A stretch of 64,000 nucleotides of DNA. It comes from Malacoraja senta. Lineage: Eukaryota. Below, one piece after another: positions 1 to 64,000 of this stretch. The stretch covers positions 17,486,001 to 17,550,000 of the forward strand of contig CM075988.1 of NCBI GenBank assembly GCA_038087875.1. Direction: 5' to 3'. Each line of letters begins with the position of its first letter. Position 1 is the first letter of the stretch. The notes under the pieces were generated by a model. The model was not told the origin of the DNA. It saw only the letters and a program-made list of their open reading frames with translations, and did no database searches. The position numbers and the translations under genes were made by a program.

Positions 1-395
1 CCAAAGCTGCTGAAACATGTTGCGGTTACATGGGTAACAAGGCCTTGCCCAACTGACCATTCTTCATGGGCAAGAGGTCGCATGATACTAGACCATCCTA
101 TCAATGGCAGATTTACATTTTAGAGTCATACAGCATAGAAACAGGCCCTTCAGCCCATCAAGTCCAGGCCAACCATTGTACCCATCCACAATAATCCCTT
201 TTACCAGCACATGATCTGTGGGTTTCCATGCTTTAGCATTTCAAGTGTTCACCCATATACTTCCCAAATTATGTGAAAGTACATGCCTCCATCACATTGT
301 AGCCACCTTCTGGGATCCTCAGATTCTCTCTTATTCCTCAATTTAAACCTATTCCTGGTTAGGTGTTCCATACTAGAACATCCCAGATGTCCTAA

Positions 396-1148
396 TTCTT
401 TAGGGAATGGGGGTTCCCCTCTCCAATCATAGATGAGGCAGTTACTCATCTCCTCGGCACCCCGCAGCTCCGCCCTTGCTCCCCCTCCCCCTAGTCACAA
501 CAGAGACAGAGTCCCCCTAGTCCTTACCTTCCACCCCATCAGCTGTCGCATACAACACATACCTCCTCCAACCTCATCTACTGTATCCGTTGTTTAAGAT
601 GTGAACTCTTATATATCGGCGAGACTAAACGCAGACTGGGCGATTGTTTCGCAGAATACCTTCGCTCAGCCCGCCTGAACCAACCTGATCTCCCGGTTGC
701 TGGACACTTTAATTCTCCTTCCCATTCCTACACAGACCTTTCTGTCCTCGGTCTCCTCCATTGTCAGAGTGAGGCTAAACGCAAATTGGAGGAACAGCAT
801 CTCATATTGCGCTTGGGCAGCTTACAGCCCAGTGGTATGAATATTGATTTCTCTCACTTCAGATAGCCCCGGCATTCCCTCTCTCGCTATCCCTCTCCCA
901 CCCATCGCAATAGCTTCTCATTTTCACCCTACAAACAGCTTACAAATGGCCTGTTTCCTTAACCATCGTTACTTTTTTGCATATCTTTCATTCATTGTTC
1001 TTTATCTCTCCACATCACCGTCTATATCTCTTGTTGCCTTTATCCCTAACCAGTCTGAAGATGGGTCTCTACCCAAAACATCACCCATTCCTTCTCTCCA
1101 GAAATGCTGCCTGTCCTGCTGAGTTACTCCAGCTTTTTCTGTCTATCC
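396..1148 (+). mobile_element. Penelope-like retroelement 3' fragment with GIY-YIG endonuclease relic and terminal repeat
   Basis: 570-866 reads NLIYCIRCLRCELLYIGETKRRLGDCFAEYLRS...VAGHFNSPSHS...LEEQHLILRLGSLQPSGMNIDFSHFR* (GIY-YIG motif). Followed by a terminal repeat with a degenerate CTGAAGA...AAAC motif near 1055-1085. Confidence 0.9.
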
Positions 1149-1384
1149 TGGTTATATATATATATATCTGTTATACATTTTATAGCACTTTCCAGAACCC
1201 CAGAACAGCACAAGAAATGTACCAGTCAATTAAATATTTCAGGACTGCAATCACTTAAAGGAATTGTGCAGTAGTCAATTTCTGCAAACAAGGTTCTTGC
1301 TATCAACAATAGTTTCAGTTCACACAAATATAGTTATTTAGTGTGTCAATTTACTATTAGTTTAATAGTACTGAATTAGTTTTG

Positions 1385-1668
1385 TTTAGTTTGGTTTAGT
1401 TATACAGTACAGAAAGGTCCCTTCGGCCCACCGAGTCAGTGCCGACCAATGATCCCCGCCCACCAACACTATCCTACACACTAGGAACAATTTGCATCTA
1501 TACCAAGCCAATTAACCTACAAACCTGTACGGCTTTGGAGTGTGGGAGGAAACCGAAGATCTCGGTGAAAACCCACGGGGAGAACGTACAAACTCCATAC
1601 AGACAGCACCCGTAGTCAGGATCGAACCTGGGTCTCCGGCATTGCAAGCGCTGTAAGGCAGCAACTTC
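1385..1668 (-). mobile_element. tRNA-derived V-SINE (HE1-like)
   Basis: B-box GGTTCGATCC, V-domain GGAGTTTGTACGTTCTCCC and (CTAAA)n-type tail, all on the minus strand. Confidence 0.85.
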
Positions 1669-1977
1669 CCTAATCATTTCCCAGATTCACTAATAGATCA
1701 AGACAATGCTGGCTCTAGCCAGTTGTGCAGGCTGTGAACACGACTTTAAAGGCAGAGAGCATCAGACAGTTGAATTAGCAGATTCAACAACGCCACTTGT
1801 GATTTTGTATGCTTACCCCGACTGAAAATAATTAACTCACCAGAGCAAAAACTTTGTGGGTGAGAACCACGGGCTAAGGTCCTTCCGCTGCTGGACATTG
1901 AGGGACTGTGTCCAGTGGGGACACCCCTCTAACAAGGAAAGGAATGTCACTCTAGGGGGCCACATGAGTGGCAATGA

Positions 1978-2135
1978 TGTGTAAGAAGGAACTGCAGATG
2001 TTGGTTTACACCAAAGATAGACAAAATGCTGGAGCAACTCAGTGGGACAGGCAGCATCTCTGGAGAAAAGGAGTGGGTGACGTTTTGTGTCTGAAGAAGG
2101 GTCTGACCCAAAGTGAAACTCATTCCTTCCCTCCA
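1978..2135 (-). mobile_element. Penelope terminal-repeat fragment with partial inversion
   Basis: GAAGGAACTGCAGATG...GGCAGCATCTCTGGAG motif shared with the 396-1148 element. AGTGGCAATG is repeated on both flanks. Confidence 0.75.
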
Positions 2136-2249
2136 TAGTGGCAATGTTGCAGTGTAAGGAAAAAGGGAGATGCTAACAACACTGACCATGTTGAATATAT
2201 AGACACTGGGAAAGATTTTTGCATGGTTTTTGTTTTGAATTCTGGTATT

Positions 2250-2555
2250 GCATCACAGCACCAGAGAGCCGGGCTCAATCCTGACCTCGGGTGCTGTCTG
2301 TGTGGAGTTTGCACGTTCTTCCCGCAACCGCTTGGCTCCCTTCACGTGCTCCAGTTTTCTCCTCCATCCCAAAGACGTGCAGGTTTGTGGGGTTCAATGG
2401 CTTCTGTGAAAAGAAATGCCCCTAGTGCGCTGGGAGTGGAATGAGAAAGTGGGATAACACAGAACCAGTGTGAATAATTGATCAACTGTTGGCATGATCT
2501 TGTGGGCTGAAGTGCCTGTTCCCATGCTGCATCTCAAACTCTAAACTCAACATAA
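2250..2555 (+). mobile_element. V-SINE (diverged)
   Basis: GTGGAGTTTGCACGTTCTTCCC V-domain and CR1-like tail. Confidence 0.75.
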
Positions 2556-3165
2556 ACTGGTGACGCAGACCAAGACCTTCCTATCTGACAAGACTGATGC
2601 CTCATCCTATATTGCATGTAGCTCCATTCAATCACTGAGGCATCATTTTGATTCTGAGACCCAAGGGACAGGACCAACGTGCTGAAATCGCCAACTCTAT
2701 TTACGATTTAATCAAACTGCATTTGGCTGGCCTGTGGTTCCTGTGATGAATAATGCTGCTTTATTTTGCAGTGAAACAGACTAATGGCACACAAACTAAC
2801 AGCACACAAAAACTGAAGCAGAAAAAAACGCGGATGTTAAACTAAAAATGATAGAAGGATCCAGAATGTATACTGGTCTAATCACAGGAAATAATCCAAG
2901 CAGAAATGCCACATTTTAACACTTATTTTATATTGGAAGGAGCAACCAGTTCTATTTCAAAACATCTCAATGCAGTGGATATTTGAACCACGTTTGATAC
3001 TAAAGGAGGTGATCAAAGCTTGGTCAGGGATGCAGGTTTCAAAAGACCATCTTAAAAGGAGGAGGTTGGAGTAGTGGAAAGGTGATGTGGGGGAGTTCCA
3101 TTGCTTGGGGCATTGGTAACCTTCAAGTCATGGCTGCCCTAGCAAATCAAGGAGACTAGAATTAG

Positions 3166-3410
3166 TGTGTAGAAAGGAACTGCAGATGCATGTACTGTAT
3201 ATACCAAAGATAAACACAAAGTGCTGGTGTATCTCAGCCGGTCAGGCAGCATCTCTGGAGAAAAAGGATGGGTGACGTTTTGGGTCGGGGCCCTTCTTCA
3301 AACTCAAGAGAGTCAGAAGAAGGGTCCCAACTCGAAACTTCACTCATCCTTTTTCTCCAGAGAAGCTGCCTGTCCAGCTGAGTCACACCAGCACTTTGTG
3401 TCTATCTTTG
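3166..3410. mobile_element. Inverted pair of Penelope terminal-repeat fragments
   Basis: Minus copy (about 3166-3302) followed by plus copy (about 3310-3410). Confidence 0.75.
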
Positions 3411-4119
3411 AGGTTTCAATGAGGGTATCCCGGTATCTGAGAGGGTTGCCAAGTTGTGGAGGCTGCAATGATGAGAGGTTGAGTGAATGGCTTGAGTGGT
3501 ATTGCAAATTTAATTATAAAATGGGTATTGATGGTGAACAACTTGTGCTCCATTTCATCTCATCCCCACAGAGCATGCAACCCACATCAGAAGTTTTAAC
3601 ATCAACCTGAACAGGTCAGACCTTAATTTCACATGACAGACCCTCAGCTGGGTATAGTCCAACATTACTCTAGAAATCAAACCACTATTTTCTGATTAGA
3701 AATGTAATCAACTAAACTGAATTGATTTTCATCCATAACTGATGCACACTTCCTGAGCATTGAAGTGGGGCCCTATTAATGGACAGCTATATCTTGTCAG
3801 ACAAAAAACAATAAGAACACACGGTCAATTGTTCTACCTCACCTGCCAGTTTCAACTCGGATACACAACAGTGCATTTATCATTTAATGCAAAGAGGGTA
3901 TAAAATGTCTGCGGTGTAACGTCATTTGCATCCTAGATGATTTACATCTTCTGAAGTACGTTGCATTCCAGTTCACCATCTTTAGCAGCCTCTGTTCAAC
4001 CACCACAACCCCACAGTAAGACCAAGTTTAGGAAGTTACCATCACCCTGTGACCATTTTACAACACCACAGATTGGTTTAGTAACTAAAACACTTTCCGT
4101 ACGGCACCTTTTTAAAAAA

Positions 4120-4390
4120 TAGTTTAGAGATACTGCGCAGAAACGGGCCCTTGAGTCCACACCGACCAGTGATCCCCACACATTAACACTACCCCACACA
4201 CACTCGGGACAATTTTTTACACTATTCCAAGCCAATTAACCTACAAACCTGTACGTCTTTGGAGTGTGGGAGGAAAGCGTAGATCTCGAAGAAAACCCAC
4301 AGGTCACGGGGAGAACGTACAAACTTCGTACAGACAGCACCCGTAGTCGGAATCGAACCTGGGTCCCTACGCTGTGCCACCGTGCCGCCC
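4120..4390 (-). mobile_element. V-SINE
   Basis: GGCGGCACGGTGGCACAGCG head, V-domain and CTCTAAACTA tail on the minus strand. Confidence 0.85.
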
Positions 4391-4467
4391 TGGATTTTTT
4401 CCAGCACATCCGCAGCAATCCTTCATTATAATAATGACTAAAATTCAGAAGCCCTGACTCTGAAGAA

Positions 4468-4805
4468 AGTAAGTAAGTTTATTGGCCAAGTATTCACATA
4501 CAAGGAATTTGCCTTGGTGCTCCGCCCACAAGTAACAACATGACATACAGTGACAGTTACGAATGACTCAGAGAACACTAAACATTAATAATAATAAAAC
4601 ATTAATGATAAACCACCATTGATCAAGCATGTGAACCAACAAAATACCAGATCAAAGGGAGGCTACAGATTTTTGGCTGTTGAGTAGAGCAACTACTCAT
4701 GGATAAAAACTGTTTTTATGTCTGGCTGTGGCAGCTTTGACAGTCGTCCAGAGGGAAGTGATTCAAAGAGTCTGTGGCCAGGGTGAGAGGGGTCAGAGAT
4801 GATCT
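4468..4805 (-). mobile_element. LINE 3' fragment (Rex1/RTE-like)
   Basis: AATAAA plus (ACTT)n tail on the minus strand; sequence HPGHRLFESL-like, typical of Rex1-type C-termini. Confidence 0.55.
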
Positions 4806-5619
4806 GAAGGGTTTCTGATGGTCAGAAGGGTATCAACTCAGAACCTCACCTATACCTTTTCTCCGGAGATGCTGCCTGACCCGCTGAGTTGCTCCAGCAT
4901 GCTGTGTCTATCTTCGGTGTAAACCAGCACCTGCAATTCCTTCCCACACATTCAGAAAGCATTTCTTTGGTTGAAAAATATTTAGGATAAGTCAAGATTG
5001 TGAACAATCTAGTTCGACTTAGGTTATGAACATCTTTATTTCTGACAGTCAAAACCACTTGATAAGATCTTAAGATTCAATGGATATTGGCGTTCGTAAA
5101 TACTCAGCCATCCCCTCTCTGGCTGTGCCCTTCCCCTCCACCAGCCTGCTTTCTCCAAAGAAGATGGACTTTTTTACACAACTATAAACATCTAGTTTGT
5201 AGATCCTAGTTTCCTGGATGCTCTATTAGGGAATGCAAAACTACTCCAGGTGAAATCCCTGACCATGCGCCAATTTCAGCAATGGTTACCTGAAATTAGT
5301 CATAGAAAGATATGACACAGAAGTAGGTCCTTTGGCCCACAGCGATAACAATACACAAAACAGGAACATGCCCTTTAGCCCACAATGTCTGTGTCGAATA
5401 TGATGACACGATAAAATCTCATCTGTCTGCATGTGATCCATATTGCTCTATTGCTCTCATATGCTTACACCTATCTAAAAGCCTCTTAAAATGCCACTAC
5501 CATATCTGCCTCCAAATTAATCAAATCAACCTTATTTTTTCAATTCTCCTCAGTTCCATTAAATTACCCCCACCCTGACACCCGCACCCCCAATTCTATC
5601 CATTCATCCACACACTATG

Positions 5620-5960
5620 TCATAAATGATAGGGGCAGAATTAGGCCATTCGCCCCATCAAGTCTAATCTATCTCTCCCTCCTAACCTCATTCTCCTGCC
5701 TTCTCCCCATAACCTCTGACACCCGTACTAATCGGGAATCTATATATCTCTGCCTCAAAAATATCCATGGACTTGGCCTCCACATCCTTCTGTGGCAAAG
5801 AATTCCACAGATTCACCACCGTCTGACTAAATAAATTCCTCCTCATCTCCATCCCAAAGGATTAATTCTGAGGCTATGACCTCTAGTCCTAGACTCTCCC
5901 ACTTGTGGAAACATCCTCTCCACATCCACTCTACCGAAGCCTTTCACTATTCAGTACTTT
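5620..5960 (-). mobile_element. CR1-type LINE 3' fragment
   Basis: Minus strand encodes VVNLWNSLPQK, followed by the GGGCGAATGGCCTAATTCTGC tail. Confidence 0.85.
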
Positions 5961-5969
5961 TCACGTTTC

Positions 5970-6130
5970 ACTAGGGGCAGTTCAGAGTTAATCTACCAAT
6001 GCACAGGCCTTTGGGAAGTGAGAGGTAAGTGGAGCACCCGGAGTTGCAAACTCCACATAGACAGCGCCCAAGGTCAGCATTAAACCCCAGATCTCTGGCG
6101 CTGGGAGACAGTACCTCTAGTAGCTGAGCT
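5970..6130 (-). mobile_element. V-SINE fragment (old)
   Basis: TATGTGGAGTTTGCA...GGGTGCTCCA V-domain remnants. Confidence 0.6.
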
Positions 6131-6595
6131 ATCCCAAAACTATTCCTCTGCCCCGACTCAGAAAGGAGAAAAATTGTTCTTGATTCCCAGTCTTGTTGTC
6201 TGTACAGTGACTCCTGTGTAAGAGATGCACAGATGCGCAGATACGGACAAGATAAGGCTTGCTTGAATCCACTCATTCCTGCAGTGCGTTGAAGAATTTT
6301 ATGGCCAATTAGGTACCCAAGGGCTGAAGGCACCTGCAGAGAATCAATATGGAAGAACAAATTTCGACAGGAAACAAAGCCGGTGACAATAGAAATGTAT
6401 TGACATTGCTCTAACTTGACTTATTCTGTAAACCTGGTTTTCAGAGCTGAACGTCAAGTCTATGTATTAATTAAATAGATGAAGCATCAATTTTCTTTCC
6501 TTCTGGCAGACCAACATTGCAGTAGCCGATTTGCATCGGGAGACATTAAATCTCACTGGGCGACTGCGCAGAGCTGCCTGCTGTCTCTGCAGTGA

Positions 6596-6628
6596 GGGTT
6601 ACTACAGGTCGGCGACTGCCAGTAACCC
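6596..6628. promoter_or_regulatory. Paired inverted DR4 elements resembling LXR/RXR response elements
   Basis: GGGTTA-ctac-AGGTCG (+, 6596-6611), 1-bp spacer, then CGACTG-ccag-TAACCC (6613-6628; GGGTTA-ctgg-CAGTCG on the minus strand). Lies in repeat-free sequence inside a sterol-transporter intron. Confidence 0.6.
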
Positions 6629-8559
6629 AGCTTGCTGCCACTGTTGGGAGCTTCTGCATTTAAGCTCAGCGTGCAGTTTCACACAGTTGTCGGTCTGTGA
6701 ACACAAACAACACTGAGGCCACTGCAAATTTCCCCGAGGCAGAAAATAAATGCATTTACTGGTTTTTCATGGTCATATGAGTTGAGTAATGAGCAAGACG
6801 TTTTGTCCATGCTACGGTACTGAATTGCTGAGCGGTTTCACTAAGGCAAGAATAATTTGGAACTGAACTTCTTGGTGTTGCATTGATTCTGGGAGTCCTT
6901 GTAGCTTCCTTATCTTAAAAGGGATTTTTTTTTTTTTTTTAAACTTTAATACTTTTTTTATAATGGCTACTTCGGTGGGTATTTAAATTCAGCTGTATTG
7001 GTATGGGATACTAATCACATATAGAGATGTGTCTTTCCTTCCCAAAGGACATCTGAAACTAGGTGGAGCAACCGCACAAATATTGCCATTGCAACATAAT
7101 GCAATAAAAGGAACAAGTCAGGAGTGTGCTTGAATAGTATTGACGGTAAGAGGAACCGAGGTCTGAGGGATGACGGTTTACTGGCCGATCTAAATCGAGG
7201 TGATGGCTGGAGGCCTTGCAACAGACTGGGGCTCAACTGGGTCAGGTGCTGCTCCAAGGGATGGAGCCCAAAGGACCGGACTTGACCTATAGCGGCACGG
7301 AATGGTGGAGGAAGCCTAAATCTTCCCATATCCACGCCAAGCCTGCAACGTCGCCAAGCCAATGAGCATTTATGACCAGCTGCACTTAAAGCAACTTGGA
7401 CTTTGAAAATTGCGCCTAAACCTGGCGACTCATGTATATGGTCTCAGTGGACTAGTTCTACATACGTTGCATTTAATCTGAGATTATGCTTATGTACAGT
7501 AATAATTTACTGAATTGTATGCAAACAAAATCACTGTACCTCAGTACATGTTATAATAAAGAACCATTGACTTGCTTAGGTAAATGTAGGGTTTTCAGAA
7601 CTTAATAAGCATAATGCCAGACAAGATAAAACATGTTGTTTGGGTTTCCCCCCATGTACGACCTTAAAGATTCACTCCCCTCACCATCCATCCACCATAC
7701 CATTAAGTAGCACAAGGATTGCAGCTGCTCAGAAACACGTGGAATAAAAATGCAGGAAAAGCTCAGTTGTTCCGTCAACATGGGTGGAACAAGAAACCAT
7801 TAACGTTTCAGACTGAAGACCCTTCCTCAGTTCTGACGAAGGCTCTTCCACCCAAAATGTTGACCAATATTCTTTCCACAGATGCTGCATAACCTGCTGT
7901 GATTCATCAACATTTTCCGTTTTTTTATTCTAGATCATGCAGGTTAATTGGCCACTGTGACATGTCATTAGCGTGTAGGATGCGAAACTGGGATAATATT
8001 GAACCAGCGTACAATGTGGATTTTGTGCTGAGCGAAGACTCAGTGGTCAGAAGGGCTTGTTTCCATGCTGTATGTCTAAACTAAACTAGGCTAATCTGTA
8101 GTTTTTACTTCATATGTCTCCTTTAATTCACCCCCATCTTTGGTTCCTTTGTTGTCACTGGGTCAACATTTGCTTAGTAACACTCCTATGAGAAATCATG
8201 CTACATTATAAATGATATGTATTAAAAAACTGCTATTTGTTCAAGGTACCATCCTCACTGTCAATAATTCAACTGGAATGACTGGGAGCAAGATACTTTG
8301 AGGTCAGCAGATAGTGAGGAACAGACGTCCTAAGTGCTGGAAGGACATTTATTCCATTGGTGTAAGCTGTGGCATTCACTATTAGCTGATGTTGCTTTGA
8401 TCTTCATATCCATCCAAGCCACCTGAGCAGCCAGAAGGAGCTTCATTTTAATACCCCAAAGAGGAATGCGTCCACCAATGAATCATGCCATTAACACCAC
8501 GTCAAACATCTGCCTTGCTCTCATATTCAAAGTGGAGTTTGATCCCACAATCTACCGAT

Positions 8560-8872
8560 TAAGTTTAGTTTAGAGATACAGCATGGAAACAGGCCCTTCG
8601 GCTCATCGAATCCACTCCAACCATTGATCACACTACTTCTATGTTATTCCACTATTTGATCCACTCCCTACACAATAGGGGCAATTGTGCAGCAGCCAAT
8701 TAACCTACAAACCCGCAAATCTTTGGGATGTAGGTGGAAGCCGGAGCACCCGGAGGAAACCCACAGGGAGAACGTGAAAACTCCACACGGGCAACACCTG
8801 AGGTCAGGATCGAACCTGGGTCTCTGGCATGCGGAGGCAGCAGCTCTACCAGCTGCGACTCTATGCCACCCT
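8560..8872 (-). mobile_element. V-SINE
   Basis: B-box GGTTCGATCC, V-domain and CTAAA tail. Confidence 0.85.
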
Positions 8873-10284
8873 GTTTGATGGGAGCTGCCAGCTGATCCAA
8901 ACTAATGAAATGAAGGTATTGCACTTACTCACACCCATGGTTTCACACCAATAACAATTGAATTCTTCACTATAGAAGATATGTTTTCCCCCATCACCTT
9001 TAGGATCATAAAGTGATCCTAAATTAGGAATGGGAATCAAATCTGAGGTGCCCAAACTGTAGGTAAATCAAAATGAAAGTCCAATATCCAAAGCTGGTGT
9101 TTAAGCTAAGCAAGATAATGGATTTTCCACCAAGAATAATATCAAACAATTCAATAGAGACTCGGTCACCTAGATGAAACAATTATAGGATCAGATGCCA
9201 AACTTAAAGTGATGAAGGTATGAAACAGTTAAAGTATGACATTTATAGAATTACAGCATTAGTCTGAGGAAATCAGTCAGCAAGTAGATAATTCTTTTAA
9301 ATAATGTTGATGAGGCCACAATTCTTGGAGACACAAGGAACAGCAAAAATACACAAAGTGCTGGAATAACTGAGTGGGTCAGGCAGCATTTGTGGATGGA
9401 ATGGACAGGCGACATTTCAGGTTGGGACCTTTGTATTTGTTTGCAGTCAGCTTCCAGATAATAATGTATGGCACTTTGTAACAAATTATTGGTACACAAC
9501 TGCTCAATTTTTTTCTCACCTTTCAACTTAACACTACAGAAAGACACATGTTGTGAAATCAAGTTAGGCACCAAGCCAAGCAAATGAATACAGCAATCAA
9601 CTAAAAGATGAGCATTTTTGTCATGTGGCACTCTATGCAGCTCTGCATAATAACTAAGGAAAAATATTTAATTAAATTTGAAATTCAGTCATGGGAGTTC
9701 AATTAAAATTAAGTTGCGGACAGAGCTCTTTTATGAGAGCACACTTAGCATTAGTCAAATCATAGGACAAATTGTCCTAACTCATTTTTAGTCATATTTT
9801 ACAGAAAACACTTTGCAACCTGCACAGTTTGGCAAAAAGGTGCCAAAATTGGGAACTCTGACGCCTACTGTTATATGCCTTATGTACTGAAGGAGCCAAA
9901 ATTGTGCTATAAATTGAGCTGGATGTCATCTTGCCTCCATTATTAGTGCGCATACATTTAATACCTTCCTTGTGTATGCAGAGGAGGCATTGTTAATTAA
10001 GATGGCGCCCACACCTGGCGACTCTTTGCGTGCTGGTCCCGGAAGTGGATTTGCTTTCATACATTACAATCTCTCCACTCTTTTAAATCTTTATTTATCT
10101 GTACAATGTGGATGGCTTGATTGTAATCATGTATAGTCCTTTCACTGACTGGATAGTCTGCAACAAAATGCTTTTCACTGCACTTCAGTACATGTGACAA
10201 TAAACTAAACTCATTCCAAGGCCTCAGTACACACTCCAGCCCGTGCTCTCTTATATTTGCACATCTGAACATACATTAACAGGG

Positions 10285-10510
10285 AGGAAGGGTTTCAGCC
10301 CGAAACGTTGCCTATTTCCTTCGCTCCATAGATGCTGCTGCACCTGCTGAGTTTCTCCAGCACTTTTGTCTAACAGGGAGGAATAATGAAGAAAGGTCCC
10401 GACCCGAAACATCGCCTATTCACGTTCTCCAGAGATGCTGCCTGATCCTCTGAGATACTCCCAGCAGTTTTTTGCCTTCATTGGTAAACCAGCATCTGCA
10501 GTTCCTTGTG
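10285..10510 (+). mobile_element. Two tandem Penelope terminal-repeat fragments
   Basis: GGGTTTCAGCCCGAAACGTT and GGTCCCGACCCGAAACATC motifs. TAACAGGGAGGAA is duplicated at 10277-10289 and 10371-10383. Confidence 0.75.
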
Positions 10511-11146
10511 TCATCACGAATAATGCTCTCATCAACATTATTTTAAGGAACTATTAACTATCGACATGGTGTTTGGTGGTTGATTTCTGCAGACCAATGC
10601 TGCAATTTAGCAATTGTGTGTGGTATTTTCCATTGCTTAGGTTGTAAAACATTTTGGCCAGCACTGAAGATTTTTCGCTAACATCTTCGTGTTTGCCGGA
10701 TGTGGGTCCATTAGTAAACTTGGAACTTGGCTTGAGTGTGAGAATGAGAAGTGGGGCGGCTGAGTTGCTGTAAGGTTAAGCAGGAATGCAGAGGTGTTCA
10801 GAGCGCCTTAAGTGCACAAAAGTGGCAGGGAGAGGCAAGGAAGCAGGAACTGGAAATTAACTAGCAATCATCTCTGAAATCTACCACCCACATCAACCAC
10901 ACTGCAACCTTGGAGCCAAGCAAGGACTGCAACGGTGACCATGGCCATGCATTTTCTGGTGACAATGGCAATACACAAATCTGACACGTACCGTACAGCA
11001 CCTGATATGGAGATAGTTGATGTTTTCTTTAAATAATGTTGATGAGGGCATTATTTGTGGTGACACAAAGAACTGCAGATGCTAGATTACCAACAAAGAT
11101 TTTTTAAAGTGCTGGAGTATCTCAGAGGATCAGGCAGCATCTCTGG

Positions 11147-11289
11147 GGTGGGAGATTGCAACCTTCACGTGGTCCGCCCTGTTTCGACGAATGCAATCAA
11201 CCTGGCGTGCACAATCAAATAAGATCAAATAGAACAAGTTGTCCTACAATTTTAGGCTGTGCACGCCATACGCAAGAAGAAGAAGAAGA
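11147..11289 (+). mobile_element. Short retroposon with (AAG)n tail inserted in a Penelope fragment
   Basis: Perfect 15-bp TSD AGGCAGCATCTCTGG at 11132-11146 and 11290-11304; tail GCAAGAAGAAGAAGAAGA. Confidence 0.85.
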
Positions 11290-12649
11290 AGGCAGCATCT
11301 CTGGAGAACATGGATAGGTGACTTTTCGGTTCAGGACCCTTCTTCAGTCTGGTGAAGAAATTGCTCGAACGCTTTGTGTCTTTTTCGTAAACTAGCATCT
11401 GCAATTCTTATTCATGTTGACATCCTGCAGTTTCTTGAGGCTTTTGATTGAAAAAAGATCCAATGACATTTTATTTCCTATTGTGAGGGACCATTGCATA
11501 AACAGAACATACAAGTTGCTGGGATGAGGTTTATCTCGGTTCTATGGTACTAATGAATGCACACATAATGTTTTACCAGAACCATATTTCATCATTGCCT
11601 GACACCAGCATAGAACGACTGCATAATGGAGATTAATAGATTTCAATGCCTGGGGCCTTGACAACTGTAATGATGTCCTACTTATATGCCAGTCCAATTT
11701 GAATAATTCCCAGTGCAGGCTCAGCGGAGCTACTGCATAACTAGTGCAGATATGTTAAAATATTGGGTTCTTATTGATGTATGCAGTCAACCAACAGTAC
11801 CATTTGTAAGTGTATTGATTCTGCTACATGAACACATTGCCTCTTCACTGCCATCGCCAAATCTATTTTCTGTGCTTTGGCCTCCCAAATGCCTTGGTAG
11901 CCTCTCCACATCCTCACCATACCCTGACTTACTAGATCCTGACAGACCCCAACGAACAATCATTCATGAGAAGGCAAAGCAAGATGTGACTGGAAGGCTC
12001 CCTTCATTTGGAAAATGTTTCCATTGGCTCCTGGGTTTATGCCAATCTTAGATCAGGGACTCTGTTCTGTTCTTATTGTGCAATTCTATGTCAACCCAAG
12101 GAAAGTACACATAATCTGTGATCGGTAAACTAAACGAGGAACACACTCATCAGGTCAGGCAGCATCCACGGAAAGAAAAACACTTATCCTTTCACTTCTG
12201 AGACCCTTCATCAGAACTATGAAAGAATGAATGAATGAATAAAGACTGCAGATACTGAGCAAAGAAAATAGTGCTGGAATAAATTAGCAGGCCAGGCGGC
12301 ATCTGTGGAAGGAAATAGACAGACAACATTTTTGTTCTCTCCCTACTAGTCTAGCCTAGCCTGCTGGTTACAACTTGAACATTTCAGGTTGGGACCTTCT
12401 TCAGGAGAAAAGTTACCTTCAGCTGCAGAGAAGGTGAGGGAGAAATGGGTAGAACAAAATGAACACCAAAGTGATGGGATGAGCCTAACTGGTTTAATGT
12501 GATAGCGTCAAGTACATTGTACTTCTTTGTCTGTGATATGCATTGTTAATACGTGGGTTGTAGAACATGCCATGCAGTCTAGGCTAGGCTAGTAGAGAGA
12601 GAAAAGCATAGCCAATAATTACAAATGGATGACAGATAAAAATGGTGGA

Positions 12650-13470
12650 TTCACCCTGATACAGGCAGGAAGTGAGAGAATTTCACACCGAGTGCATATG
12701 GATACAATGTACATGGACACAAGATGAGATGTTATTCCTCAAGCTTGTGTGTGGATTCATTGTAAGTGCAGATGGTCATGGGTGGGTCAGAGTGGAAATG
12801 GGACGGAGAATTAAAGTGGCAGGCAACCAGAAGATCAGGGTCACTCCTATGAATTGATGCAGTTTCTTTGTGTTCATACTTGGTTCCTCCAGTCTAAAGA
12901 CCACCGCACTGTGAACACCAAACGCAGTGCGCTGGATTGCAAGTGAATTGCTGATTCATTTGGGCAGTGATCCCGACATTGGAAACCTGCTGCAACCATT
13001 TCAACTCTAAGAACTGTTCTGTTGCCAGTGAGGCCGTCACACAGAAGAGGCAAAGGACCAGTGACCCAGGAGCAAGTCCTCACGAGCGATGAGACTTTAA
13101 TACTCACGTTACTACATGTGTAAAACCCAGCTCACAAGTTGCATATTTTTGCATCCATTTGGATCCCTGGATGATAAGAAGACCAAAGGCAAAAGGACAG
13201 GTGTGGTTGCTTTGGAAATAAACACATGCAAGGGAACGGAAGAGCAGACTGGGGAGGCTCAAATCAAGCGATCCCTTCAAAACGATGAACGAGGGAAGGA
13301 ACATGTGTCTGGTGGTGGAAGCGTGTTGGGAATAGGTGGAAACTACAATGATCTGTTGAATGCAAAGATTGGTGAAGTGGAAGGCAAGGAGGATGGGACC
13401 TCTGGTATTTGACTGGCCAGGAGGAGAGAGGATGAGAACAGAGGTGCAGGAAATAGATGAAATGATCAAT
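12650..13470 (-). mobile_element. Old, fragmented Penelope-like element
   Basis: Minus-strand remnants resemble the GIY-YIG region (HFNSPSH, KLEE) and the upstream region of the 396-1148 copy. Confidence 0.55.
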
Positions 13471-13844
13471 AAAGACAGAAAACAAAAATACTGCATTTCA
13501 ATAGCATCTTCCACAAATTTGCAGCCAATTACTTTAAGAAATTTGTCGTGATGCAAGAAACACAATGCTTGATTCGTGCATGGCAAGATGTCACAAACGC
13601 CAATGTGGTGATGACCAGATTTTGTGATGATGTTAGAGAGCAGAATTTCCTTTGTTCTTCTCTGAGATATTGTCATGGGGTCATTCACATGGAGGTTATG
13701 ACTTGGTATGACATCTCCTCAGAGAGTGCAACCAACAATTCCCTTTTCATCCATCTGGCCGTTTCATGTTAGTGATAACATTTAACACACAAGGGTCCTC
13801 TGATGACATTGCTGTGCTGGGCTTAATGATTAGGCTAAGTTCTG

Positions 13845-14046
13845 CTTAGTTTAGTTTAGTTTAGTTTATTTTAGAGATACAGCATGGAAACTGGCCCTCT
13901 TCGGCCCACCGACCAGCGATCACCCGTACACTAACACGATCCTACACACTAGGGACAATTTTACAATTTTTATCTCAGCCTATTAACCGCGAAACCTGCA
14001 CATCTTTGCAGCGTAGGAGGAAACCCGAGCACCCGGAGAAAACCCA
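13845..14046 (-). mobile_element. V-SINE 3' portion
   Basis: (TTTAG)n on plus strand; GGGTTTTCTCCGGGTGCTCGGGTTTCCTCCTAC on minus. Confidence 0.75.
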
Positions 14047-14483
14047 GTTCAAGTCCGCAACACGTGTGCGTTTCTATCAGGTGAATGCAAATGTCAAAGT
14101 TGCAGTCCATTTGAACTTGGCAAGCGCACCACCATTTCCAGTAATGAATCAACTACTTACTGTAAAAAAAAATGGAACCACCTCAATTGCCAATGATCTG
14201 TAATTCTTCAACAAAACTGCTCACTATCCTATGGACCAGTCGGTCCCGTGTTTGCAAGTCGGAAATGCAGCCGTAAATCGAGTTCCCTGATGGCAGTAGA
14301 GGTCGGCAGCCCCACAACTGTTGCCAAATCCACCCTGCTGGTCTCCCAAAAGTTCGAATTTCAGTACAAGCTGAACATCAGTCAGCCACACTTGGGAAGT
14401 CCTGTAAATGTCATTCTAGATACCAAAATTCCTGTTGCTCCATTCACTTACCACAGGATGCCTGACATAAAGTTTAACCTGTT

Positions 14484-14610
14484 TAAGAAGGAACTGCAGA
14501 TGCTGGAAAATCGAAGGTACACAAAAATGCTGGAGAAACTCAGCGGGTGCAGCAGCATCTATGGAGCGAAGGAAATAGGCAACGTTTCGGGCCGAAACCC
14601 TTCTTCAGAC
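14484..14610 (-). mobile_element. Penelope terminal-repeat fragment with intact hammerhead-like core
   Basis: Minus strand CTGAAGA-A-GGGTT-TC-GGCCC-GAAAC-GTT at 14608-14581. 17-bp flanking repeat GACATAAAGTTTAACCT at 14464-14480 and 14608-14624. Confidence 0.8.
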
Positions 14611-14715
14611 ATAAAGTTTAACCTTACGTGTACAGCAGGATGTAGTGAATGGTTTGCGGGGACCACAAAGGTAATAATCCTTGGGATTGGTACATTGGCA
14701 GAGGGCAAATACTAA

Positions 14716-15031
14716 CCTGTCCCACGGTGTGAGTTCATTCCAAGAGCTCTCCCGAGTTTAAAAAAAATCAAACTCGTGGTAAGCACGGAGAATGAACGTA
14801 GCGGGTACGTCGGAGCTCGGGAACGTCTCTTAGCGCTAACGGCAGGTACTCGGGAAGACTCGCTAATGGCAGGTAAGCACGGGAAGACTCGTGAAGATTT
14901 TTCAACATGATGAAAATTGTCCACGAGAGCCCCGAGTGCCGACGAGTGGCCATTACCGTGAATCTCCGAGTTCGAATCAGGGCAAACTCGGGAGAACTCT
15001 TTGAATGAACTCGTACCGTGGGACAGGGCTT
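14716..15031. mobile_element. PIF/Harbinger-type MITE
   Basis: Roughly 40-bp imperfect terminal inverted repeats (CCTGTCCCACGGT...GAGTTCATTC / GAATGAACTCGTACCGTGGGACAGGGCTT). TAA on both flanks; the left TIR lacks about 4 terminal bases. Confidence 0.8.
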
Positions 15032-15659
15032 TAAACTCTGAAACTTCCTCCCCCAGTCACAGAGACCCTCAGGTAAGATCTTTCTCTTTGACCAAGCTTT
15101 TGGCCATCTGTTCCCGTGTAGTTGGCTCAAGCATATTGGACAACTACCTTGAAACCATTCGGCCCATCGAGTTTGAGCTTGCTCTCTGAGCATTTCCCAG
15201 CAGTCTGTTTCACTTTGTCAAAGGTGTTATGTAAATACAGATTATTTTTGTCGCTCGTGTCCCTCACTGCCTGAACTCTGGTGATATAATTACACCGTAA
15301 ACCTTTCACATTAACCTCAGCTGAGTTTCAATTTCCAGTCGAAGTCATCCATCATCATTAACTTATTTAATGCACCAACACCTGAATAATTCCAAATCCC
15401 CCTCTTGCTTTTCATCATTGCGGTGCTCACTATACATGAGCCGATTACATCAATTAAGGTTTATCTGCAGCAAGGCAACTGTACATCATTACCGCCATCT
15501 GCAAGGGAATGTTTTTTTTAAAACAAGTCATAAACCAGCAATGACCCAAATAGCTTTCATTGGTTGAGAGTGCTGTACTGAGCTGACTGAATACAGTTCC
15601 TATTGTTAATAACAAGCTTGAGCTTTCGGCAGCAGTAACAGTTCCTCACACAGCGCAAA

Positions 15660-15840
15660 TGTGTGGGAAGGAACTGCAGATGCTGGTTTAAACCGAAGAT
15701 AGACACAAAAAGCTGGAGTAACTCAGCGGGACAGGCAGCGTATGTGGAGAGAAGGAATGTTCGACCCAAAACATCACCCATCCTTCTCTCCAGAGATGCT
15801 GCCTGTCCCGCTGAGTTACTGCAGCTTTTTGTGTCTGTCC
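15660..15840. mobile_element. Inverted pair of Penelope terminal-repeat fragments
   Basis: AGTAACTCAGCGGGACAGGCAGC followed by its reverse complement GCTGCCTGTCCCGCTGAGTTACT. Confidence 0.75.
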
Positions 15841-17631
15841 TCACACAGAGCAAGTACCCTAGCATATTTTCCTGAAATCATTTTGTGAGGCACGCCGCAC
15901 ACAATTACCATTGAAAACATGCAACCAGACACCTGCTCCATGTTGTCCCCTTGTAAGGACGTTATAAAAGCACAGAAGGAAGCCAATCAGTCTATTGTGC
16001 CTTTTATTAAAACAGGATTTACATACACATCTATGATTTACATATTTTTCAATTTAAAACATCCTTATCCAGGATTTATTCCAGCCTCTCCTGGCACCAA
16101 TTATTCCTGGAAAGCCTCCAGCAAGCTGGCTCCCTCCCTCCTTCCCTCCCTCCCTCAGGACAACAGGCATACACTTGGAAGAGGAGCAGGCAGTCACCTT
16201 GGGCACAGAGTGCTGGAGTAACTCAACGGGTCAGGCAGTGTCTCTGGAGAACATGGATAGGTGATGATTCGGGCCGAGAACCTTCTTCAGACTGGTCTCG
16301 AGTTGAAGCGTCACCTTTGCATGTCCTCCAGAGAAGCTGCCTGACCTGCCGAGTTACTCCAGCACTTTGTGTCCTTTTGTGTATTGGACATCGTTTTGCA
16401 GGAACTGCTCCAGTACATCGAGCGCTTTGGACTTTGAATAATGGCGCCAAAAATCCTAGCGCCAACATGTGTAATATATGCAAAAAGGATTTCACTGTGC
16501 ATTTACATATGTGACATTGAACCAGTATCTGCAATTCCTTGGTTGTAATCATCTTGGACTGATCAGTGGACAGAATGAACAGACGACATATTGATTTAGG
16601 ACCAGAGTTCCTCTAACTCTTTACTTTTTGCTCAAGATTGCTGCATCTGCAGTTTCTCTTGTCCATCCTGGGTCACGCCATGGATGGCTTGCTGCCAGCA
16701 CCAGGAATGGCCACTGGAATTTTGAGGAGCAAGCCCCTCATCCGAATTGCACCTTCCCCCACCCCACACTGCATGTTCAAAGATGAGAAGAGTGCATCCA
16801 TTCAATTTGCCCTATTCCCCTACTCTTACCCCAAGAGTCTTGCAGATGTTTACCCTTCAAGCATTTATCCAAATCCCTTTTGATAGCAGGTTTTGAATCT
16901 GCTTCCTCTGCTCTTGCCCGCAATGTATTCCAGGCCTCGGAATATATATTTGCGAGTTGGCATCATTCGCTGTCATCGTTGCTGATGATGCTTGCTGCTG
17001 CTGCAGCTGCTGCTCCTACGTCTAAACTCACTTTAATTTGTGGACTGTCTCTTTCTAGTTGGCTGCCCACCCAAGCACTCAACAGGTACCCCTGCCTATC
17101 TCCACACAGTGGTTATTAGGCCAACAGACAAGCTGTAGGTAATCACACCAAGGTATGTAGAACGACAAAAGGATGGACATTAGACACCACAAGATGAGGT
17201 GAACTCCGAACACTCTTATTTACTTTAGACTTTAGGGACAGCACCTGAGGCCCAGCTTCAATCTTGACCTTGGCCGCTCTCGGAGTGGAATTTATACATT
17301 CAATTCCGTGCATGTGAGTTTTCTCCAAGTATTCTGATTTTCTCCCATGCTTCAAAAATGTATGGGTCTGCAGGTTAATTGGCCACTGTAAATTGTGAAA
17401 ATGAGTGAAAGAATCTTTGAACGAGAATAAAAGATAGGATTAATGTTGGATTAATGTAAATGCATGGTATGTGGTTGGCACAGACTCGGTGGGCCAAAGG
17501 GCCTGTTCCTGTATGACTATTGTTTTGCAAGACCTGAATGCTAAAACTCCATAGGCCGTTTACCTTTTCTGTCTAAACTATCATGTGTGGGATTCTAAAA
17601 CTTTAAGAGTTACTTGTGGGCATTAGTTTGT

Positions 17632-17928
17632 GGGCGGCACGGTGGCACAGCGGTAGAATTGCTGCCTGACAGCATTTACAGTACCAGAGACCCGGGTTCG
17701 ATCCTGACTATGGGTGCTGTCTATACATTCTCCCCGTGACCGTGTGGGCTTTTTTTTTCTTCTGAGATTCCTCTCACACTCCAAAAACAAGGGTTAATTG
17801 GCTTGGTATAAAAGTAAATTGTCCCTAGTGTGCAGGATAGTGTTAATGTGCGGGGATCGTTGGTTGGTGCGGACTCGGTGGGCCGAAGGGCCTGTTTCCG
17901 CGCTGTAACTCGAGACTAAACTAAACTA
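17632..17928 (+). mobile_element. V-SINE, near full length
   Basis: A-box TGGCACAGCGG, B-box GGTTCGATCC, tail GGGCCGAAGGGCCTGTTTCC...CTAAACTAAAC. Confidence 0.85.
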
Positions 17929-18854
17929 CTTAATCATTAACATATTACTCAAAATGGACCCCCCTGCTCTCCTTTATGCAAGCTATGCTTAGATTATTCT
18001 ATTAAAAAAAATCTTTGCTCATCCATTTAAAACTCCTTTACGTCACTGGCAGAACATAAATACAGCTGTTCTACCCCTTTGCTAGCTACCTGCAGCTTGG
18101 GTTCAATCTCAAATTAGTGTATGACATAGGCTGACCTCCTAATGGGGGAAAAACTGCACTGATGGAGATGTTGAAATTTAGATGAGATATTAAATGGAGG
18201 TTTTACCGGCCCTCATATGTGAATGTTATAAAAATCTGTTTATCTTTTCTGAAGAACAAGGAAGGGCCCTATATTTATCCGTCTAAAGTACTTGTAAGCA
18301 GCGTACTATTGCTGCTTATGGGAGCTTGCAATACGTAAATCGCTGCCACATACCCTATAATATATCATGGTCTGTACTTCAATTGACCGTAAAATATATT
18401 AGAATGCTTTAATGTTGTGGAGGATGCTAAATAAACATGGATGTCTAGTACTTGTTCTTAATAATCAAACGTCTTGCCCTGATCTCATCAAACGCTGAGA
18501 TAAGTGAATTACTAGCTTAGCAAACATCGGGACCTTCATGCAAATTGGCAAAAGTCCAACCTTGTCCTAACGTACCAAATAACCTTTATCGCATCACTAC
18601 AGACGGGTGGACAGTTAGTCAAAAATAAAATTGTATGGCATGTTATCCAAAAATACTTTAGAAATTTAATCTGCTCATTGTACTGGGCACTGCTGGAGAA
18701 ACCATGGTGGCAGCCATTTTGGGTTCCATACAAACCAACGCCAGGTTGCATTGGCTAAGATAAGGTGACAAGTTGCTGACACTTAGTAGACCTGAAGATG
18801 CGGAGGACAGGTGAACCTATAAAGGTTTATCTACTGATGTTAAAAACGCTTGTC

Positions 18855-19145
18855 ATTTAGTTTAATGGTGCAGCATGAAAACAGGTCCTTCAGCCCATCG
18901 AGTTCATGCCAACACTAGTTCTAGATTATTCCACTTATTTTCATCCACTCACTACACATTAGGGGGGCAATTTACAGTGGACGATAAACCCACAAACCCA
19001 CACATCTTTGGGGTATGGGAGGAAACCGGGGCACCTGGAGGAAACCCACCTGGTCACGGGGAGAACATGTAAACTCCATACAGACAGCACCCGAGATCAA
19101 GATTGAATCCGGATCTCTGGTGGTGTGAGGCAGTAGCTCTACCAG
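18855..19145 (-). mobile_element. V-SINE (diverged)
   Basis: V-domain and tail on the minus strand. Confidence 0.75.
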
Positions 19146-20019
19146 ACCTACACTACTCAGATAGACCAATGATCAGAATCTCTGAATCAGTTTTTCACTT
19201 AGACATTGGGTTTAAACATAGCTGGATAGTGGCAGGGTAGCAGACATATTGGAAAGCTTTTCGTATGATGGCTTTTGGACTAAAAATAGCATTGCTGTGC
19301 CCAAGACCCAGGATCCTTTTTCTAAAATTCAAAACCTCTCTTTGCATTTCCCTTGTTTTTGAGAGTACTATATTGTACTATATTGACTATCTTGTATTAT
19401 ATATGCCTTTCCCCACTGCTGTTCAGGGCTGAGATCTGCTTCGATTTTAGTCTGACTCCAAGTGTTCTTTACTACACATGCCAGCTTATCTGCACATCAT
19501 CGTGAGTAGTTGACTCACATCACGTAATGTATACCTCATCAACCTATAATCTGATACACTGCTATTAAATATACACCCAGTGCTTCTCGAATAGAAGGTT
19601 ATGGGAATAAAAAAAAAGCAAGCCAATGTCTCGTGCTGACCCCTAATACTGGCGCTGGGAACAGCCAGCAAGCACGACGTGTTATGAGTCACCATTGCAG
19701 CGACCTAATCCAAGTCCAGTAACGCACTGTGGTCTCTCTGCACTCTTATCTCACTATTGTCCTGATCACACTCTAATGGTGCAATGTTGGCAACTTCAAT
19801 ATCAGGCAATGTGTCCTGTAATCAACTGGTTGCATTCACCAGAAAATACCTTGGCCCATTTTAGTTTGCCATCCAAATGGTTTCTATTTCCACTCTCTCT
19901 CACAACTGGCACCATCGCCATTTATGTCATTCAGTCTCTCTTGGTCTCCATGCCGTCACGGGCATGTCCATTGTTCTGCGCAGCACCATCCAATGGGTTC
20001 TTAAAAGAATATAAACCTT

Positions 20020-20155
20020 GTGTGTAGGAAGGAAATGCAGATGCTGGTTTACAGGGAAGATAGACACAAAATGCTGGAGTAACTCAGCCGGTTAGGCAGC
20101 ATCTGTGAAGAAAAGGAACAGGTGACGTTTCGGGTTGAGACCCTTCATCAGACCC
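20020..20155 (-). mobile_element. Penelope terminal-repeat fragment with hammerhead-like core
   Basis: Minus strand CTGATGA-A-GGGTC-TC-AACCC-GAAAC-GTC at 20151-20124. Confidence 0.75.
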
Positions 20156-20496
20156 TGTTGCTTCTATTTATCCATCTACAAGATTCTTGTGCACATTTTT
20201 CATTTGCAGGTTCTCTCTGGGTCATGAAGGCGTGACGTGTGGACATCCAATACATAAGAGCGAGCGTTTAGGAGGCTGGCGAGATGGATGGGGATGGATT
20301 TGCCGGCTATCGCAAGGCTGTGGGGTGGGAACGGGGAATTTCCACGTTACTGCTCTGCACACAACTCCTCCCCTCCCCTAGCTGCAGCAATGGGGGGCTG
20401 GGTGGGATCGTGCCGAGGTGGGCGCGTTGAGCGGACCCACTCACCGAGTCAGTGAAGCCGGCTGGCGGCTGCTCTTCCCACCGGCTCGCTGTCCCA

Positions 20497-20905
20497 TAGA
20501 TACATTCATAGAAAATAGGTGCAGGAGTAGGTCATTCGGCCCTTTGGGCCAGCACCGTCATATAATGTGATCATGGCTGATCATCCACAATCAGTACCCC
20601 GTTCCTGCCTTCTCCCCATATCCCTCGACTCCGCTAGCCCTAAGAGCTCTATCTAACTCTCTTTTGAATACATCCAGTGAATCGGCCTCCACTGCTTTCT
20701 GAGGCAGAGAATTCCATAAATTCACAACTCTCTGGGTGAAAATGTTTTTCCTCATCTCAGTTCTAAATGGCCTACCCCTTATTCTTAAACTGTGACCCCT
20801 GGTTCTGGACTCCCCCAACATCGGGAACACGTTTCCTGCGTCTAGCGTGTCCAATCCCTTAAAAATGTGATATGTTTCTATAAGATCCCCTCACATTCTT
20901 CCAAC
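20497..20905 (-). mobile_element. CR1-type LINE 3' fragment
   Basis: ORF 20591-20854 FPMLGESRTRGHSLRIRGRPFRTEMRKNIFTQRVVNLWNSLP is the CR1 ORF2 C-terminus. Confidence 0.9.
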
Positions 20906-21479
20906 TCCCACTTCACAGCTACTTCTGTGACCCTCTCCCACTCACATCTTTCTTGTTCGTTTCTGACTCACAAACAGTACTCTGGAACTGAAACCTGTCA
21001 CAATCTAGGGACTTGCTGTACAAGGGAATTTTCCAATTGTCTAAAAGCGCCTTGTCCTTAATAATCTTGTGTACCTCAAGAACTCATCTTCTCGAGTATT
21101 ACCTTCCCACGCTAAAAGGCCTAATTTTCCTGATTCAGTCTTATCAACCTACTAATTCCCTCCTAATCACACACGTTTCAAGGTAACCTTATCAGCAGTA
21201 CCCAAGGCAATTACAACATCACTCTGCCAGGCTGAATTGAGGAAGTGGAAGCGGAGATCTTTAAACATGTCACCAGGTTTGATGTCTGGCCCTAAATGGT
21301 CTTAATTTCAATGTTTTCCAATTACATAAATGCTTGTTAAAGTCAATTATTGGTCCTGAAGTAACTTCCTGTTTTGTCATTTTAAGCTAAACTAGTAGAT
21401 ATGGACCACATTCTGGTTAAAAAAAACATATGGACACCACATTCTGATTCATTACTAATTCTTCTCAGTTCTAAGGACT

Positions 21480-21945
21480 GACCTGAGACATCCATCCCTC
21501 CCCAACCTAGTCATCCTACGAGTTTCACTGTCGTCCTGCTTAGTTTCATTGCTTGCATCCCTCACGGGTTATTGATTGGGGACGATCAGCCATGATCGCA
21601 ATGAATGGCTCGAAGGGCCGAATGGCCTCCGCCTGCACCTATTTTCTATGTTTCTATGCACCCCCTCATTAGCACCTTTTCCACAGCCAACAATGGACCA
21701 TTGTGGGCTCCACCTTTCCTTGATCATCAGTGCTGGCTTTGATTTGTTCTTTTCATATCTTTCATTCATTTCTTCTTTGTATCTTTTCATATCTCTAGTT
21801 TCCCATCCTCTGACTCTTAGTCTGAAGGTGAGTCTCAACCCGAACCGTCACCTATTCCTTTTCTCCAGAGATACTGCCTGACCCGCTAAGCATTTTGAGT
21901 TTATCTTCAGTGTAAACCAGCACCTGCAGTTCCTTCCTACACCTC
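21480..21945 (+). mobile_element. Penelope 3' region interrupted by a CR1 tail (about 21570-21658)
   Basis: Similar to the 3' region of the 396-1148 copy; internal GAAGGGCCGAATGGCCT...TTCTATGTTTCTATG CR1 tail. Confidence 0.7.
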
Positions 21946-22179
21946 ATGAGCATTTCCAACGTTCTCTGTTATCAAATTATCCCTGGCAACAGTCCACTAC
22001 TAATCACCCAAAATCAACATTTTTATAGCAACAGTTTAATTAGTCTTTACCACATTGCTATTCATTGGAGTTTGCGTGCTTCTTTTGGTGGTGTATTCTC
22101 CACATAGTTGGTTTTGACTCGTATCAACTCCAACTTTAGCAAGAACCTGGACCCACTAAACTTGTCTACTGCTGCATAA

Positions 22180-23395
22180 ATCAATCTCTCTGGCTCTATA
22201 CTCTACATTGGACAACATGACCATGTTCGTCAGGCCTTTGCTCATTGACTACAGCTCAGCATTCAACACCATTATCCTCTCCAAACCTGTAATCAATCTG
22301 GGTCTCTGCAAATCACTAAGCAACTGAATCCTCAACTTCCTCATCAGCAGACCACAATCAGTAACAATTGGCAACAACATTTCCTCCTCGATAACCATCA
22401 GCATAGAAGCACCTCGGAGCTGTGTGCTCAGTTGCCTGTTCTACTCACTCTACACCCATGACGATGTAGTCAAACACAGTTCCAACACCATTTTAAAATT
22501 TGCTGACACCACCACCATAATTGCATGAATTGCGGGTAATAATGACACGGAGTATAGGAGGGAGGATGATAATCAGATTCAATGGTGCCAGAACTACAAC
22601 AACTTCCTGGCATGCAAATCTCTGAAGGTATGTCCTCGACCGAGCACATTGATGCAATGATAAAGAAAGCCGATCAACGCCTTTACTTCCTTAGAAAAAA
22701 AGGTTGAGGAGATTAAGTATGTCTCGACCCGAAACGTCACCTATTCCTTCCTTCCATAGATGCTGCCTCACCCGCTGAGTTTCTCCAGCATTTTTGTCGA
22801 CCTTCGATTTTTCCAGCATCTGCAATTCCTTCTTAAACATTCAGTATGTCGACGACTACTCTCTAACTTCCACAGGTGTACGGAGAGAGCATATTGGCTG
22901 GTTGCATCACAGTCTGGTTCAGAGACTCAAATGCCCAAGGACGAAGGCAATTACAAAAAGTGTTATATACTTCCCAGTCCATCACAGGTACTGACCTGCC
23001 CACCATCAAATACATGTTTACAAAGGCGCTGCCTCAAAAAGACAACCAACATCAACAAGGACCTGGCCACATTCATATTTCACTCCGACATTTGGGAAGA
23101 AGAGATATGAGTCTGTAAACTGTGATCTCCAGGTTCAAGTACAGCTTCCACCCAACAACCATCAGGCTCCATCTAACACACTACAAAACACCGACTAAAG
23201 TATGACCTGTCTTGGTCGCACTAAGGACTTTGGGCTTTTTGCATTAACATTAGGGTTTCTAATATTGATTTTTTCTTGTTTATTATGTTATCTATGAGTA
23301 CTGTGTTTACGGGCCTATAATCCTGCTGCAGATAAGTATTTCATTGTTCCGTTGTCAGTACATATGACAATTAAACATTCATGTCTCTTGACACT
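22180..23395 (+). mobile_element. Degenerate Rex1/Babar-like LINE with Penelope insert at about 22720-22835
   Basis: Reverse transcriptase motifs LLIDYSSAFNTII, LFYSLYTHD, KFADT and ESILAGCITVWF, with frameshifts. Confidence 0.8.
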
Positions 23396-23579
23396 TCATA
23401 ACAGCGACCCCACTTTATTGCTGTAGTGTGATTGAGTCGTTCTCAAAGGGGCTGAATGGCCACTACATACAAGCTCTGCTATCCAAGCCTAAACCAACAA
23501 CTGGAGATAAAGGAGTAGCGATCTCCATCCCCACTTCCTCACTGACATGGCTGCTGAACACCCAAGTCAAACTTTACCC

Positions 23580-24230
23580 TTTGTGTAGGAAGGAACTGCA
23601 GATGGAGGTTTACACTGAAGATAGACACAAAATGCTGGAGTAACACAGTGGGTCAGGCAGCATTTCTGGAGAAAAGGAATAGGTGATGTTTCAGCTCATG
23701 ATCTTTCTTCAGACTGAGAGTCAGGGAAGAGGGAAACTAGAGGTATGAAAAAGTTCAGGACAAATCAGGTGACCAAGCACCGATGACCAAGGTAAGGTGG
23801 AGCCCACAATGATCCATTGTTGGCTGTGGAAGAGGTGATAACGAAGGGATATATGGATGCGATCAGTGGAACTAGCAGGACTACTAGAGCAGGGGATGGA
23901 TGAAGAGAGAGGAAATGCAAGGGTTACTTGAAATTAGAGAAATTAATATTCATACCGCTGGGTTGTAAGCTGCCCAAGCAAAATATCTATGAGGTGCCAT
24001 TCCTCCAATTTGCACGTGGCTTCACTCTGGCAGTGGAGGAGGCCCAGGAATGAAAGGTCAGTATGGGAATGGGAAGGGGAGTTGAAATGATTGGCAACCG
24101 GGAGATTGCATAGGCCAAGGTGAACTAATTTCCCTCTCCCCTGGCTCTCAGTCTGAAGAAGGGTCTCGACCCAAAACGTCACCCACTCCTTTTCTCCAGA
24201 GATGCTGCCTGACCTGCTGAGTGACTCAAA
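23580..24230 (-). mobile_element. Penelope 3' fragment with inverted terminal copy
   Basis: Minus ORF contains LPVANHFNSPSHSHTDLSFLGLLHCQSEATCKLEE; plus-oriented terminal repeat at about 24130-24230. Confidence 0.85.
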
Positions 24231-24550
24231 CTTCACCTGCCTTCAAATTGCAGAGCTCCATTTCCCAATCCAGATTGCGCAGTGATCAGATTCCACAAGA
24301 GGTCATAAAATCCATACAGCTTTTAGGTAATGCATAATGAAAAGTGAACAATCTGACTAATGGATGGGAATAATTCTTAGTTATTTTTTGGACTCAGTCC
24401 AATCAACTTAAAACCAAGGGTAAGAATGTGATTTGAGAACACAAGATTCTTCAGAAGCCAATTTCCTCTCAGTCCATTAATGGCTTCTATTTATTTTGTT
24501 CTAAGAATATAGCTTTGGTCTTAATCCATCCCCCTCAGACCTAATTCTTA

Positions 24551-24841
24551 TGGGCCTGTCTCACCTAGGAGATTTTTCAGGCAACTGCCGGCGCCTGAAA
24601 AAACGGCAACTGGAACAGGCGACTGTTAGAGTGAAACACACACACACATCGCTTCCTTCACCAGCCCGTTATGCAGGCGTGGGACAGGGCAAGCGGGTGG
24701 AGCGCTGACTGAGTGAAATTCACATGGTGCAAAGCCAAGGTGATACCGCGTTGGACAGGAAGGTTGGCGCTGTAATTAAGACGGCCAAAGCACAGTGGCG
24801 ACTGCATAGTCTCCTGCAGTCGCCTAAGTGAGACAGGCCCA
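24551..24841. mobile_element. PIF/Harbinger-type MITE
   Basis: Perfect 14-bp TIR TGGGCCTGTCTCAC...GTGAGACAGGCCCA with TTA TSD at 24548-24550 and 24842-24844. Confidence 0.92.
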
Positions 24842-26484
24842 TTACTCACCTCGACAGTATCTTCTTTTTCAAGGTCTGTAATACTCTCTATTTACCTCTT
24901 TGCTTGTTCCCGTGTGTTCCCCTCTTTCTTAGCCAAAAGAAAAGGCAAATGTTCACTCCTTGAAGTTGGAGAATTGTGGGTTCAAGCTCCACTCAGGAGA
25001 CCCTCTGGCCTTTAACACATGGGTGACGGGTCAGTGCTGTGTTGAATGATTGCTGCTCTGTTAAGGCAGCCTGGATTCAAATGAAACATTGGTAGAGAAG
25101 GCGGAGGTATGTTCCCTCATGACATTTAAGAAGCATCAAGACAAGTACTTGAATCACCACAGCATAGAAGGCTAGAGCAAATACAGGTAAATGGGGCTAG
25201 TACAATGATCAGCATGGAAATGGTGGGCCGAAAGGCCTGTTTGTGCTGTTGTATTCCATGACTATTAACTTAGGGCATGATCTTCAAGTGATTATTTCCA
25301 ATATTCAAAAAGACCCATCCATACAAACAACAGATAAGACCCACAATTAGACCCGTCTTACATGGCTCACAGTTGAATCCAGGTATCACCTTTCATTCAC
25401 ATCTAATGTACTTGCCTGCACCTCCTCACCCTATTTATACCATGCAACACGACTGTCCTTCCAATTGACTTTGCACGGTGACATTGGTAGAACTACGGGA
25501 GCTTTGTGACTACAACACAACATCACAGTCATGAAAGGAGAACAGAGAGGATATTAAAGAACTCCATTAAAAGAATTAAACCGGATAGTAAAAATTCTCA
25601 CTTACACAAAACACACATTCAGTTTACATATTGCTTTGGGTTGGGAGAATCAAGTTGTTTCTCAGGATCTTGAGGGATTTTAGCCAAGACATTCAATGTT
25701 TCCATCTAGAAAAATTGCTAACTGATCAAATAAAAATACAACCTGCCAGTGCAGCCATAGCTCCTCCAACTAGGTAACTAAATGCAACATAAAATTGGCA
25801 TTCAAAAGACATTAGGATATGCATAAAGATCTGCAGGGAATGAAGAGATACGAGTTATCTGCGGGTAGATAAATGATGGTCTTGGCATCTTGTTTGGCAC
25901 AGATATTGCGGGTTGAAGGGCCTGTTCTTGTGCTGTAATGTTCTATTTTCTATGATCTAACAGAGCACACGAATACACATGAAGTGCTGGAGCAACTCAG
26001 GGGACAGGCAGCACGTCTGGAGAAAAAGGATGGGCGACGATTCGGGTCGGGATCCTTCTTCAGTTCCTCCAGCACTTTATGTCTATCTTCGGCATAAACC
26101 AGCATCTGCAGATCCTTTCTAAACACTAATACACATGTCTCCCTGCAGTCGGTCTCAATACAACAATATGGGGAACAACCATGCTTGCCTTGCTATTCCA
26201 GGATGCTGAGTACACTTACCGCACCTCTACCACTGTCACGGAGGTAACATTATCTCAGGAGCACAGCTGTGGCCTTATTAGATTCGAATGTCAGTTGTAC
26301 AGTGGGCACTGCGAGCTGTATTTAATATATTTGCACAGAGCTTACTTTCATATTTCCATTTGTTGTACAGGGGCATTTCTTCAATGGATTGGCAATATAT
26401 CAATGGAATGATGTCAGCCCAAAGCATTAGCAATTGTACAATAACTAGGAGCATGCACTATTGCACATCAGGAGTCAAAATATT

Positions 26485-26674
26485 CAAGAAGGAACTGTAG
26501 ATGCTGGAAAATCGAAGGTACACAAAAATGCTGGAGAAACTCAGCGGGTGCAGCAGCATCTATGGAGCGAAGGAAATAGTCTGAAGAAGGGTTTCGGCCC
26601 GAAACGTTGCCTATTTCCTTCGCTCCATAGATGCTGCTGCACCCGCTGAGTTTCTCCAGCATTTTTGTCTACCT
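26485..26674. mobile_element. Foldback pair of Penelope terminal repeats
   Basis: About 57-bp perfect inverted arms around a hammerhead-like core (26581-26608). AGGAGTCAAAATAT is duplicated at 26470-26483 and 26675-26688. Confidence 0.85.
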
Positions 26675-27586
26675 AGGAGTCAAAATATATTTGGTTAGAA
26701 ATTACGGCAGTGGTGTGTGACTGCTTTAACACTGAGAGAGTTTACAGTCAGTCTGCACAGAGAGCTACTGTCAATGACAGATAGAGGACGGGCTCTCTCC
26801 GTATGCCCTTGTTTCATGTTTCATCAAGTGGGCCGTGGCCGTGTTCAGTGGGGAGGTGACAGATTATTGACCATTATTTTCAAAAGAGGGGCACAGTGCC
26901 GGGAATGCAATGTGGGAGAGAAACTGCGCTTTGTATTCGAGGAGCCACCTGGGGTAGGAGAAAGAAAGAGTGACTTAAGTGAACTGCAGCAGAGAGAGAA
27001 AGAGAGAGTGTACATGAGTGAGGAGAGGGAAAATTACAAATTAAAACAGAACCAGAGAGACATGTTGATATGGATTAAAACATGCCATTTATGCAACAGA
27101 GTCAGTAAGTGTGAATCTGCCTTGGGTGGAGATTGTTATTGTGGCGTCAACACTGACAGGGGAAGAGTTACTTGACATTTTAGGATACCACAAAATTATC
27201 TTCAGCTCATGGCATACAATGAACTGCATTAGACGCTGGCTATTACATATGAATAAACTGTTGCCAGTTTCTGCACATCGCATTAATTTTTTTTATAAAT
27301 AATGAATTAATCTATTTTAGTCAAGAGACGTTGAGGAGGAATATTCCCCGAGATACTGAACAAACTTCCTGTTCTTCTTTTCAGCAAAGTGTGACTGGAT
27401 TTCTATCAAGGGACTGAATAGGCAGCATTGAGCCTGACTTGAAGATCAGTGCCCCCAACAATGAAGCACTCTCTCAGTGTCACTCTGGAGATGATGAATT
27501 AAGGCCGTTGGTATTGACACTCAATCCACAACCTCTCCCTCTGGGGTGAAGATTCCAGAAGCACAGTGACCAGAGCATTTCGCACA

Positions 27587-28087
27587 GAAACATGGAAAAT
27601 AAGTGCAGGAGTAGGCCATTTGGCCCATCGAGCCAGCACCACCATTCAATATGATCATGGCTAATCATCCAGAATCAGTACCCGGTTCCTGCTTTCTCCC
27701 CATATCCCTTGATTCCGTTAGCCCTGAGAGCTGTATCTAACTCTCTCTTGATTACATCCAGTGAATTGGCCTCCACTGCCTTCTGTGGCAGAGAATTCCA
27801 CAAATTCACAACTCTCTGGGTGAAAACAATTTTCCTCATCTCAGTCCTAAATGGCCTAGCCCTATTCTTAAACTGTGACCCCTGGTTCTGGACTCCCCCA
27901 CATGAGGAACATTTTTCCTGCATCCAGCCTGTCCAATCCCTTAAGAACTGTATATGTTTCTATAAGATCCCCTCTCATCCTACTAAATTCCAGTGAATAT
28001 AAGCCCATTCAATCCATTCTTTACTCATATGTCAGTCCCGCCATCCCGGGAATTAACCTGGTGAACCTAAGCTGCACTCCCTCAAAT
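27587..28087 (-). mobile_element. CR1-type LINE 3' fragment
   Basis: RPFRTEMRKIVFTQRVVNLWNSLPQKAVEA C-terminus plus CR1 tail. Confidence 0.9.
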
Positions 28088-28149
28088 ATGGATCACAAAA
28101 TCTTGAGCATAGCTAAAATGTATAACTATCTAATGCCTATGTGCACATT

Positions 28150-28352
28150 TAGTTTAGCTTTGTTTTACAGATACAGCGAGGAAACAGGTCCTTCAGCCTA
28201 CTGAGTCCGCACTGACCAAGCATCACCCCTATACACTATCCTACATTCTAGGGGCAATTTACAGAGGCCAATTAACCTACAAACCTGCATTCCAAACCTC
28301 TCGAATGTGGGAGGAACCCGGAGCACCCGGAGAAAACCCACTTGGTCACAGT
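28150..28352 (-). mobile_element. V-SINE 3' part, split by the CR1 at 28354-29515 (5' part at about 29520-29606)
   Basis: V-domain is interrupted at GGTCACA and resumes as CGTGCAAACTCCAAACAGACAGCACCC after 29520. Confidence 0.7.
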
Positions 28353-28353
28353 G

Positions 28354-29515
28354 AGACAATAGACAATAGGTGCAGGAGTAGGACAATTCGGCCCTTTGAG
28401 CCAGCACTGCTATTCACAGTGATCATGGCTGATCATCCACAATCAGTACCCCGTTCCTGCCTTCTCCCTATTGGCCCTGTCCCACAGGCAGGCGGTTACT
28501 GGCGGTGAAGCGCGGCGCCCCCGGAAGCGGGGACCGCGCGGCTACCGCGAGAGCGCCGTGCGTATGCCGCGGGAGCGCCGCACGGATGCCGAGTGATCTC
28601 CGTACGGCCGGTCCCACGAGCTTGCAGTAAGTAAAAAAAAATTAAACCTTACCGGAAGCTGTTGCCGCACGTATGCCGGGTGGTCACCGCACGGCCTGTC
28701 CCACGGGCCGACTGGAATGGATGTCGCGCGGCGTCGGGTGAAGACGTCATCGCGCAATGCAACGCGCTACGCGATGACATCAATTTGGCTCGCGGCGCTG
28801 TGGCGGTGCTCGTGCCGCTCGCGGCGCACTGGCGGCGCTGTGGCGGTGCTCGTGCCGCACTGGCGGCGGCTGTGCGGTAGGACAACATTTTTGAACGTTG
28901 TCGACTTTTTGTGAGCACCGTGCGGTGTTGGTACCAACACCGCACGGTCCCGGTGGTGTGCGTGGGACCGACCCCGCGGGCCATGCACGGTCTCTGGCGG
29001 TCCACGAGCGGTCCCGACTTGCTGCTTCACCGCCAGTAACCGCCAGTAACCGCATACCCGTGAGACAGACCTTTAAATCCCCTGGCTCCGCTATCTTTAA
29101 GAGCTCTTTTCTAACTCTCTCTTGAAAGCATCCAGGGAATTGGCCTCCACTGCCTTCTGGGGCAGAGAATTCCACAGATTCACAACCCTCTGTGTGAAAA
29201 AGTTTTTCCTCATCACCGTTCTAAATGGCTTACCCCTTATTCTTAAACTGTGGCCCCTGGTTCTGGACTCCCCCAACATCGGGAACATGTTTTCTGCCTC
29301 TAGCGTTTCCAAACCCTTAATAATCTTATATGTTTCAATAAGATAACCTCTCATCCTTCTAAATTCCATAGTAAACAAGCCCAGCCGCTCCATTCTATCA
29401 ACAAATGAGAGTCCCGCAATCCCGGGAATTAACCTCGTGAACCTACGCTGCACTCCCTCAATAGCGAGAATGTCCTTCCTCAAATTTGGAGACCAAAACT
29501 GCACAGAATACTCCA
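28354..29515 (-). mobile_element. CR1-type LINE fragment interrupted by a Harbinger MITE
   Basis: ORF 29097-29546 EYSVQFWSPNLRKDILAIEGVQRRFTRLIPG...NLWNSLP; tail at 28354-28470. Confidence 0.9.
28472..29073. mobile_element. GC/CpG-rich PIF/Harbinger-type MITE
   Basis: Imperfect TIRs TGGCCCTGTCCCAC / GTGAGACAGACCTT, with subterminal GCGGTTACTGGCGGTGAAGC inverted at both ends. Flanks are TAT and TAA. Splits a CR1 copy. Confidence 0.85.
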
Positions 29516-30949
29516 CGTTCACGTGCAAACTCCAAACAGACAGCACCCATAGGATTAAACCCAGGTCTCTGGTGTTCTAAGGCAGCAATTCGGTCCCTGT
29601 GCCACCATTTATAATTTCAATCAATTATTTTTATTTATACTTTTCAATACATTCAATTAATTATATAAAAGTGAGGATAGAATATAATTTAAAATGACAT
29701 CCACCATTAGTCCAATAATCCTTCAGGGAATACCATTTAAAAGTATTTGGCGAGTACCTTCAATAATATTGTCAGCATGATATTGAATGCCTTGCTGAAG
29801 CCCAAATAGAAAACATTGACGTCTTTCCGTCATCAACCTTTTTGGTTACTTCTTCAAATGACACAAATTCATAAGACACGATCTCCCACATATTAAACCA
29901 TGTTGACTATCCCTAACCAGCCCCTGTCTATCCAAATACAGATAATATCTTTCCCTTCAGAATCCTCTCTCCAGTAACCTGCCTACCACAGATGTTAGGC
30001 TCTCTGGTCTATAGTTCCCAGGCTTTTCTGTAAACTCTCCAGGGATTTGGCCCATCCTAATTCTGTATCCTGGTGTTCCAGCCTTCGGTTTTGCTCCTGT
30101 TGAGTTCCATTGTTTTTCCCTTGCGATCATTCATCTCAGGCTAAGTGTGCAACTGAGGCAAGGAGGGATTTTGATATATGGAGTATTGTAAATTTTTGGC
30201 ATTCTTTACCTCAGAGGGCTGTGAAGGCTCAGGCATTGAGCATTGTTATGCAGGACAGAGAGATTTTAGAGATGTTCAAAAATCTCTCTGTCCTCCATAA
30301 CAATTCTCAATGCCCGAGTCTTCACAGCTCTCTGAGGTAAAGAGAAGTTAGAGGGTATGAGAAGCAATTGGGCAACTGGATGAGGCTGAGATCAGACATG
30401 TTATGGAATGCTGGTGCAGGCTTGAAGGGTGGCATTTCTTATTTTTAATTTTGTTCCTATATTATACTGAGCATTAAATGATTTCTTATTGTCGCCCTTC
30501 TCTCCAAACCTAAACTGATAGATCTTGATAAAAAAAATGCCCAAGAATTCCTTGATGCTTGTATCAAGCATCTGTATTTGTGTTATTGCTATTGGTTTAT
30601 TATTGTCGTGTGTACAAAAAAACTCTTTTTTGTATGCTATACACAAAAATCTGCAAATACGAAACATTATTCACGTTATTCCCTTTACCATGTGTCTGTA
30701 CACTGTGAATGGCTCGATTATAATCATGTACTGTCTTTCTGCTGACTGGTTAGCACACAATAGCTTTTCACTGTACCTCGGTACACGTGACAATGAACCA
30801 AACTCAAACAATTCATAGCGTATGAAGTATAACATGCGTTAGCAAAATATGACAGAAGGTAAGAACCAGCGATGAAACAATTTGTAAATGTCTGAATTTC
30901 AAAACATTATAATATCCAGGGTTTTATGCACAAGTAATTCAACATAAAG

Positions 30950-31250
30950 TATGGCACGATGGTGCAACAGTTGGGTTGCTGCCTGACAGCGACAGAGACC
31001 CAGGGTCGATCCCAACCACGGGTGCCGTCTGTGTGGAATTTGTACGTTCTTCCCTTGATCGCATGGGTTTTCTCCAGGATCATTGGTTTACTCCCACACT
31101 CCAAAGACGTACAGGTTTGCAGGTTAATTGGCTTGGTATAAATATAAATTGTCCTTAGTGTGTACAAGATAGTGTTAATGTGCGGGGATTGCTGGTTGGT
31201 GTTGACTCAGTGGGCCAAAGGGCTGTGTTTCTATGCTGTGTCTCTAAACA
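30950..31250 (+). mobile_element. V-SINE
   Basis: tRNA-like head, V-domain and TCTCTAAAC tail. Confidence 0.8.
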
Positions 31251-31254
31251 ACAA

Positions 31255-32465
31255 AGGAGGCGGCAGAAGGTGGTGGACATTTCCCAGTCAATTATAGGAA
31301 CTGGCTTTCCCACCATCAAAGGGATTTACAGGAAGTGCTGCTTCAAGAGCCATCTAATATCATCAAAGACCACACCGCCCTGACCACACTCTCATCTCGT
31401 TGCTACCATCGAGATGGTGGTACAGAAGCCTGCGAACCATACCTCCAGTTTCAAGAGCAGTTTCTTCCCATCAGCAATGAATCAGCCTGTACAGCCCCAA
31501 CCGCAATCCTATCTTTGGCATCAATTCCAGCAACATCAACCGACTCCAACTGGTCCAGAATGCAGCCGCCCGACTCATTACCCACACCAAATCCTGGCAC
31601 CACATCACCCCAGTTCTCAAAGAACTCCACTGGCTCCTCATTTCCCACCGGATCATCTACAAAATCCTGGTCCTCACCTACAAAGCCCTCAACCACTTGG
31701 CCCCCCCCTTATCTCACTGACCTCCTCTCCCCCTACCAACCCTCACGGTCCCTCACATCCACATCAGCTGGTCTCCTCTCCACTCCGAAATCAAACCTCT
31801 GCACTTTTGGAGGCAGAGCCTTCTCCAGGGCAGCTCCCAGGCTCTGGAATTCCCTCCCACAACTGATCCAAAATTCTGAGTCCCTCACCATCTTCCAGTC
31901 CCGCCTCAAGACCCATCTCTTCACCTCTGCATACCCTTAGTCCCATGTTCCCCTCCCCTTTGCATCTCTGTCTTACTGCTCTATTTTATTTTGTTTATTC
32001 TTGACTCTCAATGTAAAGCGACTTTGAGTCCTGAAAAGCGCTATATAAATAAAATGTATTATTATTATTATTATTTTTACCTCTACACCAAACAATCTCC
32101 ATATCACCGTCTATATCTCTTGTTTCCCTTTCCCCTGAAGGGTCTTGCCCCAAAACGTCACCTATTCCTTTTCTCCAGAGATGCTGTCTGTCCCGTTGAA
32201 TTATTCCAGCATTTTGTGTCTATCTTCGGTTTAAACCAGCATCTGCAGTTCCTCCCCTGCACCAAACAACTATGGACTTTTCTCTATTCTGGTTGCTTTA
32301 AGTAATTTGGTTTTTGCACTATCAAGGTTTAGTTTGCTTAGAATTACAGATAATTTATCATATATTTATTTTTGTTGTTGTCGTTGCATCTAATGTGCAT
32401 GCAAAGCTGCCGCTGGTAAGAATATTGTTGTTCCGTTTCATATGCGAAATGAACACTCTGACTCT
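31255..32465 (+). mobile_element. Rex1-like LINE 3' fragment hosting L2 and Penelope inserts
   Basis: PTIKGIYRKCC and IIKD..H motifs before 31500; the 3' region resumes near 32258. Confidence 0.6.
31505..32075 (+). mobile_element. L2-type LINE 3' fragment
   Basis: RLQLVQNAAARLITHTK...HITPVLKELHWL and RAFSRAAPRLWNSLP; tail GAAAAGCGCTATATAAATAAA plus (TAT)n. Confidence 0.9.
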
Positions 32466-32840
32466 GGAGCAGTTTTTACACTGGAGAAGAATACAAATGT
32501 GTGTGGGTCGTTTGGTTTGCGTCGAGTCGAGATCAGGTTCACATTACGAGTTACAATTGCATGAAATTGCTGATCATTTCACTTGGCTTACTGTGAGTGC
32601 AGCAGACACAATGAGGTGCATTTACTGGCAGCCAGCCACAGATTACTCCATAGTGAATTACCTGAAGGCCTCTCAGGCATTCAGAGTATTTGAGTATGCA
32701 CTGAACCAGAATAGACCTGTGTACATCCATATGTACTAATCAGCCAATACCGATTGCTACGTTTTAACCAGCAGGAACAATTTTCTCAACTATTTTCCCA
32801 ATTCTGTGGGAATCAAAGCTTTGTCAAACAAGTCACTAGG

Positions 32841-33182
32841 CAGGAGATCTATAAAGTCCTCTCGATAAAGTTTGAAGATTGGCCCAGTATCAATAACCAG
32901 GATAAGTCATAGAGTCATACACCGTGGAAACAGGCCCTTCGGCCCAACTTGCCCACGCTGACCAACATGTCCCATCTACACCAGTCCCACCTGCCTGCAT
33001 TTGGCCCATATCCCTCTAAACCTGTCCTATCCATGTACCTGTCTAAATGGTTAAGGAAGATAAGTTCTCCGGTCTTCTCTATGAAGATGAGCCCACTACT
33101 AATAACCAGCATAAGGAAGAGAAGATCTCCTGTACTCTCTATAAAATCTGAAGACTGGCCCAGTACTAATAATCTGCATAAT
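32841..33182 (+). repeat. Degenerate ~60-65 bp minisatellite, three units, split by a CR1 tail (about 32906-33052)
   Basis: Recurring ...CTCT..ATAAA..TGAAGA.TGGCCCAGTA.TAATAACCAG.ATAAG unit. Confidence 0.65.
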
Positions 33183-34059
33183 TAAACCTCAGTCTTGGTG
33201 TGAACAAAATCATTAAATATACAGTTGTTATATATATTATTATTATTATTTTTACACATCTTATGGTAATGCATAGCCACAGGAGAGAACACGGACACAG
33301 AAATAATGGGATAATTCCATAGTGATCTACAGAAACATCAGTGGCAACCACCTTGGAGTGGTGGTTACACGTTGAGAAATTAGTACCAGATGACAAAACA
33401 TTTGCGTGTTACTTTTCACACAATAGAAGAAGTTCATCTATCTGGAAATATCCTAAAGTTTCAGCATTGCAATGTATAAATGGTTGCTTCAAAGATTTTA
33501 TCTCCAACAATAATCCTGGATCTATTTCACATGTTGATTATCCCTTGATCATAGAATAATTTCCTGACAATACTTCTGGATAGAGCTAGTAAAGGATTCA
33601 ACTTTGATCCCCTTAAGTTTGCCACATAATAACATTACAGATTCGTTTTTCACCACGTTAATTATCATTCACGGCATGTAAGTTCCCATCTTTGAAACCC
33701 TTTTCACAGTGAAAAGTTTAAGAGAGTCTGGTCTTTCTTCAAACCTGAGAAATTCAGATCAGCCTTTCTTTTTCAATTTTTCACTGGCCCCATGTGGATA
33801 TGGACTTGTCAGAAGCAACGCGTGTTCAGACATAACTTTATCCAAGTTCGATTTTACTGTACCTGTCATCCCCTGATCACTACAACCTCCATCCTATCTA
33901 CACATTTTAATCTTTGTGCTCTTTTCTATTCTCCCTTCTTCCATATTCTTAGCGATTGCTTGCTTCATTATTTCCTTTAGTGGTTCAATGGCAAGTTTGG
34001 TCCAATAATGTTCTGGTAAACTGTTTACCATAATAAAGATGCCATATAATTGCAAGCTC

Positions 34060-34350
34060 AAAAGATCATAAATTCTAGGAGCAGAATTAGGCCATTCGGC
34101 CCATCAAGTCTACTCCACCATTCAATCATGGCTGATCTATCTTTCCCAGAATTTCACACATTCACCACCCTCTGACTAAAGAAATTCCTCCTCATCTCCT
34201 TTCTAAAGGTACGTCCTTTTATTCTAAGGATATGGCCGCTGATACTAGACTCTCCCATGAGTGGAAACATCCTCTCCACATCCATCATATCCAGGCCTTT
34301 CACTATTCAGGAAGTTTCAATGAGGTTGCCCCTCATCCTTCTATACCCCA
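34060..34350 (-). mobile_element. CR1-type LINE fragment (internally deleted)
   Basis: CR1 tail GAATTAGGCCATTCGGCCCATC and RT C-terminal remnants. Confidence 0.75.
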
Positions 34351-35775
34351 GGGAGCTATACTTAGGAGGTTTGCTATTCCATTAAATTGGATGTTGAGCA
34401 GTTCATTAAGGTACTTGGTCCACTTTTGGCTTCACTCATAGAGATTTCAAAAGCTTTCATGGAGATTGTTTCTTTACCATCAAGAAGCACAAAGGCACTT
34501 AGGGCATCGAGGCATCAATATCTCCAAGTTCTCCTGCCAGTCACACACTTCCCTGATCAAGAAGTATATTCATGGGTCTAAATGTTAGAACTCTACCCAA
34601 TACAATGTAGGAGTAACTTCATCAAAGGACTGCAGCAGCTGAGAAAGATGAGCACAATTAGGGATAGGCAATAAATGCTAGCCTTCTCATGGTCCAGATC
34701 TCAAAAGATAAATGTGAAAAAAAAAGTCTTCCTTCAGGCAGTATCTTACATTGGTCCATATTAAACTTCTTCCTCCTTCTCCAAGTTCCAACCTCCAAAC
34801 TAACATTTTAAACCCAATGCATTCCATGTTTTTTGGATCTCTTCTTCCAAGAAAGCAGTCTTTCCTAGTTTGATGTTTTCTGAAAATCGTACTGAGTTTC
34901 TCAAACCACGTCATGAATGAGAATTAAGAAAAATAAAAGCCTCATTAATTTTCTCTGAAGAGTCATGGAATATTTGCACATTTCAATTTTTTTAACAGTC
35001 TTTCCTTCTTTAAGAAAATGTATGTCCACTCCTAGAAGAAATCAAAATTTCCCAAAGCTTCAAAAATATAACTATTTTCTGCAAAATGTCCCACATTTGG
35101 CCAACACAAAAATAAAGTCAGAACGGATGTTCTCCTTCCAAATATCTGTCTCAAGATATTTTGCACTAATTAATCATCCATTATTAATGATAGATTAAAC
35201 AAAGGATTATGTTGGATCAGACAATAAAGCACCATATCTTTGTTCACTTTGGTTGATTCTAATTGAATCTTGTCACAGGCCAGATATTAAGAAGTAGCCC
35301 TTCAAATGAAGGGCATAGGGGTAATGGAACTCACTCTTCCACAAGGCCAAAAACAATTTTGACTGAATTTCACTGAGCCAGGACACAAAGCTGTGGGATT
35401 AAGACACGCAAATGAAAATATGGTGGAAATGAAAAGGCAGATATTGTTAAGGGTGCATAGACACAAGGAACTGCAAATGCTGGCTTACAACAACAAAAAA
35501 AGACCCAAAGTACTGGAGTAACTAAGCAGGTCAGGCAGTATCTCTGAAAAATATGGATGGGCGATGCTTTGCGTTGGGACCCTTCTGCAGTCCTGACCCA
35601 AAACATTGCCTATGCATGTTCTCCAGAGATGCTGCCTGACCTGCTACATTACTCCAGTACTTTGTGTGTTTTAGTGTTGGGTATGAATAGCTTACTTTTA
35701 TCTTTATGTATCCTGGGAATATATCAAAATCACCATCATTAAAGAAACAAAGCAGCAAAACGAAATGTCCCTAAC

Positions 35776-36004
35776 CTCTTTTCTTCCAACAAGGACCCTC
35801 CCTTATAGAGTAGGAGATATCGTTGAATTCTATGTCCACTGCAGGGCGCTTGGGGAGGTGGGAGAACCGCTGTGCCTCTGTGATATGGTTTTCCACCTTC
35901 TTCAGGTGTGTGGTGAGGAGAGGCGCGTCCTGGGATCCTCCATTGCATACAGTGTCTTCGAGAGCAATTGTCACACAGCTAGCATCAGGTGGCTTTTCAG
36001 CCAT
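35776..36004 (-). CDS. ABCG4: First coding exon of ABCG4 (ABC transporter G4); full exon 36013-35776
   Basis: Translation MAEK...PLLTTHLKKVENHITEAQRFSHLPKRPAVDIEFNDISYSIREGPCWKKRG closely matches the vertebrate ABCG4 N-terminus as I recall it (LTTHLKKVENHITEAQRFSHLPKR...VDIEF...SYSVREGPCWRKRG). Acceptor CCTTTCTCTCTCTCTTTCCCCCCACAG ends at 36014. Phase-1 donor AGAG|GTTAGG follows 35776 (229 coding nt = 76 codons + 1). Confidence 0.95.
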
Positions 36005-36817
36005 AACTCCACGCTGTGGGGGGAAAGAGAGAGAGAAAGGTAAAGTTAGGAAGATGGTTTGTCCTCTGCTCCAACATATTACGGGAACTGAACTGAGTCT
36101 GCCACTTGGTTTTCTCGTGATTTGTTTCTGAGGGTAATGGATATTGATCGATTACAAGCCGACACCCTCCCGCAGCTATCATTACTCTACCTCATCTAGC
36201 CCAGCATCCTATGAATCCATCGCATATTTCTAGCTACATCTTTATCACATCAGTTCCATGATTTTCCACACCAGCGATATCCAAAAGCCTCTTAAATGCC
36301 ACCATCGTATCTGCCTCCACCACTACCCCTGGCACTCATCACTCTTTGTGTAAAATAAAACTTGCCCAGCACATTGTCTTTAAATGTAGAAACAAAGAAC
36401 TGCAGATGCTGATTTATACCAAAGATCGACACAAAGTGCTGGAGCAACCCAGCAGGTCAAGAAGCATCTCTGGAGTAAAAGGATGGGTGACCACACCAGT
36501 GCTGTCTTCCTTACACACCAACAACGGCATTCCCATCACCATCGTTGATGGGGTGGTCCCAACAGTATCTGATCCATTTCTCACATTTCCACTCTCAAAG
36601 GTAGGACTCCCCTTGTCCTCACTATATACTGTTAGCAGATTATTTTTCTGGCACAAGGGAAAAGTGGCAGCATCAACACAGAGAGAGGCACACTTGAGGT
36701 CATATACATTCAATGTTACATCCCTTCGGAGAATAACTCAATGATTTGTGAAGTCCACGAGCCGTGCAAGATTTTCTTTTTTTTGTTGTTATTTGTGAAT
36801 GGGAATTCAGTGAAGTT

Positions 36818-37015
36818 AATCATAATCATTATCATACTTTATTAGCCAAGTATGTTTTGCAACATAGGAGGAATTTCATTTGCCATACAGTCATAGCAAT
36901 AAAAAGCAACAGAACACACAAAATACATTTTAACATGAACATCCACCACAGTGACTCCTCCGCATTCCTCACTGTGATGGAAGGCAACAAAAAGTTCAAT
37001 CTCTCCCTTCTTTGC
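36818..37015 (-). mobile_element. Retroposon 3' fragment
   Basis: Minus-strand AATAAA with (TGA)n-like tail; shares a core motif with 42525-42845. Confidence 0.55.
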
Positions 37016-38029
37016 ACCCAAGTTCACAATCTGTGCATTCTCATCACTATGTTGAGTGCTTAAATTTGTATACGTTTCCTGTGGGTCAGAAGTTCATCGC
37101 ACAAGACAGGTATTTGACCTCACATGTTTTCCTTCTGTTCACAATTTAAAATCTTTTTCCTCGCATTTAATTTCTCTTCTGCAGGCTGATTTTCCATTCC
37201 CACTGATTCTTGGTGTCACCCTCTGAAATCTTCTCATGCAACAAAGTTCACAGCTTTCTTCAGAGAAAACTGCAAGGATCTGCAGCAATCTCTCCCAGCA
37301 CCCACCCCATCATCAGCAGTGGATTTAAAAAGTAGATAAATTGTATATTTGCCACACCATCTGTGTGAAGATGGCTCCTGTCAACTCAGCCTAATCTGCA
37401 GATACCATTAAAAAAAACCTCAAAGCTGCAGTGACAACCAAAATCACCATTGGCCATCTCCGTCAGTGTGGAGGAAATACAATATTTATAAGATATGCCT
37501 TTTGAGAAAATATTCTGTTGAGGCAAACTTCCCCTCGCTCTGTTAAACAAATTATGCTGCAATTTTTGTTTTCCCTGCACAGTCTTAAATATAGGAAGAA
37601 ATGTTTCTTCATGTTGCAGAATTGTCTTTGAATCAATGAACATGTTGTCTGAAGAAGGGTCTCGACCCAAAGCATCACCCATTCCTTCACTCCAGAGATG
37701 CTGCCTGTTCTGCTGAGTTACTCCAGCTTTTTGTGTCTATCTTCGGTTGAGTCTGAAGAAGGGTCTCAACCTGAAGTGCTGCCTGTCCTGCTGAGTTACT
37801 CCAGTTTTTTGTGTCCATTATGTATTATGATCTGGTTCTCTCCTAACCCTCTGGTACTGTTCAGCAGACTCACAAGGTCATGGAATTCGAACTAAAATAT
37901 TACATTATTTTTGGCAAATAATCATAACCGCAATGCATATATGTTAACACATGATGGACATAGAATTGCAAGTCTTCCTTCCCGAGTCACTGGGAAGATG
38001 GAAACCATGCATCAAGGAAAAAGTCATCA

Positions 38030-38510
38030 GTACTTCATATTGTGAGCAGTTTCAGGCCCCATATCTGATGAAGGATGTGCTGGCATTGAAGAGGGTCCAG
38101 AGTAGTCTAGGCCTGCACTCGCTGGAATTTAGTGGGATGAGGAGAATTTCATTGAAACCTACTGAAAGGCCTAAATAAGAGCGGATGTGGAGAGAATATT
38201 TCCAGTAATGGGAGACACTAGTACCAGAGGACACAGCCTCAGAATAAAAGCACGTACCTTTTAGAATGCAGATGAGGAGGAATTTCTTGAACCAGAGCGT
38301 GATGAATTAGTGGAACTCATTGCCATTGATGGCTATGGAAGCCGTCTTTGGGTATTTTTGAAAAGGATATTGATAGGTTCTTGATTAGTAGAGGCATCAG
38401 AGGTTAGGGGAGAGGGCAGGAGAATGGGGCAAGAGGGAAAAATAGATCAGCCATGATCGAATGGCAGAGCAGGCTCGATGGGCCGAATGGCCTAATTCTG
38501 CTTTATGCCA
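38030..38510 (+). mobile_element. CR1-type LINE 3' fragment (diverged)
   Basis: EQFQAPYLMKDVLALKRVQ motif plus CR1 tail. Confidence 0.8.
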
Positions 38511-39632
38511 TAATCATATATATCTTCACAAATTCACCAGAATAAATGTTTGCCATGTTACACACCACACGTTGAGAGCGAACCACCCATAGATCCTTTA
38601 GTTATTTAGTGCACAGAAATACTCAATGAGTGAAAATATGATGTTGGTGAAATTGTTCAACAAAAATACATTCGGAGTTACGGCCCATAACACATCCGGT
38701 GACGGCTTAACTGCCAATGAGTTTAGAACATGTTAGCTATTGCCACAGTGTGATACCCATGTAGTGTGTCCACATGGCAAGTTACTCATCACAGCCATCA
38801 CATCCATCTCACGCCTCATGGGGTTCAACAGAAGCAAATAAACCCTTCAAGCAGCCAGGATGCCTGGCCACGCTCTGAGCTGGGGAGAAAAACACCACGT
38901 AAGAGATGCAAAAGGAATAATGAGCAAAGAAACTAACATTAAAATGTATTATTTGCGTCACGTAACACTCACTACCGTGTGTGTGAAATATTTTGACAGA
39001 TGTGATGAACAGAACTTCAAGCTTTTCTTTCTCAGTCATTGGTTATAGAATACAGACCAAACAAAGGAAATGTTATATTTGCACCACGTAAGTCACCTTG
39101 ATTTTGCCAGACCTTCATGTGTTTTGTAAGAGCTACAGGATGAAAATGTGTCTATTGTCTAATGAGCTGAAAGCATATTAATCATAGAAAATGAGAAATG
39201 AAACAGATGATTAGCATCTCACCACTTATCACACTATTATTGCGATGTTTACATCTCCTAAAAACACAAATACATTATGTTCTTCATGACTGCAAGATTG
39301 TTCTGAAGGATGGAGTTTAACGCAACAAACGGTCAGAAGAATATTTGCCACTTAACAGTATCTGTGAGTAGGTACCATGGTCACATATTAATTGAAGATA
39401 ATGCCACGTGATTTACCACCTTTCAGGACAATGTTCTGGGTTGGTGAATACCCAATAGGGCTTATGAATCAACAGTGTGCTTATTTCTACCATGTAAATA
39501 TAATATTTTTCAATAACTAAAAATCCAAAACTCAAAAGAACAATGCAAATCATGAGATGCATCTTCCAAAAGATGTTTCAAAAATGATTCTACAGGCATA
39601 CTTACATGGCAAACAGAAAGCTTGCATTAAGG

Positions 39633-39945
39633 GTTAGTTTTAGTTTAGAGACAGCGCGGAAACTGGCCTTTCAGCCCACCGAGTCTGAGCCGACCAGAGA
39701 TCGCCCCATGCACAAACACTATCCTACACAAACTGGGGACAATTTACATTAATACCAAGCCAATGAACCTACAAACCTGTGCGTCTTTGGAGTGTGGGAC
39801 GAAACTGGAGATCCAGGAGAAAATCTATGCTGGTCACAGGGGAAACGTACAAACTGCATACGGACAAGCACCCGTAGTCAGAATCAAACCCAGGTCTCTG
39901 GCGTTGTAAGGCAGCAACTCTTCCGCTGCGCCACTGTGCCGCCCA
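39633..39945 (-). mobile_element. V-SINE
   Basis: GGCGGCACAGTGGCGCAGCGG head, V-domain and tail on the minus strand. Confidence 0.85.
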
Positions 39946-40448
39946 CAACTTGAAGATGTGTTATAATGACCATGAGAGATTAACAGGTGCCAGAAAGAAA
40001 CCAATCAACAGTTAGTACACTTTGCCAGAATGCACAACTGACACTTGGAACCTCGTTGCATTTCCATTTATTGCGATGAAATAAGTAACAAGATTCATAA
40101 GGTCAAAAACCACATGGGCTTTAGGACAAACCTTTTTCTCCAGAACATATCAACCTAATTTTATCCATGATCATCTGCTCCAAGCGCAGCGGTTGAGAGC
40201 CCCCCCCACCACTTCTCCCTATGATGTGCAAGAGTGCTGGCTGCCAATGCACTCACTCCCATATTTCCAGTCAGTGGTCCAGCTGACTTCAAACCATCTG
40301 GCAGATGACGGATACAGCTCAAATGAACAGACCAATTTCTCCACATTCATCTTTTGTCATTTGTACTTTGTCCTAACCTGTGTGCCAATGGGACCGTCTT
40401 TCCTTCATGAATGTTCAGGTAATATTTCAAGTCTGAGTCAATATTGAG

Positions 40449-40545
40449 CCTGAAGAAGGGTCTCGACCCGAAACGTCACCCATTCCTTCTATCCAGAGAT
40501 GCTGCCTGTCCCACGGAGTTACTCCAATATTTTGTATCTATCTTT
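40449..40545 (+). mobile_element. Penelope terminal-repeat fragment with intact hammerhead-like core
   Basis: CTGAAGA-A-GGGTC-TC-GACCC-GAAAC-GTC at 40450-40477. Confidence 0.8.
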
Positions 40546-40564
40546 AAATATTTCAACAAGTTAT

Positions 40565-40890
40565 GGAGTCATAGTCATAGTGATACAGCATGGAAAAAGG
40601 CCCTTCGGCCCACCTCGTCCATGCCAATCTAGATGCCTTATCTAAGTTAGTCCCATTTGCCTGTGTTTGGCCCAAATCCCTCTAAACTTTTCCTATGCCT
40701 GTACCCATCCAAATGTCATTTAAATGCTGTTATAGTACCTGCTTCAACTACTGCCTCTGGTTGACCCTTTTATATACCCGCTACCTCTGAGTGAAAAGGT
40801 TGTCCCTTAGGTTTGTATTAAATCTTGCCGCTTTCTCCTTAAACATTTGTCCTCTTGTTTTGATTCCCATACCTTGGGTAAAAGTCTCTA
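40565..40890 (-). mobile_element. CR1-type LINE 3' fragment
   Basis: GGGCCGAAGGGCC tail and ORF2 C-terminal remnants. Confidence 0.75.
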
Positions 40891-42524
40891 TGCATTTCTT
40901 TGTTCCTCTCTGCAAGTTATGTATTTATTCACGTGAAACTCAAGTCTCTACCTCTGTCCCAAGGCTCCGAGACGGTCTTATCTTTCAGATTTCTCTTCCT
41001 CCTCAGAAACTACAAGTTAAACATTATTCAGTCTTGATCATATTCTGCGATAGCCTCCTTAAAGCTCCAAAAGATACACATCAATCTGTATTTACCCGAA
41101 TGATGAGTATCTTGGAGAGGAATTTCTTCCCCAAAGACCACTAAACGCTTCCCTTTAGGAAGACACTGGGGAGATATAACTAGCAGTTAAAGCAACTGGA
41201 GAATATTTAATCATTTCCTCGTAAAGGAAGCATCCTAAGAATCCCAAAACCCTACTGCAACACTTCAAAGTGCAAACGAACGCTCCTCCCCACTGACGTC
41301 TGATTCAATCTTACAGAGCTAGCTCCAGCCCCTGCTAAAACATGGCGATAGTGAGTCCTTGCTCAACTATTTAACAGAGAACAGCATTTCCGTTCGGGTA
41401 AGTTACTGAGCAAGCTGACACCAGAGATTGTGCATGTAGTATATAGGGGAGTCTAATAGTTGTGGCAAATCAGACAAACTTGAACAAATCCCATGGAGAA
41501 ACTCAGGACAATAGTGAGACTATGGAACTGCTCCCATTTATTGTTCTGAAGGCCAACGGGATGGAACACCTTTAATGGAAAGTTAGATAAATGTATGTGT
41601 TAGGAATGAGGGAATAGTTAGGACATGATAAAGGGATTTTGTGTGGAGTATAAACACGTGATCTGTTTATGGATGATACATTCCAAGGCTTAAACATCTG
41701 TGTATACACATTCATGCAGGCTGACCATTTGGCCCCTCAGGCCACTTCTGCCATTTGATAAGATCATGGCTGACTTAACTCTATAACATTGGCTTTTCAT
41801 TCCCAACCTACTTTCAAACCCTTCCTTCTCAAGCATGTATCTACATTCAACATTCAAAGAGTGCTTCCACCACCATTTCCATTGAGTCCCAAAGCAGGGG
41901 AAAGGATTCAAGGATGTGTTTATAAAATTCAACATCCCCACAGATGCCTCTGAATCCCTGGCCCAGTGTTTCATCAAAGTGGAGGAGGAATATTCAGAAT
42001 GGTATTGGAAACTTCCAGTTCATGGATCAGGAGCATCCAGAAGCCTACAAAAAGCGCAGAAGTAAAAAACCTCCTAACAAAACATATACCTACCTGTCCC
42101 AACTGCCCCATATGTCCCACATTAGTCACCTCAGAAAACCCCCACAGTAGGAGCAAGTCACCCCAGTTCTTGAGGGACTGATTAAGATTGAGCAGACAAA
42201 GTTTTCGTACTGAACATTCTAGTATTGTGAGCATGAAGATGATCGCCTCAAATTTGGGATTGGATCCCAATCACTGGGATTGTCTGGAAAGAGCCAAATA
42301 AAGCTCTTTGGAAATCCCAACAAGGCCATTCCAAAGATTACCAAATTATTATTGAGACTATTTTAGTCCTCACAGGTTGTCGCATGAGATAAAACATGTT
42401 GATTACATCAAAGCATCAAATTAGATCCACGTTTGAAAGCCATGGCTTACTAGAACTAGGTTTGAGCCTACAATTTTGTTCAATATTATTTTAGCACTTT
42501 ATGAAACAAAATGGTATAGTAAGT

Positions 42525-42845
42525 AAGTAAATTTTATTTATATAGCACGTTTAAATCAACTCGCGTTGAAACCAAAGTGCTTTACATAAAAGAAATAATA
42601 GTTCCCGTAAAAATCAGAAAAATGACATAACACATTATAGAATTCAACAAGAATGTCCCCCCACAACAGAATCAAAATTTTCCACTGTGGGGAAAGGCAA
42701 CAAAAAGTTAAGTCCTCTTCCTCTGTGATCACCCGAGGCCGGGGCCTATTTGTGGCCTCCGCAGCCAGTCCGATGTTTTCAGGCCCTCTTTGCGGGAAAG
42801 CTGGAACTCCGGCGTTGGGTAAACACTCCTCAGCAGCTTGGAAAA
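42525..42845 (-). mobile_element. Non-autonomous retroposon with L2-type tail
   Basis: Minus strand TGTAAAGCACTTTGG...GTGCTATATAAATAAA plus (TTAC)n, with a GC-rich upstream part. Confidence 0.6.
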
Positions 42846-42942
42846 TGTACTTATTTCACCATAACATCCAGTGCCAACTGGTGTGTTGGGGAAATCGGTA
42901 CGAATTCTCAGCATTGAAGAAATCAGTATTAATTTACGCCAC

Positions 42943-44550
42943 AGTTTGTATTAGTTTTCGCCACAAAGGCGCAAAGCATATTTCTTCAGACCCAACAACA
43001 GAAGTCAGACTGATAACATGTTGACTCCCTTTGCTAAAACTTAAATATCCTTCAATTAAATAACCCACTTTTGGCGTAAGCTGATGGAAAACAAGAGCTG
43101 TTAAAGGTTCTGAGTTTGTATTAGTTTTTCGCCACAAAGGCTGTGCAAGCATATTTCTTCAGACCTTTCAACAATGTAACAAAGAGCTAGCATGAGCTAA
43201 ATTAGAAAATAATGCCACCTTCCATGGTGGGCTATACTTCTACCAAGTTCCTAATATAACAATGTTCAGAACATGATTCTTACACCTTGAGGGGAGTGTG
43301 GAAGAGAGGCAGTTGAGACAAAAGAATATTATAACTCAAGGTGTAGTGAGAAGCAGGAGAGACTTGTGTTAATGCCACCTCTCAAATATAACCTTCGGAA
43401 ATGGAATGTTGGAGAGATTGCTAAAACGTACAGTGCAAAGTTATGGTGTAAAAATACCAAGAGAAACTTTACAAGTGTACACATTACTCACCCAAGTCTA
43501 ACAAGGGATACACAGGGGAGTATTAATGTGTTATGTGATGATCAACATACAAAACAAAACATACAAGATCCCCTCCCTTCCATCGAGGGGATCTATCGCA
43601 GTTGCTGCCTCAAAAAGGCTGGCAGTATCATCAAGGACCCACACCATCCTGGCCACACACTCATCTCCCTACTACCTTCAGGTAGAAGGTACAGGAGCCT
43701 GAAGACTGCAACGACCAGGTTCAGGAATAGCTAGTTCCCCACAGCCATCAGGCTATTAAACTTGGCTCGGACAAAACTCTGAACTTTAATTAGCCCATTA
43801 ACTGTTATTTGCACTTTATCAGTTTATTTATTCATGTGTGTATATATTTAAAGAATGGTATATGGACACACTGATCTGTTTTGTAGTCAATGCCTACTAT
43901 GTTCTGTTGTGCTGAAGCAAAGCAATTTCATTGTCCAATCAGGGACACATGACAATAAACTCACTTGACTTGACTTGAAATAGAAGTACGATCAATCTTA
44001 GACCCCTCGTGCCTACTCTGCCATGAGATAAGACCATGGTTGATACCCTTCAGCACCAGCTCTTGATTCCCTTCATCATTGTATTTCAAAAGCTGATACT
44101 GTGGAGATTGTGGAAGCGATGACACAAGATCCTACTGTAACTAGTCCAGAAGTGACAGCTTCCTCAAGTCAAGAAGATAGAACACCAATGATACAACAGA
44201 ATGATTCTCAACGCTGCCAGCACTTCCCACTGTTAGAACAAGAACATTTGTCCCAGTTGCAGATAATTGCCAAGAAGATGGATGTGGCCAGGAAGCTGAA
44301 TTTGTAGCAGTGATTGAAGATAGTGATTTCATCTCACCAATGTTCAGATACAGGACACTTCCTGACACCCAGAATTGGATGAGCAGATGTCAGACTGACA
44401 ACGTTGCCTCCCTTTGCTAAAACTTAAATATCCCTCAATTTCATAACCCACTTTTGGCGTAAGCTGATGGATACTAAGAGATGTGGAAGGTTCTGAGTGT
44501 ATTAGTTGACGCCACAAAGGCTATGCAAAGCAAATTTCTTCAGACCTTTC
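42943..44550 (+). mobile_element. Possible internally deleted LTR element (about 170-bp direct repeats)
   Basis: Direct repeats at about 42998-43174 and 44384-44550, plus a partial third copy at 42943-42991. Short internal peptides resemble a Gypsy integrase C-terminus. Confidence 0.45.
43568..43978 (+). mobile_element. Rex1-like LINE 3' fragment
   Basis: LPSIEGIYRSCCLKKAGSIIKDPHHPGHTLISLLPSGRRYRS; tail GACAATAAA plus (ACTTG)n. Confidence 0.85.
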
Positions 44551-45414
44551 TTTATAGGTGGAATTAAGTTGTATTGCAGAAGCTGTTTGTGGATAGTTAA
44601 GTCACCTGGATTTGTTGAACACCACAGGCTGAAAGGCATAGAACACATAGAATATAGGAACAGAAGTAAGCAATTTGGCCCTTCAAGCTCTGCTCTGCAG
44701 ATTCAGTATGATCATGGCTGATCATCCATATTTAGTACTCTTTTCTAGCTTTCTTCACATGTACCTCGATCCCTCAAGTTCTGTGAACTACATCAAACTT
44801 CTTGAATGTATTTAATGACCCGGCTTCAACTGTTTTCTGTTAGAGAATTTCACAGGTTCACTGCTCTGGCAGAAAAAAACCCTTCTCATTTCCACCTTAT
44901 ATGGCTCACCCCCCTTATCCCTAGTCTGTGATGCCTTGTCCTGAACACTCCTCCCAATAGGAACACCGCTCCAGCAGGTAGCCAGTCCAGTCCTTTCAGA
45001 ATATTGTCCTTCAATATTGAGAGCACTCTAGGTACACATAATCTCTCTTGGCAAGTCTATTTTAATTTTCTATTCAACTTGTTTTACCAACAACTTTGTA
45101 TCCTGCCAGATACACTAGGACCTGGCCCAGTCACCATGAGCATCACTATTGAACTGATCACTCCATGGACCAGTATCTCCTCATATTCCATCCCCTCCTT
45201 CCATTTACTTAGATGGGAAATGGTTTAGCGGGATATGAGCCAAATGCGGACTGGTAGGACTAGTGTAGATGGGGTATCTTGGTTGGTTAGGGCATCTTGG
45301 GCTGAAGGGCCTGTTTCTGTGCTGTATGACTATGATTCTACAGTTTCATTTGAAGGCAAACCATCCAACTAGAAATAGTTCAGTAGCAAAACAGAATTTC
45401 TCCTCATTGGCTCC

Positions 45415-46225
45415 AAATCAACACTCACTAAAATTAACAACCCCACTCTCACTATCGACAGTACCACTGTCTCCCCATCTCCTCAGGCACGCAACCTTGG
45501 CGTGATCCTTGACTCAACCCTCTCCCTTGAGCCTCACATCCGCCATGTTGTCAAAACATCATTTTTTCACCTTCGCAACATTGCAAAAATCAGATCGTCT
45601 CTCACACCCCCCGCTGCTGAAAGACTCATCCATGCCTTCATCTCCTCCCGACTGGACTACTGTAACTCTCTTCTTTTCGGAATCAATTCCAGCAGCATCA
45701 AACGACTCCAACTGGTCCAGAATGCAGCCGCTCGACTCATTACCCACACCAAATCCTGGCACCACATCACCCCAGTTCTCAAAGAACTTCACTGGCTTCC
45801 CATTTCCCACCGGATCACCTACAAAATCCTGGTCCTCACCTACAAAGCCCTCAACAACCTGCCCCCCCCTTATCTCATTGACCTCCTCTCCCCCTACCAA
45901 CCCTCACGGTCCCTCAGATCCACATCAGCTGGTCTCCTCCTCCACTCCGAAATCAAACCTCCGCACTTTTGGAGGCAGAGCCTTCTCCAGGGCAGCTCCC
46001 AGGCTCTGGAATTCCCTCCCACAACCGGTCCGAAATTCTGAGTCCCTCACCATCTTCCAGTCCCGCCTCACGACCCATCTCTTCACCTCTGCATACCCTT
46101 AGTCCCATGTTCCCCTCCCCTCTGTCTTACTGCTCTATTTTGTTTTGTTTATTCCTGACTCTCAATTGTAAAGCGACTGAGTCCTGAAAAGCGCTATATA
46201 AATAAAATCTATTGTTATTATTAAA
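45415..46225 (+). mobile_element. L2-type LINE 3' fragment
   Basis: ORF RNLGVILDSTLS...FFHLRNIAKIR...LIHAFISSRLDYCNSLL...LQLVQNAAARL; L2 tail. Confidence 0.92.
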
Positions 46226-46451
46226 TATACAGAGTTCTTAAATACTGCTTCAAGTGCTGAGATGTGTGCACTAGATTACATAAATTGCAATTTCATGAAA
46301 CTCTTCAGTGGGGTCTTTGGGTTGTCAGACACCACCTTGTAAAACAAACACAACTTACATTTGTCCAAAACAATTTTCAGGATATCCCAATGTCTGTACA
46401 CACCTTTAAACTGCATTTACTGTTATGATGCAGGAAATAAAAGCAGGAAAT

Positions 46452-46770
46452 GGGCGTGGCAGTAGAGTTGCTGCCTTACAGCGCTAGAGATCCGGGTTCG
46501 ATCCTGACCGTAGGTGCTGTCTGTATGGAGTTTGTACGTTCTCCCTGTTACCTGTGTGGGTTTACTCCGGGTGCTCCGATTTCCTCCCACACTCCAAAGA
46601 TGTACAGGTTTGTTGGTTAACTGGCCTCGGTAAAATTGTAAATTGTCCCTAGTTGTGTAGTATAGTGTTAGTGTGTGGGGATCGCTGGTCGGCGCAGACT
46701 CAGTTGACTGAAGGGCCTTTTTCAGTGCTGTATCTCTAAACTAAACAAAAATATTAACTAAACTAAATAC
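46452..46770 (+). mobile_element. V-SINE
   Basis: B-box GGGTTCGATCC, V-domain and TCTCTAAACTAAAC tail. Confidence 0.85.
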
Positions 46771-46849
46771 GTGCACTCCTACAAACAGTGATGTATTTGC
46801 TAGTACATTTACCTTTTGAGTTACATTGGAATATAACAAAAAAAAAGGT

Positions 46850-47520
46850 AATTCATGACTACTCCACCTTTCAATATGATTGTGCCAATATTTCACTTAA
46901 GTGCATTTTCCTGCACTAACTCCATATTCTTTGATCTGCTTAATATCTAAAAACCTATTGATCTCTGTCTTAAGTGTACTCAGAACTAACCCTCCACAGC
47001 CTTCCAAATATTCATTACAATCCAGACTAAGAAATTTCTTCTCATCTCAGAACAACATCCTTTGTGATTTTGACCCTTGGTTCCAGATGCCCCATCAGTG
47101 GGGATCATCATCCATGCATCCATCCTGTCAAACCGTGTACGGATTCGATGCAATATTGCCTCTTATCTTTCTCAAAAGCCTGTGCCCTATTTCTTCTGAG
47201 GACAAAACTCTCTTCACAAGGATAACAGGTGGAACTTTAATGCACCCTCCTCTATCGCAAGCTTTTCCTTCCTTAGGTAGACAGATCAGATCCATACACA
47301 GTGCCCCAAATGGGGTCTCATCAAGCTTGTCTGTAATTGCAAACAGGCTTCTTCACTCCTGCATTCAAACGTTGTTCAAATGAAAGCCATTATACTGTTT
47401 GCCTTTCTCGTTGCATTCTGCCCCTTTACATTAACTCGTAATAACATATTTTACAATGAAACCTAGGCCACCCTTGACTTTCAATCTTTCACCATTTAAA
47501 AAAACGCTCTGCTTTTCTCT
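46850..47520 (-). mobile_element. Old CR1-type LINE relic
   Basis: Heavily diverged similarity to other CR1 copies in the window. Confidence 0.5.
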
Positions 47521-48403
47521 TTTTTCATCAGACTGAACTATCGCATATTTCTTTGAGAATTAGAACAACGGCAGAAATGCTTTGTGTTATTAGCTCGTCA
47601 GGTCATGAATTGTTGGCATTTAAAATATTAAATTTGAGATTTTTTCAAAAGATATAGACAACCCAAACTAACAAAGGAAATGCTGCACGAATCTTGCTGC
47701 AAATGGTGGCGTGATCCCTGCCTAATCCCTACACAATAGGGATTGAATGGGTGGAGATTCAGACTACATACAGGTCTGTCCCACCTATGGGAAAGGGAAA
47801 AAGATAGAAACATAGAAAAATAGGTGCAGGAGTAGGCCAGCACCGCCATTCAATATGATCATGGCTGATCATCTAAAATTAGTAACCCCCTGTTCCTGCT
47901 TTTTACCCATATCCCTTAATTCCTTTAGCCCTAAGAGCTAAATTCTAACTCTCTCTTGAAAACAAATTGATAATGTACTAGCAAGTAAATGCTGAAAACA
48001 GAGAAGAAATAAAATAAAGAGAACATTCTTTAAATATAATATTTATTTTCTCCAACAGAAAGCTCAGTGAAAACTATTGTTTGATGGAAGATCATAATTG
48101 CCTTCACTATCATCATAAAGAACCATTCCTGGCGCCAAGCAGACTGTTAGCAGAAGATAATATTGACCGAGGCATAATTACCACCACAGCTACTGGAAAC
48201 TCTTTGCCTCTCAGGAAACATTACAAACGTATTCTGCCCCTTCCAGATTCACCTGCAGTTCCTTTCACAACTGATTATTGTTTTGATTCACTCAATTACC
48301 CTAAAGCTGGTTCCTCTGCTGTAGAAGATGACAATGCTCATTAATTGTTGTCTTGCAGTTCATCCCAATGGGCGTCATTATACTTACACTGTGACCACTG
48401 AAA

Positions 48404-48625
48404 TCATAAGGTCATAAGGGATAGGAGTAGAATTAGGCCATTCGGCCCATCAAGTCTTCTCCACCATTCGAGATCTATCTCTGCCTCATAACCCCATTCT
48501 CCCGCCTTCTCCCCATAACCTCTGACACCTGCACTAATCAAGAATCTATCTATCTCTGCCTTAAAAATATCCACTGACTTGTCCTCCACAGCCTTCTGTG
48601 GCAAAGAATTCCACAGATTCACCAC
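48404..48625 (-). mobile_element. CR1-type LINE 3' end
   Basis: VVNLWNSLPQKAVEDKSVDIFKAEIDRFL plus tail. Confidence 0.85.
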
Positions 48626-48999
48626 TTCTTCAAAAGTTGGGGGGCTGCAAGCCATTGAACAGAAACCCTAACCAATCCTGCCTTATATTCACGCTCCCTT
48701 TCAAACGTGATAACGGGTAAGGTGCCAGTACCCTCCACTCCCCATTGACACCGAAAACCCTCCATGGACACAGGTGAAGTCAACAAAGCAGAACCGGAGC
48801 AAGGACCCATCTAATGTATCTATATCACCCAGTATTGCACACATTGCTCCGCTGGACTAGCTGGCATCAAATAGACCGCTGCTCCCTCCGACAAGACTGA
48901 AAAGAGCTGCAAAAGCCTCGGTGGATACATGACTTTCCAAACCATAATTCTCTGAAGCCCATACCTCTCTTTCAACGTTGACCTACCGAGTCTCTCCGC

Positions 49000-50160
49000 T
49001 CTGTCGACGCTAGGGGTTGGGTGGGCACTTAAGAGGGTGGCAGGAAGCAGGAGATCAACTCTTAAGTGTATTGATTAAAACAGACCTCTGAATTATTAAT
49101 CGGCCGCATGCCTGCCGAGAACTCGCTACTTACTGCAGGCAGAAGGAAAAATCCTCAGCGAAAGACAATAATAAATCTCAAGAATTATATCTCATCGTTC
49201 AAAGCTTCTAACCTAACGACTGCAAACTAGCAAGGCTGCTGCACTGTAACTGGGGCGGTTTAACATTTCGCGTAGAGTGTTGTCATGGTCTTAAAGCACA
49301 TCTTGCTAAAACTCCAGGGCATAATCCATGGGCGTTGGGTCCATGTCGCTTCTCCGACCAACCTCGGGAGATAAGGGTTGTTCTAGCGGACAGGATCCAG
49401 CCGGTGATTATATTCGCTCGCGTTAAAAAGGGGAGGCAGGCGGAGGAGACCGCGGATATCTTTGGGAATGAATGATGTGCAACGAGAGAGGAGAGAGGGA
49501 GGAGGGGGGAGGACATCCATTGTAACTGGTGAAACCAGCCGAGACCCGCCGTCAAAATAAAATAAAGCAAATAGCAAATATTTCACATGCACAAAACTGG
49601 GCGCAAAACTGTTCCGAAATAATATCGGTGCGAATGATATGCTCTGTCGTCATTGAGAAACTAATTTGGCAAAGGAAAAAAATAAACAATATATAATTTA
49701 AAAGCTAGTATCTACTCAAAGATTGCAGCAGGCGCTCCATACCTCTGTGTTAATGCGGTTTGTAGATAGATTACAGCGTCGCTCGGGACCCTACAGTCGA
49801 TCCCCTCTTACCCGCCCCATAGACTTGCAGCTCCGATTATTCCCCTTACAACACACACACGCCCTCTCTACTCCAGCGTCTAATCGGCAAAGCAGCTCTA
49901 ATCCTTCCTTGTTTAAACCATGGTTTCAAATAAAAAAATCAATAATCCCATTTAAATCGCTGATGATCCCGCGGGCAGAATTCCGAGTGGCTGCAATCTT
50001 TTTGCTTATGTATACCTTACATTCTTAAAACACGTCGCAAACTGCTCCAAATTAAAGACACCAATGTACAGACTCGTTGGGCGACTTTGAGAGCCCTTTG
50101 TTCATTGTATTGGCCGAGGCGCAGGAGAGTCGCCCAGTTGCGATGATGTTATTACAAGGA
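49000..50160 (-). promoter_or_regulatory. CpG-rich candidate ABCG4 promoter and non-coding first exon
   Basis: Repeat-free, CpG-enriched stretch about 13-14 kb upstream of an ATG exon that has its own splice acceptor, so an upstream exon is required. Minus-strand donors: GAG|GTATGG (exon end 49743) and GCA|GTAAGT (exon end 49134). CCAAT/ATTGG motifs near 50061 and 50110. Confidence 0.6.
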
Positions 50161-50314
50161 GGTTGGACCCACTTCTAAAGGAAAGGTACCTGCACCGAAA
50201 CTTGTCTCCCCGTCATCAACAAATGCTCCCTCCTTCAGATGAAGGAAACTCAATGCACAGTATTTTGTGTTCCAATGGTGGGACCCACCTGTGCTGATAA
50301 CGGAAACATTTGTA

Positions 50315-50545
50315 CCCACAAAATGCTGGAGTAACTCAGAGGGTCAGACAGCATCTCGGGAGTAAAGCTTCGGGTGGGGACTCTTCAGACTGACATTAAT
50401 CAGACTTTCAGTGTGAAGAAGGGTCTCGACCCGAAACGTCACCCATTCCTTTTCTCCAGAGATGCTGCCTGACCCGTTGAGTACCTCCAGCATGTTATGT
50501 CTATCTTCGGTTTAAACCAGCATCTGCAGTTCCTGCCGACACATA
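50315..50545. mobile_element. Inverted pair of Penelope terminal repeats
   Basis: Minus copy then plus copy with GAAGAAGGGTCTCGACCCGAAACGTC. Confidence 0.75.
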
Positions 50546-50769
50546 TAATTTTCCTCTCCTTGCTTCTCTGGTACCTAGACTCTTTTTTTCTCAACTCCGT
50601 GAAAGATACTGAACCTGAAACTTCTCACTTCACAGAAGATGCTGCCTGACCTGCTGATTTTTCCCACCATTTTCTGTTTATATTTCAGCTTTTTTTATGG
50701 ACTCTTCATTCCAGCTCCCACCCTACCTCCACCTTATTTCAGCAAATTTTTTTTGATTGATGAAAAGAC

Positions 50770-50940
50770 ATAAAACAGGCCCTTCGGTCCACCAAGTCCA
50801 TGCCAGCCATCAATCAGCGGTTCACGCTAGTTCTGACATCACATTTTCTCCCCCACTCCCTACACACTAGAGACAATTTACAGAGGCTAATTTCCTACAA
50901 ACCTGCATGTCTTTGGGATGTGGGAGGAAACTGGGACAGT
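50770..50940 (-). mobile_element. V-SINE 3' fragment
   Basis: Tail and part of the V-domain. Confidence 0.65.
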
Positions 50941-51107
50941 GTTGCTGGCAGCACTGTATACTGGGCGCAGGCTGGGTAGTTGTTAGGTATTAGACCCATC
51001 CTCTCTTATTCTTAAATGAATGAGCCAGCAATGGTATGGAGTTCACCCTCTGAAATTATGCGCATGTAAGAATTGTCAGCAGCGCACACCGAGGTGGGAT
51101 GGGATGA

Positions 51108-51328
51108 GTAAGAAGGAACTGCAGATTCTGATTTAAGCTGAAGACACACAAAATGCTGGAATAACTCAGCAGGACAGGCAGCATCTCTGAAGCAAAGGAA
51201 TGGATGACGTTTTGGGTCGAGAACCTTCTTCACTTTGAAGTTTGAAGAAGGGTCTTGACCCGAAACGTCACCTATTCCTTCTCTCCAGAGATGCTGCCTG
51301 TCCCGCTGAGTTTCTCCAGCATTTTGTG
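51108..51328. mobile_element. Inverted pair of Penelope terminal repeats
   Basis: Minus copy about 51108-51232, plus copy about 51241-51328. Confidence 0.75.
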
Positions 51329-52469
51329 GTCCATCTGTTGGGATTGGAAGACCTTGATTGTGGAGCATTTGACCACATTCCCACTAGTCCTGTAGGTTCG
51401 CTCCACTCCAGTGGGAAGTCTATTGGAGGCAAGTTGCAACATAGCAGTCAGAAAGATTTGAAACATATTTGAATAATGACAGGTGCTTGTTTAATGCCAG
51501 TTTCAATGAGATTGTGAATCCATTGGTTAGGGTCATGTCTTGCATGTCGTCATAAAGTAAATGTAAGTCGGAGAATAATTTCTGTAGGCAGCCAAATTTG
51601 AGGGGAATGCTCCACTGCCCTCCCGCATTGATAGTCAAAAGCTTCAGAGAAATTGAAAAAGATCAATATGATGGTGGATGATGCTCGCGGCATTTTGCCT
51701 GGAATATTGGTATTGGCATTGGTTTACTGTTGTCAAATGTACCGATGAAATGAAAACCCACCTCTCAATGGTTCAATCAATGGTTCCATGGTTTCTTTAT
51801 TATCACATGTACCCAAGTATAGCGAAATACTTTTCTTGCAATTAACTCAGCAAGACTATCGCCATACATGAGCACAGTCCTCCATTTGACCAGAGTAAAC
51901 AGAACAGCCCACTGAGTCTATATGCAAGAGGTGCCATTTTGGTGCCATGTACAGCTGGCCACAAAGGCCTATTGCAGCCGTCACCTCCATTCTGATACAA
52001 ACCACACTAGTAAACCAATACCAATACTCCAAGTCTAAAATTGGAGTAAAAATCTATTTAGTCTCTTGGGCCTGTAATTCCATTCAATGTTCTCCTTCCA
52101 GTAGTGACGCTGGAGAGGCTGCATTGAACAAGACTGTAATTCCAATTAGTGTGGCATAATGGCAGGAAATTTAGTTGCTAGGAATTTCTGTAGGGGTCTC
52201 CTGTGATTAGATCTCCATGGATTTTGCCATCATCAGGATTTCACATCCTTATTGCACTGTGTGACCGAAGGATTGCTATAGAAACTGCCCTCGCCCAACA
52301 AAGACACTGGAAACCTATAGTCATGGTATCTCTTCAAGAAACTGATGAAAAGAACATTTGCTTAAAATCCAAAAATGACCCGTGAAAATTCTTTGTTCAG
52401 GAAAGAAAGTTTATACTTGTGAAATATGACATTACATATTACCATGTTTTAAACCGTTCGATGTGCTTC

Positions 52470-52840
52470 AGACAGAATCTCACCCCAGACACTCCCTCTT
52501 CTCCCCCCTCCCATCAGACAAGAGGTACAGAAGTGTGTAAAAGCATCACTCCAGATTCAGGGACAGTTTCTTCCCAGCTGGTGACAGGCAACTGAGCCAT
52601 CCTATCACCAACTTGACAGTAGTCCTGAGCTACTATCTATCTCATTGGAGACTCTCGGACTATCGTTAATCTGACATTTCTGGAAATTATCTTGCACTAA
52701 ATGCTATTCCCTTTATCCTGTATCTGTACATTGTGGGCAGCTTGATTGTAATGATGTATAGTCTTTCCGCTGACTGGATGGCATGCAACAACAAAAGCTT
52801 TTCACTGTACCTTGGTGCACATGACAATAAACTAAACTAA
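52470..52840 (+). mobile_element. Rex1-like LINE 3' end
   Basis: SPLPSDKRYRSV...RFRDSFFP motif; tail GACAATAAACTAAACT. Confidence 0.7.
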
Positions 52841-53376
52841 AAAAAAAGGATTGAGTGCATTTACTATGATGTGTACATGGATATGCCTACATAGAACTAC
52901 CAAAAGCTAATTGACCAACGGATCCACTTTCTTGATGATTGCTTGAAGCTACAGTGCTCAGAATATGCCCATGGCTTCTGTTTACTTTGAATTTTGAATC
53001 ATTCAGAGCAGATGGAGCTGTGTACATTATCGAATGAAGGATGGTACATCCCAACAAAAGCAATCCATTAGCTTGAAGCTGAAATAGCACTCAGTTGCTG
53101 GTAGAGATTGCACAATGCTTACTTCACTGAAATCATCATGTTAGTAACTAAGTAAAGGAGGTATAACACAACTCAAGATCCGTCGGCATTACTTTTTATA
53201 CTTGTTCTTTCCACACGTTCCTTTCGCTCCTCACACCACTTCATTGCAAGATGGCAACGGTGACTGCACTTTCCAGAGAAGGATTTACCATCATCTGATA
53301 CAATCGCTCTATTCTTTAAAATATATTATCTATCTGTGAATCTACCAACATGATGTTGACTACTGGAGAGACAGTT

Positions 53377-53770
53377 TTTGTTTTTTTTAATTTTTATTAG
53401 AAGTACAATAATGTAGTACATAAGTACTTAATACACACTGAGATATTACAGTTCATGTACAACTTCTTATTTTTAATTTAACACTAAAACAGAAAATGAT
53501 GAAAGGAAAGATAGAAGAAGAGAGAGTATTGTAAGAAGTGGTGATAGTGTTAGTGCGTGAAATAGTAAAGAAAGCCTGAAGAAAGAAACAGGTAAACAAA
53601 AAGGTAGAAAAGGGTGAAGAGAAAAATAGAAAGGAGAGAAGAAAATAGAAAAAAAAGAAGGAAATAAAAGGAAAGAAATTAAGAGAGATATACCTATTTA
53701 ATATCTTTACCCACCCCTCACCCGGTTCTGCAACATTTAATTTCTACGGTTGTGTTGCACCATATGCTTG
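53377..53770 (-). mobile_element. Poly(A)-tailed LINE 3' end (L1/Tx1-like) with 16-bp TSD
   Basis: TACTGGAGAGACAGTT duplicated at 53361-53376 and 53771-53786; poly-T and TTTATT at the left end. Confidence 0.75.
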
Positions 53771-54220
53771 TACTGGAGAGACAGTTGACGGCACCCGGGA
53801 CAGGCTGGGTTAGCACCCCAGTCTGTGTCTTTCGTGAGAAACACACCCAATAAAGCTACAGAAAGGCCCAATGAACCACCGTGGCCTAAAAATCCATCAG
53901 GCGAGAATGAAATGCTCGGAGAAGGAGAAAGAGGTGCAGCGCACAGGTCTTGAACCCGGTGGGACGCAGGAGGAGCCCGGCCAGGACTCACTCCACAGAG
54001 CCCAGTCCCTCCACGCACTAGAATCTCTCAACCCTTGCAGAGTAGTTATTAAGATGGCTGATCCGTGGGCGGTTGTTGCTGGGATGCAAGTCGGGGCCTG
54101 ATCAACCCCAGCTGGGTCACCTGGGCGAGGGTGTCTGATGTTGTGAGACCCGAAACACCTGATGACCCCGGGTCACATCACTGAGGATGCGTCCCAGCGC
54201 ATCTAGAAGATGTATATTTT
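53771..54220 (+). mobile_element. Internally deleted Hero-like (R2-group) LINE
   Basis: ORF 53871-54101 NHRGLKIHQARMKC...QRTGLEPGGTQEEPGQDSLHRAQSLH resembles the Hero N-terminal zinc-finger region. It joins a Hero-like 3' end (CCTGATCAACCCCAGCTGGGTCACCTGGGCGAGGGTGTCTGATG...GACCCGAAACACC). Confidence 0.6.
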
Positions 54221-54240
54221 TCACACTGATATAGGGAGAG

Positions 54241-54494
54241 ATAGACAAAAAAAGTTGGAGTAACTCAGCGGATCAGACAGCATCTCTGGAGCAAAGGGAT
54301 AGGTGACGTTTCGGGTCGAGACCCTTCTTCAGACTGTGAGTCTTTCCCTTTCCCCTGACTCTCAGTCTGAAGAAGGGTCTCGACCCGAAACGTCACCTAT
54401 CCCTTTTCTCCAGAAATGCTGTCTGACCCACTGAGTTACTCCAGCTTTTTGAGTCTTCGGTTTAAACCATCATCTGCAGTTCCTTCCTACACTA
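54241..54494. mobile_element. Near-perfect foldback pair of Penelope terminal repeats
   Basis: Hammerhead-like cores on minus (54332-54305) and plus (54367-54394) strands. GATATAGGGAGAG is duplicated at 54228-54240 and 54495-54507. Confidence 0.85.
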
Positions 54495-54920
54495 GATATA
54501 GGGAGAGGTTGAGCAGGCTAGGATTTTATTCCTTGGAGCGCAGGAGAATGAAAGGTGATGTAATGGAGGTGCATGAGAGGAATAGATAGGGTAAATGCAC
54601 CGTCTTTTATCTAGAGCAAGGGGAATCAAGAACCAGACGTCACAGGTTTAAGGTGAGGGGGGAAAGATTTAACAGGAACCCGAGGGCACCTTTTTTGACA
54701 CAAAGGAAGGTAGGTAAATGTAACAAGATGCCAGAGGAGGTAGTGGAGAATGGTTGTGGACAATGTTTAAAAAACATTTGGACAGCTACATGGATAGGAT
54801 AGGTTTAGAAGGATATGGGGAAAATGCAGGCAGGTGGGACTAGTGTAGATGGGGCATGTTGGTCAGCTGGGCAAGTTGGGTCGACGGGCCCCTTTTGCAC
54901 GCTGCACGACTCTTTGACTG
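54495..54920 (+). mobile_element. CR1-type LINE 3' fragment
   Basis: YRERLSRLGFYSLERRRMKGD...RRHRFKVRGERF plus tail. Confidence 0.8.
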
Positions 54921-56023
54921 TACACTGTGTCTTCCACTTTGTTCTACCTAATATATTTATGCTTGATATGAATGTATTTGTGTGTAGCATTATCTAATCT
55001 GATTGGAAAGCGTGCAAAACCAAGATTTTCACTGCATCTTAGTATGTGACAATAATAAAGCTAACCTTCTCCCCGTTTCTATCAAACCCTTGCACTGATT
55101 AACAGCAAAAAATGGACTGTCAAAAACGCACTGACTGAGTTTAAATATAGATTAGTTATAAATATTGCATTATCTCATGAATTTAAAACATGGTTATATT
55201 TCACCAACGCAAGGGTGCATTGGCCAAATTTAAGATTTAAGATGAATTATTTGGATGAATTTAAAACAAGGTCTTTATTAACGATGCAAATGGTCAAATA
55301 TTGCATAATTAAATTAAGTGACTATGCAGTATTTATTTATAATCTCAAGATCGTCAATGTTTCTTCAGTTCCTGGTCTTCATGAGGTCCACACTTACTTG
55401 TGTGGTGTGTTTTCCCCTTTCTACCTGTATGTGACACTGAGATGATAAATGTTCATTTTCAATAACATGGAGATTGAGTAAGTCCCTATACTTAGCCATT
55501 TAAAATGCAGCGTGATACTTCTTCAAGATAATTTGCTCTTTATCATTACTCCACAACTTACAATGACAATTTTTGTTGTTTCTCCTCTGGTAATAAATTT
55601 AGATCATTGGAAACCAACAGCTTGTTTCAGACTCTTTTATGCCATTCAATAAAAACCACCTAAGAAGGGATGGATCAGCTTATCTCTCTCTCTCTGCACT
55701 TCCTGACGGAAACATCCGTTTCTTTGTTTTGTAAGAATCACCCTTGACCAGTTTTATTCGTTAAAGTGATATTAATGGAGATTTTATCTTTGTTGGGAGA
55801 TGAAGCTTTTGCTATTTCCGGTTAATCCAGGATCAGTACCAAACACTGCCAGGTCAGGTGTAGTGTGGATTTGATGAAGAGCAAAGCTTCCTCAATTCAA
55901 ACTCCCATCCAAGGGCACGTGTTGATGGTTGGGGAGAGGGTGTGGGTTGGGGTTGATGTTTGGCAAGCAAAGGCAAAGTTTATAGACACATGCACACATA
56001 CTTCCTTCATACTATTAAAAATA

Positions 56024-56690
56024 CAAGTCGCAGGTAGATAAGGTGGTCAAAAAGGCTTTTGGCACATTGGCCTTCATCAGTCAAAGTATAGAGTACAGAA
56101 GTTGGGAGGTCATGTTGCAGTTGTATAAGATGCTGGTGAGACCGCATTTAGAATATTGTGTTCAGTTCTGGGCACCAACCATATTACAGGAAAGATATTG
56201 TCAAGCTTGAAAGGGTTCAGAGAGGATGTTGCCAGGACTAGAGGGTATGAGCTATAGGGAGAGGTTGAGTATGCTGGGTCTCTATTCCATGGAGTGCAGG
56301 AGGATGAGGGGTGATCTTATAGGTGTATAAAATCATGAGAGGAATAGATCGGGTAGATGCACAGAGTCTCTTGCCCAGAGATGGGGAATCTAGGACATAG
56401 GTTCAAGGTGAAGGGGAAAAGATTTAATAGGAATTTGAGGGGTAATTTTTTCACACAAAGGGTGGTGGGAGTATGGAACAAGCAGCCAGATGAGGTAGTT
56501 GAGGCTGGGACTATCCCAGCGTTTAAGAAACAGTTAGACAGGTACATGGATAGGGCAAGATTTTGAGGGATCTGGAACAAGCGCAGGCAGGTGGGACTAG
56601 TGTAGGTGGGACATGTTGGCCAGTGTGGGCAAGTTGGGCCGAAGGGCCTGTTTCCACACTGCATCACTCTATGACTCTATGACTATGACT
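56024..56690 (+). mobile_element. CR1-type (HER1-like) LINE 3' fragment
   Basis: MLQLYKMLVRPHLEYCVQFW and GHRFKVKGKRFNRNLRGNFFTQRVVGVWN; (ACTCTATG)n tail. Confidence 0.9.
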
Positions 56691-58494
56691 GCATGCATGT
56701 GTGGAATCACAAAAGGCAGAATATTTACATTTCTGGGCATTCTCGTTCTGTATTTCATTTCAATCCAATCCTAGAAAAAAATCCTTTGTTGGCTTAATTT
56801 CCCATACTAGACATCTTGGGGCCGCTGAGTAAAATTGCCAGTCTAGCTTTACATTTTGAGATTTGGCCATGCTCAACATGAGAAAGCCATTCCCTCACTA
56901 AAGCATACCCATGTATGCTAACATTCAACAAGCCAAACCTGCCCTGCCTTCTAACATCATCCACCATCTTATTTTTGTAACTTCACCCAAAATAAAACCC
57001 AATCAGTTCCCATTTGAAATTTTCCATTGACTGAACCTCAGCAAATAATTGGGATATAGTTTCAGTCTCCACTCTCCTTAACGTGACTTCAACTCTGCAT
57101 GGCTTCCGCACCATTTTAACATCATGCCCTCTGCCACACACCAGGGAGATAGCGTTACTTAGTAGAAACAAGGAACTACAGATGCTGGTTTACCAAGGAA
57201 AGACACAGAATGCTGTAGTAACTAAGCGGGTCAGGCAGCATGCTTGGAGAACATGGATAGGTGATGTTTCGGGTTGACTCTCGACCCTTCTTACAGACCA
57301 CTTGTCACAGACCTTCAGTCTGAATAACAACCTTCCACCATTACACTCTACCTCCTTCCAGGAAGTCAATTCTCTATCCCGTCAGCTAGCTCACCTTGAA
57401 GAGCTAGTTGACTACTCACTACTTTAAAAAGGTGAATACAAGAGACCTTAACTTTTTATCTCACAAAAGTTACCTTACATAGAGTTTCCGAATTTGAAAT
57501 ACAGAGACATTTTTGCGTTTTGGAAAGACTGCCAATTAGCACACAGCAATACTCCATATACAATAAAGACACAAATCACAATGTTTATGATGGAATGAAA
57601 GAATATTGTCCAGATATCAAAATAATAATACTTTATAAATGATAATACTTTGGTTTATTTGTCATATGGACAGCAGCGAAGCCCACAATTCCTGGTTATT
57701 TATACCCAATCTATAAATGTTTCATGGTAGATTAGGTATAACAAAATCTTCATCATTAGTTTGTACTACGGGAAGAAATCTTTTGGATATACTTTAATCA
57801 CCATTTATTCATAGAAGAGCAACGGCCAAATGGGTCGTGAAATCTATCATTTGTTGTTTGGGCTGTGTTGCCTTGTTTAAAGAAACAAAGAGATGAATAA
57901 ATCAGCTCATTTGTTGACTGATTAATGAGAGGAATTAATAGTAATTTCACCACCACTTGGAGTTCCATTCACTGTAGCACACAGAGCACCTGAACCATGC
58001 TTTACTGTGACGGCGTCTAAAACCGGAGCCCAACAAGCTATTGCATTTCAGCACCATTTTTGTTTTGTGCGCAATATTCTCGACACAGAGATTTGTAACT
58101 TAATATTTTAATGAACATGTCGTTCAAATGTAATTTACATTCCCATTTTATCTGAATCTCTATTCTGCAGTCAGAACCAGGTGAATGGAAACATAAGGAA
58201 CTTACGTCTTCATATACAGTATCCCTCTCCCCTGACTCTGTCTGAAGAAATGTCTCCACCTGAAACGTCACCTATTCCTTTTTTCCCAGAGATGCTACCT
58301 GACCCGCTGAGTTACTTCAGCAATTTGTGTCTATCTAAGGAACTGCAGATGCTGGAATCTTGCATAGAACACAAAGTGCTGGAGTCACTTAGTGGATCAG
58401 GCAGCATCTCTGTCGAGCATAAATAGGCGATGTTTTGGGTCAGATAGGTGACGTTTCATGGATCCAGAGATGTTGCCTGACCCACTGACTTACT

Positions 58495-58750
58495 TGCGGT
58501 TGCAGCCCCTAGACTGTGGAACAGCATCACCTTTCCCATCAGAACTGCCCCCTCCATCGACTCTTTTGAGTCAAGACTAAAGACTTATCTATACTCCCAA
58601 GCCTTTCCTGACATCCTCTGAGTGAGGGCTACATGTATACATGTATGTAGTTTGTTTTGTGCTATTCTTATAACAGATGTAAAGCACTTTGGCCAACGAG
58701 AGTTGTTTTTTAAATGTGCTATATAAATAAATGTGACTTGACTTGACTTG
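58495..58750 (+). mobile_element. L2-type LINE 3' end
   Basis: AVAAPRLWNS...FESRLKTYLYSQAF; tail GTGCTATATAAATAAA plus (ACTTG)n. Confidence 0.8.
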
Positions 58751-58937
58751 ATGTGCACTTTGTGTTTTACACCAGGTTAATGAATCTTGCTCAAGGTGTC
58801 ATGGTAGATAGGAATTAATTTCACATCCCCTGGAATAGAGAAAGGCAACTTTATTTTCAAAATTGTGCCTGTGACTGATTCCCAATCAGAACATCAACCA
58901 ACTGGAAGGTATGAATCTGCCTGATAGTTTACAGATG

Positions 58938-59041
58938 ATAGATACAAAGTGCTGAAGTAACTCAGCGGGTCAGGAAGCATATCTGGAGAAAAAAGATGGG
59001 TGACGTTTCGGGCTGAGACCCTTCTTCAGACCTTTACACCA
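58938..59041 (-). mobile_element. Penelope terminal-repeat fragment
   Basis: Core at 59029-59002; GATAGTTTACAGATG duplicated at 58923-58937 and 59042-59056. Confidence 0.8.
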
Positions 59042-59834
59042 GATAGTTTACAGATGTTGGCTTGAAATAGCATAGGCATTTAATTAATTAACACAATGGA
59101 ATTTCACCAAGGCTAGTAGATATATTGAAAGAACTGCCTCCTGAGTGAAGTGATGAATGACAGATGGAGAAATGTAACTTGGTGCTACTCAGTAACATGA
59201 ATATTGAAGGCAAGAGCAGTAGAGAAAAATATCTATTTTATACACGTATGGGATCAGGATTTTTCAGTATTCAAGCCTATGCTATCCATCTTGCAAATTG
59301 TACACCAGTGTGTGTGTGGAATGCTGCTTCCTCTGTTCCTCCATTTCCGTGTTAATCATGTAATATAGGGAAAAATGAGATGCTTGAAATTCCCAGGCTC
59401 AGGAGAGTGGAATATAATTCACTAATCCATTGACAATACTTCACATTAAGCAAATTCTTAATTGCCATCACTCCTTGTCAAAGTGTTTGCTAGCATCTGT
59501 TCTTTACTGGCCACAGTGGAAATGCCTTTAAACTTTTGACATTCAGCTTCTGTGAAATAGTTCACTGGGGCCCTTGAGATAGCGTCATTATAAAAATAAA
59601 GAAGACTCTTCCAAGCAGCAAGGTCAAGGTGACAAAACACACTGCCACTGATGGAGAAGGAGACACTTGCAAAAATGTCCCAGATGCAAATGTAAAGGAG
59701 AGGCTATGGAGAATTTGTCAATGAGGAAGAGTCTACAGGTTTGCAGAATTAGGGGTCCAGGCAAAATGTGAAGGTTGACAAGAATGGAAATGAAGGGTCA
59801 TGTTGATAAATGGGATGAGTGGGAAAAGGGAAGA

Positions 59835-60130
59835 TATGGGTTAGCATATGACGAGCGTTTGACAGCACAGGGCCTCTAACTCGCTGGAGTTTAGAAGGTT
59901 GAGGGGGGACCTCATTGAAACTTACAGCATAATGAAAGGCGTAGATAGAGTGGATGTGGAAAGGATGTTTCCACTGGTGGGAGAGTCTAGGACCAGAGGT
60001 CAGAGCCTCAGAATTAAAGTGTGCTCTTTCAGAAAGGAGTTGAGGAGGAACTTCTTTAGTCAGAGGGTAGTTAATCTGTGGAACACGTTGCCACAGAGGG
60101 CTGTGGAGGCCAAGTCAGTGGATATTTTTA
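59835..60130 (+). mobile_element. CR1-type LINE fragment
   Basis: RGDLIETYSIMKGVDRVDVERMFPLVGESRTRG...NLWNTLP. Confidence 0.85.
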
Positions 60131-60354
60131 TTCTCTCCCTGTTAAGGTACATGTGAAACATAATCCAGGACAGCATGTGAGTAAGGCCAAGTGCAGAAGG
60201 GTCCCAACCCGAAATATCGCCTATCCACGTCTTCCAGAGATGGTGCCTGACTAGCTGAGTTCCTCAAGTACTTTGTGTCTTTTCCAACATGTGGGTTTTG
60301 GACCAGCTGGAGTTTATGAGAGATAAGAGGGTTTGAAAGGAGTGCTTCATATCC

Positions 60355-60710
60355 ATATAGAATCATAGATTGTGGACACAGGCCTTTCGGCTCAACGTGT
60401 CCATGCCGACCCATATGCCCATCTATGCATGTCCCACCTGCCTGTGTTTGGCCTATATCCCTCTAAACTTGTCCTATCCATGCACCTGTCTAAATGTTTC
60501 TTAAACACTGCAATAGTACCTGCCTCAACTACCTCTTCCGGCAGCTTGTTCCACATACCCACCACCCTTAGTGTAAAAATGTTACCCCCTCAGGTTCCTA
60601 TTAAATCTTTCCCCCCTCACCTTAAACCTATGTCCTCTGGTTCTTGATTCGCCTCCTCTGGGTAAAGGACTCTGTGTGTTTACCCGATCTATTCCTCTCA
60701 TGATTTTGTC
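60355..60710 (-). mobile_element. CR1-type LINE 3' end
   Basis: Reverse-complement match to the 56330-56690 region. Confidence 0.85.
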
Positions 60711-61489
60711 TGATGATATAGTAGGATGATGACCTTGGTGGGATAGTGTGTGTATTGACCATTCCTAATTGTCCTTGGAAAAGTGATGGCAGGGTTGGTT
60801 GGGAGTTCCCTGCTTTTGATCCAATGGTGATGAACAAAAGGCACAAATTTTGTGAGCTAAGATGGTATATGGCTTGGAATGGCAGTGGTGTTCTCATTGA
60901 CATTTAACCTTGAGGTGGTAGATTCTGGAGGTTTGGGTGCTGTTGTGGAAGTCTAGGAAGATTGCAGCAGCACATTTTGTTGATCATACATCGTGTATCT
61001 ATGGCGGACCAGTGGTGGGGGATGGTGGATCAAACCACTGGCTTTGACCAGGGTGCGTCTGAGCTTCTTTAATAATGTAAGAGCAACATTTACCTTGGCA
61101 AGTGGAGGATGTTCCATTACTTGTGAACAAAAGGCAAAAAGCATTAAAGATGCTGAAAATCTAAAATATAAACAGACAAACTCAGAAGTACTGAGCAGAT
61201 CAAACAGTATCTGTGGGAGGAGGAAGAATGTTAATGTTTCAGGTCATCAACCTGAAACATTCGCTTTGGGTCAGTCTCCATAGGTATATCCACTTTGTGA
61301 CTTTCCCAGAATCACTCGCTACAGAATGTTAAGACCTCCTCTTATACCCACAGAACCTTAGTAGGAGGCTGACTTAAATGTCATGAATGGCTCCTAGGAT
61401 ATTGATGATAGAGGATTCAAAGATGGCAATGCCATCAAATATCAAGCGTGTTAAGTTAATTAATTCATCTTGTAGAAGGGTGGTCTTTG

Positions 61490-62100
61490 ATTCAGATTCA
61501 GATTCAAACTTCATTGTCATTGTACAGTGTGCAAGTACAGAGACAACTAAATGCAGTTAGCATCTCACCCAGAAGTGCCAACACAGAATAATGGAACAGT
61601 AATATATATATATGTGTACATACAGTAGCAGTAGTGCAATTTTTCTGGGGGAAGGAGTGTCCGGGGGGGGGGGGGGTGACTGGCAATCACCAAGGTGCAG
61701 AGTTAAGTAGTGTAACAGCCGCAGGGAAGAAGCTGTTCCTGAACCTGCTGGTCCGGCAACGGAGAGACCTGTAGCGCCTCCCGGATGGGAGGAGGGTAAA
61801 CAGTCTGTGGTTGGGGTGAGAGCAGTCCATGACGATGCTGCGCGCCCTTCGCAGACATCACTTGCTCTGGACAGACTCAATGGAGGGGAGTGAGGAACCG
61901 GTGATGCGTTGGGCAGTTTTCACCACCCTCTGCAGTGCTTTCCGGTCGGAGACAGAGCAGTTGCCATACCATACTGTGATACAGTTGGTAAGGATGCTCT
62001 CGATGGTGCAGAGGTAGAAGTTCACCAGAATCTGAGGAGACAGATGGACCTTCTTTAGTCTCCTCAGGAAGAAGAGACGCTGGTGAGCCTTCTTGACCAG
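61490..62100 (-). mobile_element. Rex1-like LINE 3' fragment
   Basis: Minus strand: LVKKAHQRLFFLRRLKK...IESILTNCITVWYG...LPSGRRYRSL; (TGAATC)n tail. Confidence 0.9.
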
Positions 62101-62591
62101 TGCAGAACAAGTGTGAGTGGCTACTTATTACACTGGGTCTGTGCATTATAAAGGTCACAGCTTGTAGGCACAGATGAAGTATTGCAAATGGAGTGCATGC
62201 CGTGCAATTGCCAGCAAGTATCCTACTTCTGATCTTACGATGTGGTCAAGGTGACTGATACAGCAGGAGAATTGGAGTGCGTAGAAGTCTAATCAGAGAT
62301 TGCAATTATAAAGAGAGCATAGATAAATGTAATGAAGTGATTACTTAAACAAGACATTGAAGGCATCTTTATAACTATGGAACAATGCCCAGAAAGAATC
62401 ACCATCATCAGGAGAGGAATTCTAAGAAACTGAAGCAAATTAACGTAATGGTGGCTGCACTGAAGCGATTCTTGACGTCATTGATACAGCGCGCATAACA
62501 TTGATAAAAATTAATTTAATTTCATGGTCCACGTTAGAAATAGATTTGCAATCCGCAGGACAAGGGAATGAAGCCAGTGATCAGATGCTTT

Positions 62592-62788
62592 TGCGTAGGA
62601 AGGAATTGCAGATGCCGGTTTATACCGACGATAGATACAAAACGCTGGAGTAACTCAGCGGGACAGGCAGCATCTCTGGGGAGAAGGAATAGGTGACGTT
62701 TCGAATCGAGCCCCGAAGTGTCACCTATTCCTTTTCTCCAGAGATGCTGCCTGACCCGCTGAGTTACTCCAGCATTTTGTGTCTATCA
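62592..62788. mobile_element. Inverted pair of Penelope terminal repeats
   Basis: Inverted arms; ATCAGATGCT duplicated at 62580-62589 and 62788-62797. Confidence 0.8.
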
Positions 62789-63123
62789 TCAGATGCTGTT
62801 CACAGATGTGACAATCTCAACAATGGAGGCAACTGTGGATAAAACTAAACTTTGGGCTAAAATACAAATAAAGCATATGCAATAATGGCTAATAATAAAC
62901 ACATTCGTAAGGTTCCAAGAAAAATGCATTCGGCTTCACCAGATATACATTATTTAAATTGAAACCTGAATAGCCAAAGGCATTTGAGAACCTCTGCAGA
63001 TGATTTAATGTCATTAATCTATGATATTGCAATGAATCACACTTTGGTGCTGGGAAGGTACTGATGTCAGTCGGCACCTAAGGTATGTCTGTCCATGTGC
63101 TGCAGAGAAAGAGGTGGCTGTGA

Positions 63124-63957
63124 GAACATAGAAACATAGAAAGTAGGTGCGAGAGTAGATCACCAGGCCCATCGAGCCCGCACCGCCATTCGCTCATGGC
63201 TGAACACTAAACAGACACCCTTACCCACAAACAGTAGACACAAGACACAGAACACAAGACACTACCCTCCCCTTTATATCGCTATCACCCCTCTCCACCC
63301 CAAGAACCGCGTGATCTCCTGGGGGAGGCAAAAAAACGGATAAAAACCCAGGTCCAATTCGGGGAAAAAATCCGGGAAATTCCTCTCCGACCCCAATCCA
63401 GGCGATCGACACTTGTCCAGGAGATCACTCAGGTCTTACTATACTAACCATACCTAGGTCCATATCCCTGCCCTCTCCCCGTAGCCCCTTATCCCCTTGG
63501 CAGCTAAAAAACCATCTATTTTAGACTTAAATATATTTAATGTTTCTGCTTCCACTGCTCCCTGGGGCAGTGAATTCCATAAATTAACCACCCTCTGGGT
63601 GAAGAAGTTCTTCCTCATCTCAGTTTTAAAAGAGCCCCCTCTTATTCTACAACTATGTCCCCTAGTTCTAGTTTCCCCGATCATTGGGAACATCCTCGGT
63701 GCATCCACCCGATCAAGGCCCCTCACGATCTTATATGTTTCAATGAGATCGCCTCTCATTCTTCTAAACTCCAAAGAGTAGAGTTCCAGCCTACTTAACC
63801 TTTCCTCATATGTCAATCCCCTCATTGCAGGAATTAATCTTGTAAACCTTCGCTGCACTGCCTCCAGGGCCAGTACATCCTTTCTTAAGTATGGACCCCA
63901 GAACTGTACACAGTATTCCAAATGTGGTCTCACTAATACTGTGTACAGCTGCAGCAA
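63124..63957 (-). mobile_element. Young CR1-type LINE 3' fragment with extended 3' UTR
   Basis: Uninterrupted 167-aa ORF LQLYTVLVRPHLEYCVQFWGPYLRKD...NLWNSLPQGAVEAE, then a ~330-bp UTR ending in (TTTCTATG)n. Confidence 0.92.
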
Positions 63958-64000
63958 GAACCTATCTCTTCTTCCATTCCAACCACTCGGATAAATGGAC

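What the first reader, a model, noticed from the sequence alone, without database searches (positions are those of the whole stretch)
6596..6628. Back-to-back inverted pair of LXR-type DR4 elements deep in the ABCG4 intron
Seen: GGGTTActacAGGTCG-G-CGACTGccagTAACCC, two DR4-like 16-mers in opposite orientation 1 bp apart, in repeat-free sequence with retained CpGs. Known: LXR/RXR binds DR4 sites of the form RGGTTAnnnnAGGTCA. The first site differs from this by one base. The second differs at two positions from the mammalian SREBP-1c LXRE as I recall it (TGACCGccagTAACCC). ABCG1 is a classic LXR target through intronic DR4s. Inference: a sterol-sensing enhancer for this ABCG4, possibly loading two heterodimers.
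Basis: partly seen in the sequence, partly recalled or inferred. Interest (0 to 1): 0.7.

Follow-up and report, generated by a model that had tools for sequence, protein, structure and literature searches.

The report
Candidate cholesterol-sensor site in ABCG4 intron
A shark or ray gene for a cholesterol exporter carries, deep in an intron, one strong and one weak look-alike of the binding site of the cholesterol sensor LXR; this is probably an ordinary sterol-responsive switch, and neither binding nor deep conservation has been shown.

Summary
The 33-mer is as described. It lies 29 kb into the intron after the first large coding exon of a cartilaginous-fish ABCG4, in 1.7 kb free of window repeats. 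Site 1 is the best LXRE-like match of the window in 6 of 9 matrices built from six published LXREs; 0.02-0.34 such sites are expected by chance in this intron. Site 2 is weak: its inner half-site misses 3 of 6 consensus bases, and three equally SREBP-1c-like 16-mers sit in a transposon of this window. A second site this good within 100 bp of site 1 has a chance of 0.002-0.05. Three of four relatives laid hold a single-copy orthologue. The listed changes in the 33-mer are the 1-bp spacer (all three) and one change that makes site 1 perfect. These relatives are only 3-5% diverged, so this is background level. Best reading: an intronic LXR/RXR element at site 1 (about 0.6); loading of two heterodimers is unproven (about 0.3). 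It is a new member of a known kind. It matters mainly as a test of whether LXR control of ABCG4, disputed in mammals, is ancestral.

The parts
6596..6611 (+). Site 1: near-consensus LXR-type DR4 with CT at spacer positions 7-8; last base G instead of A (a CpG)
   Evidence: in run X4 the last base is A, which lifts the score from 17.6 to 22.1 of a maximum 22.5
6612..6612 (.). 1-bp spacer between the two DR4s; G here, A in all three relatives laid, so G is probably the derived base
6613..6628 (-). Site 2: weaker DR4; good outer half-site and CT spacer start, inner half-site 3 of 6 off consensus; 14 of 16 to the mouse Srebf1c LXRE
   Evidence: no listed change in X4 or X15
6230..6920 (.). Single-copy block around the sites, possibly more conserved than the unique DNA to its right (candidate enhancer)
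   Evidence: indirect and borderline
6529..6536 (+). Perfect octamer (POU-type) motif 60 bp from site 1; possible partner site (motif identity recalled)
   Evidence: one of 9 octamers in the window; no listed change in X4 or X15
35776..36013 (-). First large coding exon of ABCG4 (ATG at 36004; acceptor AG 36015-36014, donor GT 35775-35774); the only ABCG4 coding exon found in the window
49300..49900 (-). CpG-rich stretch with a donor-like site near 49743: probable ABCG4 promoter and exon 1, about 43 kb from the sites (inferred, not tested)

Best explanation
Site 1 is an LXR response element in an intronic enhancer of ABCG4. SHOWN: the sequence, its place, its single-copy status, its rank, and its presence in three relatives. 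FROM ESTABLISHED KNOWLEDGE: RXR/LXR heterodimers bind DR4 elements, hold co-repressors without ligand and co-activators with oxysterol; RXR takes the 5' half and LXR the 3' half (recalled). INFERRED: when oxysterols rise, LXR/RXR at site 1 activates the ABCG4 promoter about 43 kb away by looping and raises sterol export. Site 2 is at most a low-affinity helper, perhaps from an old inverted duplication of the same unit; I put its function as a second heterodimer site at about 0.3.
For: Site 1 scores 17.6 bits, inside the leave-one-out range of six published LXREs (12.6-21.1), and is first in the window with spacer positions 9-10 masked; 31 of 600 simulated windows hold one as good. A pair within 100 bp as good as the weaker site occurs in 1, 3 and 62 of 600 simulated windows, by matrix. 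Both sites have the CT spacer start of the human LXR ChIP-seq motif. Single-base changes barely altered LXRE reporter activity in PMC3616743. The only listed change inside either DR4 moves site 1 to the perfect consensus. In X4, 293 of 871 31-mers are intact in 6200-7100 (34%) against an implied 3% (0-16%) in the rest of 6120-7820. Skate LXRalpha and LXRbeta are activated by oxysterols and T0901317. Human ABCG1 has a very strong LXR peak at chr21:43,653,831-43,656,120, by my recall of its exon positions in the equivalent intron.
Against: Site 1 alone is not rare: 0.02-0.34 expected by chance in the 35.7 kb of intron, and 170 of 600 simulated windows under the unmasked matrix. The matrices rest on six sites only. 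The 33-mer is no more conserved than its surroundings: 2 variable positions against 1.6 expected. The change to A at 6611 is also the ordinary decay of a methylated CpG. 14 private changes of X21 are unlisted and one may fall in the sites (chance of none 0.58 if uniform); X20 gave no contig. LXR induction of mammalian ABCG4 is disputed, and ABCG4 does not occur in the 10 supplements of a human LXR target study. The skate LXR assays used GAL4-LBD fusions, so DNA specificity was not tested. No binding, chromatin or expression data exist here.
Confidence: 0.6

Rival explanations
1. Chance: a good DR4 look-alike and a short inverted repeat in neutral intron DNA, picked out because the gene suggests LXR.
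For: Up to 0.34 sites as good as site 1 are expected in the intron. About 30 distinct perfect inverted repeats of 8 bp or more with 3-30 bp between arms occur in the 44.6 kb of non-repeat DNA (50 start positions). The 33-mer varies at background rate.
Against: Site 1 is top of the window in 6 of 9 matrices. A second site within 100 bp has a chance of 0.002-0.052. The block is among the two longest repeat-free gaps and looks more conserved than its right flank. Site-centred tests on X4 plus X15 give p = 0.23, 0.046 and 0.066 for +-50, 100 and 150 bp.
Confidence: 0.2
2. A real DR4 element read mainly by another receptor, most likely thyroid hormone receptor/RXR, with LXR competing or absent.
For: DR4 is bound by both LXR and TR; the GLUT5 DR4 is used by both.
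Against: Both outer half-sites match those of 3 of the 6 published LXREs used, and both sites have the LXR-type CT spacer start. The gene family is a classic LXR target. No TR matrix was available, so the two were not scored against each other. An FXR-type IR1 at the centre is unlikely because one half has 3 mismatches.
Confidence: 0.1
3. The inverted pair is a worn remnant of a miniature DNA transposon of the kind found three times in this window, with or without later use as an enhancer.
For: The element at 28474-29072 has inverted subterminal copies that share 10 bases with site 2 and score like it. 6551-6567 matches the end of the element at 24552-24842 at 16 of 18 positions (15 of 300 shuffles, 4 of 252 unique windows); a loosely gapped alignment to that element was reached by 5 of 200 shuffles and 0 of 252 windows.
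Against: No pair of terminal inverted repeats flanks the site. Anchored flank tests are not significant after six comparisons (best 10 of 500 random and 40 of 500 shuffled). The other two elements give no signal. Only one contig per run laid at 80%. The relatives' A at 6612 shortens the shared word.
Confidence: 0.1
4. Both sites work: a convergent double DR4 loads two RXR/LXR heterodimers cooperatively. This is a stronger form of the best explanation and its probability is counted within it.
For: The pair statistics; site 2 has no listed change in X4 or X15; the inner half-sites sit 1 bp apart in inverted order, a geometry that two DNA-binding domains can occupy as in FXR/RXR (recalled).
Against: Site 2's inner half-site has 3 mismatches; with the Srebf1c site left out of the matrix its rank falls to 8-23 and its chance rises to 0.01-0.05. 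Steric fit of two full heterodimers was not modelled.
Confidence: 0.3

Closest known systems
Intronic LXR response elements of mammalian ABCG1 (LXRE-A, LXRE-B)
   Same: DR4 elements inside an ABCG1/ABCG4-type transporter gene. A strong human LXR peak lies 35 kb inside ABCG1, in the intron after the equivalent exon if my recall of the exon positions is right.
   Different: This is the paralogue ABCG4, in a cartilaginous fish. The ABCG1 element sequences could not be read, so homology of the elements is untested. I saw no report of an adjacent inverted pair there.
Mouse Srebf1c (SREBP-1c) promoter LXRE
   Same: 14 of 16 bases identical to site 2 and 12 of 16 to site 1.
   Different: Both differences from site 2 fall in the 3' half-site and leave it 3 of 6 off consensus. 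It is a promoter element, not an intronic one.
Human ABCG5/ABCG8 enhancer LXREs in ECR10 and ECR20
   Same: Distal DR4s in conserved non-coding blocks of sterol-exporting ABCG genes; the ECR20 element matches site 1 at 11 of 12 half-site bases.
   Different: Single elements shown by EMSA, ChIP and reporter; here there is no experiment.
Transposon-borne DR4 sites (Alu/DR4 bound by LXRalpha)
   Same: Precedent for LXREs supplied by repeats; a transposon in this window carries LXRE-like 16-mers.
   Different: The 33-mer itself is single-copy and shows no clear transposon ends.

Membership tests
LXR response element (DR4) | Two AGGTCA-like half-sites in direct repeat, 4 bp apart (site 1) | tested here: met
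   1 mismatch in each half to RGKTCA; score within the range of six published LXREs
LXR response element (DR4) | Two AGGTCA-like half-sites in direct repeat, 4 bp apart (site 2) | tested here: inconclusive
   outer half 1 mismatch, inner half 3 mismatches; score 12.6 equals the weakest published site in leave-one-out
LXR response element (DR4) | CT at spacer positions 7-8, as in the human LXR ChIP-seq motif | tested here: met
   both sites
LXR response element (DR4) | Bound by an LXR/RXR heterodimer | not testable with these tools
   needs EMSA or ChIP
LXR response element (DR4) | Confers oxysterol- or T0901317-dependent activation that is lost on mutation | not testable with these tools
   needs a reporter assay
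LXR response element (DR4) | Ligand-responsive LXR exists in the lineage | not tested
   taken from PMC5381633: skate LXR ligand-binding domains respond; DNA binding was not assayed
Conserved non-coding enhancer | Slower change than neutral DNA nearby | tested here: inconclusive
   33-mer at background; block-level p 0.05-0.25; indirect 34% against about 3% intact 31-mers
High-copy repeat or MITE remnant | Many similar copies | tested here: not met
   no self-match in the window; 1 contig per run in 3 runs at 80%; no whole genome to search
High-copy repeat or MITE remnant | Terminal inverted repeats or clear homology to a family | tested here: inconclusive
   borderline likeness to one of three elements, no pair of ends
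Known structured RNA | Match to an Rfam family | tested here: not met
   0 matches at gathering score in the window; 2 chance matches with E above 5 in 6300-6950, neither on the site

The most novel reading that the evidence does not exclude
The pair is a convergent double DR4 that loads two RXR/LXR heterodimers, with the LXR DNA-binding domains meeting across 1 bp. It descends from an LXR enhancer already present in this intron before ABCG1 and ABCG4 split, kept in cartilaginous-fish ABCG4 and weakened or lost in mammals. Both inner half-sites end in CG where the consensus has CA. 5-methylcytosine on the opposite strand can stand in for thymine (recalled principle, not checked for LXR), so the element could be tuned by CpG methylation.
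Probability: 0.12. Interest if true: 0.62.

Novelty: new member of a known kind. Interest (0 to 1): 0.35.

Why it matters
Whether ABCG4 is a direct LXR target is unsettled in mammals, and my searches found no paper describing an ABCG4 LXRE. A working LXRE in the ABCG4 intron of a cartilaginous fish would show that the sterol-sensing circuit is wired to a target gene in this lineage, beyond the ligand response already shown. It would also make it testable whether LXR control predates the ABCG1/ABCG4 duplication. The 33-mer is a ready probe. Without the double-site or methylation features it is an ordinary response element.

Tried and rejected
Whole-genome search: no genome held. RNA evidence: no RNA holder listed. 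Run X20 (organism H) gave no contig, which can be a filter effect. Structured RNA: the 33-mer folds as a hairpin (z -2.9 and -3.3) but 106 nt around it do not (z -0.9 and +0.2), short inverted repeats are common here, and Rfam has no match; rejected. CpG retention as evidence: rejected. FXR-type IR1: rejected on 3 mismatches. Extended inverted duplication of the flanks: 27 of 500 random and 31 of 500 shuffled flanks score as well, borderline. Core 6412-6736 against the rest in X4 gives p 0.03, but its borders were chosen after seeing the data, so I do not count it. Further ABCG4 exons in the window: none by tblastn. Earlier findings of the scan: none. The original ABCG1 LXRE paper and a methyl-CpG binding survey were not held; a search on ABCG1 intron position returned 0 papers. 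PMC10056409 added nothing. A weak human LXR peak at chr11:119.027-119.029 Mb (FDR 8.8% with agonist, 2.0% vehicle) lies, by recall, within ABCG4 but not in the equivalent intron; not used either way.

Full report
OBSERVATION. Window 6596-6628 is exactly as quoted. It holds a DR4-like 16-mer on the + strand (site 1, 6596-6611), one base, and a DR4-like 16-mer on the - strand (site 2, 6613-6628). The two converge, with their 3' half-sites facing. The stretch 6120-7825 has no match elsewhere in the window, in which 30% of bases do. CpG content is unremarkable: o/e 0.54, reached by 138 of 603 non-repeat windows.

GENE CONTEXT. An exon at 36013-35776 on the - strand encodes 77 residues, 69 of them identical to a shark ABCG4. 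Of 408 hits the best 120 were listed; the closest full-length ones are cartilaginous-fish ABCG4 (90% and 86%), and no listed name reads ABCG1. Human ABCG1 in the PDB matches more weakly (E 2e-18). No other ABCG4 exon is in the window, so the sites lie 29.1 kb into an intron of more than 35 kb. A CpG-rich stretch at 49.3-49.9 kb is the probable promoter (inferred).

IS IT MORE THAN CHANCE? The plain consensus with one mismatch gives 6 matches against 5.4 expected. I built matrices from six LXREs printed in papers: Srebf1c, GLUT5, GLUT4, ABCG5/8 ECR10 and ECR20 and ABCA1. Over nine variants (three spacer maskings, three training sets) site 1 ranks first of 127,970 positions six times and 2, 2 and 5 otherwise, with 0.02-0.34 equal sites expected in the intron. 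Site 2 ranks 6-23; the chance of a site that good within 100 bp of site 1 is 0.002-0.052, highest when the Srebf1c site and the spacer are left out. Pairs as good occurred in 1, 3 and 62 of 600 simulated windows. Both sites have CT at spacer positions 7-8, as the human LXR ChIP-seq motif does (PMC3295715). Against site 2: its inner half-site is 3 of 6 off consensus, and a transposon at 28474-29072 carries three 16-mers that are also 14 of 16 to the Srebf1c site and score slightly higher.

RELATIVES. No genome is held. A run search listed 24 rows; 21 come from eight other coded organisms and hold 14-20% of the words. I laid 4 of these 21 on 6200-7100; 3 gave one contig each at 90-95% likeness and X20 gave none. 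The table shows 40 of 65 rows. All 23 changes of X4 are listed. 26 of 37 of X15 are listed, and the ordering implies that list is complete to 6762 (my inference). 15 of 32 of X21 are listed, and 14 private ones are unseen. Within the 33-mer the listed changes are 6612 G>A (the spacer) in all three and 6611 G>A in X4, which makes site 1 a perfect consensus. By sharing pattern G is the older base at 6611, and G>A at a CpG is also ordinary decay. Two variable positions in 33 is background (1.6 expected); at 5% divergence the test has no power. Site-centred windows show somewhat fewer changes than the rest (p 0.23, 0.046, 0.066 for X4 plus X15; 0.18 and 0.25 for X4 alone). Indirectly, 6200-7100 explains 0.175 of X4's word share of 0.19, leaving about 3% (0-16%) intact 31-mers in the other 800 positions against 34%.

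TRANSPOSON RIVAL. Three MITE-like elements in the window were compared with 6500-6720. One gives a 16-of-18 match at 6551-6567 (15 of 300 shuffles) and a loose alignment reached by 5 of 200 shuffles; two give nothing. Anchored flank tests are not significant after six comparisons. No pair of ends flanks the site. This is not excluded but is weak.

MECHANISM. Most likely (0.6) site 1 binds RXR/LXR in an intronic enhancer and links oxysterol levels to ABCG4 transcription. Skate LXRalpha and LXRbeta are activated by oxysterols and T0901317 (PMC5381633), in GAL4 fusion assays that do not test DNA binding. Single mismatches are tolerated in LXREs (PMC3616743). The human paralogue ABCG1 has LXREs (PMC8707585; PMC5618541) and a very strong LXR peak 35 kb inside the gene; that this is the equivalent intron rests on recalled exon positions. 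For mammalian ABCG4 'some but not all studies' find LXR induction (PMC11170721); one found induction by infection plus agonist (PMC5159539). Function of site 2 as a second heterodimer site is about 0.3. Rivals are chance (0.2), thyroid hormone receptor as main reader (0.1; PMC6594926; PMC8851562) and a transposon remnant (0.1).

WHAT IS KNOWN. It works like an LXRE if it works at all. Membership is met on sequence for site 1, inconclusive for site 2, and untested for binding and activity. Searches for an ABCG4 LXRE listed no paper describing one; the library lacks most subscription journals, including the primary ABCG1 and ABCG4 papers, so this is weak evidence.

PAPERS SEEN. Part 2 of 4 of the text plus passages: PMC5381633. 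Passages plus searches of supplements: PMC3295715 (all 10 files searched once, file 3 searched four more times; the matrix is a figure and was not seen). Passages only: PMC5618541, PMC13022077, PMC6594926, PMC11170721, PMC3616743, PMC2844827, PMC4133900, PMC8707585, PMC7545717, PMC5159539, PMC10056409, PMC8851562. Title in a reference list only: Sabol 2005, Engel 2001, Tarr and Edwards 2008. Recalled, from no call: RXR/LXR polarity on DR4, FXR binding to IR1, the octamer motif, methyl-C standing in for T, human exon and gene positions of ABCG1 and ABCG4 (apart from the ABCG1 start), and the Harbinger label.

VERDICT. A real and well-chosen candidate LXRE with a doubtful partner. New member of a known kind; interest 0.35.

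Noticed in passing
window 28474-29072: CpG-rich MITE-like element with terminal inverted repeats, inserted in a retroposon remnant. Its subterminal repeats are 14 of 16 identical to the Srebf1c LXRE (28493 +, 29027 -, 29037 -), so this family could seed LXRE-like sites across the genome.
   Followed up: partly
window 24552-24842: Second MITE-like element with related ends and an apparent TTA target-site duplication (Harbinger-like, label recalled); borderline likeness to 6500-6720.
   Followed up: partly
window 14714-15032: Third CpG-rich element with related terminal inverted repeats.
   Followed up: partly
window 49300-49900: CpG island with a GC box and a donor-like site near 49743 on the - strand; probable ABCG4 promoter and first exon.
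   Followed up: partly
window 4809-4824: Another DR4-like 16-mer 1.8 kb from the pair, second-best in one matrix (14.1 bits); it overlaps the edge of a high-copy repeat at 4821-4955.
   Followed up: no
window 6529-6536: Perfect octamer motif 60 bp from site 1, with no listed change in two relatives; could point to a POU partner factor.
   Followed up: partly
window 7100-7820: Unique within the window yet apparently sharing few 31-mers with relatives; all three orthologous contigs end near 7380-7450. Possibly a lineage-specific insertion or fast-changing DNA.
   Followed up: partly
window 45379-46041 and 31248-31940: Reading frames that look like reverse-transcriptase remnants of LINE elements (recognised by eye, not searched).
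   Followed up: no
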